A stretch of 62,652 nucleotides of DNA, counting the filler, from Hydrolagus affinis (Eukaryota), in the NCBI GenBank assembly GCA_012026655.1. It is 3 parts of 3 records of this genome, joined end to end, with 100 filler letters (N's around TTAATTAATTAA, not from the genome) between each part and the next. Parts side by side here need not be neighbours in the genome. Positions count along the whole stretch, not along the records: positions 38,396 to 62,652 come from JAAILG010010606.1; 2 more parts are not named here. The stretch is one strand, 5' to 3'. Below the pieces are notes generated by a model. It was not told where the DNA came from and did not search any database. It was given only the letters and a program-made list of their open reading frames with translations. The position numbers and the translations under genes were made by a program. Numbering within the stretch: the first letter of the stretch is position 1; every line of letters starts with the position of its first letter. Of this stretch, positions 1-62,652 are shown one piece after another.

Positions 1-146
1 GGAGCTGGTGTAGGTTATTTCAGTCTCTCCTCCCTCACTCCCTTATTTAGGGTTTAGGACAGTGACCTCACTGCTGGCTGCTGCTGTTTCACTGCAGACC
101 TTGCCCGGGGTCAGTCTGCTCCCAACTGCTCTCGTCTCTAATCACA

Positions 147-3100
147 ATGGCCGAGAAAGAAGAGAAAGCAAAAGCGAAGGGGAACGGCAAGCCCGGGGTG
201 AATGGCAAGCCTGGACAGGGTGGTGAGGATCCTGAGGAGAAAGTAGATCTGCCCGATCTGGGGCCGTTTGAAACAAACGCTGGGTGAGTGTCACAGATTT
301 AATCGGTACATATTATCTGTGGAATACTGAGGGAAAGGCGGGCCAGATTGTGCTAACCAGAGAGTCAAACAGTCAGTCAGACCTCCAGCTATAACTAGAG
401 CAAGGTCGCAAAAGATAGTTGCCAAGCCATGAGATCCTATGGAACAGGGATAATCTTCGTTGCCCAGCAATAATGATTTGGTGGTGACAAGCGCAGTGCA
501 AATCTCAGTGATCGGAATAGTAAGATACGTGGTCTGTACATCAGTGCACATAAAACTATAGACATATACAGTATGTCCTTGGCTGCACATGCTGTGTGTG
601 CATAGCGTGAGCAAGTTATGGATATCTGATGTTGATGTATTGAGCGCAGGGAAGGGGAGAGCTGCATTGATGGAGGCGCCGTCGTTTAGTTGAACCCAAA
701 GTCCTGTCTTTGCCTGTTCAGGTAGACGTCAAAGATCCTGTGGCATTACTGAAAAGGTCTCCCTGTCAACAATCCCCCAGATAAAATTAGTCACTCACTT
801 CACTGCTGTTCGTGGAATATTGCTGTATACAGAATTGATAAAGGCCGAGTTTGCCCACAAAATACAGTCACTACACTGTAGTGCTTTTAGATGTTTTGAC
901 GATGCGATATTGAGCTGTATCAAATATAATAAACCTTCCATTTGATATTGCACTTTTCACATCTTCTAGACATCTCAAAGCGCTTCACAGAATATATTGT
1001 AAAGTGAATTGACTGCATATTTGTGGGCAAAACACAGCAGTCAATTGCACACAGCAGTGTCCCACAAACAGTCGCGGATTGAAGTGACCCATTTTTTTTG
1101 TGTGCAGAATTATTATCAGGCTTGTGGAGCAAGGAAACTTGCCCAAGGTTTTGGCCTTCCGTGAATTGAATCCAGGTTTCTCGTGTGCGAGGTGAAAGCT
1201 CTAACAACTATGCTACAGGAACTCCACAGCAAACTGCAGTATTTTCCCAATATATAACAAAATTACATTTGTATAGCACCTTTCACATCAGGAGGATGTC
1301 CCAAGGAGCTGGACAGTCAGTGTTTTGGACCAGACCTGGGTCGGGATCGGGGAGGGTGGAGGGAAGGGTGGGGAAGGAAGGCGACTGATGGCATGGTCAA
1401 AGGAGAGGGTCTTGAGGCAGATCTGGAAGAAGGCAATGGAGGGGGCAAGGCGGAGGGGTTCCGGGATCGAATTCCAAAGGTTGGAGGCAGAGTAGCTGAA
1501 GGTTCACTCGCCGATGGTGGAACTGGTGGGTCTGGGGACTTGGAGCCCGCCGGAGACCACTGAGCGGAAAGAATGGACAAGTTGGTAGGGGGTTAGCTGG
1601 TCGCAGAGGTGGGTGGGGCAAGGCCATAGAGGGTTTTGAAGATGAGGACCAGGATTGTGAATTGAAACCTCTGTGTGATAGGAAGCCAGTGGAGTTGGGC
1701 GAAGATGGGTGTGTTAGGTTGGCGAAGCCTGGTGAGGGAGAGTACACAGGCTGCAGAGTTCTGGATGATCTGCAGCCTATGGAGGGAGGAATTGGAGAGG
1801 CATTGTCATATTCGAGCCTGGATGTAATGAAGGCATGAATGAAGTTTCATTGGCAAGAGGTAGTGGCAGCGTCTGGCAATGTTGCAGAGGTGAGGGAAGA
1901 CAGAGTGGGTCATGGCATGAATGTGGGGGAGAAAAAACAGTTGAGGATTGAACAAGACACCTCGGCTGACTGGCTTGGTGAGGTGGAGTGTGCATCTTTG
2001 AAGGTTGATGCTGTCAGTGGCTGAGGTGCGGAAGCACTGGCGCGAGCCAATCAGAAAGGCCTCGTCTTTGTTGAACTGTAGAAAGTTAGCTTTTATCCAG
2101 GACTTGATATCTGACATGCAGTCTGACAAGACTGTAGCGGTCCTGAAATCGAGGGTGGAGGCAATAGGATAGAGTTGAGTGTCAACTGTACATAGTTTTG
2201 TGTGTCCCCATATAGATAGGGAGGGTATCACCGTGAGATCTTTAATGCCATTGCTGTCTTTTATTAAAATGAATTTATTAATAATTGTGGTAGGCGCAGA
2301 CCTGAGATGCCTTTACTTTTGGTGATTAAAGCTTCTTAATTCACAATCTAAAAATAAATAGTATTTTCTACTCAATGGTTACTTTTTCTTCCATTGCTTT
2401 CTGTCTGTCCCTACACCAGGACCAATCCCCTGCCAGGCCAGGACCAGAGCTAGCGCTAGTCTCATTCTATTGCCAGCCTCACACACATGTGAGATAGGCC
2501 CAGGGTGAATTATCCTCCCCACTGCCAGACCTCCTGGTGGGTGAGATACTGGACCTCCTGTCAGCATGGCTGAGGCTGGGCTGGAAATCGAAATCCCACT
2601 GATTGTGGCTGAGGAGAGAGCAGGGCACTGCTCACAGCACAGAATGGAAAGGTCATTCCATTCACAGCAGCACATCAGGGAGACCCAATCTCCCCATCAT
2701 CCCAGGAATCCAATTCCATCTATGCAGCGTATCTCATGTCATGGGGAAGCCTCAAAGGGCTTTATAGTGCCGACTGAGAATCTAAGCTGATGGTGGTGGG
2801 GTGGGGGGCATTGTGGGGGGGAAGCTGAGGAAAGTGAATGGGGAGGAGCTGGGTGTCTGGCACGCATGGAAAGCCATCATCCGCTTCAGACTATCGAAGG
2901 CTTGAGAATTACAGAGTGTGGGTTGGGTGTGTGGAGGGAGGGGCAGAGGGTGGGGGTGAGGAGTGAATGGGACCCAAACGCAGTCAAAAAAGAGGTCTTT
3001 AAAGTGAGCTTTAAAGATGGGTAAGGTCCATAGAGCGGGCGAGGACAGAATGGCTGAAAGCCCACTTATCGATGTGGGGAGTGAGGGTCAGGTCAGGTCA

Positions 3101-5246
3101 GCCCAGTGTTGTTTGAGCGGAGGCTGTGTTATTTCTCTCTGCGGTAAGTATTCAATGAATGCCCCCTCCCACTTCCTGAAGCAGTTCGTGTGTTTGACTC
3201 ATGGGACTTTGTGCTGAACCAAGCCTGCCCTCGATCTGGGTTTGGCCAGCCGTCATCACAGACCATGATCTGTAAGTTCCTCACACCCGAGCCTCGCTGA
3301 TACAGGGTGTTGGACCACTGATGGGAGGGGAGCTGAATCCACAACCATCAGAAGTATGTGGGTTCGAGTCCTAGACTTGATATTCTAGATTGATACTCCA
3401 ATGCAATGTTGGAGGGGGGGTGGGGGTGTGCTGCAATGTTGGAGGTGCCATCATTCAGGTGTTAAAGTGAGGTCCCATCTGCCTGTTCAGGTGGGTGGTA
3501 AAGATTCCGAGGCACTAGTCAAAAACGAGATCAAGAGTTTCAACTGGCCAAGAAAATATACTATCAATTCACTTTGGAATATACTGTATATACTGTATTA
3601 ACATCTCGAAACACTTCACAGTAATTACCGTGCGTTTTGTAAGCAAATGTAACAGCCAAGTTTCACATAGCAATGCCTCCCAAAAGTAGCCGGGGAAACT
3701 CCCTTCTTCTTCCAAACAGTGTTATACAAATATAAGTTATTTAACGTCCACCTAAACAGGCCAACGAGATCTGGTTTAATATCTCATCAGAAGGCTGTGA
3801 CCTGTGACAATGTAATGCTTTCCACCCCCCCACCACCCGGTACTTCACTGGACTGTGAGCTCAAAATCCCTGAGCCTACAATCTTCTGACCCAGAGGTGC
3901 GAGTGCTACCGAATTAGCAATAATAATAATAATCCTTCCATTGGATACAGCGCGTTTCACATCTTCTAGGCATCCCAAGGCGCTTCACACAATACACTGC
4001 AAAGTGAATTGACTTGATGTTTGTGGGCGACAAGCGGCAGACAATTGCGCACAGCAGTGTCCCACAAACAGTCCTGGATTAAAAATCTATGCTGACTGGT
4101 GAAAGCTGTAGACAAATTGATGTGTTTAAGAGGGAAAAAGTTATTCTAGGAAAGATTAATGGAAATCAAGAAAGTAAATGGTGTCCTGGCCAACAAACCT
4201 TGGGAGGGGTGGAGGGGGAAGGTTGGGGTGAGGAGATAAGCGAGGTCTCCATGGAGACAATAACACTGCTGCACGTGATTGGCTGCTGCGTTTTGCCCAC
4301 AATATATACAGTCAATTCACTTTACAACACATTCTGTGAATCGCTTTGAGCCATCTCACCCACAAATATACAGCCAATTTTCCTACTTTTCTTCATCCTG
4401 CCCAACCCCTCCCCCCCTACTCTTGTCCCTACCTAAGTGCGCAGCGCCTTGGGATGTCCTCTCTACGTGAAAGGCGCTATATAAATGTAAGTTTTGATTG
4501 ATTGATTTTAAAGGCATGATAAGACGCTATATCAAATACTGTACAAGGATTATTATTATGTAGGTGGGATACATGGAATCTCAGTTTGGTTTGGATTCTC
4601 TTCAGATTGAGATGGTTTTCTGCACGTGTCAGAGATATGGCTGAACCTCTTAACAAAAAAAGGCCTTTGCCACACAGAATAACAATTGCCTATTTTCATT
4701 TGTAGGAGCCGATTTATGATCCATTATTTTAAATTCCAATTCAAAAACGTGGAGTATTCCTCTGGGAGGAACAAGACCTTCCTGTGCTACGTGGTGGAGA
4801 AACTGGGCGAGGACACCGTCAAGACCGAGGGCTACGTGGAAGACGAGCACACGACCACGCACGCGGAGGTCGCCTTCTTCCAGCAGATCTTCGGCCCCGA
4901 GCAATGCAGCGCTGACCTGAAGTACCGACTCACGTGGTTCGTGTCCTCCAGCCCGTGTGCGGCTTGTGCCATCCGGATAGTGGAGTTCCTGCAGGGCCAC
5001 ACAAATGTCTCCCTCACCATCTTCGTTGCTCGCTTGTTCATGTGGGAGGAGCCCGAGGTGCAGGACGGGCTGCGGAGTCTCAAAGCCGCCGGCTGCCGCT
5101 TGAGGATCATGAAGCCCGTGGACTTTACCCACTGCTGGGACACCTACGTGGAGAACGAGGGCGAGGCTTTCCAGCCCTGGGAGGACATTCAGGAGAACAG
5201 CTCGTATCATGAAGAGAAGCTGCACGAAATTTTAGAGAAAGCCTAG
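147..5246 (+). CDS. APOBEC2: APOBEC2 cytidine deaminase family protein, 2 coding exons: 147-283 and 4706-5246 (225 aa)
   Basis: Exon 1 MAEKEEK...LPDLGPFETNAG ends at a GT donor (284, phase 2). Exon 2 follows an AG acceptor and reads FKFQFKNVEYSSGRNKTFLCYVVE...THAEVAFF...TWFVSSSPCAAC...LFMWEEPE, the APOBEC2 signature with the HAE and PCxxC zinc motif. A GT donor lies just after the stop (5251), suggesting a non-coding 3' exon. Confidence 0.95.
920..1219 (-). mobile_element. tRNA-derived SINE; same family recurs at approx. 12355-12657(+), 13580-13893(+), 20535-20795(+), 33880-34150(-), 35545-35790(-), 37599-37960(+), 56040-56215(-)
   Basis: Shared head with pol III A/B-box-like motifs (B box GTTCGAATCC at 13621-13630), shared body CACAGCAGTGTCCCACAAACAGTCG and an (ATT)n tail, seen in many dispersed copies. 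Boundaries are approximate. Confidence 0.8.
1250..2235 (-). mobile_element. L2-clade LINE 3' fragment (degenerate RT C-terminus); shorter relatives at approx. 5790-6060, 6340-6670, 8590-8960
   Basis: ORF 1806-2231 reads LSDCMSDIKSWIKANFLQFN...GVLFNPQLFFLPHI, typical of the L2 RT C-terminus. It has frameshifts and ends in the recurrent AAAGGCGCTATA(C)AAATGTAA-type tail shared with other copies. Confidence 0.75.
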
Positions 5247-7968
5247 AAAGGTGAGCATCTCAGCAACCTCAGCGCTCGTCAATTGCTTCTCCAGGTTGGA
5301 AGTGATAACATAACCACTGGCCCTCCGGCCGTTGAAAGAAATATCTCAGAGAGATCTCTGGACGTGAATAGGATTCTAATTGGATTGAGAAAGCAAACCC
5401 AGAACAATGCTCTTAAATGCGCCGTCCCAATAGAACGGGAAAGCACAGGGTCGGGCCCTGGAGGTGAATCTTAGGGTAGACATACTAGACACCAGGAATT
5501 ATTTTGTTACCCCGAAAGTGACAGCTGGGCATCAGACAGGCTGGTCATTGGCACTCTATCAAGAAATAATTTTGATTCAGTGATGGGAAGGTGATGGGTG
5601 ATTGGGATTAAATAAAACCAAGGAATTGGACACCAGAGCCTCTCTTATGGAGAGTGTGTAGAACTTGTCATGACCGGCCATGTTTTTGATTCAGGGAGTG
5701 AGTGTTGAACAGCTGGCTGAGAGCTGGTAGTTTATTAGAATTTTATACCTGGTTCAAGTGAACTGTTAATCACAGAAACAACAAGAAATTATATTTAAAC
5801 AGCACCTTTCACGTCAGGAGGACGTCCCAAGGCCCCGGACAGTCAGGACCCGCGCATTGGGTTGGGATCAGGTGGAGACGTGGGAGGGTAGGTGTAAGAC
5901 AGTGGTCAAATGCGTGGTTGCAAAAGAGAGTCCTGAGATGTGTTTTGAAGGAGGCAATGGAGGGAGCAAGGCTAAGAGACTGGGGGATGGAGTTCCAATG
6001 GGTGGGGGTAGAAAGGCTGAAGGCTTTAACTGACAATGGTGGGATGGGATGTGGAGCAGGTCTGTTGAGCGGAGGGAGCGGCCTAGTTGATATGGGGTTA
6101 GCAGGTCACGGAGGATCTATTCAACCGATCACGTTATGCTGGCTCTCTGACAAACCTCTCCTTTTAGTCCCATTCTCCAACCTTTGCAGATATTTATTTA
6201 ATTGCCTCCCAAAAGCTAGTAAGGATTTGACCTCAACCACGGTTTTCAGGTCTGGCTTCCCATGTCCCCTCACAGCCCCCATGTAGTGATGTCCTGAGGA
6301 AGATAATAAAATGGATACAACAACAACTTAGATTTTATACAGCGCTGTCCATGCCAGACGGCATCTCAGAGTGCTTCACAAAGCGGATCACAGGGTCGAA
6401 CCAGAGGGAAAAAGGTGACCAAACGCGTGGTGGAAAAGTCGTTAGGCACGACCTGAAAATAGGAAAGGAATGGACAAGGCGAAGGGAGTGAGGGAGTTCC
6501 AGAGCCTCAGAGCGTAGTGGGTGAAGGTACGGCCACTGACAAGGAGGCCAGACCCAGTAGAGCGAAGGCAACGGGAACTGTTGTGAGGAGAGAGATTAGA
6601 GAAGTAGTGGGGTGCAGAGGAGTGGAGGGATTTGAACACTAGCATAAGTAAAGCAAATGTAATCAATCAGTCCAGTCAAACCTGCCACAAGTAGAAGAGG
6701 ATGAATTGGATAGGATATGGGGAACGCAATGGGGGCTTACTTTGGGGTCGGACTCCCCCCTCCCCCATCCCATCCTTCAAACCTAGATTTTCTCCAGGGA
6801 GAAAGCACAGAGCATTGGGATTTGTCTTCTCACCTGACTTGAGCTGCTGCCCTCCCCATTGAGAACACTCTGCCCAGCAAGCAACACCCTGCCTTCACCC
6901 CCACCCAACCCCACACCCTCACGCCCACCCTGAGTGAGCTAGCCCACCAAAACGCCCGCTTCCTTTCACCTCCCGCTCAGGTACCCAGCCACCAATGTCC
7001 TGCCAACATGAAAAACACCACTGTACACTTGTCCATTGTCCTGTGGAGATCAGGAAGCATTTTATTGGATTGGAGAGAGAGTGAGAGAGAGAGGACAGTG
7101 TAGATTGGCAGGGCTGGTCATAGGTTTTAGTGGGTAGATTGCAATACAAAATTACATTTGTGTAGCATCTGTCATGTCTGGAGGACCTCCCAAAGCACTG
7201 AGGTTCCAGCTGTCACACAGACTGCACAGGACAGAGCGTTTGTCTCCAGAGTTGAGAGGGTTGAGAGGGGATCTGATCGAGGAGGTTAAGGTTATGAACG
7301 GGTAGATACGATGGATGTTGATAGGCTGTTGATGCTAAGTGCTTGATGCTGAGTGCAAAACAAGGACATATACATAAGCCAGATGGTGGGAGATCTAGAG
7401 GGAGCAGTTTAGATGTAATTTCTTCACACCAGAGACTGGTGAGAAAGTTAAACTCAGTGACGGAAGCTGTGGTTGAAGTAAATAGTTTATTGACGAGGAA
7501 AGGGGAGGTATACATGAAGGACAAGGGCATGTAATAGGAGGGTGGGGGAGTGGACTATAACTCTGTCACGGACTAGTTGGGCTGAATGGCCTGTTCTGTG
7601 GCCTAGGGTCCTTTGTAATTGTACGTAACAATAGCTGTCTCCAGTGGAGGAATAGACATCTATACGTCGGGAAGATGTCTCAAAGTGCTTAATACTGGGG
7701 GCAGCTGAGCTGGGGGCCGCTGAATGGAGGGGTGTGGGATGGGGGTGACGGAGGGGAGATTGATCCTATAATTTCTCAGATTGAATTGCAGGTTGTGGTT
7801 TATATAGCAGGAGGTTCAGGAGCAGGACAGTCTATGACTGACTAAAGGGGTTCAGGGTGGAGATGGGGGCTGTTTAATATCTCAGTTTAATCTCAGTCGG
7901 GGCTGTTTAATAGAACAATGGTTGATCACAATCGAAGCATTGTGTGCCTTCCAGCCATCGCTCTGCAT

Positions 7969-8083
7969 CAGCTGTTCTTTTCCAGTTACTAGTTTCCATT
8001 ACAGCTGGTGTATGTGTATTTGTGTGTGTTCAGGGGTCGGGGGGACGGACCAACAGCTGTTTTCAGATCAATTTTAAATATAG
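7969..8083. promoter_or_regulatory. Candidate muscle enhancer: three CAGCTG E-boxes plus a MEF2 site
   Basis: CAGCTG at 7969, 8002 and 8054 (AACAGCTGT); TTAAATATAG at 8074-8083 matches YTA(W)4TAR. Lies 2.7 kb downstream of APOBEC2 exon 2. Confidence 0.45.
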
Positions 8084-9729
8084 ATCTTTTGTATCTAATT
8101 CTGTCCCTGTCTCTGGCTCGCCCCAAACAGCCTGACTGGTTTGCAGTGGGTGTCACTTTATCACAGCAGTTCCCAGGTTTGTTTCAATGAGCTGGCGTTA
8201 CTGGTCAATGTTTTGCTCTTACTCTACTGAGCAGCGTTGGTTAATTGGTTGGTTAATTAGTTAGTGAGTGAGGACCATCAGTGAGGGCCCCCGAAAGAGG
8301 ACTGGAGCAAGCAGATGCTCCCTTGTTATGGCAGGAAAAAGCACAACTCAAATAGCCTCGATCAAAGGTCTCCCGCGTGGAGAGACAATGAGGAATGTGG
8401 ATTTGCTTTTCGCGGTGTCAGTTTGTGTCTCTCTGAGGAGCGGCCACAATCTCTCAGCGTTGTCAGTTTTCACTCTGAACAGCTCGGAAGGAATCAGTCG
8501 CTCATAGACTGTGCAGCGCCATTGAAGGTATACATAGCACAGGGGGATGATACTCTGTGATAAATCACACAATCTCTGTCCAACAGTAACAACAAATTAT
8601 ATCTGTACAGCGCCTTTCACGTCAGGAGGTCGTCCCAAGGAGTTGGACAGTCAGGGCTTGATCCGCACCCGAGCTGGTGGTTGGGATCAGTTGGGAGGGT
8701 AGGGGTTGGAGAGTGGCCGAAGGCACAGTCGAAGAGAAGGGCCTTGAGATGGGTCTTGAAGGAGGCAAAGGAGGGGGCATGGCAAGGGGGCTCTGGGATG
8801 ACGTTTAAGAGGTTTGGGGGCCGAGTGGCCGAAAGCCCGTTCCTGCAAATGGTGGAGCGGGACAGGTGGGGGACACTGAGCAGAGGGAGCGGACATGTTC
8901 GAGGTCACGGGTAGGAAAGGAGCAAGGTTGTGGAGGGCTTTACACATGGTAAAATGAGCAGTGGGTGACACGGAAGTGAAAATGCAGTGTATGTGATGTG
9001 ATAACTGTCTTACGGTGTTAGTTAACACATCACATGCCGCATATTTCACCCTCACAATTACACAACCTTAAAAGCTTAACATTGATGGAACAAATAGATT
9101 ACCAAGTCAGACTTTTTTTTAAACAAATGGGGATAAGAGATCTGGGTGAGGTTTAATCCTCGGCAATATGTAAAGCTGTGAGATTCCCACAGATTTAGCA
9201 GCATCTCATTATAACTCACGGAAGTGATACTTGGGTTACAATAGATCATTGTTGGAATGAACATGCTGGGCTGTGCTGAGGGGGGGAAGCAGTTAGTAAC
9301 AAAGCAACCATGTTGTTGCCCAATAAGAGTAGTTATTGGCTTTGCCTTGCCACTATATAAATGCAAGTTGTTGTCGTTATTGTTGTTCCAACTATCTAGG
9401 GGAAAATGATATTATGGGAGAACGATACTTCCCCCCTCCCACCCTCACCCCTTTAAAGTTATACTTCAAATCCATTCATTCCCTGGCACCTCCCAACCTC
9501 CTCACTCTCCAATCCACCACCTTGCATGGAAGGCACTATAAAAGTGCAAGCTGTTTTTGCTCTACACGTGGAAATTCAACATGAATATCCATCAGAACAC
9601 TCGAGTGCTGTATGTTATTCCCTTAGGCCCCGTGATGAGATTTGGCAATATTTCTTTCTTATGAAAACTACTGCAGCAAAATTGTCCCCAGTAATTGAGG
9701 AAAGGCTTTACCAAGTTCACTCTACGTCT

Positions 9730-9896
9730 AATAAAAACAGAAGTCACTGGGATCACTCAGGTCAGGCAGCATCTATGCAGAGAGGAAAGTCTCTAACGAA
9801 AAAAGGTCATTGACCTGAAAAGTTTTTAAGCCACTCCCCTCTCTCCATGGATGCTGCCTGACCCACTGAGTGTTCCCAGCCACTTCTGTTTTTATT
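9730..9896. mobile_element. Palindromic short element, probably Penelope-derived; relatives at 47208-47410 and a half copy at about 56270-56345
   Basis: Long inverted arms AATAAAAACAGAAG...CTTCTGTTTTTATT with CTCAGGTCAGGCAGCATC / GATGCTGCCTGACC...TGAG. Confidence 0.6.
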
Positions 9897-12780
9897 TCAG
9901 ATTCCCAGCATCTGCAGCGTTTTTCTCTTTTTTTCATTCTATATCTGTACAGTCCAGACTGACGTTCCCTCACACTGGTGGGGAGGGCACTCTCACTCAC
10001 AGCAAGAAAGTGGTGAAATTTCAAGCCCCACCTTGAGGCTGTGAACTCACAGCTCAGGCTGACACCGCCCGGTGCTGAGGGAGGGGTGAATTGTTGGAAG
10101 TATCGTCCTTCTGACAGGATGTTAAACAAGGTCCTGTCTGTGCCAGTTCAAGTGGATGTTAAAAGATCCCATGACGCGATTGGAAGAGAGGAGGGAACTT
10201 CTGCTGGAGTCCTGGCCAACAATTCCCCAGATAAAAATTGTTCATTCACTTCACAGCTGTTTGTGGGACGTTACTGTGCCAAACTTAGTTGCCGCGTCTC
10301 TTACCATCCACCTTGGTGTGAGCTCTTCAGTGTTATGAGCTTTCAGCCACTATGCCCCGAAACTCTGGAACATTCTTCCTCTACGCCTTCGCCTCAGCCC
10401 TTCCTTCCCCATCTTCAGGTCACAGCTGAAGACCTACCTCTTCAAACGGGTCTCTGCCGGCTCAGTGTCATACTCCGTCACTGCCAAGCACTCTGGGAGA
10501 CCGCTCCCTGCACGAGAGTTGCTGTCGATGCTGTACTTGTGGGAGCTGGAGTTTCCTGCATTCCTAGGATAAGAGTGTTAGTCTTTATTGTCCAGATACA
10601 GCAGGCAAGGACACTGCCTCCCGCTTTACGTCCTTGTGTAATGTGTACAAAGTGCAGACCCATTGCCAGCTTTCAGCCCCATTGTCAAGTTTTCTTCTCA
10701 AACGCAGTTCATTAACTCAAGATGGAGCTGAGCTGGCTGATCTTGTGGTTGGCAGCTCATGGTTGCTGATTGGAAGCTTCCACTCACCTTGTTGTCTATG
10801 AAGGAATCGTGCTAGAAATCCTAACAATAGTCCTGATTGGTCATCGCTCTATATCAAATACAAGGATTCTTATTATATAATGATTGAAAAGGTTCGTCTA
10901 CCACCTCGCGCTATCTAAGATTAAAAACATATTGAAAAGAAACAATTTGGTCATTCAATCCACACCTGTTTGTGGGACACTGCTGTGCAAAATTGGCTGC
11001 TGCGTTTCACCCATGAAAATATAGTCAATTCACTTTACAGTATGTTCTGTGATGTGTTCTGAGACGTCTCAAAGATGTGATAAGACGTTATATCAAATGC
11101 AAGCATTATTATTATTATTATTGCTTCTCTTGCACTGCATATCACTGTGATCTGTGATGTACCAATGTTAGTCAGTGACAGTATTTACCTCTGTTACAGG
11201 ATCCCGCCCGCTCTGTACCACCTGATGCCTGGGAGTGGCTGAGAAGTGGAGGAACTGACATATTTCCTCTATCCACTTGGACAGAACAGAATCTGCTGAA
11301 ACGCCTCTTCCTGTGTGTCTGATGTTTGTGAAATGACAGCAAATTGCTGCGTCCCTCACTGCGTAGCTTTAGGGAAAGGGGTTCCAGTCTACCACAGCAA
11401 TGTGTCGACGGGAAATCATTGTCAAATCTCAGACTTTATTCTGTTTGTAAAGTTTGTGTGTTTTGTATGGCGAAATGAAGTGAATTAAAACATGTGACTA
11501 CAAACTCTTGTCGCACGTGTTCTGTTCAGCTACATCAGGATCAGGGATCCGTTATTGGGAAGCGCTCTGAGACGCCGTCCAGCGTGGAGGGCGCCGCATA
11601 AATCCAAGTTGTTGCTGTTGTATCAGTCAGGGCTGTCACCGTTTCCCAGCCAAACCTCGGCAGGCAGGACACAACTTGCATTTACATAGCGTACTTCGCG
11701 CGGGCTGGCGTGACCGAGCGCCTGAAACAGGAAGGAGAAGAGGAAACACACCTTTATAACACTTACTGTTCGAACAAACAAGTAACCCCACCATTCTGGT
11801 AATAATCCGCAGTGTAGCCATCGAATAGAGACCATTTTGTGCTTGTGGCTCAGACCTCATTTCCAGCCACTCACTCCACCTTGTTGTCCACCCTCTGTTG
11901 GCCAGGATGGGTAATGCTGTACTCACTCGTCTCAGGCCAGGTTCGTCCCCTCACCTGACCTGCTCGGGTGGTCGTGAAGACATGTATCTGGTCCGTATTG
12001 TCCTGTGGAGACGAGCGGGAGAGATGAGTGACGTGTCTTGTGGAAGGAGTGACCATGTGTCTAACCTCCACCGAACATGGAATATCACAGCACAACGCTG
12101 GCTGCACTGTCTGGCTTTGTCAGGACCGTACTCTTCACACCAGAAAATACTTCACAGTTTAAACCACTTGAAAATTCAGCTCTTCCACAGAACAGGAATA
12201 GCGATTTGGTGCAATGCCAATCTGCTTTGTACATAATCATTATATGGTTAACTCCAGCAGTTACCCCAACGCACACTCTGGGATTCCCGAACCTTGGCTC
12301 TTGCCAACCTACACATAATACTGTCTGGGACTAGGGATCAGTTGATCTCTCTGCAGAGAGCGTGCACATTCCAATTTCTTACAAGCGCGAGACCTGTGTT
12401 TCGAATCCAGGCAGGTCAGGGCGAAACCTGGGGCAAGTTTTCTTACTCCACACGCCTAATAATAATCTGTCCAAAAATAAAATTGGTCACTTCAATCTAC
12501 AACTGTTTGTGGGGATACTGCTGTGCGCAATTGGCTGCCACTTTTTGCCCACAAATATAGTCAATTTTATATAATTCAGTACAGTATATTCTGTGACGCG
12601 CTTTGAGATGTCGATAAGATGTGAAAAGTACTATATCAAATGCAAGGATTATTATTCCACACCAAGCACAGAGAAATCTTAATACAAACGAGAAACACAA
12701 CACTCAGAAGTTTAATTTGGAGACTTTTTAGCACATCGATGGTTTTCTATGCGAGTCATATAGTGATCAGTAATGTGTTT

Positions 12781-12958
12781 GTGTGTGTGTCAGACTCCTG
12801 GCTAATCACGGTGACGGGTTTCTGTGTGTGTCAGACTCCCGGCTAATCACGGTGACTGGTTTCTGTGTGTGACAGACTCCCGGCTGAGTTTCCATGTGTG
12901 TCAGACTCCCGGCTGATCACGGTGACGTGTTTCTGTGTGTGTCAGACTCTTGGCTGAC
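12781..12958. repeat. Minisatellite with about 41-bp unit, about 4.5 copies
   Basis: CAGACTC(C/T) recurs at 12791, 12832, 12873, 12902 and 12943; unit GTGTGTCAGACTCCCGGCTAATCACGGTGACTGGTTTCT(GT). Confidence 0.9.
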
Positions 12959-13939
12959 CAAAGAAATATTAACCAGCACGGGACACATGTGGATAGGATC
13001 AGAGCTGTTGCCCTTGTAACAATTCAATGAGATTTTAATTTAGCAAATTTTTAAAAAGGTCTAGAGATAACTGTTTAATCAGTTTAAAACTACAAAATAG
13101 AAATCAAACACAACTCAGGTAAACATAAGTAAACCACAAACCCTGTTCTTGGATTAGCTAAAGCTACAGGATGTCCCGTCCACTAAAATATTGCTCCGTG
13201 CTGACAACCAGTTGTGGAGGGCCCTGTGACTCCAACAGCAAAAACTTAATATAGTGCCCTCCATACAGGGTAGTGTCTCAGAGCATTTAACAAGAGGAAA
13301 CTAACCACAGAGTTGCTCTCCCCCAACCCCCACCTAGACAACAGTCCTAACTGCACATCAGCCTCCGACACACCCAATACACTAAACAATGGCCTCGGCA
13401 AAGTATCAGCCAAGCTAATTCCGACACGTCCCATCACCGATAGCCAGGTTTTAATCAACATCTTTGTGAAATATTTACTGATCTGTTGACACGTTTGTTG
13501 CTGTCAAAGAGAAACAGACGGAGAGCGTCGCAAGCGTCAAATTCTGACTCTGCCCGGCAGAACTGGTTGCATTATCCGCCTATGTGGTTAGAGCACTCGC
13601 CTTACAAGCGTGAGATCTGTGTTCGAATCCAAGCAGGTCAGGGCGAAACCTTGGGCAAGTTTCCTTACTCCACGCAGCTAATAATAATCCCTCCCCCCAA
13701 AAAAACACAGAAATAAAAAATGTGGTCATCTCAACCCACGACTGTTGGTGGGGACTCTGCTGTGCGCAATTGACTGCTGCGTTTCGCCCACAAATATGCA
13801 GTCAATTCACTTTACAGTATACTGTGAAGCGCTTTGAGATGTTGATAAGATGTGAAAAAGCGCTATATCAAAACAAAGGGTTATTATTATTATGCTAGTT
13901 ATGCAAACTGGATAAACGCAGTCTACGCCCTCCCCACCC

Positions 13940-16900
13940 TCATAAACTGTACACAGTAATGCTGATGTTTATGCTGGAAAAAACCTCTTGAATTATCCCA
14001 GACACCTCGTTCCAGGATAGTTTGTCCAGACCACACCCGATTCTACAGGAAAAACAGCAAATAATGTGATCAGTTGACCGGCTACTCCCTGCAGTAACCA
14101 GCACCATGAGAATACAGCGACACAGAAACATCGCAGAATCCGAACACACGGCCTGGCTCTAACCATTGAAGCACTATTACCTGTTAACAATGTGATAAGG
14201 CACTAGATCAAATGCAATATTATTACAGTAAAAGCCCGTTTATCCAGCACCCTCAGGACCTGGTCAATGGCGGTTCAAGTGCATGCCAGATATTCAGCCG
14301 AAAACACACATACACAAAAAAAAACATTGTGCCGGATAATTTCTGGTTAATCGAATGCGGACCTTTTTTTTTGAGGTACCGGTTATACGGAAATTACAGT
14401 TGATCGGGTCACGGATAAATGGGCTTTTACTGAATTATTATAATAATCCCTAAAAAAAATTGGTGATTTCAATCCATGACTGTTCGTGGGACACTGCTGT
14501 GCGCAATTGGCTGCCGCATTTTGCCCACAAATATACAGTCAATTCACCTTACAGTATATTCTGTGAAGCGCTTTGAGATGTCTAGAAGGCGTGCAAAGCA
14601 CTATATTAAATGCAAGGATTACTATTATTATTATTAGCAGCAGGGAGCACAGCCTGACACTATTACTGGCAAAGATTACACAGCTCACACAGTGTTACAT
14701 CACCAGTGTTAAAGCGAGGCTGGTTCTGGTTGCACATCCAAACACAAACCCCGAATAATTGATCTGCAGGAGTCAAGGCAGAACCGGAGTTTAGGGCTGG
14801 AGAGGGCAATTTCAGGTCAAACAAACCCACAGAGTTTGATTTGTGTTTACTTTTCCATCCCATTTAAAATATTATACATCTCTATCAAGTCCCTCATTAA
14901 TTCAGTGCTGGTCGGGCTCCACTATCGCTGAACTAAGTGATTTCAAAATCCTCACACTCGTTTTCATTTGCTTTCATGTCCCTGGCACTTCCCTTCCTCT
15001 CCGACCTACTTAATACCCAACCCCCAACCCGCTGCTCATCACATCACATCCCTGCTTGTCGGCCTTCTCAATTCCTCTCTCCATTGGTTGCAGATAATCC
15101 AGAACTCTGCTGTCTGTGTCCTCTTCCACTCCAAGCTTTGTGACCCCATCTCCCATCCTCACCCAATTCCATTGGCTCCCCATCACCCAGAGGATTCAAG
15201 ATCCTGGCCCTCACATTCAAAGTCCTCACCTTACCTCTGTGACCTCCTAACCCCCTACAAGCCTGCCTGCCTGCCTGATCCATGTCCACTGCCCCACCAT
15301 TGGTGGGCGAGCCTTCAGCCACTTTTCCCCAGCCTCTGGAACTACATCTCTCAGTCCCTCTGCCTCGGCCCCTCCCTGGCTTCCCTCAAGTCCCACCTCA
15401 AGACCCTACTTTTCGACAGTCGGTCACCCCAAATCTCTCCAGCTATGGCTGAAACATTGACTGCCTTGGGATGTCTGCCTGATGTGAAAGGTGCTATACA
15501 AATGTAATTTTGTTGTTGTTGTTGCATGTCCCCAGTGCCCTCCGTTCCACCATTGGTGGCCGCGTTTTCAACCACCCTACGCCCTGAAACTCTGGAACAA
15601 TCTCCCTCTACCCCTCTGCCTTGCCTCTTCCTTCCCCATCTTCAGGTCGCGCCTGAAGATCTTCCTATTTGATTGTTCCTACGGTCATCTCCCATACACA
15701 GCCCAGCCTCCACCCACACACAGCCCTGCCTCACACCCACACACAGCCTCCACCCACACACAGCCCTGCCTCACACCCACACACAGCCTCTACCCACACA
15801 GCCCAGCCACACAGCCCAGCATCTACCCACACACAGCCTCCACCCACACACAACCCAGCCTCCACCCACACAGCCCAGCCACACAGCCAAGCATCTACCC
15901 ACACACAGCCTCCACCCACACACAACCCAGCCTCCACTCACACAGGACAGCCTCACACCCATACACACACAACCAAATCTCACACTCACATACAGCCCAG
16001 CCTCATATACACTTGAGGGGGTTGAGCAATTGCGAGTATGCTCACTTTGTGTGCGTGCAATGCATGCACATGCGTATTTATTAAACTTACAAACTTTTTT
16101 TTTAACCAATCTATAAAAAATGCTTTTTTACCAATCTTTTTACCCTGTGTGCTGGAATCTTTATTGGTAAGTATCCATATTACTGTTACTATTTAGTGTA
16201 TTATTAATATGGTACATTTTAAAATAAGTTAATTTTTGGTGTTGGGTTTTTGTCCAATTATCCGACAGTCAATTAGTTGACCCCTCGGAGAGTGCTGTAT
16301 AAACGGGCTTTTACTGTGCATATATACACACACATTCACACACACACACACACAGTAACTCATACCCACATGCAGCTTAGCCTCACACCCCCAACCCGGT
16401 CAGTAGCTAAACAGGCATTTCTTGTCATTGTACCAAACCAAACGAAAAAATAATCAAAGCAGCGGCTCATTCTGGTCTCCATCCTCAGTACCTTGGCATG
16501 GAGATACGAGTGACTCCATTATAGAAGCTGTGCTTCCTCATAGCTATCAGACTTCTCTTCAGGTTGGGGTACGTGGGTTTCTGAAACGCCTTTTCTTTGG
16601 TGACCTGTGCAGGAATTAAACAACAACAACAACAAAATTACATTTATAGAGCGCCTTTCACGTCGGGAGGACGTCCCAAGCCACTGAACAATTAGGTCGG
16701 GATCAGAGTGGGGGGTGGGGGGGGGCTCGGAGTAGGGGGAAGGGGAAGGAGAGTAGGAGAGGGGGGAAGAGCTAGGAGGAGAGCAGAAGGCATGGTCAAA
16801 ATACTTTTGTCCTGACTTTGTGCTCACAAGATGCCCTGGATAAAGAAGGCACTTCAGCCCATCTGACCTCCTCTCTCCAGAACGCCTACCCTCCCCTCAT

Positions 16901-19900
16901 CACAGCATCAAACATTTAAATGAGTCCCAGTGTCCTGGCCTCAACCACCTTTTCTGACAACCTGAGCCTGTCATTGTTACCCTCTGGGTAAAGCAAAACT
17001 TCCTGGTTCCTGTCCTGAAATTGCTCTTGGCATCTCTAAACCCATGTCCTCTTCTGTTGCTGTTTCCTAATCACCTGAGTTTCTATTCAATCCCATTTAA
17101 AATGTTACACAGTACCACCTCCGTGAGGTTCCCTCCGAGTCGTCTTCTCTCAAGACTGCAGAGCCTGAGCTTGTCTAGTCACTGCTCACAGCTCATTCCT
17201 CTAACACTAGGGATCATCCTCAATGCTCTCCTCTGCACTGTCTCCACGACCTGGGCAGACCCTTATGTCACAATGACCAGAGCAGTGAGCAGTGTTCAAG
17301 GTGAGGCCTGTCCAGACACTGTAACACATAGTGTAACACTGACAGATTTAAGGTGGCAAGTGGGGTAAAAAAAATAATATTTTTGTTTCATGTCAAAGTG
17401 TACTTTGAACTATATACTTTCAGAAATAAACTGTTTTGATTGGTGAAATAAACTTGTTTCCAAAGAAATATAGGGTAAAGAATAAGAATTCAACAATAAA
17501 ATAAACCGTAAGTGCTTATTTCATATGTCACATTCCCTATATTTCTTTGGAAATAAGTTTATTTCACCAATCAAGTGTACAGTTCAAAGTACACTTTGAC
17601 ACGAAAAAACATTTTTTTTTTTTTTTTTTACCCCACTTGCCACCTTAAGCAACTGAAAGCTTGGTCGAAGAGGTAGGTTTTTGTGGTCTGACACATACGG
17701 AAACCAATCAACAAGCTTAAGATTCTCACAAAACGAAACTGAGAATGCCACAGACCTTGCTGTCTGGTGACTTGGCTTTGCTGTCTTGTGTTTTCTGTGA
17801 TCCTTCCACTCCATATTTAAGCGTTTCCCCTTATTTTCCCCCCCCCCAACTTTTCTCGCCTCTTCCTGGTGATCTGCAGGCCCGAGATCTCTTTTTATCA
17901 ACCATCCCCACCCTCTAGCTCCCCTCTCGCTCCACTTCGAGAGATTAAATGAGCCACAATTGCTTCTTGTATGTTTCATGTCAGCAGTTTAGTTTAGCTC
18001 GCTGATTAGTGAGGCGCACACCCGAACATACTTTATCTACTTGAAAACGTTCCCCCAGTTCCCCACAGGAATTCATTCCCTTCTATATCTGCCCACGCCC
18101 TCTTCCTAAACCATTCATTGTGGCTGATTATTCTGATTATTTATTCCACACCAACACCCACTCCTCCGCCAAACCCTGCGCTGGGCAGGCGAGCCTTCAG
18201 CCCCGGCCCCTGTACCGCCTGCCTCAGCCTCCCCTACCTCGCTCGCCCCCTCTTTACCCTCTACATATCACACCTGCAGTCTCTCCTCTCCCACTGAGCC
18301 TGTGCTCGCCCTCCCTTTCTCCCCAGCTCGCCCTTTGTCAAGCGCTCCGAGACTCCACCCTGTGTGAAGGGCGATGTATAAATGTAAGACATTAAAAAAT
18401 CTCTTCATTACCAGATAGTAAATGTGTCTGTTGCATTTCTTCAGCACTGCCACTTCCCCAGGCTTCTTCTCTGTAAGGAGAATACAGTTTCAACCCTTCA
18501 TTTTAGACATTTTACACAAGAACCGAGTCTCGTCCAAAGAGACAGAACAGGCAAAAATAGCACATGGAATCCTCGGTTTTATAAATAAAGGCTTTAGAGT
18601 CTGAAGCAAGGAAGTTAGGTTAAACCTTTACAAATCACTGGTGAGGCCTCAGCTGGAGTACTGAGTTCAATGCTGGACACCAGACTTTAGGAAGGATATC
18701 AGGGCCTTGGAGAGAGTGCAGAGGAGATTTACCAGAATGAGACCCAGGGATAAAAGACTTTACTTACGTGGAGGGACTAGAGAGGCTGGGATTGTTCTCC
18801 TTAGGGGCAGAGAAGGTTTTAAGAGGAGATTGAATCGAGGTGTTCAAAATCATGAGGGGTTTTTGATAAGAGTAGATAGGGAGAAACTGTTTCCTCTGGA
18901 GGATGGGTCAGTGACAAGAGGACAGAGATTTTAGATAATAATAATCCTTGCGTTTGACATAGCACCTTTCACATCTTCTAGATGTCTCAAAGCACTTCAC
19001 AGAATATACTGTAAAGTGAACTGACTGTGCATTTGATAATTGGCAAACAAACCAGGGGGTGGGGGGGGGACACAAATAATCGTACAATTTTACAGCACAG
19101 AAGGAGGCCATTCGGCCCCAGTTCTTTGAAAGAGTGAGGGCTCTTTGAACTAGTCTGACTCCTGGTCTTACCCCATGGCTCTGTAATGTTTTTTTTCCCT
19201 GTTTGAAAGTCCCTATCTAATTCCCTTTCGAAAGCTACTATTATTGAATCTGCTCCCACTACCCTATCAGGCAGTGTGTACCAGACTGTAACAACACTCT
19301 GGGTAAACCACAAAAGAGGCGTGTTTTTAAAACTCTCATGTGTGGAGCGGTGATTTGGGCTGTTTTACTGGGAATATCAGAGGCTCTGGTTAACAGGGAT
19401 CAGGTGCTGCAGGTCAACATGATAGCGAGACTGCAGATGTCATCATTAATAATAATCTTAATACTAGTGTCCATCGATATTGAATTTTTCCGATACCGAT
19501 ATATCGGTGGGCTCATATCGATATATACCGATATATCAATATTACCAGGTTTTTTTTACTCAGGTTCCAAACCTTTACGTATGACTGGCTTGGGAGGGTT
19601 GTGCGCAAGTCTGATTGTGTTTGGTGGTGGGGGGAAGGGAAGACGGGGGATGCGCGCGCATTCAGATATGCATGCTCTACGCCCAGGAGGTTTGCAATGC
19701 AGGCGACAGGTCTGCTATGGAAACATTGCGACAGCTGGGAAACCCAATCCTCACACACTGGATGAACTTGGTGGAGTGGAGTCATCGGGTTACACAGCTC
19801 CGTTCAACCTGAATTGTTTTTTTTGTTAGTTAAGGGAGCCTAATGGGCAATTTCGCTAACCATAACTGTGGAGTTACATAGAATTATTGACATTATTTTC

Positions 19901-21067
19901 AATTGTACAACAGACCTCTGATTGTTGAAATAGTCAAACGTTTTATTGCAGAACTACAAGTGAATTCAAACATTAAAGGGGGTGTGGGGGATAGAGCCCT
20001 TTGGCGCTTTAAGAAAATTAAGCTCTTGTGTGCGTTGTGTCGTCAAGTACATTTGAACCTTTGGTTGTATATTTTCTGTTTGCTGTAACGTGGCATTTGT
20101 TGATGATATACCAATATTTTGTGGATATACCGATTTTTTTTCATACCAAATTTTTCGATATACCGATATATTCAAATTGCCAATATCGAGATATCGATAT
20201 GAAAAATTATACCGATATAATCGATATATCGATACCTCGCCGGACACTACTTAATACTAATCCCTCCATTTGATATAGCGCCTTATCACATCGTCGAGAG
20301 TCTCAAAGCGCTTCACAGAATATACTGGAAAGTGGATTGACTGTATACTTTGTGGGCAAAACGTGGCAGCCAATTGCGCACAGCCATGGATTGGAATGAC
20401 CAATTATCATTTACTTAAGGAATTATTATCCCCAGAAAAGCAATCCGCCAATCGAATAACAACCAGCTTCTTACTTCACTTCCCCCTGTGCCTTATACTC
20501 TGTGAGTGAGTGCAGCTGGCTGATTTAATGAGTCCTTTGGTTCAGAGGTTAGAGCACTCGCCTTGCAAGTGAGAGAACCTGGGTTCGGTTCCCGGACGAA
20601 ACCTTGGGCAAGTTTCTTTACTCCACACGCCTGATAATAATCCCTCACAAAAAAACATTAATCATTTGGTCACTCAATCCACGACTGTTTGTGGGACACT
20701 ACTGCCGCGTTTCGCCCACAAAATACGCAGACGCTTTGAGACGTCTAGAAGGCGTGAAAAGCGCTACATCAAATACAAGGATTATTATTATAATTATGGT
20801 AACTGTTTCCTGATCAAGCGCTACCCTGCGTGGCGGGGGGACTCTACGTATTTGTAACTTGTTGCTGCGTGAATTGAGAAGTGTCTTACTCTGCTGCCGC
20901 AGCTCGTCGACACTCCTGAACCTCCTCTTGAACTGCACAGCGATGCCGGCTCCCATCCGACAGTCCTGGCTGATGCAGTGAGCGAGAGCCTCGCTCGGCG
21001 GGCAGGTAAACAGGTCGCCAGTCACATAGTGGATCTCAAAGCCCCCCTGCTGCGAATCAGAACACAT
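13940..21067 (-). CDS. OARD1: OARD1 / TARG1 macrodomain O-acyl-ADP-ribose deacylase, 4 coding exons: 21067-20890, 18470-18412, 16604-16492, 14042-13940 (150 aa)
   Basis: Spliced translation: ...[37 protein letters not shown]...|[20 protein letters not shown]|[38 protein letters not shown]|[33 protein letters not shown]. All introns are GT-AG with consistent phases (1,0,2), and the sequence closely matches human OARD1 motifs. Confidence 0.95.
14226..14432. mobile_element. Tc1/mariner- or pogo-like MITE
   Basis: 20-bp near-perfect TIRs CAGTAAAAGCCCGTTTATCC ... GGATAAATGGGCTTTTACTG. TA on the left flank, AA on the right. A related right end occurs at about 16298-16317. Confidence 0.7.
14930..15500 (+). 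mobile_element. L2 LINE 3' fragment
   Basis: [12 protein letters not shown]...PIPLAP-type remnant of the L2 post-RT region, ending in the AAAGGTGCTATACAAATGTAATTTTGTTGTTG tail. Confidence 0.7.
15690..16010. repeat. CA-rich low-complexity minisatellite (CACACAGCC(C)AGCCTCCACCCA-like units)
   Basis: Directly visible tandem degenerate units; the source of several spurious H/T/P/Q-rich ORFs. Confidence 0.9.
18545..19330 (+). mobile_element. CR1 LINE 3' fragment with nested SINE (18934-19040) and inverted terminal segment (about 19075-19330)
   Basis: Plus strand reads [11 protein letters not shown]...[11 protein letters not shown]...[12 protein letters not shown] (CR1 RT C-terminus). The following CR1 segment [30 protein letters not shown] is on the minus strand. 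Confidence 0.75.
19465..20249. mobile_element. Non-autonomous hAT-type DNA transposon in OARD1 intron 1
   Basis: TIR TAGTGTCC (19465-19472) / GGACACTA (20242-20249), a perfect 8-bp TSD CTTAATAC (19457-19464 and 20250-20257), and subterminal CGATAT-rich arrays at both ends. Confidence 0.85.
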
Positions 21068-21720
21068 CGACGCCTTTTACAGTCACACCCCACGCCTGCT
21101 GCTCCCATTCTCCCTCTCCTCGGGCTGTCAGTGGCTGTGTCGGGCTGATCAGTGATAGAATACTGTCGTCCGAGACAGGGACCCCACCTTGCAAACCCGC
21201 CCAGTGGGCCAGGGAGCTGACTCTGTCTTAGACACACTAGATATATCACTGGCCCGAGTTAGCACACAGCCCCCTCCCTCCTCCTGCATCATTCATTTGT
21301 TCTCCAACGCCTTAGGACGTCCTCCTGACATGAAGGACGCTATGCGAGTGTCATTTTGTTGTTGTTGTTGGTCACTGGGTGTCTGGCAGACCCCCAATTG
21401 AGCTCACACACGCATACACACACACACATACACAAAACAACAACAACAAAGTTAGACTTGTACAGCGCCTTTCACATCAGGAGGACGTCCCAAGACGCTG
21501 GACAGTCATTGTTTCCAAACAGACACACAAACACATACACACACAACACAGGCACACACGCACACAGACAGACACACAACAACAGACACACAAAAATGCA
21601 GACACACACACAGACACACACCATCACCGTGGAATTGCCTGTGAGCAATGGCAAACTACAGGGTTTTTAGCTGTTTAGCAGTTACCAGCAGTTACCCCCA
21701 AGTCACACACGCTGGGGTTT

Positions 21721-21827
21721 CCCCCCCCACCCCTCCCCCACCCTCCCCCACCCTCCCCCACCCCTCCCCCACCCTCCCCCACCCCTCCCCCACCCTCCCC
21801 CACCCTCCCCCACCCCTCCCCTCCCCC
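21721..21827. repeat. C-rich tandem repeat (CCCTCCCCCA)n upstream of OARD1
   Basis: About ten 10-11 bp units directly visible. Confidence 0.9.
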
Positions 21828-22061
21828 AAGCCTCGGCTCTTGCCGACCTGCCCTTAATATTTACCGGGGTTTGGTAAACAGGAAGCTTTGCTCCAGGGAG
21901 AGAGAGCGCGTGACATTCCGGCAAACTGTCCCCGGGGTGAGCAGGCGGGAGGCCAGGATACCTCAGATTGGTTTGGAAACTCTTACGGCTGCGAGCTGCC
22001 TTCCTCACCTACACCAACAGCAAATACAGGGCATTAATGTGAGATAATCACACAGCCCCCC

Positions 22062-22161
22062 NNNNNNNNNNNNNNNNNNNNNNNNNNNNNNNNNNNNNNN
22101 NNNNNTTAATTAATTAANNNNNNNNNNNNNNNNNNNNNNNNNNNNNNNNNNNNNNNNNNNN
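22062..22161. other. Assembly gap or artificial contig linker
   Basis: 44 N + TTAATTAATTAA (palindrome with TAA in all six frames) + 44 N = 100 bp. Confidence 0.95.
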
Positions 22162-23829
22162 TTTCAGGCAATGCATTCCAGATTCAAACAACTCGCTGAA
22201 TGAAATTGTTTCTCATTCCCTCTCCTCTGCTTCTATTTGAAACTATTTTAAATCTCTGACCACGAGTCAGTGATTCACCTACCAGTGCAAACTCTTGCCT
22301 CTCTTGCCATTTGTTCAAACATTGTTGGCTGTAATTTCCATCATTACACATAGAATCTCTGCAAAACTTCCTCTATGGCTCCATTTTGCCACTTCCTTCC
22401 CCCTCTTCAGATGACAGCGGCATGGTCACTGTGCAAATGCAGGTAATTTTTGTTCTTGTAGCTTTCGCTGCTGTGTGCCTGGGTTAACAGAATTTGTTTG
22501 ACGAATAGCGCATGGGAGGCTGGTGTAGAAACTCAGTGGGAGACTACGTTCTTTGAATGGTTAGATATGGGGTGTGTTGGGCAGTGCCAAGGGGAGATGC
22601 CTGGTGGATTGTACAGAGTATAAAGTCAGGAAGTGCTGACTAACCTCCATAAAACTTTGGTTAGGCATCAGCTGGAGTAGTATACCTGTTTGACGGGCGA
22701 TGTGACACGTGGGAGGGGATCTGCGCTAGGTCGGAGGTGGTCTAGTACTGCTTGGAGCCCATTTGTGCCTGTTAGGGGGGAGAAGCGATAGGGGGGAGAG
22801 CTGTGTCTGTTTGGAGCCGGGTTCGCTGTGTTTGTTGGGAGGGTAGGCTGTTCGTGGTGGGATTGGGGGTTGGGCCTTGTGGGATGGGAGGCTGTGTCTG
22901 GTGGGAGGCAGGGGGTACTTTCTGGTAGGAATGGATCTGTACCTGTCGTTGTATCTTGTGTTCTGTTGAATGGATGTGCCCCCAGTAGAGAGATTAGCTC
23001 TCAGGTCACCGAGGCCTTGGCCAGTAATGTATTGCTCTGTTTGCTGTCTAACTCTCTGTGTTTATGTACAAATTGTCTAATTCGGAGCTATTGTCTATGC
23101 TAATAGAATGGCAAAATCTGTGTGTATTTGCCAATAACAAAGCAGATTGTTATAGAGCTATTATTTAAACCTCAATGGAAATGTCTTGATGGCGTTAATT
23201 TTATGGACATATTTCGCCCACAAATATCAATTCAGTTCACGTAACAATACAGTCTATTCTTTGAAGCTCACTGAGACGTCTAGAAGATGTAAAAAGCGCT
23301 ATATCAAATGCATATAATAATTGCTATTATTATATGATTTCAGCGATCTCTTATCATTGATCAGATTTAGTTCGAAAAAGTATTTTACAATCGGCTGCAA
23401 TATATGAGGTGAACATGGTATTCAGAAACAAATCATTGATAGAGAAAATTACACACTCTATAAAAATTTAATGTAAAATACAATAGTATAATATAATGTG
23501 GAATTATGTAAAGTATAATGATACAGTATACAGCAACATCGAAATTTTCATTCCATACTGTATCTCTAGGTTGCATATGTAGTTGCTTTGGTCACAGATC
23601 TTAATGGAATAACATGTTACCGCTATTGAGACACATTGAGAGAAATGTGGTCTATATGCCTATACGTCGCCACCATTAAAGTAATTATTATTGTTGTTGT
23701 ATTGTTTACCCGCTAGACGCTTTCTTAATGCGATAGGTGCTCTGGGTATATACATTATATTGTATTAACCTGGTTGACTGGAAATGAAACTGAAAACAGA
23801 CTGTTAATAATGTATATGATATTTTACAG

Positions 23830-24147
23830 GGAATGATAGTGTCAGACTGGTGAATGGAGGTAACCCGTGTGCTGGGACTGTGGAGGTTTACCATGTTGGA
23901 CAATGGGGCACAGTGTATGCCTTTTCCGGCTGGGGTATCGAGGAGGCGGCTGTGGTGTGCAAGGAGCTGGGCTGTGGAGCGCCACGGTCAGCCCCAGGGA
24001 GAGCTCACTATGGGAGAGGGTCAGGTCCCATTGTGACGTTTAATGTTTAGTGCAGAGGGACTGAATCTGCTCTGAGCGAATGTTCCTCACAGACCTGGGC
24101 TCACAACTACTGGTCACAAAACAATGATGTCGGTGTCAGTTGCTCAG
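23830..24147 (+). pseudogene. SRCR domain exon with in-frame TAG
   Basis: VRLVNGGNPCAGTVEVYHVGQWGTVY...EAAVVCKELGCG...YGRGSGPIVTFNV*CRGTESALSEC...DVGVSCS; phase 1-1 exon of 318 nt. Confidence 0.9.
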
Positions 24148-24918
24148 GTAACCAACTCGGTCTCTGATCACCATCTCGTTCTCGGGGAGAGGGAGTGGGT
24201 GTGGGGAAGGAGCGGGTGTGGGGGTGGGAGGCGATGTGCAATGGGTGAGTCGTTGAGCGCAGTGGAGAGGGGAAGTACAGAGTTGGTGTGTGTACAGGGG
24301 AACAAGCACAGGGGGGCACAGCGTGGGGATAATACAGATGTTGATCAAGGAGGTGAGTACAGTTTATTGAAACCGGGGGTGGGGGTGGGGGGGGCGGAGT
24401 GCGTACAGTGGGGAGTAGAGCGGCTGGGAACAGAGGGAGTGAATGAGAAGTTGTTTGTAACTGAGCAAAGGTTAAGGGGGTGGGAGGGTAGATAGTCCTC
24501 AATATAGGAGGAAGGCATTACCACAGGGGAATGGGCTGAGCAAAGGGGTTCACAACGAGAAATTCCATACTAGCTTTCAATATTGCCACGAGATCGTAAA
24601 AAATATGCCTGAATAGGCAGGTGTGATTTAATGACGCACCAGAAGGTCAGCAACACTACAAATGAGGCTGAACGTCCCTGACCTAGAAACTGATATTCAT
24701 CCCCAGCTCACACTGGCCCACAGCTCACAATGACGCCCAGCTCACATTGACCTCCCAGCTCACACTGACACTAGGTTGATAACTGTCCACGTTTTTGCTT
24801 CAGACAGAAACAAATTCTCGGATGGTCGCTAACGTCACTGTTGCTCCTGATGCTCACTTTCATATCACAATCCAGAAAGAATGTTTATGAGGTTACCTCC
24901 ATTGCGTTTTGTTCCCAG

Positions 24919-25203
24919 AACCGCTCCGGATACCCACCCTTTCACTGAAGCCAGATTTCCGTGCGTTTGTGAGAGGGGAGCTCGCTGAGATCTCGTGTTC
25001 TGGCTATTATCCTGGCAGCGAATTTTCTTTGTACAGAGACAGCAGGGTTGTTGCATCAAAGCCAGCTACAGAGAATAACACCACGGTCATATTCACCACA
25101 TCGTAGATCAATGCAGGAAATTACTGGTGTAAATATATTATACGCATTGGCGGCCGAGAGGTCATATCACCACAGAGCGAGCGAGTGAGAATCTCCATCA
25201 CGG
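24919..25203 (+). pseudogene. Ig domain exon 1 (C2/LRC-FcR-like) with in-frame TAG
   Basis: PTLSLKPDFRAFVRGELAEISCSGYYPGSEFSLYR...TS*INAGNYWCKY...SPQSERVRISIT; 285 nt, phase 1-1. Confidence 0.85.
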
Positions 25204-26138
25204 GTAAGAGCAAATGACGGACACTTTTACCAAAGGCCAGTCGTAGCACCCTGGTGATCGGTCACAGCAAGCACTCCGCGCCCACACACAAACAAACCCA
25301 CACCAACTCCATCCATCCACTTATTCCATCAACCTTGTGACACTCCCTCCCAAACTCCATTTCTGACTCCTTCCGTCAATATGTTAGATCCTGCCAACCA
25401 CACAACCTATTATTCCTTCTCTCCCATACCCTCTATTAGTCACTCATTCCAAAAACCTCTATTCCTCCCTTCAAGAGATTCTCTATTGTTAACTCCATCC
25501 TATCCCCACTAGCTGCCCAGCATACAGTACTAGACTTCCTCCTAATGTGAGAGATGCTCTGTATGAATGTAACTTTGTTGCTCTTGTACTATTCCACTAT
25601 CCCACATGCTCTATCCCTTCTTTATATTCTCCCTCCCTCCTTTCCTCACCCTCTATTTCCCACTTCCTGCCACAATTTCATAACCTTTGTTCGTGTATCC
25701 CGACTACACATTCCTTCACAATGCCTCCCTTCCATACATTTTATTCCCCTCTACCTCTTGTGAAGATGTGAATATCTCTTAAATGTATCTAAACTATCTT
25801 ACTCCATCCTCGCTTCAGCCAGTAAGGTGCACCATCTCAATCCTCTCTTCTTCAAATCAGTGCTCCAGCATTCTCTGTTTGGTCCCCTTACTGCGATTTT
25901 ATTGTGATGCTGAAAAACACAACTGGAGATCCACGGGAGATTGAGTCGTACATTCCGTCCGACAGTTTATGACAGTTGATGCCGCGAACCTGCCCCACAA
26001 TCCCTGCCTCTCCCTATCACCCATACATCTCAGAAAGGCAGTGAAACCAGCTGCTGGTCGCTTGTGCTCTGACATGAACCGTGTCCACGTCACGCAGCAA
26101 GTAATTCTGTATTAATCGTTATTGTGTTTTCATTCCAG

Positions 26139-26423
26139 ATTCATTCCAAAGACCCACCGTTTCCCTAAAGCCGGATTTCCGAGTGTTTGTGAGTGGGGAA
26201 AACACTGAAATATCCTGTTCTGGGAACGATCCTTGCAGTAAATTCTCCTTATTCAGAGAGCACGAGCTTATCAGTTCACACCGAGCTCCGGAGAATATCT
26301 TCACTGCCACATTCACCCAATCGGCGATCGTTGCAGGAAATTACTGGTGTAGATATACTACACACATAGAGAGCCGAGAATTCACCTCACCAGAGAGCGA
26401 GCGAGTGGGAATCTTCGTGCGGG
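26139..26423 (+). CDS. Ig domain exon 2 (open frame)
   Basis: PTVSLKPDFRVFVSGENTEISCSG...AGNYWCRY...SPESERVGIFVR; AG/GT flanked, 285 nt. Confidence 0.85.
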
Positions 26424-27676
26424 GTAAGAGTGAGAATCCGGTCACTCTCCAATCTTTTCAATCTCAATCAATAACCTGCTTATGTTTTGATCAGATACGT
26501 CGTGATGTGAAAGGCGCTATACACGGGTAATTTTGTTGTTGTTGTAAGAATAATGCTTGAACTTCTTAGCACTTCGATGAGACAACTCAAATTATTACAA
26601 ATCACAAAGTGGATTGAAAATTTATTTTTGAGTGGAATGCGGCAGCCAATTAGTCAACACAGTCAAACAGGTTTGCAGCTGGTGACCACACTGCTACGGT
26701 TTTGCAGGGGCTCTTATACCCAGAAAAAGGATCTACAGTCCAACTAAGAACCATATTGTTAACTACTGCTAAACAAATAGAGATGCGTGTTGCAAACAAT
26801 CATTGGCAACGTTACCACCCACCACGTAGTCAAACCGAATATGTTTTGTGCTGAGAGAAAGTAGTTGTGGGGGAGAGGGGGCGGAGGAGGGGGCGTAAAA
26901 GGAGGTCACAAACGAAGAGTGGGCGAGTTACCGTGGAGAGATTTCAAATTGACAAATAGGATCGTGGATTAATTCCCCTGGAGCCTGACAGCCCGAATTT
27001 CCAAATTTACATGAAGGATTTTTGCTCACGACAGCTAGACAATTATTTTTCTGTTTCAAACAGAATCACTGGATATTTTGATTTCATGTGAAGAGGATAT
27101 GGGCAGAACTTGGATTTCAAATCTCCCCAAACACATTGTGTATTACTCCCCTCACCCCCAGTGTGACATCAAAGCATCAGCCTTGACTACTAGCTGAAAA
27201 TCGCTGACGTATATTTTGAACCCAGAATCCTCTGAATTAGAGACGAGAGTACAAGTAATAAATAATAATACTTGCATGTTGTTTTAGTGCTTTTCACGAC
27301 TTCTAGCAGACTCAAATCCCTTCAAAGAATGTACTGTGAAGTGAGTTGACTGTACATATGTGTGAGAGCGAAAAACGGCAGCCAATTTCGCAAAACAGCG
27401 TCCCCACACAAAGGAATGAAACAATTTTTATCTTTTTGGTGCGATATTTAATGGCGAGTGTGAGACATTGAGTCAAGCAGAAACAAAATCTCAAAGAATA
27501 TGTATTTAAAAGCGATCGATATATGGTTTAGTCCACATTACTGCCTCTTACCAAACCTCAGATATAAACAGTTTCACAGGCTGGTGCTGGGCTCATTGTC
27601 GCTACCGTTGTTCACTCTCACACCATCGATCACATCGACCTTTTGTGAGATTATCATTACTTTGTATTAATTACAG

Positions 27677-27961
27677 ATCCACTTCAGAAGCCAAACATTT
27701 CCATGAAGCCAGATTCTCAGGTGCCAATGAGAGGAGAACAAACTGAGATCTCGTGTGCTGGGAATTATCCTGGCAGCAATTTCTCTTTATACAGAGCCGG
27801 CGAGTTTGTCACATCACAGCTGGCTCCAGAGAACAACAACGCGTCTGCATTCAACGTATCGGGGACCAGCATAGGAAAGTACTGGTGTCAATATACTACA
27901 AACATAGGCGGACGAGACTTCACATCACCGGAGAGCGAGCGAGTGCGAATCACTGTATCAC
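27677..27961 (+). CDS. Ig domain exon 3 (open frame)
   Basis: KPNISMKPDSQVPMRGEQTEISCAGNYPGSNFSLYR...GKYWCQY...SPESERVRITVS; 285 nt. Confidence 0.85.
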
Positions 27962-28385
27962 GTAAGTACTGAATAAAATTTCAAACAATTACTTGTTTCT
28001 GTTTTAGAAATTTATGAGAGCTCCTGGTATTTTTATGTAATCTCATGGTGTTTGCCCTGTTTGATCCCAAACTCTAACCCCTAAACCTAACCCTAACTCA
28101 AAGGACGGAAAAACATTGCATGATAAAATAGTTTCCAAATCGAAACTCACAAACGATAGCCACACGGTATGTCCGGGTATTAATACTCTCTGCTTTCCGC
28201 ATATAGAGGGGTTCAATTTCCGACTTAATCCTCACCAATATACAATGTAATTTTTCTTTCTGAGACAAGGTTTGCTGACCCCAGATCGAGCTGTTGTACC
28301 ACAGCTGATATTGAACCATAGCAAAATCATGAATTTCCGTCTTTGTTAGCTCTTACAATTGCTGTTTGTCTCTTTCCCTCTCTAG

Positions 28386-28484
28386 GAAAGTCGACATGGA
28401 TACAGATTGGAGGACTTGATGCGGGAATTGTCACGGTGATAGTGATCGCTCTAATTTTCCTGGCCATCTGTGTGTATAGGAGAG
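28386..28484 (+). CDS. Transmembrane exon of the SRCR-Ig receptor
   Basis: RKSTWIQIGGLDAGIVTVIVIALIFLAICVYRR; hydrophobic stretch followed by basic stop-transfer residues; AG/GT flanked. Confidence 0.85.
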
Positions 28485-31400
28485 GTAATTGTCTACTAAT
28501 GACTCTGAGTGTAGAATAGAATTGCACGGAATCAAGTTGGAGCCAGCGGTGCCATTAATCACTTTGTATGGTAGCTCTGGTGCTTCAATGTGTGCTATTG
28601 GGAGCATGAGAACAGAGATACACCAACATAACAACAACTTGAAGTTATATAGAAAGTGCCCCTTGCAGGCTCTCCTCTCAGAGTAAATCAGGGTAGCAGA
28701 GTTTGATTCTGGATATTCTGGTTTACACAGGAACCTGTCTCCCGAGTTAAAACCAATAGTTGATTTTTTACATTTATTACCGGGAGACAATACGCAGCGT
28801 CAAACAAGTATGTATGTGCTTACAGTAACATAATAGGCATTGGTCAGTATTATACTGTGCTTAGCGTGCATGACACTGTCGAGGTTTGTAGGCTGTAGGC
28901 TTGATGTGACAGCAATTTTTGTGATAGTCAATGTTTTCGAGCTGATGTGGTATGACAGTGTTGCTTGAATGTTCAATCCTTTGGTCGATAGCATTTGGTG
29001 AGACTTACAAAGCGAGGACCCGTCTAACGGTTCATGTTGAAGTTAAACATGCTTTGGCTCGATTCGAAAAGAGACGGTAATTTCTCTCTCACAGTTGTCC
29101 TGGCTAACAATCCCACCCATTTTATTGGTCAATTAATTAATAGTAATTTCTGGGACACTTTATTAAGCTAATTAGATGATGTATTTCATTCCCAAGATAC
29201 ATAGTCACCATTTCAGGCTTTGACGCTGGCTCAAATGGAACATAGCTATTAATAAAACCACAAGAATATACAATAAGTACTGATCAATGTTTCATTTTTA
29301 TTACATTTTGTTCTTGCAGCTGAAAAGAACAGTCCAAGTGCAGAAAGGTAAGAATACTTCTACTCTAAACTCTGCTCTCTATCCATCTTACATATATTGT
29401 TGCTCGCCACTTCACTGTACTTCGAAACTCTTATCCCATTTACGTCGCACAACTCACCTCAACGTGTTGGTTTTCGCTCTGTCACTATTCACCAACAGTG
29501 GGATGACAAGGGAGACTCTGGGAGAAGGATTCCGTTCACTCATGTTCAGTTATTTCTGCAAGACAAAGCCCTCAACGGTGGAATTGTCGTAATTCATCAT
29601 TGCTATAAATCTTGCCAGATAGAGTTACTGCCTTAAAGCTATGAGGTTTCGGCTGGTGAGACCCAAGCAGTTATGCCTATGCACAATTTGGAGAAAGCAC
29701 ACACTGCCCCTTCTCACACCGTGCCTTATTCTAATGGTGCATAGGGTGGCAGAGATACTGTATAATCATAACAAACGCAGGAATATACCAATTGTAGCAA
29801 GTGTGACTCGAGCATATCACCACCGTAATGGGTTTTCACACGAAGGACACACCTGGCTTGGACCTACAACACAGCTCCCCGCAAACCCACCCAACATCTC
29901 TAACGCCACTGTCCACAACCTCACCGACCACCCCGCAAATATTTGATGATCTAATTATCAAATTAGGGGAACACATTATAAGACAAGAATAGTCTACTCC
30001 TGTTCTCTTGTTACCCTCTATCCACACCTTAAATAATCATAAATTGAAGTCATCCAAGTCTAGGTAAACACTGTCTACAGATCAGCTCCTCACCACTTCA
30101 CCCATCTGCAAACACACCGCATGTCACCGGAAAAACAGAAACTCTTATATTTTATTTACTTTCTCGAAGTTAGGTAAGGGCTGTGTTGCAAAACCTCCAT
30201 GCTTCTTCCATTTTCCAATTAAAGCAACAAATACAGCGATAAAACAGCTATTACCATTCACTGCCTCGTCCCTGTTCTCCTCTTTCAAAAGTAATCCTCT
30301 CATTACGATTTCCCTCTTATTTCCCCTAGACTAGACACAATAGTTGTTTGTGGCCTCTATGAAAAGGCCAGGCCTCAGATCTGTGGTACTGTTTATGGTA
30401 CGCAGCGGTGAATTCATCACTCTATATTCTTATTTCCCCCCAGGAATTTACCTGAGAGAGGCGGCCCACAATCCAGCAACATCACATTTGAGTGAGAGAT
30501 TTCCTGGATTTGATCGCAGAGGGAAAAAATACTGGTCACATAAAGGCGCCTAGTCAGCCATGTAACTTAGTCCCACAGAACGAGATCGATTGTTCATGAT
30601 CTTCTGTCAGGCTTGAGGCCATTGTTCTCTTAACCTTTCTCTGGTGCTGCCACTCCCTGAAGATCTTCGGCTATCCGTTTGTATATGTGTGTGTGTTTGA
30701 ATGAGTGTCTACAAGTGTGTTTGTCTGTTTGCATGTCTGATTGTGTGTCTGTCCATGTGTCTAACTGTGTATCTGACCATGTGTCTCAATGCGTGTCTGA
30801 CGGTCTGAATGAATTTTACCCACTTCAAGTGTTCTGCCCTTCAGGTGAGATGTGAAAACGTGTGTCCGTCTGGCTCTTTAGTTTCACATTAGACATCTGA
30901 AGTCACTATGCACGAAGGCAATATAATTTTTATAGGTGTCCACTAAATGAATAAAATATGTCATTCACCTTGCCATTCTGTGGCTCACTGTTGTGCCCAA
31001 ACTATATGATTTGAGTCACTCACAATACGAACAATAACTCCATTAAACGGCGTACCCAATGAAACTCTTTGGGATGTCTCGATGAAATGACAAGTCAGTT
31101 AAATTCAGTGCTAAAATTGCAAGTAAACTATTATTTGTCACATGATTATTATTGTAATTTTCATCGGTAATTACAGAATGTACTTATTTATAAGATTAAC
31201 AATGATATTGAATAACGTTGAGTTTCAGCGCCTTGGGACGTCCTCCCGACGTGAAAAGCGCTCTATAAATGTAATTTGTTGTTTGTTGTTAACTGTAATT
31301 CGCTACTACTATACACTGTTTGTTTTTGTTTCAGATGCTTCAGTGAGAATCGTTCCACGCTTGGTGCCTCCAGTGGTGAGTAGAGACAGAATCATTGCTT

Positions 31401-32133
31401 TACGCTGGTTCAGGCCCAGTATGAGCTTAGATGCAGCTCAGCTCAGCCTTACTGTAAGCCTCAGTCGGCTCGTCGCTCAGCAAAATTCATGTCCTATGTC
31501 ACCATCAATTAAATATTGCGCGAGCCAAGCATGTGCCTTGTTTCAGGCTGGCACAGCTCAGCTCAGACGCTGGCTCAGTCAAACTCAGCCAGCAGCACTA
31601 TTGCCTCAGGCAGAAGAGAGTTTTGGGGGGAGACGGAATGTGTTTGTGTGACGTTCCTGTGCATAATTTGGCTGCTGTGTTGGGTTCCCAAGTTCCAACA
31701 GAATCTGGAGAACACTTTATGGCACTGCCAGCAGTTCGCACGACCTCAAATGTCTGCGTGTATACGTGTGTGGCCCTTGCTGCGTGTATAGACCCAGAGT
31801 GCTGGAAGAGTAGGGGTATCAACAACTTCGATTGATATAACGCCCTCCACGTCGGATGGCGTCTAAGAGCGCTTCATAGTAACACGGTGATCAATGGAAT
31901 GGCCGTAGAGGTGGGTCTCCATAATGTCCTTGTAGGAGGCAAGACAAAGCGACAGAGATATGGAATTTCAAACGGTGGATGTTCAAGCCCAAATTCCCAT
32001 ATACATAAACACACACAAATCGCTCACACACATGGTGGTGCTTTGGCTTGGCATCCCAACATGGGTGAGGGTGGGCTTTGGGATTTCCTATTGAAACCCT
32101 AAGCAAATGTGCTGACTGACGTCCTTTTTGCAG

Positions 32134-32238
32134 GACTCTGATGTCAACTACGCCATTCTGACGTTAGGAAACCGGATTGAGAATCGCCGCAAAACCGTTC
32201 CTGATGATGGTACAGTGTACGCCGCAGTCAGGGTGTAG
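32134..32238 (+). CDS. Terminal cytoplasmic exon with ITIM and ITSM-like motifs
   Basis: VNYAIL fits (I/V/L/S)xYxx(L/V) and TVYAAV fits TxYxx(V/I). Preceded by the acceptor CCTTTTTGCAG and ends in TAG. Confidence 0.8.
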   Translation, partial: DSDVNYAILTLGNRIENRRKTVPDDGTVYAAVRV

Positions 32239-34587
32239 CTGTGAGTCCACTGGCCACAATGTGCTCATTGTACTTTCTCTAACTCCCATGGACACATGCC
32301 ATCAATACCAGCTTCAGTCTGACCACAATTAGAAGATTCCATCAATTGTTTCTCCGACAAAGATGAGCTGAGAATGACTGAGACTGAGTGAGGTAGGGTG
32401 AAAGAGAGACTGAGAGATACAGACTGTGTGCGAGAGACAGAGACTGGGTGAGAGAAAAAAAGCTGAGAGGAAGAGAGTCTGTGAGAAAATGGAAATGTGT
32501 AGGATGTGCGAAATAGAGAGAAAGATGGAGAGAGATTCAGAGTAATATCGTGCAGGAGAGACGCAGAATGATGGAGAAGCATTGAGATAGATTGGGTGTG
32601 ATTCCGGTCTCCTGGATCTACAAAAACTCTTGTTTTATGCAACGATCCATTCTACTCTTCCCCCGATCACCCCATCCGACCTGACCTACAAATGTGCAAA
32701 GCCGTTGATTCGCAAATGTTTTATGTCCATGACCATTCATCAGTTATAACTGCTTGACTCCGCTTTCAGTCAGCTTAATCCCTCCCCACCCCACAACCTA
32801 TAGCTACCACTCCCAGCCTTTTTGCCCAACGGGCAGTAACGAGCACTTTAAGTAGTCCTTCCAATGTGAAAAGGAGTTGCGTAACTATTTTTTTCTGGAA
32901 TGGGAACACAAAGATTTTGGCTTCTATGACATTTCCCAAATACTGAAACCGACTGGAAGCAGCCAAAAGATTGGACAACCCTTGCTTAAAATATACTGTT
33001 ATTTCAGTCAGTAATGCTTGTTAATTAACTGACCTTTTGAGTGACAATCTTGATTAGATATTGTTTTGTTGACAAGGCGAATGTTGCTATTCACAACGGA
33101 ATCTGCACACGAATGATCTGTATTAGCTGTTTCAGAATAATCCGAATTCCACATTTAAGCATGATGTTTTTTACAGTGTAATTGGTATAGCTTTAGATGA
33201 AGGGTTCTGGATAAATGAAAATGCGTTTGTCTCAGACTTACATTGATCAGAACTAAAAATGTGTTTATTACAGTGGTTGCTGTGTTGGCATTTGATGTAT
33301 TGGGCTGTGTTTTTAAATCACAATTGGTTGATGGGAACCGTGCCCTATCGATTCCTGCTGTAAAGCCACTATACTAACACGCTCAAACCGATTGCCATAA
33401 ACTTTACTAACCTGCCATAAGCATTACGCTGATTTGATGTAATGTATTATGCATGAGCGTGCAATTATTTTGATTAAATTTTGCTGCATAGAACTTGTGT
33501 CCGTTCATTTTTCGTGGAAAGCTCACGAACTCCAATCAGGGTCCAACATTGGCGGTTTCCATTGTGGCTAAACCAGCATGGAAAACGGTTTTCGGAGTGA
33601 GAACGTGTGAGTCAAAGGGACAATGCCAACAATGCCCTGCGTGTACACCCTCTTCATACCTCTCCCGCGCACATCAGCCCACAGACCTCCCTCCTCATTA
33701 TTGACACTGCTCCCCAACCCCGCACCCTCCACCACCACAACAATAGAGAGTATAGATTACAATATAATCTAAAGTATAGAGAAACATTTGCTGCTTGAAC
33801 ACGTCAGTTGTGGATTCTGATGAAACCTAAGGAATAATTAGCAGCTCATTCTGGGCACCGAAACAAGCACAATATGTCTAATTAATAATAATAATCCATG
33901 AATTTGATATCACGCTTTAAACATCATATCGGCGTCCCAAATTGCTTCCAGAATGTACTGTAAAGTGCATTGGCTGTATATCTGTGGGAGAATCGCGACA
34001 GCCAATTGCGCACAGTGGTGTCCCACAAGCAGTCGTTGAATGAAATTACCATTTTTTTTATTATTGTGTTTTTATTGGACGGATTATCATTATGCGTGTG
34101 GAGCAAGGAAACTTGCCCAAGGTTTCACCCTGGCCTCCTTGCATTCGAACACATGTCTCATGTTTAATGTCTGCTGCGTTTTTCTAGAATTCCATGACTC
34201 TGATTTTGTTGCCAGTTCAGTACAAGAAGAGAGTTCCACCCCCAAGGTGGTTGAGCTTGGTTTGGGCAATCCAGGTTGAAGCACTGGGAAACCTTTGCAG
34301 ACAGTGCTTCCAATAGGAACTTGCTTATTTAGATGGTTATAATCCATATTTTAACATCACACAGTCTTGACAATTTACTTTATACCGTCTGTAATCGGAT
34401 GGTTAGATGCTTTTTTCCAGCGAGAGAAAGAGCACATTCAATTCCAATAGGTGGAAAATCCCATATTGAGGTGGATTGCACAGAATCATCAGAGATTTGT
34501 TTAGATTTTCTTAATCTATCAATTTAAATGGTTCCCAAATCCAGGCAGATAGGCATTGACCCGATGGTCTGCAGTACAATCATATCT

Positions 34588-36022
34588 CCACCAGGTGGCG
34601 GTGATCCACTGCATTCCCAATTTGTTTTCACAATACAACACCTCCCCTGTGGCTGAATGCGATATTACAGCTCCAACTTAATTTTCTTCACATATTATTA
34701 ATTTTGCAAGAACAACACATAAAAAATCTGGGTTTATTGAGCCCCAATGATGTACAATCACGTTTTGAGTATCAAATCAGTGTTGTCTTATCAATGTCCA
34801 ATACATTTTCATTACTTGTCAGTGTTTATGTAACTAAAAATTTCCCCATTGAATCCAATGATACTACTTGTATTAATTGTAAAAAAAAAAGCAAAATTCT
34901 CTCGCCATTCCACGAATCTTTGCAAAACCCTGCTGGTTGCAATTCTCTGACGTGTCTCACTTACAAATATACAACTGATTCACTTTCGAGTAAATTATGT
35001 GAGCTTCCCATCAGATATATGGACTTTTCCAGCACGGACTCGAAGGGCCGAATGGCCTCCTTTTGTGCCGTAAGACTCTATATCTAGAGGATGTGGAAAC
35101 AGTTATATCAAATGCAATGATTATTGTTATTCCTTCACGCCTCAGGTCTGTATTACACTATCAAATTCTAGACAGCACTCAAGCAGAGAAAAGAAATCCC
35201 TTTTCAATATCTCTCCTGATTATATTGTGCATTTGTGGAGTACAATCATTTACTGTCAGTTATTGTGTTTTCAAATTAACGATAAAAACCTTTAGTCCCA
35301 AATTATTAACGCCAGATGGCGTCGATGCACTGTGTACCTCCGCACAGTTTTCTCATTCAAATCTCTTGTTCTTTGTTAGCGGAGAAGAGAAAGAACCTCC
35401 AGAGCCGATGTGTAGGTTACTAACAAATTGTCAGAATTCTTCGCAGTTTCCAATCACCCGCAACGGTCTCTAATCTGTTTTCTGATCGAGACATGTCAGG
35501 CAGACAGTTATTTGTGGAGGACAGGTTTGTGCGTTTATAATAATAATAAAATAATAATAATCTTTGCATTTGATATAGCGCTTTTCACATCTTATTGAGT
35601 CTTAAAGCGCTTCACAAAAAATACAATCAAGTGAATTGAATATATATTTGAGGGCGAAATGCGGCAGCCAATTGCTCGCAGCAATCTCCCACAAACATGC
35701 GTGGATTGAAATGACCAATTTTATTGCTATGCTTATTTTTGGAGGCATTAATGTTATTCGTACGGAGTAAGGAAACTTGTCCAAGATTTCGCCGTGATCT
35801 GCCTGGATTCGTTAATAGGTATTACTGTTACAGCTAGAAGAGTTATGGAGAAAGAGGTGAGAAGTGTGAATGGATTGCTCTTTTCAAAGAGCCAGCATAG
35901 TCTCGATGGGCCGAATGGCCTCCTTTTGTGCCGCAAGATTATATGATTCTATGATTCTGTGATTGTGTGATCAAACTAACGATAAAAATCTGCTGTACCG
36001 CTTTAATACCGCTAGATGGTGA
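34588..36022 (+). promoter_or_regulatory. Cluster of three co-oriented CTCF-like motifs
   Basis: CCACCAGGTGGCGG (34588-34601), ACGCCAGATGGCGT (35309-35322) and CCGCTAGATGGTGA (36009-36022), compared by eye with the core CCASYAGRKGGCRS. Confidence 0.5.
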
Positions 36023-37090
36023 CGATGCGCCGTATAACTGCTCACAGTGTTCGAAGTAAATTCCTTGCCTCCTTGAGTGGAGAACAGAATGTCTGACCAG
36101 ACCTGATGTGTATCTTGGTAACACATTGACAAAATTCATTGCAGGTCTAGCGTTCTCACTGCTGATGAAACGCAGCCCAGCCTGGCTCACCTGCAGGAAT
36201 TTGAAGGGCAGCCCAACACAAAACTGAGAGACCTTCACGATTTCCCTTCTGCCAGCAATCCGTTGGCCGTCGGATCTGCAGTCTATATCCTTGCTTGCTT
36301 GAAATCAACCAAGGAGATATCCTGTAGTTTATCGGTTCAGGCGCTTGCCTCTTAAGAAGATCTTTGGTCTTGACAGCTCGTGTTCTTCTCCCACATGGCA
36401 TTGACCCCGCCTATATCTGAACCGCCGTCTCTATTTCAGCCTGCCTGTGCACTCCGTTCAGCGAGCTCTGGCCTGCTTTATGTCTCCGCTGAACCGCCCT
36501 AACATCAGTTGCCGGCTTTCAGCCTCTCTGCCCCCACATTCTGGAACTCAGTCCCACATTCCCTTCGCCTCGCTTCTTCATTTTCTCCCTTCAATTCCGT
36601 TCTCAAGAGCTTCCACTTCGACCGTGCCTTTTGCCCCCATTTCTATCTCTTCCCCGTCTTCTACTCTCCTTCCCTCGGCTCTAGCCCCAACCCTTCAGCC
36701 CTGCTCGGTTCCCGACCAAGGATGCTGAGCGTCTTGGGACGTCCTCTCGATATCAAAGGCGCTCTTTTCGTGTAATTTCGATGTTGCTGTGGTGGTCACC
36801 TTTCCAGCAGGGGGAAATATTGGGTATGTTTTCTTCATCCACAAATATGCCGCTGTTTTACCAGCAGTAAGTAAGAACCGTGATGATAGTCGATTAACGA
36901 ATGAATTCCGCACAACCCAACATACAGGAAGTGAGATTTCAGTGAGTGCGTCACCCAGAATATAGTCATATCATGCACAGTTTAAAAAGAAACGTTCGGC
37001 AAACATTGATAAACGCTTATAAGTCTTTACATGACTTCCCGTTTAATTTTATAGACAGATTTTCACTTGAGTCGACGTGGATTATTAAGA

Positions 37091-37549
37091 ATGAAGCCAC
37101 GTTTCACCGCATTGTATATCATTTTTAATTTAATGATTCTGTTCTCCTGTAAGTAGAGGATGAGCTTGGACAAACACATCCCTGTTTACTTATTACCTAA
37201 TTATGAATTTTTTTTGCAGATATTTTCCGACATTCTTTCCAAGAATGTTCATTTCTATTGCCCCAGGTGTCCTCGCTGAAAGCGGAGTGTCACAGAGACC
37301 TCCATTAATGAAAGAGAATGAAAATGGAAATGTAACCACGGATTGCATCACCGCTTTGAAGGTAGACTACTTTCAATGGTACAAACAGTATGGAAACGGC
37401 TCCATCGATTTGCTGGTGAAGGGAAGCAGAGAGATCAAGGTGGAGAAGAGGATAAGTGCTTTGGCTGATACAAAAGTGAAGAACAGCACACTGACAATCA
37501 GAGACGTGAGGGTGACAGACACCGCCACTTACTTCTGTGCAGCAGAGAG
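37091..37549 (+). CDS. TRAV: T-cell receptor alpha/delta-type variable gene segment, unrearranged and apparently functional; leader exon 37091-37148, V exon 37267-37549
   Basis: Leader MKPRFTALYIIFNLMILFS with GTAAGT donor and a 118-nt intron. V exon GVSQRPP...NVTTDC...YFQWYKQY...NSTLTIRDVRVTDTATYFCAAES has the conserved Cys, Trp and YFC and an open frame. Alpha versus delta cannot be resolved by eye. Confidence 0.85.
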
Positions 37550-37588
37550 CACAGTGCTGCGTATCTAAGAGGAACCTGTACAAAAACA
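37550..37588 (+). other. 23-bp-spacer recombination signal sequence (23-RSS)
   Basis: Heptamer CACAGTG (37550-37556, consensus), 23-nt spacer CTGCGTATCTAAGAGGAACCTGT, nonamer ACAAAAACA (37580-37588, 8/9 match to ACAAAAACC). Confidence 0.95.
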
Positions 37589-38295
37589 TGCTGAAGTTAC
37601 TGTAGCTCAATGGTTAAAGCACTCGCTTCACAAACGATAGGACTGCTGGTTCGCATCCCAGCAGGCCAAAAACTCGGCCATTGTTTTCTAACACCACATG
37701 CTTCTGACTACAAAGGAGTAAATGGGAATCAGGTTGTTACTCCAATGGTGGATCGCCTTTCAGCGTGTGATAATTCCTAATTAAAATGATCACTTCAATC
37801 CGCAACATTTGATGGGACACTGCTGTGTGAAGTTATTTGCCGCCTTTATCCCATTATACATACAGTAAACTCACTGCAGAGTATAAACAGGGAAGCGCTC
37901 TTGGACGTCTCGAGTACGTTATAAGTCGCTACACCAAATGGATAGATTCTTAGTATTATTGCCGATGTGTAAATAGGGACCGAGTTAATAGTCGATTTGC
38001 ATATCGCCTTTTCCAGAATGATAGTCCATTGAAAAAGCATTGCCACTTGATAACAAGAACAACAAAAACAACTTCTAATTCACTTGCGTGCTCCACGCCG
38101 GACGGCGCCTAAGAGCGCTCAGATACGCTTTAAATTCTACGCAGCAGTGACACACAAATAGGTGTGAATTGAGTTACTTATTTAATAACAGAATATTTCC
38201 ACTGGAAAGTAACCACTAATCGACTAATAACCAAATTCCTACTTGCTGGTAGCTCAACGGTTCTCAACCATGGGTACATATATCCCACGGGTTGG

Positions 38296-38395
38296 NNNNN
38301 NNNNNNNNNNNNNNNNNNNNNNNNNNNNNNNNNNNNNNNTTAATTAATTAANNNNNNNNNNNNNNNNNNNNNNNNNNNNNNNNNNNNNNNNNNNN
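38296..38395. other. Assembly gap or artificial contig linker
   Basis: Same 44 N + TTAATTAATTAA + 44 N spacer as at 22062-22161. Confidence 0.95.
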
Positions 38396-38923
38396 CGTGT
38401 GACCCGAGCTGGGAGGGGAGTGTTTGGGCGGGGGTGAAACACGAAGGGGAGGTCGAAAAATTCGGGGTGGAACAAAAGGCACGGTCAAAGAGGAAAGTCT
38501 TCAAACCGGCCTTGAAAGAGGAAAGGGAAGAAACGAGACGGAGGGATTGGGGGATAGAATTCCATAAGGTGGGAGCGGAGAAATTGAAGGCCCAGCCTCC
38601 GATGGTGGGACGGTTCGGGAGGGGGGCTTGGAGCAGGCCGAGTCCTGCTGAACGGAGGGTCTGGATGGGCTTGTAGGGGGAGAGTAGATTGACACCTCTA
38701 GCACTGCACAGGGATGTCAGCCTATCTTATGAGCTTCAAGTCATGAAGTGGGACTTGAACGCAAAACCTCCTGACTCAGAGGCAAGAGAGTGCTACCAAC
38801 TGAGTTAGGCTGAGCAAAGGTTAGGAGCATAATATATGAAGACTCCGCCATCAGTGCAAGCACACCAACAAGGGTGCAAGGAAACCTTACTGGTCTCTGT
38901 TTGTCACCCCTGTTTGAACCTAC

Positions 38924-41900
38924 CTGGAAGGTTAAGGAGAATTTCTCTTTGAATAGTCTCTTGCAAAGCTTTATGTTTGACTAAAAAGGAAAATGTTTTA
39001 TTGTAATCCAAAGCGGTCGGTTTTATCGTTAAGGAGGATGTCAGCTGGAAATATCCATTTTTATCCTTCTCAGGCCCTATATTTCCTACTCCTTCGGAGA
39101 TAATCGTTTCACCCTGCAACCAAGTGGTTACGATTTCTTTTGGAGAAAAATTAGTCACACAACATCTCATGATCAGAGGTTGTTCGTAGGTCGGGTCGAC
39201 TGGCTCTAACTCAATTTTTGAAATTTTCGGAATTCCTGTTTCAAGAAAAGCACAAGAAAATAAATTGTTTTACCTTAGACATAATCATTTCAGCTAGTTA
39301 TGAATGAAGAAATGTCACAGTAACCTTTTGCAAAACAGTACAACAAAATCAAATTATGTTTCATGTGTGGAGGACGTCCCAGGGAGTGGCTCGACAGTCA
39401 GGTATATGAACCCAAGGGAAATTAGGATCAGGAGAGCTGAACTGTGGGATGGAGTTCCAAAGGCTGAAGGCTCGATGGTGGACCGGGCCAGGCGGAGGAT
39501 GTTGAACCAAGGGAGTGGACAAGTCAATATGGGGTCACATAGGTGAAGGAGCAAGGCCATGGAGGGCTTTGAGGTTGAGGATAAGGATTTGGCACTCTGT
39601 CCTCTGGTGGATGGGTACCAATGGCCTCAGACGGGGTTAGTAACCGAATTGAAAATACCAAATCGAAAAGGAAAAAGAACATAAAATGAACTGGCTCAAC
39701 AATTTAAGTTGACCCTGCTGTAAAAAGCAATTTTCAAAGGACAATTGTTTCTCACATCATGTCCAAACTGTTTTCTTTGCAAATCCTATTCATCTACATT
39801 CTCAAACAACTACAATCCCATTTGGTGCTTATCCATAACTAGCATGGAGTGGGAGCTATAAACATAAGAGGTGGAAGCACAATATGGTCGGACGAACAGT
39901 ACATTATAGAAGCAATGTAACATATAGTTAATGGGTACCTCCGAGGTGCAGGGTGAGTATGGCTTTTGTAGGAGTGTGCGATGTTGGAAAATGTAGAACT
40001 TCAACCTTAATTTCAGCTCCTTGGTCTTCTGGGGTTAGAAACAATTTCCAAATGGACTCTCGGTAGTAAAGACCAGTCTGTAAATTACCCTGAGGCTCAA
40101 TGGATTTGATGTTGGCCTCATCCACTCGCTCATTATTTTTGAACCACAAGAAGACAACATTCTTTGGAAAGTACCTATGCACTCGGATTTTGATGGTTGC
40201 TTCTTTGCCTGGCTCTGGGAAGTGTGGCTCGGATTTTAGGTATTCTATTATTGGAGATGCCACTGTTTCAACACAGAAAGTAAAACAAAGTTAGCACGCA
40301 TATCGTCAAGTTGTCAAAAAAGTTGCTGAGAAATTAAAAATAGCAATAAACAATCATTGTACACACATTAAACCTAAAAAATAATTTGTTTAGGAGTTAC
40401 TGGACAGTGACTATCTTATTCGGTGGAATATAGGACGATAGAACACAGAAAGTTACAGAAGTGATGAAGGCTATTCAGCCCATTATGTCCATGCTGGCTC
40501 TTTTGAAGAGCAACCCTTCCAGTCCTAGGCTGACACGCTTCACATTTAAGCTGTAAATAGGTGACTATCATTGTACTCACCCATTGGAACGAGGTGACAC
40601 TCAGCTCTTGCACAATCTCCAGGAACATCAGAAAGCATTTCACAATATACGCGTTTTCCGAAATCTTCTCTAACTACAACAAATTCCAGCCGACTCTTAA
40701 AATAAAACAGGTCATCTTTCCCGCAGGTGGCTTCTGAGCCAGGGGTCATTTCAGCCAAGATTTCGTCATTCTTTCTCCAAACAATTGTAATGTTTCTTGG
40801 AAAAAAGGAATGCACTTTGCAGGTGGCGATCACGATTTCATCCGCAACAGGAGTATTTGGAAGCAGTATAATGTCGTCAAATTTCGGCAGAGCTGACAAC
40901 CAAATGAAATAAGAATAATATTAATAATACTTGCATTTGATAAAGTGCCTCATCTCATTGAGACATGTCAAAATGCTTCATATGAAATACTGTAGCTGCT
41001 TTGACTATTTTGTGGGTGAAACAGTAGCCAGTTTGCGCATAGCAATGTCTCACAAACAGCCATTGAGTGAATGATCAATTTTTATTTTGGGAGATTGTTG
41101 GCTTGAACACAAGGAGAAACTTCCTTCTCTATTTGAGTAGTGCCACAGGATCTTTAAATATCTACCCGAACAGGCAGGTAGGTCCACAGTTTAATATTTG
41201 ATCTAAAGGACTGCACCACTGACAAAACTTTAGCCCACAGTAATGTACTGTACTTGGGTGCCATTTTACAGTAAATCTGAGAAGCATTTTGACATGACCT
41301 CCTGATGTTAAAGGCACAATATTAAATATAAGAAATATGTATTATCAAATGCAACAATATTATCATTAATTTTAAACACAATGGTCAGAAATGCACAACA
41401 TACCTTTAACAGTTATGCTCACTTCTTTGGTTTTTGTTACATTTGTTGCTGGATGTGTTACTTTGCAAATGTACTCTGAATTGTTGTCTTCAATTATGGT
41501 TGGAATAAACATTACTATACTAGTGATACTGTAGGTGCCATCTTCATATCTCAACTCATTCAAATTGTGGACATATTTGGGCCTCTCTGTTTCATTTCCA
41601 AACATTTCCTCTCTCGGTTTCTCTGGTTCAACCTTCACAATTTCCACTTCCTTGTCGTTATGTCTTTTGTACCAGGAGACAGCCAGCGGCCTTGGCTTGA
41701 ATCCATTAATTGGACAGGTCAGAGCCAGAACTTCTTGGTGGATGACATGAGGCGGTATCACAATGTCATTCAACATCGGTGGGACTTTGAGTAAGAAAGA
41801 AAAATTAAAGTCGGACATACGGTGGCAAAAAAATAACTTCCACTTTGAAACACATTTGAAACTCAATTTGTTTTAAAACACTGGTTTAAAAACTTCTCTT

Positions 41901-44900
41901 CAATCTGCAGGTACACAAAATCAGAGGTTGTTGGACTTGGCTGACCTCTTACTCCATAACCTATGCACTGAGGCCAATCTTACTGGCTAAAGCGAAGTGG
42001 AATTTTCAGTTTCTGAGATGTTCCCAATGTGGATGACTCCCGATATTTTGTTATGTAAGGTCGCCTATCAGAGGTTCGATTGACAATGCTGAAATAATGA
42101 TATCACTGAACATCTTTTTTTGTAAATAAGTCTTATTAAAGCCATCAATTGTAACTACTCAAACAGAACACAAAAAAAAGACACTGGTCTCAGCAATAAC
42201 TGGTAACGGTTTGAATGCTTACATACCTCCTTCCACATTCAGGATGACACTTTCAGTAATGAAGCTTTTCGTGATATTATGACGTACTTGAAGCACGAGA
42301 ATAGCTTTGTCATCCTTAAAAATATCAAGCAGCAATTTAACATGACACTTGACACTGGAAGTCCCGTCACCGTGGCGTTCAATAGATGATGTTTGAATAA
42401 TGAAAGTCCCATCTGAGGTCTCATTGCCAGACAGAAGGTGACTGCTGACACCCTCTGTGGGCTCTATGCCTTTGTCAGACCATTTGTATATTGTGCTTCC
42501 ATTGGATTCCGCTCTTCTTTGCAGCAGCCATTCAATAGAAATACCATCTGGTTTGTATCCTGAAATCTCACAGTCCAAGAAAGCTTCTTGCTGATGTACA
42601 AAGCGAGGTGGCTTAATGATGTTTGTAACTTTTGGAGCAACTAAAATAACATTGAAAAGCACACTTGAATTTATTTGTTCTGAGGATGCCACATCAAAAA
42701 CACCTTACACTTCACACTAAACTTCTGCAAAGCTCTTTGAGATGTTTCAATGGTATGATAAAATGTTACATCAAATGTATTATTAATTACAAAATAAAAA
42801 TACATAATACAGTATGTAGATTAATAGACAATATGCAAATATATTTTATTGAAAAATATATAATTACAGTACACATACTACTGTACTTTAAGACAAAGAA
42901 TTTTTACCTTTTTTGAAGATTCTAAGGTAAGCATAAAATGCTCCACACAGGATCAGGGCACACAGCAAAACAGTAATGAACACACTCGTCACTATTCGTC
43001 CTACTGGTGTAACAATATCTTTCTCTGAGGAGAAGACACAAGAACCAACATGTTTAGCTCTGCAGTGAGTTACGAAAAGCAAAATATAACTTGCCTGGAA
43101 AATGGAAAACAATTCCAACTGAAGACCTGAAATTCCACCTGTCAGACCATCTTGTCTTAAAATTTACAGTCACGCAGAACTGTTAAATTCAGTCTTCCTT
43201 TTGAAGCAGGTTTTTTGATGGTTCTTAAAAGAAACCAGCTTCAGATTGAGACTGAAAAGAAGAAATCTGCACAATCCTGCGCAATCTCAAATCGTAAAAT
43301 AAAATGGTGTTACAGGCTAACACAAGGCAGAGTTGTATGCCTCCTGAAAAGTATGAAATTTTCTGTAATCACTTCACTCAGGGGTTAGTTCCTGTGCAGG
43401 AATGATTGGTAGTCAGCGTTGAACATGGGGGCACTTCCGTTTTGAGCCTAATCCTATACTCACGCGGCATCCAACAGAAGCACAATTTCCAGCTGGGAGG
43501 AGGAAGGCTATCAGACATAGATGAAAGACTTATCCCCTTCCCAGACTAAGACTAACTACATTGATCCAAAAAGACCTATCACTAGACTCACATACAGTAT
43601 TTTCAACTCCACCTTCGCTTTCTATCACAAACCAGTTTTTGGAGATTGATGAACGTTTCTGAAATAAAGACTGTACCTTTGACAGTCAGGTGAACTTCCT
43701 TGCTCATGGCACTAGCGAGTGTCCTATGGTTGACGAGGCATGTGTAGGTTTTACCATTGTCTGTAAGGTCTGGTCGGAGGGTCAGACGGCTGGATAGATT
43801 GAAAGTTCCATCTTCGTTTACCACTGAGGATTTTGTGCATTTGGACTTTAAAACCTGTTGTTTTCCATCCTCGTTGTGAACCCACTTCACATCAATTTTC
43901 GAAGGATAGTACCGGTGAATGTTGCACATGACTGACTTCTCTGTGCCATTTTCGATTATGATATTGGATTGATCTACAGTCACCTGTGGTGCAGCTGTGA
44001 AGATGAACAGAAATCTGTATCAAACATCTAAATATATTTAAAACCTTCCGATCTAAAAATTTTAATTTTGCTCATTTTCTCTGCAACTTTCTCTCTGTAC
44101 CTACTAGGTCTTTTGAATTGTGTAACCATGGCATCAATCAATGATGGAGCCTGGACTTCCACAACCCATTCACCCCATAGGTTATAAGACTGGAACATAG
44201 AGAGGACAGGACCATATCATCCAGTGATTTCTTTACAAGAGGCCAAATCAGAACACTTCTGGGATTACAAGAATTGCACTGCCTACAATAGATCTACTGG
44301 GATAAGAACTTATAACCAATTTGTACCATGATCCAACCACATAAATTCCAAGTAAAATGCATTCTCTCAAAAAGCTTATTCTTTGCCCTCACCCTCCTCA
44401 AATTCCTTTACATTACACCTTCACGCTACCCTCAGATCCCGCCTCAAAATCAGTCTTTTGACTGCTTTCTGTCAATATCCTCCCCTCTCCCCCCATTCCA
44501 CGTACCTCCTTCCCCCCACCCTCCATGTTGTCTGTAAAACGCTTAATTACATTATTTTAAATGATAAGAGCTGTGCAAGTATAAGGTCTCGTTTCCACTG
44601 TTGGTGTTTTTGAACACAGAATAGCAATAACATAACAAGATTGCAGGAATTAGAATGATACAGCATGTAAAAAGCATCATATCTTTTTTAAAAAAAAAAC
44701 TAGTCAGAATTTGTTCTCCCTTTTGAAAAATCCCATTGATCAAGCCCCAATAGCCACTTACCTGAAACAAACATTTCCACATTTCCCCTTCCACTGTCAG
44801 ATGTGATAAACACAATACATTCATACTGTCCTTCATCCTGGAATCCCACACTCAACAGCAACAGGGAAGCGATGCCCTTCTTCAATTTATCATCAGATAT

Positions 44901-46097
44901 CTTTGCTCCCTTTCGATGAGGTGTGTGTGTGCTGCTTCCAAATTTGTATACCAGTTTCCTAGCGACATCAGGAGGTTTCGAGAAGTACCATTCAACGCTA
45001 ACACTTGCAAGGTCAATGGTTCTCGATTCAAAGCCAGGTACCTGACATTTCAGTAAAACATCCTTATTTACCATGGTGTTCATAGCTCCTGAATCCATCA
45101 GCACAGTGAGGACATCTTCCACTGTGGTAATTTAACAGAACAGCGAAAGTTAGTGCGTAAATCATATCCATCACAAAAATAATGCTGTATACACCATAAA
45201 GAACGAAAAATCCACCCTTTAGATATTAAAATTTGTAATACCCACTTCTTAACCTGTTCTATACAGAGCAACCAAAATAAAATTAGTCAGACTTTCAAGG
45301 AATTTACCCATCACAAAACCTGCCAACAGGAGATGGGTGAAGGGGAAGAAATTTCCCCTCAGTCTGAATTTACAGTGCTTGAAATTCCACTTCATTTTTT
45401 GTGGGATTAAACAGCAACAGTTTACATTACAGAGTGGGAGCAAGTATCAAGCTGTTTCATACAAATAACTGGGTGGCCTGAGCTTCACAGAACATACTTT
45501 AAAATGAATTGACGGTATATTTTTGCGGGCAATTAAAAAAAAAGCCCGTTCTGTTCCTCTTATATTTAATATTTTCTACAGTTTGCGCTTATCAACACGT
45601 CCCATGAATAGGGAATACCATCCCGGTCCTTTTGTGAAGCGCTTTGAGACGTCTCAACGATGTGAAAGGCGCTATATTGACTCCCCATCCCTCAGCGAAT
45701 CGAGTACAAAACCTTCGTTGCCACCTCCAAAGCTCTCTATGGTCTTGCTCCCCCCACCCTACCTCTCCAAACACCCAATTCCTACCAACCTGTCCACTCC
45801 CTCAGTTAGGAGCAAGTAATCACAACAATAATACAAATACTGTAACATAAAAATAGCCTCAGTTTTCTTTCTTGTGAATTTCTTTTTGGGGCTTCAAATA
45901 AGGAAGCGGCACCATTTTGAGAACAGTCGCTGAGCAGAAACATCCTACTCGAGGCCCATAGAAATGATTTTCAAACTCGTTAACACTACACAGCGAGACT
46001 TAACTCCCCCCAACAAGCGCCTGTCCATTCGCTCTGTACCTGACAGCGGCAGACAGGTGAGCAGCAGCAGCGACACAGGCAGCAGATTCAGGTTCAT
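38924..46097 (-). CDS. NCR3LG1-like: B7-H6 (NCR3LG1)-like gene B: leader-V-C1-TM plus at least 5 post-TM C1-type Ig domains, 3' truncated by the gap
   Basis: Exons (all phase 1, GT-AG): L 46097-46040 (MNLNLLPVSLLLLTCLPLS), V 45121-44762, C1 43994-43677, TM 43024-42908 (IVTSVFITVLLCALILCGAFYAYLRIFKK), then Ig exons 42640-42227, 41784-41404, 40892-40581, 40262-39939 and 39235-38924. No stop codons. V (LKKGIASLLL...EGQYECIVFIT) and C1 (YYPSKIDVKW...NEDGTFNLSS...YTCLVNHRTL) resemble B7-H6 as I recall its sequence. Confidence 0.8.
42908..43024 (-). CDS. Gene B transmembrane exon
   Basis: Hydrophobic helix followed by RIFKK; ends at a phase-1 GTAAAA donor without a stop. Confidence 0.85.
43677..43994 (-). 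CDS. Gene B extracellular IgC1 exon
   Basis: VMCNIHRYYPSKIDVKW...DGTFNLSSRL...YTCLVNHRTL; 318 nt. Confidence 0.9.
44762..45121 (-). CDS. Gene B IgV exon
   Basis: VLLKCQV...VSVEWY...GIASLLLLSVGFQDEGQYECIVFITSD; 360 nt. Confidence 0.9.
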
Positions 46098-47207
46098 TAT
46101 CCCCAGCGACAGTCGGTGGGTGGGGAGGGGGTCAGGGCTGGACAGTTGACATATATCTGCTTCTCCCCAGGTCTCTCCCCGATTCTCTCTCTCTGTCTCT
46201 CTAGCTCACGCTTTCACTTTCACATTGACTGCACTGTGCACGCAATTGCATTAGAGTACACCCCGGAGAGGGCTCGGTGTGGCTCAGAGGAACGAGCTTA
46301 GCTGAATACAGAATTAATACAGATTTTGTTGGATGAAAGGCAATCGGAAAGCTCGGAGCTATGGATCGACTTCACGGGCAGTTAATTATTTGCAGAAGCT
46401 AGGCTGTCTCTGTGTGAAATAAAGACTGAATTTGAGTTCAGGTTGGACTTTTTACGTATAATGATGGTTTGAGATTGCAAGCTGTGTGAATAAATCGTTG
46501 GGTAATGAACTGTCGCCATCCCATACAGCCGTATCTTTCACCCTATCTTGTCAGGATGAGTTCACCCACAGCCAAACCCAGCCTTGCCCCAGGAGGCAGT
46601 GTTTTATGGGTTATTATTACATTGGAGGTGGTGTCTTCAGCCTCTCTACCCCCACCCCCACCACCCTCTTTGCAACTCCATCCCAGTACCTTCGCCTCGC
46701 TGCCTCCCTTGCCTCCTTCAAGTCATGTCTCAAGACTCTCCTTTGTATTCCCACCCTCCCCGGCTCCCTGTCCCAATTCCCAGCTCGGGTTCGAATCCCT
46801 GACTCCTGGGTCTTGGGATGCCCTGCGATGTGAAAGGTGCCAAACAAATCTTATTTGTTGATGGTGATGTGTGACAAGGCAACAGGACAAGAAGTTACTG
46901 TTTGAGCATTGTAAAAGGAAATTCATCGTGAGGGTGAGACTTTAAACCCAGCTCCAGTCTGCCTGTCCCCCATCTGTCAAAGATCCCATGATTCGATGTC
47001 CTGGCCAATAAACCTCTGGAGTCTCCCTCGGAGATTGGGGAAAGATCCGAGCTGTAAAAGAAGAGAATCACACCAGCTTCCATCCTACCTCAGATTGTTG
47101 TCTGCATTTCATCCCACATTGCGAGTGAGGCAGAATGCAAAGATCCTCTAGCCTCTGTCACAAACAGCTTAAACTTACCGACAAGATGAAGCCAGCATCC
47201 CATGTCA

Positions 47208-47410
47208 ATAAAAACAGAAATCGCTGGAAACACTCAGCAGGTCAGGCAGCATCTATAAAGAAAGGAAAAGTGAGTCAACGTTTCAGGTTCACGACCCTTC
47301 GTCAAACCAGTTCTGATGAAGTGTTGCGGACCCAAAACTTTGACTCACTTTTCCTTTCTCCACAGATGCTGTCTGACCTGCTGAGTGTTCCCAGCGATTT
47401 CTGTTTTTAT
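47208..47410. mobile_element. About 200-bp imperfect palindrome, probably Penelope-derived, with degenerate hammerhead-ribozyme cores
   Basis: Arms ATAAAAACAGAAATCGCTGGAAACACTCAGCAGGTCAGGCAGCATCT...AGAAAGGAAAAGTGAGTCAA versus TTGACTCACTTTTCCTTTCT...AGATGCTGTCTGACCTGCTGAGTGTTCCCAGCGATTTCTGTTTTTAT. Confidence 0.65.
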
Positions 47411-50400
47411 TTCAGATTTGCAGCGTCTGCAGTGTTTTGCGTTTTTACCCCATGTCTATAGTTCTCCCGATGTTCCATGTAATAATGCGGCCAGAAAACA
47501 GAATACCTGCAGATGCGGTGGGTAGAGGAGAAATAAAAACTTCATGCATTTGCTTTGATATAGTGCCTTTCACGTCTGGAGTACGTCCCACAGCATCTAA
47601 TAATCATCTTTGCATTTGGATATAGCGTCTTATCATGTTGTTGAGACGTTTCGCAGGATATACTGTAAAGTGGATTCACTGTATATTTTAAAGGAAAATG
47701 CACACAGCAGTGGCCCACAATCTCCCATGGAGTGAGTGACCAAATTTTATTTAGGGGACTGTCGGCAAGGACACTAGGAGACCAGACCCTCTTTCTCTTT
47801 TCAACTAGTGCCATAGGATCTTTAACGTCCACCTGCACAGGCAGAAGGGACCCAGATTTAATGTATCATCCAAAGACTGCACCTCCAATAAGCAATACCC
47901 CCACCCCACCCCCAACACTGCATTGGAGTGTTTCCAAGTCCCCAAATGGCAATTAAACCTGCAGGTGGGAGTGCTTCTGACTCAGGTAGTAGTGCCACCA
48001 CTGATAGGCTAACACGCAATACATCCTGTGAGGCTCTTAAGAACGTCATCTGGTCGTGAAAGGTGATATACCAAATGCAAGCATTATTATTATTATTATT
48101 ATACTCTTTCATTCAGAGATCAAGTTGATAGAGATCTTTTTTGCCACGACTTTGAACTCGCAAACTGAGCTGACAATCCATGCAGTGTTGGGAGAGTTCT
48201 GCATTTCCCTTTGGATGTTATGTAAAACTGAGGTCGCGTCTGCAGCTGCTCAAGTGAATGTTTCAAATCTCATGGTACCATGAGAATAGAGACTAGAGAA
48301 AGGCGTTTCCTCCAGTGCCCTGGCCAACACTCCTCGCAAATGCAAGGATGAAAAGTGGGAACCATGGCTGTTTTTTTTCCCCTTCTGAAATAGAAATAAC
48401 GGATAGAAGCACCAATATTTTTGAAGCTGTATAAAATACAGACACATACAAATCCCAAAGGTGGACTATGTTGCGTGTAAATTAATATGTGATCAATTAT
48501 TGTTAAAAACACAGCCAAATGTGAATTTTTCCTTCCTTTTTATTTAATTAAAATTTTATTTATTTAAAAATATATACACAGAGGGAATACAAATAAAACC
48601 CATTTCAACAAACACATTATAAGCAGTTTAAACAAATTTTATTTGACAAGATTCCAGATAAAAAGTGCAGCTCCTGCTCAGGTGGATGTTAACATTCTCA
48701 TGGCACAATTCATAAGAGAAGGGCGTTTCTCCCAATGTTCAAAGGTAGCAGTTACTACTCAGTTGAACCCTGGAACAAAAGGTGTGGCTGGAAAAGACTA
48801 GCTTATTCTGTTCATCTGAATTTAAAATTAGGAATTTATTAACAGCAGAACCAAAGTCACTTTTACTTTAAAGTAGCAAAACAGAAATACTTATCATTTT
48901 ACATTATTCAATAAACATGATTTCAATAGGCAGCATCACAGACTCAGGGTTAGGCTCACGTATATTAACTAGTTAGTTGAAAGAAGAGCATGGGCCATCC
49001 TGGTAGTCACATGTCATTTTCCAAACTATTGTTTCCAGAGATATTATTTCCTAACAGAAATCAATGTCATTTATCATTGAAAGAATCAACACTCTCTGCT
49101 TCCACTAACTCCCTGTAGCAATGACAATATTAAAGTTCATAAGTTCTTAAAACAGTAGGCAAACAGTCCTTGCTTCCCTTTTCTCCGAAACTGAACGCTG
49201 ATAATAGCAGATGTTGAATAAAAAAATAAAAAGTTGCGTTGCAACTGCATTCTCATTTGATTAAGCTGTACTGTACTTTGTGCTTCTCTTTGGCTGTTTT
49301 CCCGATGTTGCTAGTATTCCTGGAACCTTGAACAGTCGCAGAGCGAATGATGTTCTCGCTCTTACCAGCTCGGACCAAACAACAATTCTGACTGGATAAA
49401 ATATAGCTTTACTATAGCTCTTTCAATATTGTTCTATTTTAATGTAAGGATGGTCCCATTTAAGACTTCAAGGCACAGCATAGTGACATTTTCCCATAAC
49501 ATTTTGTCTCACCATTCACCATAGTGTCACCATGTAAACATTAGGCAGAGAAATGAAATACAAAGAATCATAAAACTATGTTAGTATATACTGGTGAATC
49601 ATCAATCTGGACGTCTGAGATTTCTGTTTTTTTAGTCTTGAGTATGGCCTACAGTCTGTGATTTAGTCTGAGTATGGCCTGCATACTGAGCCAGACCAAC
49701 ACAAAAAGCCAGGCTGATACCAAGACACACCTTTCATCTTCTAATCTTCCTTTCATCACAAAATCACAAGATTAGTTTGGATGAAAGAACGCCCTACAGC
49801 CCATCCAATATCATCCTTCCAGAACACTCATCATAATGTCTCCCCATTGCAGCATCCAGCTGCTTTTCAAATACGTCCAGTGACTTGGCCTCTACCACCT
49901 TTCCTGTTCCCATCATTCATTACCCTTAATCCTTCTGAGATGGAAGGCTCTATACAAATGTAATTTGTGGTTAATCACATCTCCATCTAAACCCTAATTC
50001 AGAACTATTCTTATAATATTATTCTTCAAATACAAGTGGAAAATGAATGTTGAACATTCATTTTTTCTCTAACTTGTCACTGATCATCATTTAAATGTTT
50101 CCACTAAAATCAACTTCCAGACTATTGTGTGCGATATGTATAGTAATCCACTTCCTACTTCTTCCAACCAGTCCGTCGCGGTGTTTATATGGCACTCCAC
50201 GCAAGTCTCACCCCAAAACATATAGAAAGAGAAAGATTCAATTTACAAAGTTGCTAAATAAACTCAATACCTTTGGGACTTATAAACCAAACCAAATCAA
50301 TTGCCAGGCAGAAAATATAAAACTTATAATACATCAATGCATTAGATTTTGCATTTGCAATAAGGATTAGGAGTCCAAGCATGATACACATATACAACAT

Positions 50401-50451
50401 TGGTATTTCACTTGCTGATTAAAAAAAAAGTTGCACATTTGCTCCAATGCT

Positions 50452-53400
50452 TCAACTGAGTTGCAGAGTGAAGTATTTGCTAACCGGCTCCATCTCAGTA
50501 ATAACATCACATTGTAATAGGATTCCATTATCCTCCTCGTTTGGTGTAAAAGTTAATGTGCTCTTGAAACCTCCATCTGGAAGGGGTATCTTTTGAATTA
50601 CATCGTCCTTTTCATAAGGGTATACACCCTTAAACCAAGTGATGTAAGAGTTCTTGATGTCCTGCCCTTGAATAGTGCAGGCCACAGTAACAAGTTGACC
50701 AGCTTTTGGATTTTCTGTTTCGCACACGATTTCCGAGACAAATTCTGCTTCCTCATCTGGGGGAAAAAAGTAAATACAAGCCTTTCGTCAGTCATGTCTG
50801 TTGTTGAGGTCAATCTGGAGCTCGTTCTTGAATGCGAACAGATTACTCAAGCATTGTGCCGTGGAGACCTTGTTCCTTACCATTACCATTACCTGGTTAC
50901 CATTCCTCTCGTCCATCACGAGTGAGCATTTCCCCGGTGTTTTCCCCGGGTGAAGTGTCAATGGTATTATTCTCTTGTGGAAAAAATAATCCCTTAGGAA
51001 TCTCTCAGATAAATACACCTCTGATGCCCAATAGTGGAATGGATATTTGTAGAATATTAGAGATCAAAAAGCCAGAAAATCTTCTGGGTGAGAGAGGAAG
51101 CCATGCAAGTGAAAGGGTTTGTAACATCATTGTAACTGAACATCTTAATTGAACAAGAATGAAGCTACCACACATCTCCTGCTAGGACGACCTTTCTCTT
51201 TTGGGTTTTGGCTTACAGGGTCGAGTCTTTGCCTACACCTCCAAATCTCAACAATGAGCAATAAAACCTGTTCAGCCATGTTCAATGCCATGAATTAACT
51301 GCAGACCTACACTGCTTTCTCTGTGCATCTCCTCAGGATCACTTAACCCACAAGGAGACCCTTCTTACCATGAGGACTATTTAAAATGGGCATTTTGCCA
51401 ATTCAGAGTAAGCTAAATCTTGGGTAGATTGGAATTTCTGGAAAGATTAGATCAAATGGGTCAATAGGCCTTCCTCATTTGAACTAATTTGTGAAAATAA
51501 TAGATTCAAGTTGACCGAAAAATCTAAATACAGAAACTTAGTGAAACATAAGAATACATTACCTTCACTGCCTGATTCACCACCTGGTGCAGGTTCATCA
51601 TTCTCATCATCACCACCTTAAATAGGAAACAAGAATATTATACTGGTTACATCATCAGTGAGATCATGCAAATAGTTACAATAAGTTAAACAGTAGTAGT
51701 TTCCAGGCTTAAAATTATTTAAATCACCAATGTGAAGTGTGGAGTAGATTATGCATGATTTCATAACAAACAAACCAGGATTCACAAGATTTCAACTTGG
51801 AAAGCCTGAACCAACTCAAACCATTTTAGAATGGGCTCCCTCGAGTCAGCTAACTGGGTGTAGGATTACCAGAAGGCAATCCCTTTTAGATTTCTTATGA
51901 AATCCTATTAAGTAATGTGGCATAATTGACCCCAGCATTTCCAACAAACTTCTCTATGAGGACAGTAGAGTGGATAGTGGGGTGGCAGCAACTAGGGAGC
52001 AATGCATCTGGATGATAGAGGGGGAAATAAATATCAGGCAGAGATCTCACATCTGGGAATTCCTGCTAGCATAACATAAAAGAGTGTGGGAGAAAAGGTA
52101 AGAGAATAGTATTATGCAGATAGCATAGTCAGAGATCCCATGCAGGTACAATGGGCCACATGGGCACCTTCCATGCTGTAAATCGTTATGGTTCCATGAT
52201 TTTTGTGGGGTTAGCCAGGGTTAGTCACATCTAGATCTCACTTTTCTAAAAAGAGAATCTCTCCTTGGAGACACACATCCTGCTTAACCAATTCCAGAAG
52301 GAATATATTACGTCCAGATTGGCAAAAGCGAAGGCTTGTGGATCCCAGAGTGTGCTTAGGTTACTTCAATAGTTCTCAACCAGCTCTTGATAGCTTGCCA
52401 TCAAAAACACTATCTGACAAGCTTCCCAATACATGTCCAGCTAAAACCACCTTATGCATTAGGGCTTTGGCTTACAGGTTAAAAAGGAGATGAGTGGCAA
52501 GAATCCCTATCCCACATTGGGAGAACATGGATCAAAAGATAGAATTTAGCAGTATTAAAGTAACTGGAGGGTTTTGTAGTGAATTGGGATGGAATAGTTG
52601 ACATTTACCTTTGATACACAAAACAAAATCCTTCTCCTGAATCTCCTTAGTTTCCTCGTGAGTTATCTCACACCTGAAATCACATTCCAGATCGTCTAAA
52701 GTGGGCTGAAACTCTATCTTCGAAGTGGAAAAAAAGAGACCATTTTCAGCCACTTCTGGGAGGCTATTGACCACAGTTCCTGGGTAAGGCTTCCATTTCT
52801 TGAACCATTTCACAATGATACCGCTAGGTACGTAGTTGCTCAATGAAATGCTCAGTGATACCATTTGGTTAATTTGCGGTGACACAGGATCAGATTTAAT
52901 ATTGGAGAGTTGGGGAGAGAAAGCTGAGGAAACAGAAAAATGTGCACAACCATTAGTCAAGAAAGCAAGTATCATAGAATCATAGAATTTTTCAGTAGAA
53001 AAGGAGGCCATTCGGTCCATCGAGTCTGTGCCTGCTCTTTGAAAAGAGCTACTCACAATTCAATCGCACTCCCTGGCTCTCTCCCCATTACCCTGCAAAC
53101 ATGTCCTCCCCAAATAATCATCCACTTCTCTCTTAAAAGAAGAGTTATTGAACAACACAGTATTCCTTGTGCTATTTTATGGCTGTGAATATAAGTGTAC
53201 TCCAATTTGTTGAAGTGCCACAAATCTGTTGAAAATAGTTCCACGCATCTACAGTAAGGGATAGACATGTTCTATGTTGCAGAACCATACCTGGAAGGCT
53301 GAGACAGATGCTTTTCACGATTGGTTGGGTCAATCTGGCATGTTCCACATGGAATGAAAAATCCTTTTCGAAATCCCTGGCATTTGGCACAAGTTTCAGG

Positions 53401-56400
53401 ATGGAAGAACACCGAAAGCATCCACCTTCATCTGGTTCAGGACCCTGGTTACTGATCCCTTTGCTGATCTTAGTTTTCTGCTGAAACCAAGATGTTGTGA
53501 TCCCCTGAGTCGTGAAGTTGTTCACATTGCACGTGAGAACAAGTTCCTTTCCATACACAGGCTCGGACGGGTCAAGTATGATGTTGGAAACTGCTGGGAT
53601 ACCTGTTTAAAAATTGCACAGATGGTAGATTGTCGATAAACTTTAGATCTGCAATTTTATGTAGTCTTAGTCTTTGGGACAATTTTGCTTGAAAGTTAAG
53701 ATCACTCAGAATTGTGGAAATGTTTTTGATTTAGACTACTTGTCCTTTTAAAGACGCACTTTTTTAAAACAACAAGTTTCCAATTTAAGACTGAGTTTAA
53801 GACACTATACAATTCGGTGTGATGTTCAATTTCAAAACAACAACAACAAAATTATATTTATAGAGCGACTTTCACATCGGGAGGCTATGACCAGGAATTT
53901 CAAGACACCTTCTTTCTTTTTAAAAGATCTAACAGCAGAATAAAATGAGCATTCAGCGATCTTATTCAAGACTAATTAACCTTGGATTTAGTATAGCACC
54001 TTTTCACATTGTTGAAATAGCTCAAAGGCTTCATAGGATCTAATGTTAAGTAGTAAGTGTGTATTTATAAACTAATGTGGCAATCCATTTGTGCACAACA
54101 ATGTCCCACATTTTGCCCAAAAAGTGAACGATTAAATTTTATCTACCAGATTGTTGATCAGGACATTGGAAAAATTCCCTTACATTTTTCAATAATGCCA
54201 CAGTATCTTTAATGTCTATCCGACAGGTTTAACGTCTCACCTGAAGGACTTCTAGCAATGTACTACTTCCCCAAGCACTTCAGAGAAGAAACATCTTAAA
54301 ATATGAGCAAAGTCCCAAAATGGGACTTGAACCCACAACCCCTTTGATTGAGCTAGCAAGGATACTACCAACTGAGCTGACTGGAAAGATACACATTTAG
54401 AAAAATAGTCAGTAGAGCCATATTGCTATAAATTATGTTTCTGAATTCCTCAAAATATTTGGATCATTTTTGTTCAGAAACACACTCTGTAGAGTCACGC
54501 AACCAAATCAATGATAAGACTTGCACGAAACACTGCAAGCTGGTCCACCGATTAAATATTATTTGTTACAGTTAAAGTTCTACAATCATAAATTTACGTA
54601 TGTAACTAAAATAATATTTACCTTTTAAGATCAACGTCCGGCAGACTTTTCGTGGTATATTGGAGGTTTCCGCATGAAGAATTTCCATTGCGTATTCTGT
54701 GCCATGATCCAGTTCTTTTGGAATGAACGTCCACTTGGACTCGCGATAAAACAGGCCGGTGATCAGATCCTGTTTAGTATCTTCACTTTCGAATTTTGTT
54801 TCCATTTTCTGAAAAGCCCGAATCCAGGAAATTTCATTTCCCTCGGGATAAAAGTCATATGCCTTGCAGGACAGAGTAACGGATTTCCCTATCTCCGGGA
54901 ACGGTGGATCAATTTCAATCTCCATCAGTTTGGGAAAAGATACTTTATTTGGAACAAGAGAAAATTAATCAATTGCACATTGATCAACAAAATAACAACT
55001 GGATCACTTTACCGGACAGTAAATAACACACAAATCTTCAATAGTTTAAAAGTTACAAATTAATAATAAATAATAATCCTAGTGCCTTATCACATCATTG
55101 AGATGTCTCAAATCGCTTCACAATTTATGCTACAGTGTCTCTTAAGGTTTAAGATTAGTCTTGACTGCTCTGAAGACCAGTAACAAATACTGTATAGAGT
55201 TTTTTCCAGTAACTTTTCCACATTGCCTGTTTCCCTTCCAAGTCTCCAATCTTTCTCCCTCGGCTTCTATTTTATCAATATCATTAAAATAATTTGTTTC
55301 TCTTAACTTATCCTTCTTGGTGATGCTTACTGCTAAATATGCAATTCTGGATCCTCATGATATTGAAATCAAGACTCTTGACACCATCTCATCTCCCACA
55401 CTAATTCATTAATTCCCAGGTATAATTCCTTACCTTCCTTACTCTTTCTTTTTCTTCTGTCGTCTAAATATTACTCATCCCTATCTTCTCCAATCCAGTT
55501 TTTGAAATCCAAACTTTAGTGCCAACTAACAATAATAAATCCTTGGATTGGATACTTTGCCTTTCACATTGGGAGGATGCCTCAAAACACTTCAAAGGAT
55601 TTACTGATATAGGTAGCAACCGCCAGAGGTGTTGTACTTTGGGTGAGACACAGACGGACTGTTAAACAGACTGTCTATTCAGATGGATATTAAAGATCCC
55701 ATGGCACTATTCGTAAAGAGAAGTGAGTTTTTCCCATTTTCCTGACTAACGAGCTTAAGTTGGTCATTCACTTTTAGGTTTTTGTAGGGCATTCCTGTGC
55801 ACAAATTGGCTGCCTTCTTTTGCCTACAAATACAGTCGCTAAACCTCACAGTAAATCACATGAAGCTCCTTGAGGTATCCTGATAATGTGATAAGGCTCT
55901 ATAGCGGATGCAAGAATTAGTATCTTCTGAATTCATACCAAAACAAACATTCCTCCCTATGTGAAGTTCGACTGATTCATAATTGTATAAAAAATTGAAT
56001 GACAGATATATTACAAGTAGGCTTGGTGCTTTTCCCTCTTTATAATAATAATAATCCTTGCATTTGATAAAACGCTTATCACATTTTCTAGTCGTCTCAA
56101 AGCGCTTTGCAGAATATACTGCAAAGTGAATTGACTATATACAAGTGGGCAAAACACGACAGCCAATTGTGCACAGCAGTGTCCCACAAACAGTCGTGGA
56201 TTGAAATGACCAATTTATTACAGGGGGGTTTTCTGAAGGCATTATTTTAAGGCATTATTTTTCTTTCTCCATAGATGCTGCCTGTCCTGCTGAGTTTTCC
56301 CAGCTCTCTGTTTTAGTTTCAGATTTCCAGCATCTGCAGTATTTTGTTTTGTTTATAATTATATATATATGTAGGTAGCAAAACACTTTTTTTTTCATTT

Positions 56401-59400
56401 TATACCAGATTGATTCGTATATTTGTGATTTTTTGTGCATATGATAAATTCATAATGCAAAAAATAACATTTTATAGCAAATATTAAAATATTTGAATAC
56501 CTCACTCTGCCATTTAAAACGTTTCATAGAAGACACAAAATGATGATCAACATCAACCCTCAATGTACAAAATTGATACTCACCCAAACGGCTGAGGACC
56601 CAATGTGTCTCCACTGGCTCTATTAGGCTTTCGTGGTGCACCTTACATATGTACTTGCTGTCAACATCCTTTTTTGTGACTACAGTCTTCATGCTAGTTA
56701 CAAAATGGAACAACTTATCCTTTCCTATCGTAGGCTCACTATCTTGTGATTCTAATGGTATCTCCCCATTGTTCTTAAACCACTCAGCTTTGATTGTTTG
56801 AGGGTAAAATGAATTGACCTGGCAGCTTAATTTCAAAGGCTCTTCTGCCACAGGTGTTTTGGGGTCTATCTGAATCTCCTGCAGTTTGGGTGTGCCTGAA
56901 AGTAGAATAATATGAATGCAGCATTAAAACAGAAGGACATCATGGACATTTTGAAATTAAAACAAACAGGATACTTTTTTTTCGCTTGTTTATTTTAAGG
57001 CAAGTAATTGTTTTCTTTGATATTTTCGGTAATATCCCAATTACCACCCCACTCCCACCCATCCACACATGTCCACAGCACCCTCCAGTATAACTAAAGC
57101 AAGTGCAGGTTTGCAAGAATCATGGCTTGGGGTACACCAGATTCCTCGAGCCAGCTAAATCTCTGAGCATGACATTGGGAACAATGACAAGCTTCCTTGC
57201 TTGTGCAGCTCAGATCAGCCTGCACATTTGGCCTTTGGCTTGCAAGGTTAACAGAATCACTGCCTCCAGAACCTCTTAACTAGTGCAATAATAAAGTATT
57301 TCACTACTATAGTACAGAGCTGTTTCATTAATTTTTAACGGTCATGTATTTTTTAAAATAAACCTACCTTTAATAAACAGCCTAGCTGTTTTCTCTTCAA
57401 GTTTGGCAGTGGGTTCATGATGCACCTCACAGATATAATTCATTCCCGCATCGTCTTGAATATCTGGTATAACATTCAATACACTGATGACGGTATACGT
57501 CTTATCCTCATATTGCATTTCACTGATGTAGTGGTTGAACTTATTCATCTTCCTGCAGGCAACTTCGAGGCATCTACTTGTGTCTTTGTCGAGGTAAGCA
57601 ATTTCTTTCTTGTTGCCATTATTCTCATGTTGGTACCAAGTGATGCTCAATGGTCTTGGCTTAAATCCATTGATGGGACAGACCAAGGCCACCAACTCAT
57701 TGTGAATGATACGAGGTGGCAGCACAATGTCCGAAATCTTTGGTGGAACTTTGAGAAAGAAAAATAGCAGAACAGTGCATCAGAAAAAGGACAAGATCCT
57801 AGTTGCTGATGGGAATTTTCTCTGAATAAGTCACAATTAAAAGGTAGCAATGCCCTTCCTAAATAAATGCAAAACCTTTTGAGATGTCTTACTTTTATGT
57901 ACGCAAAGCATTATGTGTATAATATTAATAATACTTGTATTTTATATAGAATTACATCACCTCTCAGAGCGCTTCACAGAGTATGCTGTAAAGTGGATTA
58001 ACTATAATTGGTGGGCAAAATTTTCACTCAGCCAGGAGTGAAATAATAACAATAATAATCCTTACATTTGATATAGCAGTTTACATGTTAGTAGGACATC
58101 CCAAAGTGCAATGACTGTGTATTTTATGGGCAAATGCAACAGCCTATTACCAAAGTTTGGTGGGGTGGGGGGATTGTTGGCCAGGACATTGGGAGAAACT
58201 CTTTTCTCTTTGCAAATAATGCTGTGCACTCTTTGATATCTACCCGAACAGGCAGTCACAGCCTTGGATTTTAATGTCTCACACAAAGGTGAGCACCTCG
58301 AGCAATTCAGCACACCCAAGTACTTTATAGGAAAGTCATCTTAGATTATATGAGTTCCAAGTCTTGGCACGGGGCTTGAACCCATGACCTCCCGATGAGC
58401 GTGCCACCAACGGAGATAGGAATTCAACTCATGATTATGGTAACTTTTCCAGATTATCAGCAAGGCATGTCCATGTTAAGAAGTAAAATCTTGTGAAGGA
58501 TTTCAAACATTTCAACGACAAATGTAAAAATTATTATTTTATCATGCGGAATTGCATAAAAAGTGTTAATTCATTCAGTTACCTCCAACGACCTCCAGAA
58601 TTATCTTCTTCTCCACTGGAGTCCAAAAACATTGATGCTCCACTTGAAAGGTTAATTCCACCTTGTTATCACTGTACATGTCGGGAAACATTTTAACGCA
58701 ACAATTCACACTCGAATTCCCGTCTTTCAAACTAATAAGCAAGAAATTAGGAATGAAGGATTTATCACAACAGTCCTTTCCATTTGAGAGAAGATTCGCT
58801 TCCTCATCAGAATTTTGAGGCATAGTGTTGTTCCATTGATAAATTATCTTCTTATCCTGTTTGCTTCTTTTGACATATAAAGAGATGGAAATTTTAACTG
58901 GTCTAAAACTAGTAACTTGACAACTTATTAAGGCTTCTTCTTGGTGTCTAATAGTGACAGGTGTGCTGATTTCGGTGATTTTTGGAGAAACTGAGGAAAG
59001 AAAACACGAGTTAAAACCGGGTATTCTAATGTTTGCCTGTGTTTGCTCTGTGTGCACTGCCACCCAAGCACTGATTCCAGTAAGAACATAGAATAGGAGA
59101 TACAGTATCATACATGCACATAAGAACAACTTTTAGCCCCTCTGCCCCCATTCTCTGGGACTCTGTCTCACATTCTTCACTCCCTACCTGTCTACCTGTC
59201 TTCTCAACTGTGCTTTTACATAGATTTACGAAGGATCTCTGTCTGAACTAGTCCATGTTGGTGTTTACTCTGCACAAGTCTCCATGCACTCTGTACTCTT
59301 TCCCACAAACTTCTATTCACTTCTCCCCCAAATGAGAATCCAGCTTCCTCTTACGTTCAAGCACCTCAACATGTTAAACCAATTTCAGACAGCAACCCAA

Positions 59401-61921
59401 TGTGAAATTCGACATATTAAATGTAAGTGATATTCTTGTACTTATTCATTTCAAAATGCACTTAAGAGGAAACTCGATGCATACATGAGAAAAAAAAGGG
59501 AGGTAAAAATAGCAGATTAGATAAAAGATCACATTTAACAGATCCCTAACACAATGTAAACTGAAAGCCTATAACCAAGCAACACTTTACCTTTTTGAAA
59601 ATGCATTGTATAAATGAAAAATAGTCCAGCAAATGCCAACATGCTGAAGATCAACGTTCCAATTATAGCCCCGGCAATCGCTCCTCCTGATGTTCTCTCT
59701 GGTTCTGAAACATGATAAATAACAGGGTACAGTCTTCGAGGCAAAAGGCAACATCACAAGCAACATGGTGTCTGATGCATGTGGAATTTCACCACAGGTA
59801 TGGCTCTACAGTTCCAACAAATCTGCCGGAAAACCAAGCACAACTTTCAGGATTCGAGAGCCAATATTGTTTTCTTTGAAACTCAAATTGAGAATCACAA
59901 TCCAAAAGCTGAAATTAATATTTGACTGAGACCTTGCATATAAAAGTGCAAACTGATCTTGAAATCTTCCTCTACGAGTCACAAAAAACTCTAATTTTGT
60001 TTCTCTACTTATGAAATAGAATCATAAACATTTACACATCAGTTTACAAATTTACACATTAAACTTTTGAGTCTGACTAGCTCTCAGAGCAAATCATTTG
60101 TTTGATCCCACTGCCCCGTTGTTTCTCCACACCCTTTCAAGACATTTTTCTTTCACATACAGTACCCGTCTACTTTCTTCTGGAAAAGCACAATTAACTC
60201 TGCCTCTGATAGAACCATTCCATGGCCAAACAGCTCAGAGTGTGTGAAAATAATTCTTAGAATCTCCTTTCACTCTTCTTGTAGCTATCTGATATCTATT
60301 TACCTTTCACGGTGAGTTTGGCCTCTGTTATCAAGGGGCTACTAAGCGTTCTGTGCTTAACCTCACACTGGTAGATGGTCCCATCGGCATCCATTGTTGG
60401 TTCAATCTGTATCTGGCTGGACACATTGAACGTTCCATCTTTGTTAGGCACTGGAGCACCTGTGCAGATATCATTCACAACTGTCTCTGTCTTTCCTGAT
60501 GACACCTTGAGCCACTTGAGACTGTATTCCTGAGGATAAAATCTGGCAATGTCGCACCTCACAGAGCCCTCTGAATTGCTCACCACAGTAAAGTGTTTTG
60601 TAGACAAGCTGACTGTTGGTTTAACTGTAAAAAAAGAAGAACATTAACTGCAAAACCAGGATGGAGATGATAGAGGGACATTAAGTAACAACAACAAGCA
60701 AAATTACATTTATAGAGCGCCTTTCACTTTGGGAGGACGTGCCAAGGCACTGAACAGTCAGGTCAGGACCTGAGCAAGGGGGGGACGCAGGGGAGGGAGA
60801 GATTTGGGAGGGGAGGGAGAGAGTTGGGAGGAGGGTCTTGAGACTGGCCTTGAAGGAGGCGAGTGAGGAATCAGGCGAAGGGACTGTGGGGTGGAGTTCC
60901 AGAGTGTGGGGGCAGAGGGGCTGAAAGCCAGTCCACCAATGGTAGGGCAAGTTGTGCGGGGGACATGGATCAGACCAGAGCCTGCTGAATGGAGGGGGCA
61001 GGCAGGATCTTAGGGAGTCGAAGGGGCCAAGGCTGTGAATGGCCTTGAAAACGGATCTTGAATTCAATCCTCTGGGGGATGGGGAGCCAATGAAGCCGGG
61101 TGAGGCTGGGAGTGATGTAGTCACAGAGCTTGGTGCGGGAGACGACATGAGCTGCAGAGATCTGCATGATCCGCAGCTTGTGAAGGAAAGAGCCAGGAAG
61201 GCCAACGAGGAGGGCATTTCCTTAGTCGAGCCTTGATATGATGCATACATGGACGAGGGTTTCAGCAGCCTGAGGGGTGAGGCAGTGGCGGAGTCTGGCA
61301 ATGTAATGGGGATGGTGGAAGGCTGTTCTGGTCATGGCTCATTTGTGCGGTAAGATGGACAGTTCAGGGTCAAAACTAGACACCCAGATTCCTAACTGGC
61401 TTCAAGGGATCTGATAAAATGGTAGGGAAATAAAAGTTGCAGATCAGCCATGGTCTAATAAATGGTGAAGTTGTCTGGTCAGGCTGAACAATTTACTCCT
61501 GTTCCTATCTTCAAATGCTCTTTACATCTCAACACATATCCCAATGTACAGCTTGTTGAATCTCTTTTACCTGACACCAAAATTGATCCAGACATTTCTC
61601 CTTTATCTGGAGTAACAAATATAATACACGTGTACAGTCCCTCGTGTTCAAATTGTACTTTAGAAAGTTCAAGGGTTGCATCTCCTAGTTTTAAGAGTTC
61701 GTCTGACATCGTTGTTCCTGCTCTCTTTGGAAAATGTTTTTGTCCATTGTACACATAGATTTCTTCCGGCATTCCATCCTTTCGGGTGAACATCCACTGT
61801 ACGCCCACCTGTTCAAGGTTAAGTGTACCTGGTACATGGTTAGTTAGTTTGCACTTGAGGTTAACTGTTGCGTCTAATAGCACTTCCATTGGACCTTTAA
61901 ACATGGTTATGTCTAAGGTAC
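50452..61921 (-). CDS. NCR3LG1-like: B7-H6 (NCR3LG1)-like gene A: V-C1-TM plus 7 post-TM Ig domains and an acidic linker; leader exon not found in the window; about 1064 aa without leader
   Basis: Exons (phase 1, GT-AG): V 61921-61571, C1 60624-60304, TM 59704-59591 (GAIAGAIIGTLIFSMLAFAGLFFIYTMHFQK), Ig a 58990-58583, b 57748-57368, c 56895-56584, d 54942-54622, e 53602-53291, f 52923-52609, linker 51616-51563, terminal Ig g 50756-50452 (stop TGA). Continuous ORF when spliced. V: LKLGDATLEL...EGLYTCIIFVTPDK; C1: RFYPQEYSLKW...GAPVPNKDGTFNVSS...GTIYQCEVKHRTL. Confidence 0.82.
59591..59704 (-). CDS. Gene A transmembrane exon
   Basis: EPERTSGGAIAGAIIGTLIFSMLAFAGLFFIYTMHFQK with a phase-1 donor and no stop. 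Confidence 0.85.
60304..60624 (-). CDS. Gene A extracellular IgC1 exon
   Basis: VRCDIARFYP...W...DGTFNVSS...YQCEVKH; 321 nt. Confidence 0.9.
60690..61400 (-). mobile_element. L2 LINE 3' fragment in the gene A V-C1 intron; another at about 62290-62652 (+)
   Basis: HVVSRTKLCDYITPSLTRLHWLPIPQRIEFKI remnant plus the shared L2 tail. Confidence 0.75.
61571..61921 (-). CDS. Gene A IgV exon
   Basis: VNLKCKL...VGVQW...GDATLELSKVQFEHEGLYTCIIFVTP; 351 nt. Confidence 0.9.
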
Positions 61922-62652
61922 CTGCAGATGACAGAAAACAAAATTATACACTTTATACAGTGCCCTTCACTTAGAATAACATCTAAGCCCTTCAAGCTTC
62001 TAACTCTTACCACAAACAATATTAAGGCACTTATGAAGGGTGTTTGTTTCGGAATTCTTAGTGTTACATTGAAACATCCATCACTTTATGTTGGTCAACT
62101 AAAGTTGTTCTGAGTGATTTATTATTTAAAAACACACTTTCTTACATCAAGAGGAAATCACATTACTTGACAAGGGAATTGCAACAATTGATGTGATAAA
62201 TACACATTATCACCCCCGATAGTGTTATTCTTAACACATGTGCCATCAAATACAACTACTGTAGATTGTAAACAATGTGTAACCTAATGGTGGATTTTAA
62301 AAGCACAGACTATTGCTGAGCTAAATTCAAACAGACTTTGCTACAAGATTTCTCCTCCTTGCTACAATGCCGGTCTCCCCAGCTCCACCATTCACAAAAT
62401 CCAACTGATTCAAAACTCCGCAGCCACATTCTCCCCTTTGCCTGCCTCCGCACTCCCATGACCCCAGCACTGGCCAGACTCCACTCATGTCCTGTTACAG
62501 AATGGATCGATTTCAAGATCCCTACTCTTACCTCTAAATCTCTTCATACCCAGCACCCGCCTACCACTCTGACCTTCTGCATATCCCTTATCCCCTCTCC
62601 TCCACCTTCTGTGGCCATGCTTTCTGTCCATACTTCCTGAAAACCTGGAACT

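Follow-up and report, generated by a model that had tools for sequence, protein, structure and literature searches.

Paired receptors of the KIR, LILR, FCRL and LITR types have a central part in regulating both innate and adaptive immune cells, and the origin of such Ig-like receptors before the bony fishes is the question on which the locus described here bears. The window analysed (62,652 nucleotides of Hydrolagus affinis DNA, three joined parts with filler) contains a 16-kb piece (positions 22162 to 38295, from JAAILG010017187.1) in which an initial annotation had placed, at 22422-32238, a receptor gene joining one N-terminal SRCR domain to three Ig domains and an inhibitory tail. Does this stretch hold a single gene, is it a working member of a receptor family, and is that family new?

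Analysis of the piece revealed ten exons on the plus strand, the first of them a candidate. The SRCR exon (23830-24147, 318 nt, phase 1-1) matched the Pfam SRCR model (PF00530) once on each half, with E values of 1.2e-13 and 6.9e-06. Downstream lie Ig exon 1 (24919-25203, phase 1-1), Ig exon 2 (26139-26423) and Ig exon 3 (27677-27961), each of 285 nt and 71-73% identical to one another in DNA; the second is open and reaches 64% identity to paralogue Ig domains, and the third is open and matches Pfam Ig_2, Ig_3 and Ig_C19orf38. A stalk and transmembrane (TM) exon of 99 nt (28386-28484, phase 1-1), the hydrophobic core of which carries no basic residue, aligned to paralogue TM segments at 45-53%. 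The last coding exon (32134-32238) encodes an ITIM (VNYAIL), an ITSM (TVYAAV) and the stop codon and is 47-56% identical to paralogue tails ending ..IIYANL..PVYATVRV. The two motifs fit [SIVL]xYxx[ILV] and TxYxx[VI], occupy the same positions as the paralogue motifs and have 23 residues between their tyrosines, a tandem arrangement. AG/GT boundaries were found at all of these exons, those for SRCR, Ig and TM being in phase 1. The SRCR exon, the three LRC/FcR-like C2 Ig exons, the TM segment and both tail motifs were thus all present where the initial annotation had placed them.

Three cytoplasmic exons had been overlooked. The TM exon is in phase 1 and the last exon in phase 0, so that a direct join is impossible, and between them lie CY0 (29320-29347, 28 nt, phase 1 to 2), CY1 (30444-30487, 44 nt) and CY2 (31335-31375, 41 nt, phase 1 to 0). 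CY0 was located by its DNA homology of 78% to L001, a paralogue locus where its equivalent encodes KQNSPRGE, and has intact AG/GT sites. CY1 gave a tblastn match, RNLPERGGPQSSNIT against paralogue RNVPTGGGPEPSNVT, and its last base together with CY2 would make the tyrosine codon of a third motif, ITYASV. CY2 is homologous to the paralogue ..VR..PR.VPP exon, keeps AG and GTGAGT intact and is compatible with a direct TM-CY2 junction, which models P0042, P0006 and P0065 use. The TM exon and the tail exons (CY0, CY1, CY2 and last) are shared with the paralogues, as found by tblastn and by DNA alignment including L001.

Of the span originally proposed, the end coordinate 32238 coincides with the stop codon, but the start exon is only a candidate. 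The putative leader (signal-peptide) exon (22422-22482) consists of an ATG and a hydrophobic ORF of 20 codons ending in phase 1; its donor (GTTAAC) is weak, it does not resemble the leader peptides of the family (M..LF.IFVI.LERK.VESA type), and no RNA reads were found on it. About 4.8 kb separate the leader exon from the SRCR exon downstream of it in the single paralogue locus examined, so the equivalent position here falls beyond the left edge of the 16-kb piece, and the true leader may lie there. The only neighbour in the piece is a TCR-alpha-like V segment; the other ORFs of at least 100 codons that were scanned gave no Pfam match, and a search of the piece for tRNA genes found none.

The SRCR and Ig exons might be separate transcription units, the hybrid being an artefact of reading neighbouring exons together, yet the arrangement of the exons and its recurrence elsewhere make this very improbable. 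The SRCR exon precedes Ig exon 1 by 771 bp on the same strand and with matching phase, and its order and spacing are repeated in L001. Many independent models (RefSeq, Ensembl/UniProt and older builds, on different contigs) show SRCR followed directly by Ig, as do ray and teleost predicted proteins. Separate units would agree with the outcome of a check suggested at the outset, a transcript joining SRCR to Ig1 at the window locus, which was not obtained from three RNA runs placed on 22300-28299; moreover, automatic annotation of such clusters occasionally merges neighbouring genes into one model, as with P0256, which carries TRIM-type domains. SRCR-to-Ig splicing in the family is predicted by RefSeq and Ensembl-derived models.

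A search for the exons among indexed RNA runs found no run containing them and listed only three single-cell runs, all belonging to the same study. Reads from the three runs were placed on 22300-28299 only, aimed at the leader-SRCR-Ig joints. Nearly all fitted partially, at 90-95% likeness and with consistent differences, and they therefore derive from paralogues and repeats; no leader-SRCR-Ig joint and no read at least 99% alike over the exons was seen in this region. The missing reads are weak evidence, since the tissue of the RNA sample is not stated.

Comparison with Callorhinchus milii shows to what the exons belong. A chimaera family that unites SRCR domains, FCRL/LRC-type Ig domains, a TM segment and an ITIM tail does exist, and its predicted members include intact ones as well as activating-type partners. 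They are type I membrane receptors with one to three group-B-like SRCR domains at the N-terminus, followed by between one and seven near-identical C2 Ig domains of FCRL/LRC type, a TM segment and two or three tyrosine motifs (ITIM/ITSM; VTYATV, IIYANL and PVYATV in the tails). Among 31 C. milii models examined, 17 combine one to three SRCR domains with Ig domains, which supports the earlier proposal of a family coupling SRCR to an inhibitory Ig chassis; a TM segment is present in most of the models that reach the C-terminus, and the conserved tyrosine-motif tail in about nine. Intact and activating-type paralogues, which the initial annotation had advised looking for, were both found: the C. 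milii models are open, and two family representatives look activating, with an arginine in the TM segment and a short tail. Members with one or two Ig domains and no SRCR domain also occur (P0006, P0050 and P0065).

The window copy carries Ig domains more than 50% identical to those of the family, each on one 285-nt exon. Among the relatives named or looked up, every one exceeding 50% identity is a C. milii predicted protein. The close relatives share 52-66% of amino acids per domain; the SRCR exon is 60-66% identical to C. milii paralogue SRCR domains over its whole length and 68-71% over its first part. A library search with Ig3 gave 477 hits, the closest all from C. milii (52-64%), and when the V exon and Ig3 served as queries, word-based protein searches gave nothing above 60%. 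Full-length searches used the paralogue P0151 as query rather than the window protein. At the DNA level L001 is collinear with the window gene over exons and parts of introns, at 66-80% identity. XP_042201399.1 ('alpha-1B-glycoprotein-like'), XP_042201732.1 ('DMBT1-like'), LOC103191288 and LOC103172721 of C. milii have the domain order of the window gene (SRCR, repeated Ig, TM and a tail ..Y..L ... VYA.VRV), and the C. milii models share its SRCR variant and its exon structure including the CY0-CY2 mini-exons. They differ from it in their open reading frames and in the ITSM, which is the canonical TxYxxV in the window and PxYATV in the paralogues. No C. milii relative is closer than about 66%, which makes the window copy either a divergent member or one separated by species difference. 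In the Ig-domain tree the terminal branches leading to the window domains are long, at 0.60-0.72 where the median is 0.34; the tree is an unresolved star in which Ig1-3 fall into no positional subtypes.

Among known structures the Ig region is nearest to FCRL5, PIR-B, LILRB2, OSCAR, KIR3DL1 and NKp46 (phmmer against PDB), and its Atlas neighbours are IGSF1, A1BG, KIR3DX1, LILR and OSCAR. The SRCR domain is nearest to CD163, PIT54, CD5L, CD6 and DMBT1. It has the fold signature (PF00530) and the single exon per domain (318 nt) of group B, and six cysteines instead of the eight conserved in that group: C2 and C7, the cysteines of WGTVC and HNC, are absent in the window and paralogues alike. A specific CD5L-like origin of this domain was considered and dropped, since the score per domain is higher for DMBT1 (about 82 bits for one domain) than for CD5L (146 bits over three).

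The hybrid gene held up in its phase-compatible exons; this copy of it is nevertheless broken. An in-frame TAG occurs in the SRCR exon (24048-24050), where the paralogue has CGG (Arg), a difference of two bases. A second in-frame TAG lies in Ig exon 1 (25104-25106), where paralogues have GAT or GAG. The CY1 donor is TT in place of the GT of L001, and its loss would remove the first tyrosine motif from the tail. The conceptual coding sequence (1551 nt, 10 exons) is in frame with these two TAGs as its only internal stops; there are no frameshifts, all domain cysteines are kept, and the splice sites other than the CY1 donor are canonical. A functional member would need an uninterrupted frame and working splice sites throughout, of which the two TAGs and the CY1 TT deprive this copy. 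From the three lesions we conclude, with a probability of about 70%, that the stretch is a disabled copy of an SRCR-Ig-ITIM multigene receptor family, in all likelihood either a null allele or a pseudogene of recent inactivation. Ka/Ks against the paralogue was 0.39-0.93, and that among the paralogue's own Ig exons 0.65-0.80; the range being the same, prolonged neutral decay is not visible, and dating of the inactivation by Ka/Ks against the paralogue yielded no date.

Against a pseudogene stands the very good preservation of the rest of the gene apart from these lesions. The TAGs may come from assembly error or from a polymorphic null allele, and the gene as a whole could be intact in life, with TAGs and TT being assembly or sequencing errors or the mark of a null haplotype of a polymorphic functional SRCR-3Ig-ITIM gene. 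We consider this unlikely. It would suit the excellent preservation of the remaining 1.5 kb or so of coding sequence, with Ka/Ks below 1; multigene immune receptor clusters pose problems in assembly, and the KIR and LILR families commonly have null alleles. However, random base errors in a modern assembly would be unlikely to produce three independent lesions in a single gene, the SRCR TAG is two bases away from the paralogue codon, and the RNA reads from the three runs on 22300-28299 include none of near-identity over the exons.

A second point against a pseudogene is that skipping of SRCR and Ig1 would leave an intact ITIM receptor with two Ig domains. The locus would then be functional as a shorter receptor, leader-Ig2-Ig3-TM-CY2-last, with VNYAIL and TVYAAV and with SRCR and Ig1 as skipped pseudoexons, the condition of exon 3 in human KIR2DL1-3. 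All ectodomain exons are phase 1, so that the frame is kept and 291 codons stay open; no damage affects Ig2, Ig3, TM, CY2 or the last exon, the splice sites of which are canonical, and the SRCR-less members named above provide a parallel. Skipping is nevertheless improbable: the AG/GT sites of the SRCR and Ig1 exons are still perfect, and the sequence does not favour it; neither a leader-to-Ig2 joint nor clean Ig2/Ig3 reads were seen on 22300-28299 in the three runs; and the leader exon this product needs is itself the uncertain one. A disabled copy thus remains the preferred reading, and as such the window copy adds little beyond illustrating the birth-and-death turnover typical of such families.

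The larger interest lies in the family. Its Callorhinchus members already have automatically named entries in RefSeq and UniProt, and no paper on a fish or shark SRCR-Ig-ITIM family was found in the open-access literature. Our verdict is an undescribed but auto-annotated family, with the window copy a pseudogenised or null-allele member. Judged from their motifs, intact members would bind ligand through the SRCR/Ig ectodomain, and tyrosine phosphorylation would recruit SHP-1, SHP-2 or SHIP and so damp activating signals, with the Arg-TM, short-tail members as putative activating partners. A chimaera genome holds a sizeable predicted receptor family with ITIM tails and activating-type partners, many members of which are tipped with a scavenger-receptor domain, an arrangement that would couple a pattern-recognition-type module directly to inhibitory signalling.

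The family had been thought possibly lineage-specific, which does not hold: predicted proteins with SRCR, then Ig, then TM occur in Pristis, Narcine, Epinephelus, Collichthys, Clarias, Ameiurus and carp. Those of sawfish (Pristis XP_051864824.1), electric ray (Narcine XP_069783103.1), Epinephelus (XP_049417209.1), Clarias, Ameiurus and carp ('DMBT1-like') have a leader, one or more N-terminal SRCR domains, related Ig domains (30-36% identity) and a TM segment. They differ from the window family in a canonical 8-Cys-type SRCR, in the many more Ig domains of the rays, and in tails that are short or of acidic YxN type, not VxYAxL / TxYAxV. It is conceivable, though doubtful, that an N-terminal SRCR with FCRL/LRC-type Ig and TM is an ancient jawed-vertebrate architecture (chimaeras, rays, teleosts), with paired inhibitory and activating forms already in Holocephali and the mammalian CD5L-FCRL neighbourhood and FCRLS as its remnant or re-creation. 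A published survey found no FcRL or LRC C2-type homologues in sharks (PMC4016189), and the reported absence of such receptors from cartilaginous fish would be overturned if this were true. Early FCRL/LRC evolution, and what part exon shuffling had in it, become directly testable.

LILRB, KIR-L, PIR-B, FCRL1-6 and the teleost LITRs have C2-type Ig domains of the same superfamily, and the inhibitory LRC/FCRL receptors and LITRs also have a phase-1 exon per domain, tandem ITIM/ITSM motifs and paired activating forms with arginine in the TM segment. They lack an SRCR domain, and LRC/FCRL receptors have distinct D1, D2 and D3 subtypes, whereas the window family has one near-identical Ig type duplicating within genes. 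CD163, WC1/SCART, CD5, CD6 and CD5L/DMBT1 share the one-exon SRCR, N-terminal on a type I membrane protein, and lack FCRL/LRC-type Ig domains; compared with SRCR-B leukocyte receptors, the C2-C7 cysteine pair is lost from the window SRCR and a short stretch has been inserted after WGTV. In mammalian FCRLS the SRCR domain is C-terminal. The published account describes FCRLS as a chimera of FCRL-type Ig and type B SRCR that has no TM segment and appears soluble (PMC7940838), a precedent for the combination which contradicts the premise of the initial annotation that FCRL receptors lack SRCR. FCRLS carries no ITIM, arose in eutherians beside CD5L and is not an orthologue of the window gene. The window gene resembles FCRLS in joining FCRL-related Ig and SRCR in one predicted protein and differs from it in having SRCR as the first ectodomain exon, a TM exon and an ITIM tail.

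A total of 10 exons on the + strand were modelled for the receptor gene by three-frame translation and boundary inspection of the piece at 22162-38295 (JAAILG010017187.1), which is vertebrate DNA with a G+C content of about 36-50% and interspersed repeats. The model comprises a candidate leader exon (22422-22482; 61 nt), an SRCR exon (23830-24147; 318 nt), three Ig exons of 285 nt each (Ig1, 24919-25203; Ig2, 26139-26423; Ig3, 27677-27961), a TM exon (28386-28484; 99 nt), three small cytoplasmic exons (CY0, 29320-29347, 28 nt; CY1, 30444-30487, 44 nt; CY2, 31335-31375, 41 nt) and a last exon (32134-32238; 105 nt) ending in a stop codon. Every SRCR, Ig and TM exon is of phase 1-1. A direct join of the TM exon (ending in phase 1) to the last exon (starting in phase 0) would not fit, so further exons must lie between them; CY0, CY1 and CY2 were located through homology to relatives. 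The joined exons form a 1551-nt frame that is open until the final stop, apart from two internal TAG codons in the SRCR and Ig1 exons; Ig2 and Ig3 are open. The first TAG is flanked on both sides by Pfam SRCR matches (E 1.2e-13 and 6.9e-06), and the Ig exons, whose mutual identity is 71-73% at the DNA level and about 52-57% at the protein level, match Ig_2, Ig_3 and Ig_C19orf38. The last-exon product, ..DSDVNYAILTLGNRIENRRKTVPDDGTVYAAVRV-stop, contains an ITIM plus a canonical ITSM, their tyrosines separated by 23 residues. Translation, Pfam and exon boundaries thus bear out the initial annotation essentially in the place and kind of the SRCR, Ig, TM and tail exons. The candidate leader fares poorly, having a poor donor (GTTAAC) and no likeness to the leaders of family members. 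In L001, the Callorhinchus milii locus of the paralogue XP_042201399.1, some 4.8 kb separates the leader exon from the SRCR exon downstream of it, a spacing that would put the window's leader outside the piece. The intron sequence that directly follows the SRCR exon (24150-24500) shows a strong G bias on the + strand (GC skew reaching +0.36), with runs such as GGGGTGGGG and long spurious ORFs on both strands.

Three lesions were identified in this copy. The TAG at codon 94 (24048-24050) breaks the SRCR domain immediately ahead of the fifth conserved cysteine, and that at codon 189 (25104-25106) breaks Ig1 ahead of its second cysteine; the collinear paralogue locus has CGG at the former position and GAT or GAG at the latter. 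The CY1 donor is TT in the window, whereas it is GT in the paralogue. With a normal donor, the tyrosine codon split across CY1 and CY2 would give a third motif, ITYASV, which the donor loss removes. A direct TM-to-CY2 join, as in the predicted relatives P0042, P0006 and P0065, stays in frame in the window. Among intact paralogues, several RefSeq isoforms terminate with ..SNVTCE-stop (L001 29802-29860; P0151, P0003, P0160) through read-through of the CY1 donor (ACAT/GTGAGTGA), which would yield tail-less, ITIM-less forms. Since the window has lost this donor, read-through to ..SNITFE-stop would be obligatory whenever CY1 is included.

Beyond its lesions the gene is well preserved, and its Ka/Ks of 0.39-0.93 matches values between exons of an intact paralogue; the inactivation is therefore recent or undated. 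The best reading, to which we assign a probability of roughly 0.7, is that this member of a chimaera SRCR-Ig receptor family is a pseudogene of recent inactivation or a null allele. That the lesions represent assembly error or allelic polymorphism is rather unlikely. Skipping of the two TAG-bearing exons would keep the frame, and is likewise judged improbable.

No matching run was found for the window exons among indexed RNA runs. Three paired-end 101-nt RNA runs of unspecified tissue, from the study that also supplied the best-matching DNA run, were aligned to 22300-28299 at a likeness of at least 90%. Nearly all reads fitted only partly, at 90-95%, with pile-ups over SINE-like repeats. Coverage of the exons was low, reaching about 11 on each of the SRCR exon and Ig3, and consistent base differences in these reads indicate an origin from paralogues. 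None of the joints leader-SRCR, SRCR-Ig1 (the transcript check proposed in the initial annotation) or leader-Ig2 was listed in this segment. Back-joints that link the end of one Ig exon with the start of another were few, each with two reads, and are consistent with tandem-Ig junctions in paralogue mRNAs. Across these three runs and this segment, the locus has no transcript support.

SINE-like repeats were found at 23213-23333, 26500-26550, 27247-27411, 31226-31294, 33883-34159, 35539-35807 and 37600-37700, and occur many times in L001 at 70-92% identity. The first three draw thousands of partly fitting RNA reads that dominate the alignments; the last starts with a tRNA-like head, in which ARAGORN called no tRNA. 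The receptor gene is followed, about 5 kb further downstream, by a germline V gene segment that looks functional (37091-37588, + strand), with a leader exon (37091-37148), a V exon (37267-37549; ..DTATYFCAAE), a heptamer CACAGTG (37550-37556), a 23-nt spacer and a nonamer ACAAAAACA (37580-37588). Its best solved-structure matches are mainly TCR alpha V domains, plus a few antibody V-domain constructs, so the receptor copy may adjoin or occupy a TCR alpha/delta-type V region.

Searched exhaustively as a profile, Ig3 matched 477 proteins. Relatives above 50% identity, where looked up or named, were all C. milii models (RefSeq, Ensembl/UniProt and older builds). Of the 31 representatives examined, 17 carry SRCR domains (one to three) together with Ig domains (one to four); most models reaching the C-terminus have a TM segment, and about nine share the conserved tail VTYATV, IIYANL, P(V/I)YATVRV. 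XP_042201399.1 has exactly the window's layout of leader, SRCR, three Ig and TM, and L001 and the window gene run collinearly between the SRCR exon and the 3' end, at 66-80% DNA identity, intron segments included. Separate transcription of the SRCR and Ig exons is accordingly the least likely rival, and very improbable. The proposed hybrid architecture is thus that of a real family, but the window copy itself is broken. Its closest relative is only about 66% identical, so the copy is either divergent or from a species related to C. milii. In an Ig-domain tree that is a star, with many tandem pairs within genes, its three Ig domains occupy long terminal branches. Activating-type paralogues, which the initial annotation had suggested seeking, are apparently represented by P0035 and P0229: both have the arginine within the TM and the short tail that typify activating partners.

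By motif and domain homology, the SRCR/Ig ectodomain of intact members would capture ligand, the phosphorylated ITIM/ITSM would recruit SHP-1, SHP-2 or SHIP, and arginine-TM members would be adaptor-coupled activators. The SRCR domain of the window (23830-24147) and family (P0151, P0154, P0051) has six cysteines, C2 and C7 being absent; the pairs C1-C4, C3-C8 and C5-C6 are kept, C2-C7 (WGTVC and HNC) is lost, and 4-5 residues are inserted after WGTV. This pattern departs from classical group A and group B alike. In the C. milii model P0053, a family-type Ig domain is flanked by canonical 8-Cys SRCRs.

The window SRCR resembles CD163, PIT54, CD5L, CD6 and DMBT1. Among solved structures its Ig region resembles FCRL5, PIR-B, LILRB2, OSCAR, KIR3DL1 and NKp46, and it is placed among the Atlas clusters IGSF1, A1BG, KIR3DX1 and LILR; clusters combining SRCR and Ig are already present in the Atlas. 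In FCRLS the SRCR domain is positioned C-terminally. PMC7940838 describes FCRLS as an Ig/SRCR-B chimera, unique in that regard, apparently soluble, without a TM and of eutherian origin; the earlier claim that FCRL receptors lack SRCR is incorrect. The next-closest Ig relatives (30-36% identity) include several models that open with SRCR, followed by Ig and TM, from sawfish, electric ray and teleosts (P0008 Pristis, P0004 Narcine, P0014 Epinephelus, P0030 Collichthys, P0184/P0261 Clarias, P0235 Ameiurus, P0258 carp). These predicted membrane proteins, named DMBT1-like, IGSF1-like or uncharacterised, have up to 18 FCRL/LRC-like Ig domains after the SRCR domains. The combination is therefore not lineage-specific, as had been thought possible; judged from the predicted proteins, what sets the chimaera family apart is only its ITIM tail type and its 6-Cys SRCR. 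One survey reported sharks to be without FcRL and LRC C2-type homologues (PMC4016189); the predicted database models contradict its statement on absent C2-type receptors in cartilaginous fish. Our search of the open-access literature found no paper describing fish SRCR-Ig receptors, in keeping with the suggestion of a poorly described family, but members are already auto-annotated. Overall, the initial observation is partly confirmed and its interpretation partly supported: the family exists, carries automatic annotation and has apparently not been described. The ray and teleost models suggest a class of SRCR-Ig receptors that is widespread among fishes and unstudied, and the chimaera family is best seen as a domain-architecture variant of paired Ig-like receptors.

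Follow-up and report, generated by a model that had tools for sequence, protein, structure and literature searches.

A B7-H6-like gene of Hydrolagus affinis encoding a probable cytosolic array of seven C1-type immunoglobulin domains

The DNA analysed here (the window) is a 62,652-nt stretch of Hydrolagus affinis assembly GCA_012026655.1, of which positions 38,396–62,652 are a piece of record JAAILG010010606.1. Two adjacent genes, A and B, both relatives of B7-H6, lie on its minus strand (Table 1). Gene A runs in the order V, C1, TM (transmembrane), Ig-a to Ig-f, an acidic exon and Ig-g with the stop codon. Its introns are all GT-AG and its exons all phase 1, yielding a spliced frame of 1063 aa with no internal stops, 806 aa of which are C-terminal to the TM; the original prediction of seven phase-1 Ig exons and an acidic exon remaining open for ~800 aa past the TM was therefore borne out. 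As had also been claimed, there is a single TM helix (Kyte–Doolittle 2.4 across 19 aa), with no other such segment in the chain and, on a hydrophobicity scan of the spliced protein, no second TM or hydrophobic tail after Ig-g. The acidic side of the TM exon precedes the helix and the basic side follows it, with Ig-a beginning 5 residues past the basic flank. The protein stops at the last strand of Ig-g, a C-terminus shared with P0001, P0003 and P0009, and the acidic linker exon matches an acidic stretch of orthologue P0001 that is disordered in AlphaFold2. No convincing leader exon was found in the 730 bases between the V exon and the edge of the piece (61922–62652), in line with the view that gene A lacks a leader through truncation; leaders are present in its orthologues.

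Table 1. Features of genes A and B, with positions in the window
Gene	Feature	Position	Strand	Basis
A	V-set exon, B7-H6-like V domain	61921-61571	(-)	Pfam V-set E 1e-10; splice sites, frame
A	Ectodomain C1-set exon	60624-60304	(-)	Pfam C1-set E 2e-11
A	TM exon, 114 nt, phase 1 at both ends	59704-59591	(-)	Kyte–Doolittle; RNA contig
A	Ig-a exon, long C1-like domain, post-TM	58990-58583	(-)	Family profile E 1e-19; RNA contig
A	Ig-b exon, post-TM, GFKPRPL motif	57748-57368	(-)	Pfam C1-set E 2e-9
A	Ig-c exon, post-TM	56895-56584	(-)	Pfam C1-set E 2e-12
A	Ig-d exon, post-TM	54942-54622	(-)	Pfam C1-set E 3e-6
A	Ig-e exon, post-TM	53602-53291	(-)	Pfam C1-set E 6e-10
A	Ig-f exon, post-TM	52923-52609	(-)	Pfam C1-set E 9e-7
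A	Acidic linker exon, 18 codons, D/E/S rich	51616-51563	(-)	Acidic-window scan, splice sites
A	Ig-g exon and stop codon, post-TM	50756-50452	(-)	Family profile E 6e-14
B	Gene, cut off by the edge of the piece after Ig-e	45395-38924	(-)	
B	Candidate leader	45395-45308	(-)	ATG, phase-1 GT donor
B	V	45121-44762	(-)	ORFs, splice sites
B	C1	43994-43677	(-)	ORFs, splice sites
B	TM	43024-42908	(-)	ORFs, splice sites
B	Ig-a	42640-42227	(-)	ORFs, splice sites
B	Ig-b	41784-41404	(-)	ORFs, splice sites
B	Ig-c	40892-40581	(-)	ORFs, splice sites
B	Ig-d	40262-39939	(-)	ORFs, splice sites
B	Ig-e	39235-38924	(-)	ORFs, splice sites

Gene B was expected to carry a leader and the same exon order; its visible part has that order and a candidate leader. 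Its spliced model groups with ray and shark proteins and not with gene A (BLASTP: 45–50 % to proteins of Pristis and Heterodontus but 36 % to gene A), so the layout predates the split between holocephalans and elasmobranchs. A and B are probably a tandem pair that diverged long ago, each encoding a type I membrane protein of B7-H6 kind. No NKp30-like gene is present within the piece.

The ectodomain is B7-H6-like, human B7-H6 being its best solved relative by sequence (phmmer against the PDB: human B7-H6 chains, E value 1e-24; CD276 next, 2e-18) and by fold (Foldseek: 6yjp and 3pv6, TM-score 0.88–0.91, rmsd 2.2–2.8 Å). On this ranking by similarity, the earlier description of the protein as NKp30-ligand-like holds. 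Behind the membrane helix, the C1-type assignment also stood. The C1 exon and Ig-b to Ig-f score 28–48 bits against Pfam C1-set (PF07654, curated cut-off 21 bits); Ig-a matches it weakly (15 bits) and Ig-g gave no match to it, and a profile built from the family places both in the same domain type. All seven post-TM domains are predicted with confidence to be beta sandwiches, as judged from AlphaFold2 models of the orthologous domains (block-mean pLDDT mostly 80–93; Ig-a 77–88 except one loop at 360–377; Ig-g 81–93).

The TM-to-Ig-a junction is real. In an RNA-library contig of a relative (X5 record 11), position 59591 is spliced straight to 58990, exactly the predicted bases, and the contig continues into Ig-b and Ig-c (contig positions 1–116, TM exon, window 59706–59591, the first two letters lying on the acceptor AG; 117–524, Ig-a; 525–877, Ig-b; 904–1217, Ig-c). 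The contig begins at the TM exon, and among the RNA reads used no single record spans V to Ig-g. At the listed places where this contig differs from the window, RNA reads from a second set (X2) side with the window; their coverage is confined to exons and to one strand, and the TM exon is not under-covered (depth summed from bins ~17x, versus 7–10x for C1, Ig-a, Ig-b and Ig-c). The Callorhinchus milii protein V9K7L7 contains leader, V, C1, TM and the entire array, and the RefSeq models of C. milii also have the full layout. V9K7L7 differs from the genome models at several residues and so appears to come from another source; it is presumably cDNA-derived. The finding that was to refute the original reading, a complete lack of transcripts linking the TM and Ig exons, is contradicted by the contig, by V9K7L7 and by the read depth of the TM exon.

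Sharks, rays, coelacanth, lungfish, bichirs and amphibians share this layout, the taxa extending from chimaera as far as frogs and one caecilian. Its members are named in databases as "uncharacterized" or, for some from amphibians and bichirs, automatically as NCR3LG1; 95 homologues have a single mid-chain TM followed by 380–1800 residues. The V and C1 exons of gene A share 61 % and 76 % identity, respectively, with C. milii LOC103174895. Compared with non-holocephalan members, the post-TM domains (32–40 % identity) are by sequence as conserved as V and C1 (37–39 %). The most conserved domain is Ig-b (phmmer: 228 homologues; mean 40 % identity to non-holocephalan members). Each post-TM domain is recognisably orthologous position by position, and invariant core Trp, Pro and Cys residues are retained. 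The literature searched, which reached the B7H6 papers only in part, yielded no report of this V-C1-TM-Ig x7 layout.

Signatures bearing on the location of the array were computed over ~128 family members. The original prediction had the TM ending in basic residues; this held as a family average, net charge changing from −0.7 ahead of the helix to +2.8 behind it (positive-inside), but gene A's own flank (HFQK) is weak. The hydrophobicity of the TM exon and its basic flank are retained in all lineages. Ahead of the TM, sequons reach 1.67x expectation and one site (in C1) is conserved, and behind it they are at chance level (1.07x); no N-glycan site is conserved in the ~800 post-TM residues among aligned family members. 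Sporadic Cys rise about nine-fold, from 0.17 per 100 aa before the TM to 1.50 after it (p 3e-18). The canonical Cys pair is complete in 92 % of pre-TM domains versus 46 % of 782 post-TM domains, and in 100 % of 18 true-ectodomain control domains. The ectodomain C1 has a canonical pair that is 100 % conserved, a third conserved Cys and the sole conserved N-glycan site. Ig-d and Ig-e lack the second canonical Cys, and Ig-f the first, in 21/21 aligned members; gene A has both in Ig-a, Ig-b, Ig-c and Ig-g. Together, the charge, sequon, Cys-pair and sporadic-Cys signatures, four independent lines, favour a cytosolic array and so support the intracellular placement first proposed.

We infer topology and function from these data as follows. 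The most probable product is a type I B7-H6-like protein with a seven-domain, C1-derived Ig array in the cytosol. After cleavage of the leader, V and C1 would lie outside the cell, available to NKp30-type receptors; the single hydrophobic helix would halt transfer, leaving the remaining chain, from ~5 residues past the basic flank, in the cytosol as a rod ~seven domains long, with the acidic linker ahead of the last domain. Such an array would be adapted to a reducing, glycan-free compartment, with canonical Cys lost in three domains before the split of cartilaginous and bony fishes and free Cys coming and going. The function we prefer is that the rod would link the cell interior to ligand display, either by pairing or clustering through C1–C1 faces or via a cytosolic partner, much as the cytosolic B30.2 of butyrophilins controls a B7-like ectodomain. 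Against a cytosolic array, six of the 10 members missing a Cys in Ig-a miss both, and Ig-c evolves fast (gene A versus the relative's contig, two holocephalans: 25 nonsynonymous versus 9 synonymous codon changes), a pattern seen more often in immune proteins of the cell surface than in scaffolds of the cytosol.

The strongest alternative, which we regard as unlikely, is that the array acts outside the cell. The TM exon would then be a cassette whose skipping produces a secreted leader-V-C1-Ig x7 protein, an antibody-like or decoy ligand, and the long TM-containing transcript would be a minor or by-product form. Since every exon is phase 1, such skipping preserves the frame, and NCBI-predicted isoforms without exactly the TM exon are found in two amphibians, Bombina (X2, 34 aa) and Microcaecilia (X3, 37 aa); these would secrete the whole chain. 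Also at odds with the cytosolic reading, Ig-b and Ig-c keep their canonical Cys pairs at 90–100 % conservation (Ig-c 100 %), as real disulfides would be, and paralog B has an excess of post-TM sequons (9 versus 3.1 expected). Furthermore, the post-TM domains resemble constant domains of Fc, IgE, SIRP-alpha and UrIg2, all extracellular, and cartilaginous fishes possess UrIg and UrIg2, non-rearranging V plus multi-C1 proteins. However, in holocephalans the TM exon is covered as deeply as the exons beside it, and no assembled transcript lacks it. The TM-less models have both canonical Cys in only 47 % of domains and 1.8 extra Cys per domain, which would be very unusual if secreted, and both the absence of a conserved post-TM N-glycan site and the retention of the TM exon's hydrophobicity and flank stand against this alternative. 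Other predicted isoforms drop V, C1 or single Ig exons, so the TM skip may be one of many. Secretion of a second product, with its array extracellular, may nevertheless occur.

It is also conceivable, but improbable, that the downstream Ig exons are translated yet functionless, a decaying tail on a working V-C1-TM ligand. Decay would account for the sporadic Cys and for fast evolution, and would suit the near-neutral nonsynonymous:synonymous ratio of Ig-c between the two holocephalans, the three domains without a canonical Cys and the chance-level sequons. However, the seven exons are open and their splice sites intact in two paralogs older than the holocephalan–elasmobranch split (gene B being visible to Ig-e only), and lineages spanning chimaera to frogs keep them open as well. 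Positional orthology, conservation like that of V and C1, the retained core residues and the confident predicted folds likewise argue against decay. Finally, although the TM exon would, with its splice donor unused, meet a stop 20 codons further on, where a polyadenylation site, if used, could give a short-tailed form, the scarcely credible notion that a V-C1-TM gene ends here and the Ig run is unrelated, or that the gene model is an artefact, is largely refuted by the contig junction, by the same join in V9K7L7, independent of genome models, by the mere ~600 bases between the TM and Ig-a exons and by the fact that Ig-a has neither a leader nor a start codon nor a V exon to itself.

Antibodies, T-cell receptors and MHC molecules are typified by the C1-set fold; its members are regarded as markers of adaptive immunity confined to extracellular or lumenal space, and are not known inside cells. 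A conserved family with seven C1-set domains behind a membrane anchor would, if the cytosolic placement is true, break this rule. Little is understood of the ligand side of the NKp30/B7-H6 axis, which would gain a large structured cytosolic module with testable partners and, by analogy with butyrophilins, possible inside-out control. More tentatively, and at somewhat less than even chances, the ancestral jawed-vertebrate B7-H6 would have borne a cytosolic seven-C1 rod that controlled or reported the display of an NK ligand. Cartilaginous fishes, bichirs, lobe-finned fishes and amphibians would have kept this rod for >400 million years, whereas on the way to mammals an unrelated tail took its place; the unusual tail of human B7-H6, which is not Ig, may be a late replacement. 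With full-length models on hand for Xenopus, sharks and elephant shark, the family is accessible to topology work.

Gene A shares with human B7-H6 (NCR3LG1, the ligand of NKp30) a leader (in its orthologues), a B7-type V, a C1-set domain, a single TM and type I orientation. The human protein has a non-Ig cytoplasmic tail of ~190 residues with gag-like sequence and short signalling motifs, unlike the seven C1-derived Ig domains and acidic linker of gene A. This contrast is one of a mammalian member differing from fish and amphibian members and is no ground for excluding gene A from B7-H6.

Butyrophilins such as BTN3A1 combine a B7-like V-C ectodomain and one TM with a large folded cytosolic part, as is predicted here. 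The cytosolic domain of BTN3A1 senses an intracellular ligand and alters the display of the ectodomain to lymphocytes, and, for a B7-family ligand whose cytosolic module is structured, butyrophilins would offer the closest parallel in function. Their module is B30.2/SPRY, unlike the Ig module of gene A. The window exons match only Ig-type Pfam families, the only ones on record for P0001 and its relatives too, with no B30.2/SPRY, and the ectodomain is closer to B7-H6 and CD276; this sets gene A apart from butyrophilins.

UrIg and UrIg2 of cartilaginous fishes have a non-rearranging V and a long run of single-exon C1 domains whose number varies by species; UrIg2 has a C-terminal TM, so that all its C domains are extracellular, and an antigen-receptor-type VJ (PMC12227049). 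For the post-TM array of gene A, the match to UrIg2 (crystal structure 9dmx) is about as good as that to Ig heavy chains. Gene A nevertheless differs from UrIg/UrIg2: its V is closest to B7-H6, and its TM follows the first C domain and precedes the second, with none after the last. Cytosolic tandem rods of Ig-fold repeats without disulfides are familiar from titin, obscurin, myosin-binding protein C and filamin. Those arrays are of I-set or filamin type, soluble and cytoskeletal, whereas the domains described here are C1-set and belong to a membrane-spanning immune ligand.

The 38396–62652 piece encodes two minus-strand genes, A and its tandem paralogue B, for which stop-to-stop reading frames and Pfam matches gave the same exon order: a V-set domain and a C1-set domain, followed by a strongly hydrophobic exon that leads into consecutive C1-set exons. 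Exon ends of gene A were set by tblastn with its Callorhinchus milii orthologue, P0001 (LOC103174895), together with the bases at each boundary; all introns are GT-AG, and all exons are phase 1 at start and end. The original prediction of a long open frame without a second transmembrane (TM) segment was borne out, as the spliced product is an uninterrupted 1063-residue chain (806 residues C-terminal to the TM), contains a single hydrophobic segment and terminates at the last strand of Ig-g. The proposed truncation of gene A also held, with no leader in the 730 bases up to the piece edge; one weak leader candidate within the piece was dropped for its poor donor. For gene B, the prediction of a leader and an identical order is matched by a candidate leader and by exons that could be followed to Ig-e, where the piece ends. 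An Rfam scan of the piece returned no matches.

Features of genes A and B, with the alignment of X5 record 11 (contig from a relative's RNA library)
Feature	Window positions	Strand	Positions in X5 record 11	Aligned window positions
Gene A	50452–61943	-
V exon, gene A	61921–61571	-
C1 exon, gene A	60624–60304	-
Third Cys of C1 exon (D-I-C-T-G)	about 60464–60466
TM exon, gene A	59704–59591	-	1–116	59706–59591
Read-through of TM donor, intron	59535–59590
Ig-a exon, gene A	58990–58583	-	117–524	58990–58583
Ig-b exon, gene A	57748–57368	-	525–877	57748–57396
Ig-c exon, gene A	56895–56584	-	904–1217	56897–56584
Stretch of Ig-c with codons compared	56615–56820
Intronic repeats, gene A	56000–56330; 57840–58340; 60680–61000
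Ig-d exon, gene A	54942–54622	-
Ig-e exon, gene A	53602–53291	-
Ig-f exon, gene A	52923–52609	-
Acidic exon, gene A	51616–51563	-
Ig-g exon, gene A	50756–50452	-
Gene B	38904–45122	-
Tail of gene B	42227–42640; 38924–41784

The short acidic exon that had been claimed for gene A was recovered by an acidic-window scan and its splice sites. It is rich in D, E and S, is followed by D-E-E-A-E at the start of Ig-g and resembles a casein-kinase-type acidic cluster, as in cytoplasmic-tail sorting signals. The chimaera proteins carry a long version of it; in those of the coelacanth (P0003) and reedfish (P0009), the last domain is preceded by just a short link.

The join between the TM exon and the array was assessed by aligning four runs to window positions 56000–61000. 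The 3441-base contig X5 record 11, from a relative's RNA library, aligned to the minus strand in four pieces, and the TM-exon-to-Ig-a junction is present in it exactly as predicted; its first two letters correspond to the acceptor AG directly upstream of the TM exon. Where the contig differs from the window it carries the residues of C. milii P0001, so it is a transcript of that gene or of one very close to it. Raw poly(A) reads from the same species (run X2) match the window at the listed sites where the X5 contig differs, and cover exons only, in one direction. In addition, the C. milii UniRef entry V9K7L7 combines a leader, V, C1 and TM with the complete array in one protein. Several of its residues disagree with the genome-derived models, an indication that its source is independent; the V9K series derives from the elephant-shark cDNA set.

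Skipping of the TM exon in some transcripts would lead to secretion of the whole chain, and NCBI-predicted isoforms lacking exactly this exon exist in Bombina (34 residues) and Microcaecilia (37 residues), the frame being kept because all exons are phase 1. However, other predicted isoforms omit V, C1 or single tail domains, so the TM skip may be part of a general tendency to skip exons. Models without the TM display the same cysteine signature as the post-TM tails. In X2, depth (bins summed by hand) was ~17x on the TM exon vs 7–10x on C1, Ig-a, Ig-b and Ig-c, so the TM exon is not preferentially skipped in that sample; this evidence is one of depth, as junction reads, including any C1-to-Ig-a skip, are masked by high-copy intronic repeats. 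The readings of the array as a separate gene or as pseudo-exons were rejected in view of the RNA contig and of conservation.

Several further features of transcripts and introns were observed. Cassette-exon isoform sets occur among RefSeq amphibian and bichir proteins (P0008/P0164, P0162/P0163, P0188/P0012, P0189/P0185 and P0028/P0199), and their differences (TM, V, C1 or single tail Ig domains) fit the all-phase-1 exons. If the TM donor were unused, the frame would continue for 20 codons to a stop, yielding a short-tailed V-C1-TM protein; the intron is almost without coverage in X2 (depth <1). Three gene A introns carry very high-copy interspersed repeats, with a summed contig depth of 10^4–10^6 in 4/4 runs vs <150 on exons, and the copy in the V-C1 intron falls on a block that is G-skewed and rich in G+C (GC 0.52).

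The V-C1 ectodomain has its best match in human B7-H6 (E 1e-24), with CD276 second (2e-18), and its model can be overlaid on B7-H6 crystal structures (TM-score 0.91, rmsd 2.2 Å). An UrIg or UrIg2 identity, considered on account of the multi-C1 layout, was ruled out by the V-domain type and the TM position. A phmmer search of 1.8 billion representatives with Ig-b returned 228 proteins; most top matches align near residue 430 in proteins of roughly 800–1200 residues, fitting the same layout, and the lower-scoring ones include ordinary Ig heavy chains. Named members come from the chimaera Callorhinchus, many sharks, rays and a skate, and from coelacanth, African lungfish, bichir, reedfish, frogs including Xenopus tropicalis, a newt and a caecilian; there were no amniotes or teleosts among the 38 best-scoring matches whose names were looked up. 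Gene A is the orthologue of the C. milii locus (61–82 % identity per exon). Gene B shares 36 % identity with A and 45–50 % with Pristis and Heterodontus proteins, so the separation of the two lineages is older than that of holocephalans and elasmobranchs; each lineage has kept the TM and Ig array. Position by position, the post-TM domains are conserved about as well as V and C1. The C1 exon also encodes a third Cys beside the canonical pair, kept in 20/21 family members, which could form an interchain bond or an extra loop bond.

Ig-b to Ig-f score above the Pfam C1-set cut-off; Ig-a is weak and Ig-g has no Pfam match, and all seven post-TM domains are matched by a profile built from the family. 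Remote searches and folding used P0001 in place of the spliced gene A protein. AlphaFold2 (alignment of 26 family members; mean pLDDT 82) modelled every post-TM domain as a beta sandwich, with block means mostly 80–93 over the seven domains and low confidence in loops 360–377 and 496–507, the TM flank and the acidic linker (989–1009). By sequence and fold, the array is nearest to constant domains of IgG, IgA, IgE, the B-cell receptor, SIRP-alpha and shark UrIg2.

Across 95 homologues with a mid-chain TM, mean net charge is -0.7 over the 12 residues before the helix and +2.8 over the 12 after it, and Ig-a starts directly after the K/R-rich stop-transfer flank. N-x-S/T sequons in the mid-TM proteins number 345 observed vs 206 expected before the TM and 526 vs 492 after it. 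In the 21-member alignment, one conserved N-glycan site lies in the ectodomain and none is post-TM, while non-conserved Cys residues occur at 0.17 per 100 residues before the TM and 1.50 after (Fisher p 3e-18); total tail Cys ranges from 16 to 34 among orthologues. The canonical Cys pair is complete in 92 % of the C1 domains before the TM, in 46 % of the 782 domains after it and in 18/18 control domains from matches with a C-terminal TM. All 21 aligned members lack the second canonical Cys in Ig-d and Ig-e and the first in Ig-f. Taken together, the charge, sequon, sporadic-Cys and Cys-pair signatures fit, at the level of sequence, a reducing, glycan-free compartment. The main product is probably a type I membrane protein with a B7-H6-like V-C1 head outside and a seven-domain, C1-derived rod in the cytosol.

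Against a cytosolic array, the Cys pairs of Ig-b and Ig-c are 90–100 % conserved; the Ig-a pair tends to be lost jointly. The lone canonical Cys left in Ig-d, Ig-e and Ig-f is itself ~95 % conserved, so Cys conservation alone does not prove a disulfide in this family. The gene B tail contains nine sequons vs 3.1 expected from composition; that of gene A has three vs 5.1 expected, and the whole family is at chance level. Being a single outlier in about 130 proteins, the gene B excess gives little cause for concern, although it is unexplained. Between gene A and the relative's transcript, 34 Ig-c codons differ (25 nonsynonymous and 9 synonymous), evenly over codon positions, a pattern suggestive of near-neutral or diversifying change between the two holocephalans, although the domain is deeply conserved. 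The family evolves fast, as is often the case with immune ligands.

The gene models have been public for years and none has a functional name, members being listed only as "uncharacterized", "hypothetical", "Ig-like domain-containing" or, automatically, NCR3LG1 (or NR3L1). In the full-text-searchable literature, Ig domains C-terminal to the TM of B7-H6 relatives are undescribed and the locus identifiers are not mentioned; an earlier description elsewhere is possible. We rate gene A as a B7-H6 family member with an unprecedented tail.

For a head outside and a rod in the cytosol, the linkers are short (about eight residues from C1 to the helix and about five from the helix to Ig-a), making the molecule nearly continuous across the membrane, which would favour coupling of the two sides. 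Since face-to-face pairing is typical of C1 domains, the rod may act by dimerising or clustering the ligand; alternatively, it may offer a docking site to a cytosolic partner. Butyrophilins, in which a cytosolic B30.2 domain controls a B7-like ectodomain, offer the closest working analogy. The linker between Ig-f and Ig-g, rich in D, E and S, resembles the acidic clusters by which some cytoplasmic tails direct sorting. We infer these coupling, pairing or docking, and sorting roles of the tail. If the cytosolic placement is true, this would be the first known C1-set array working inside the cell.
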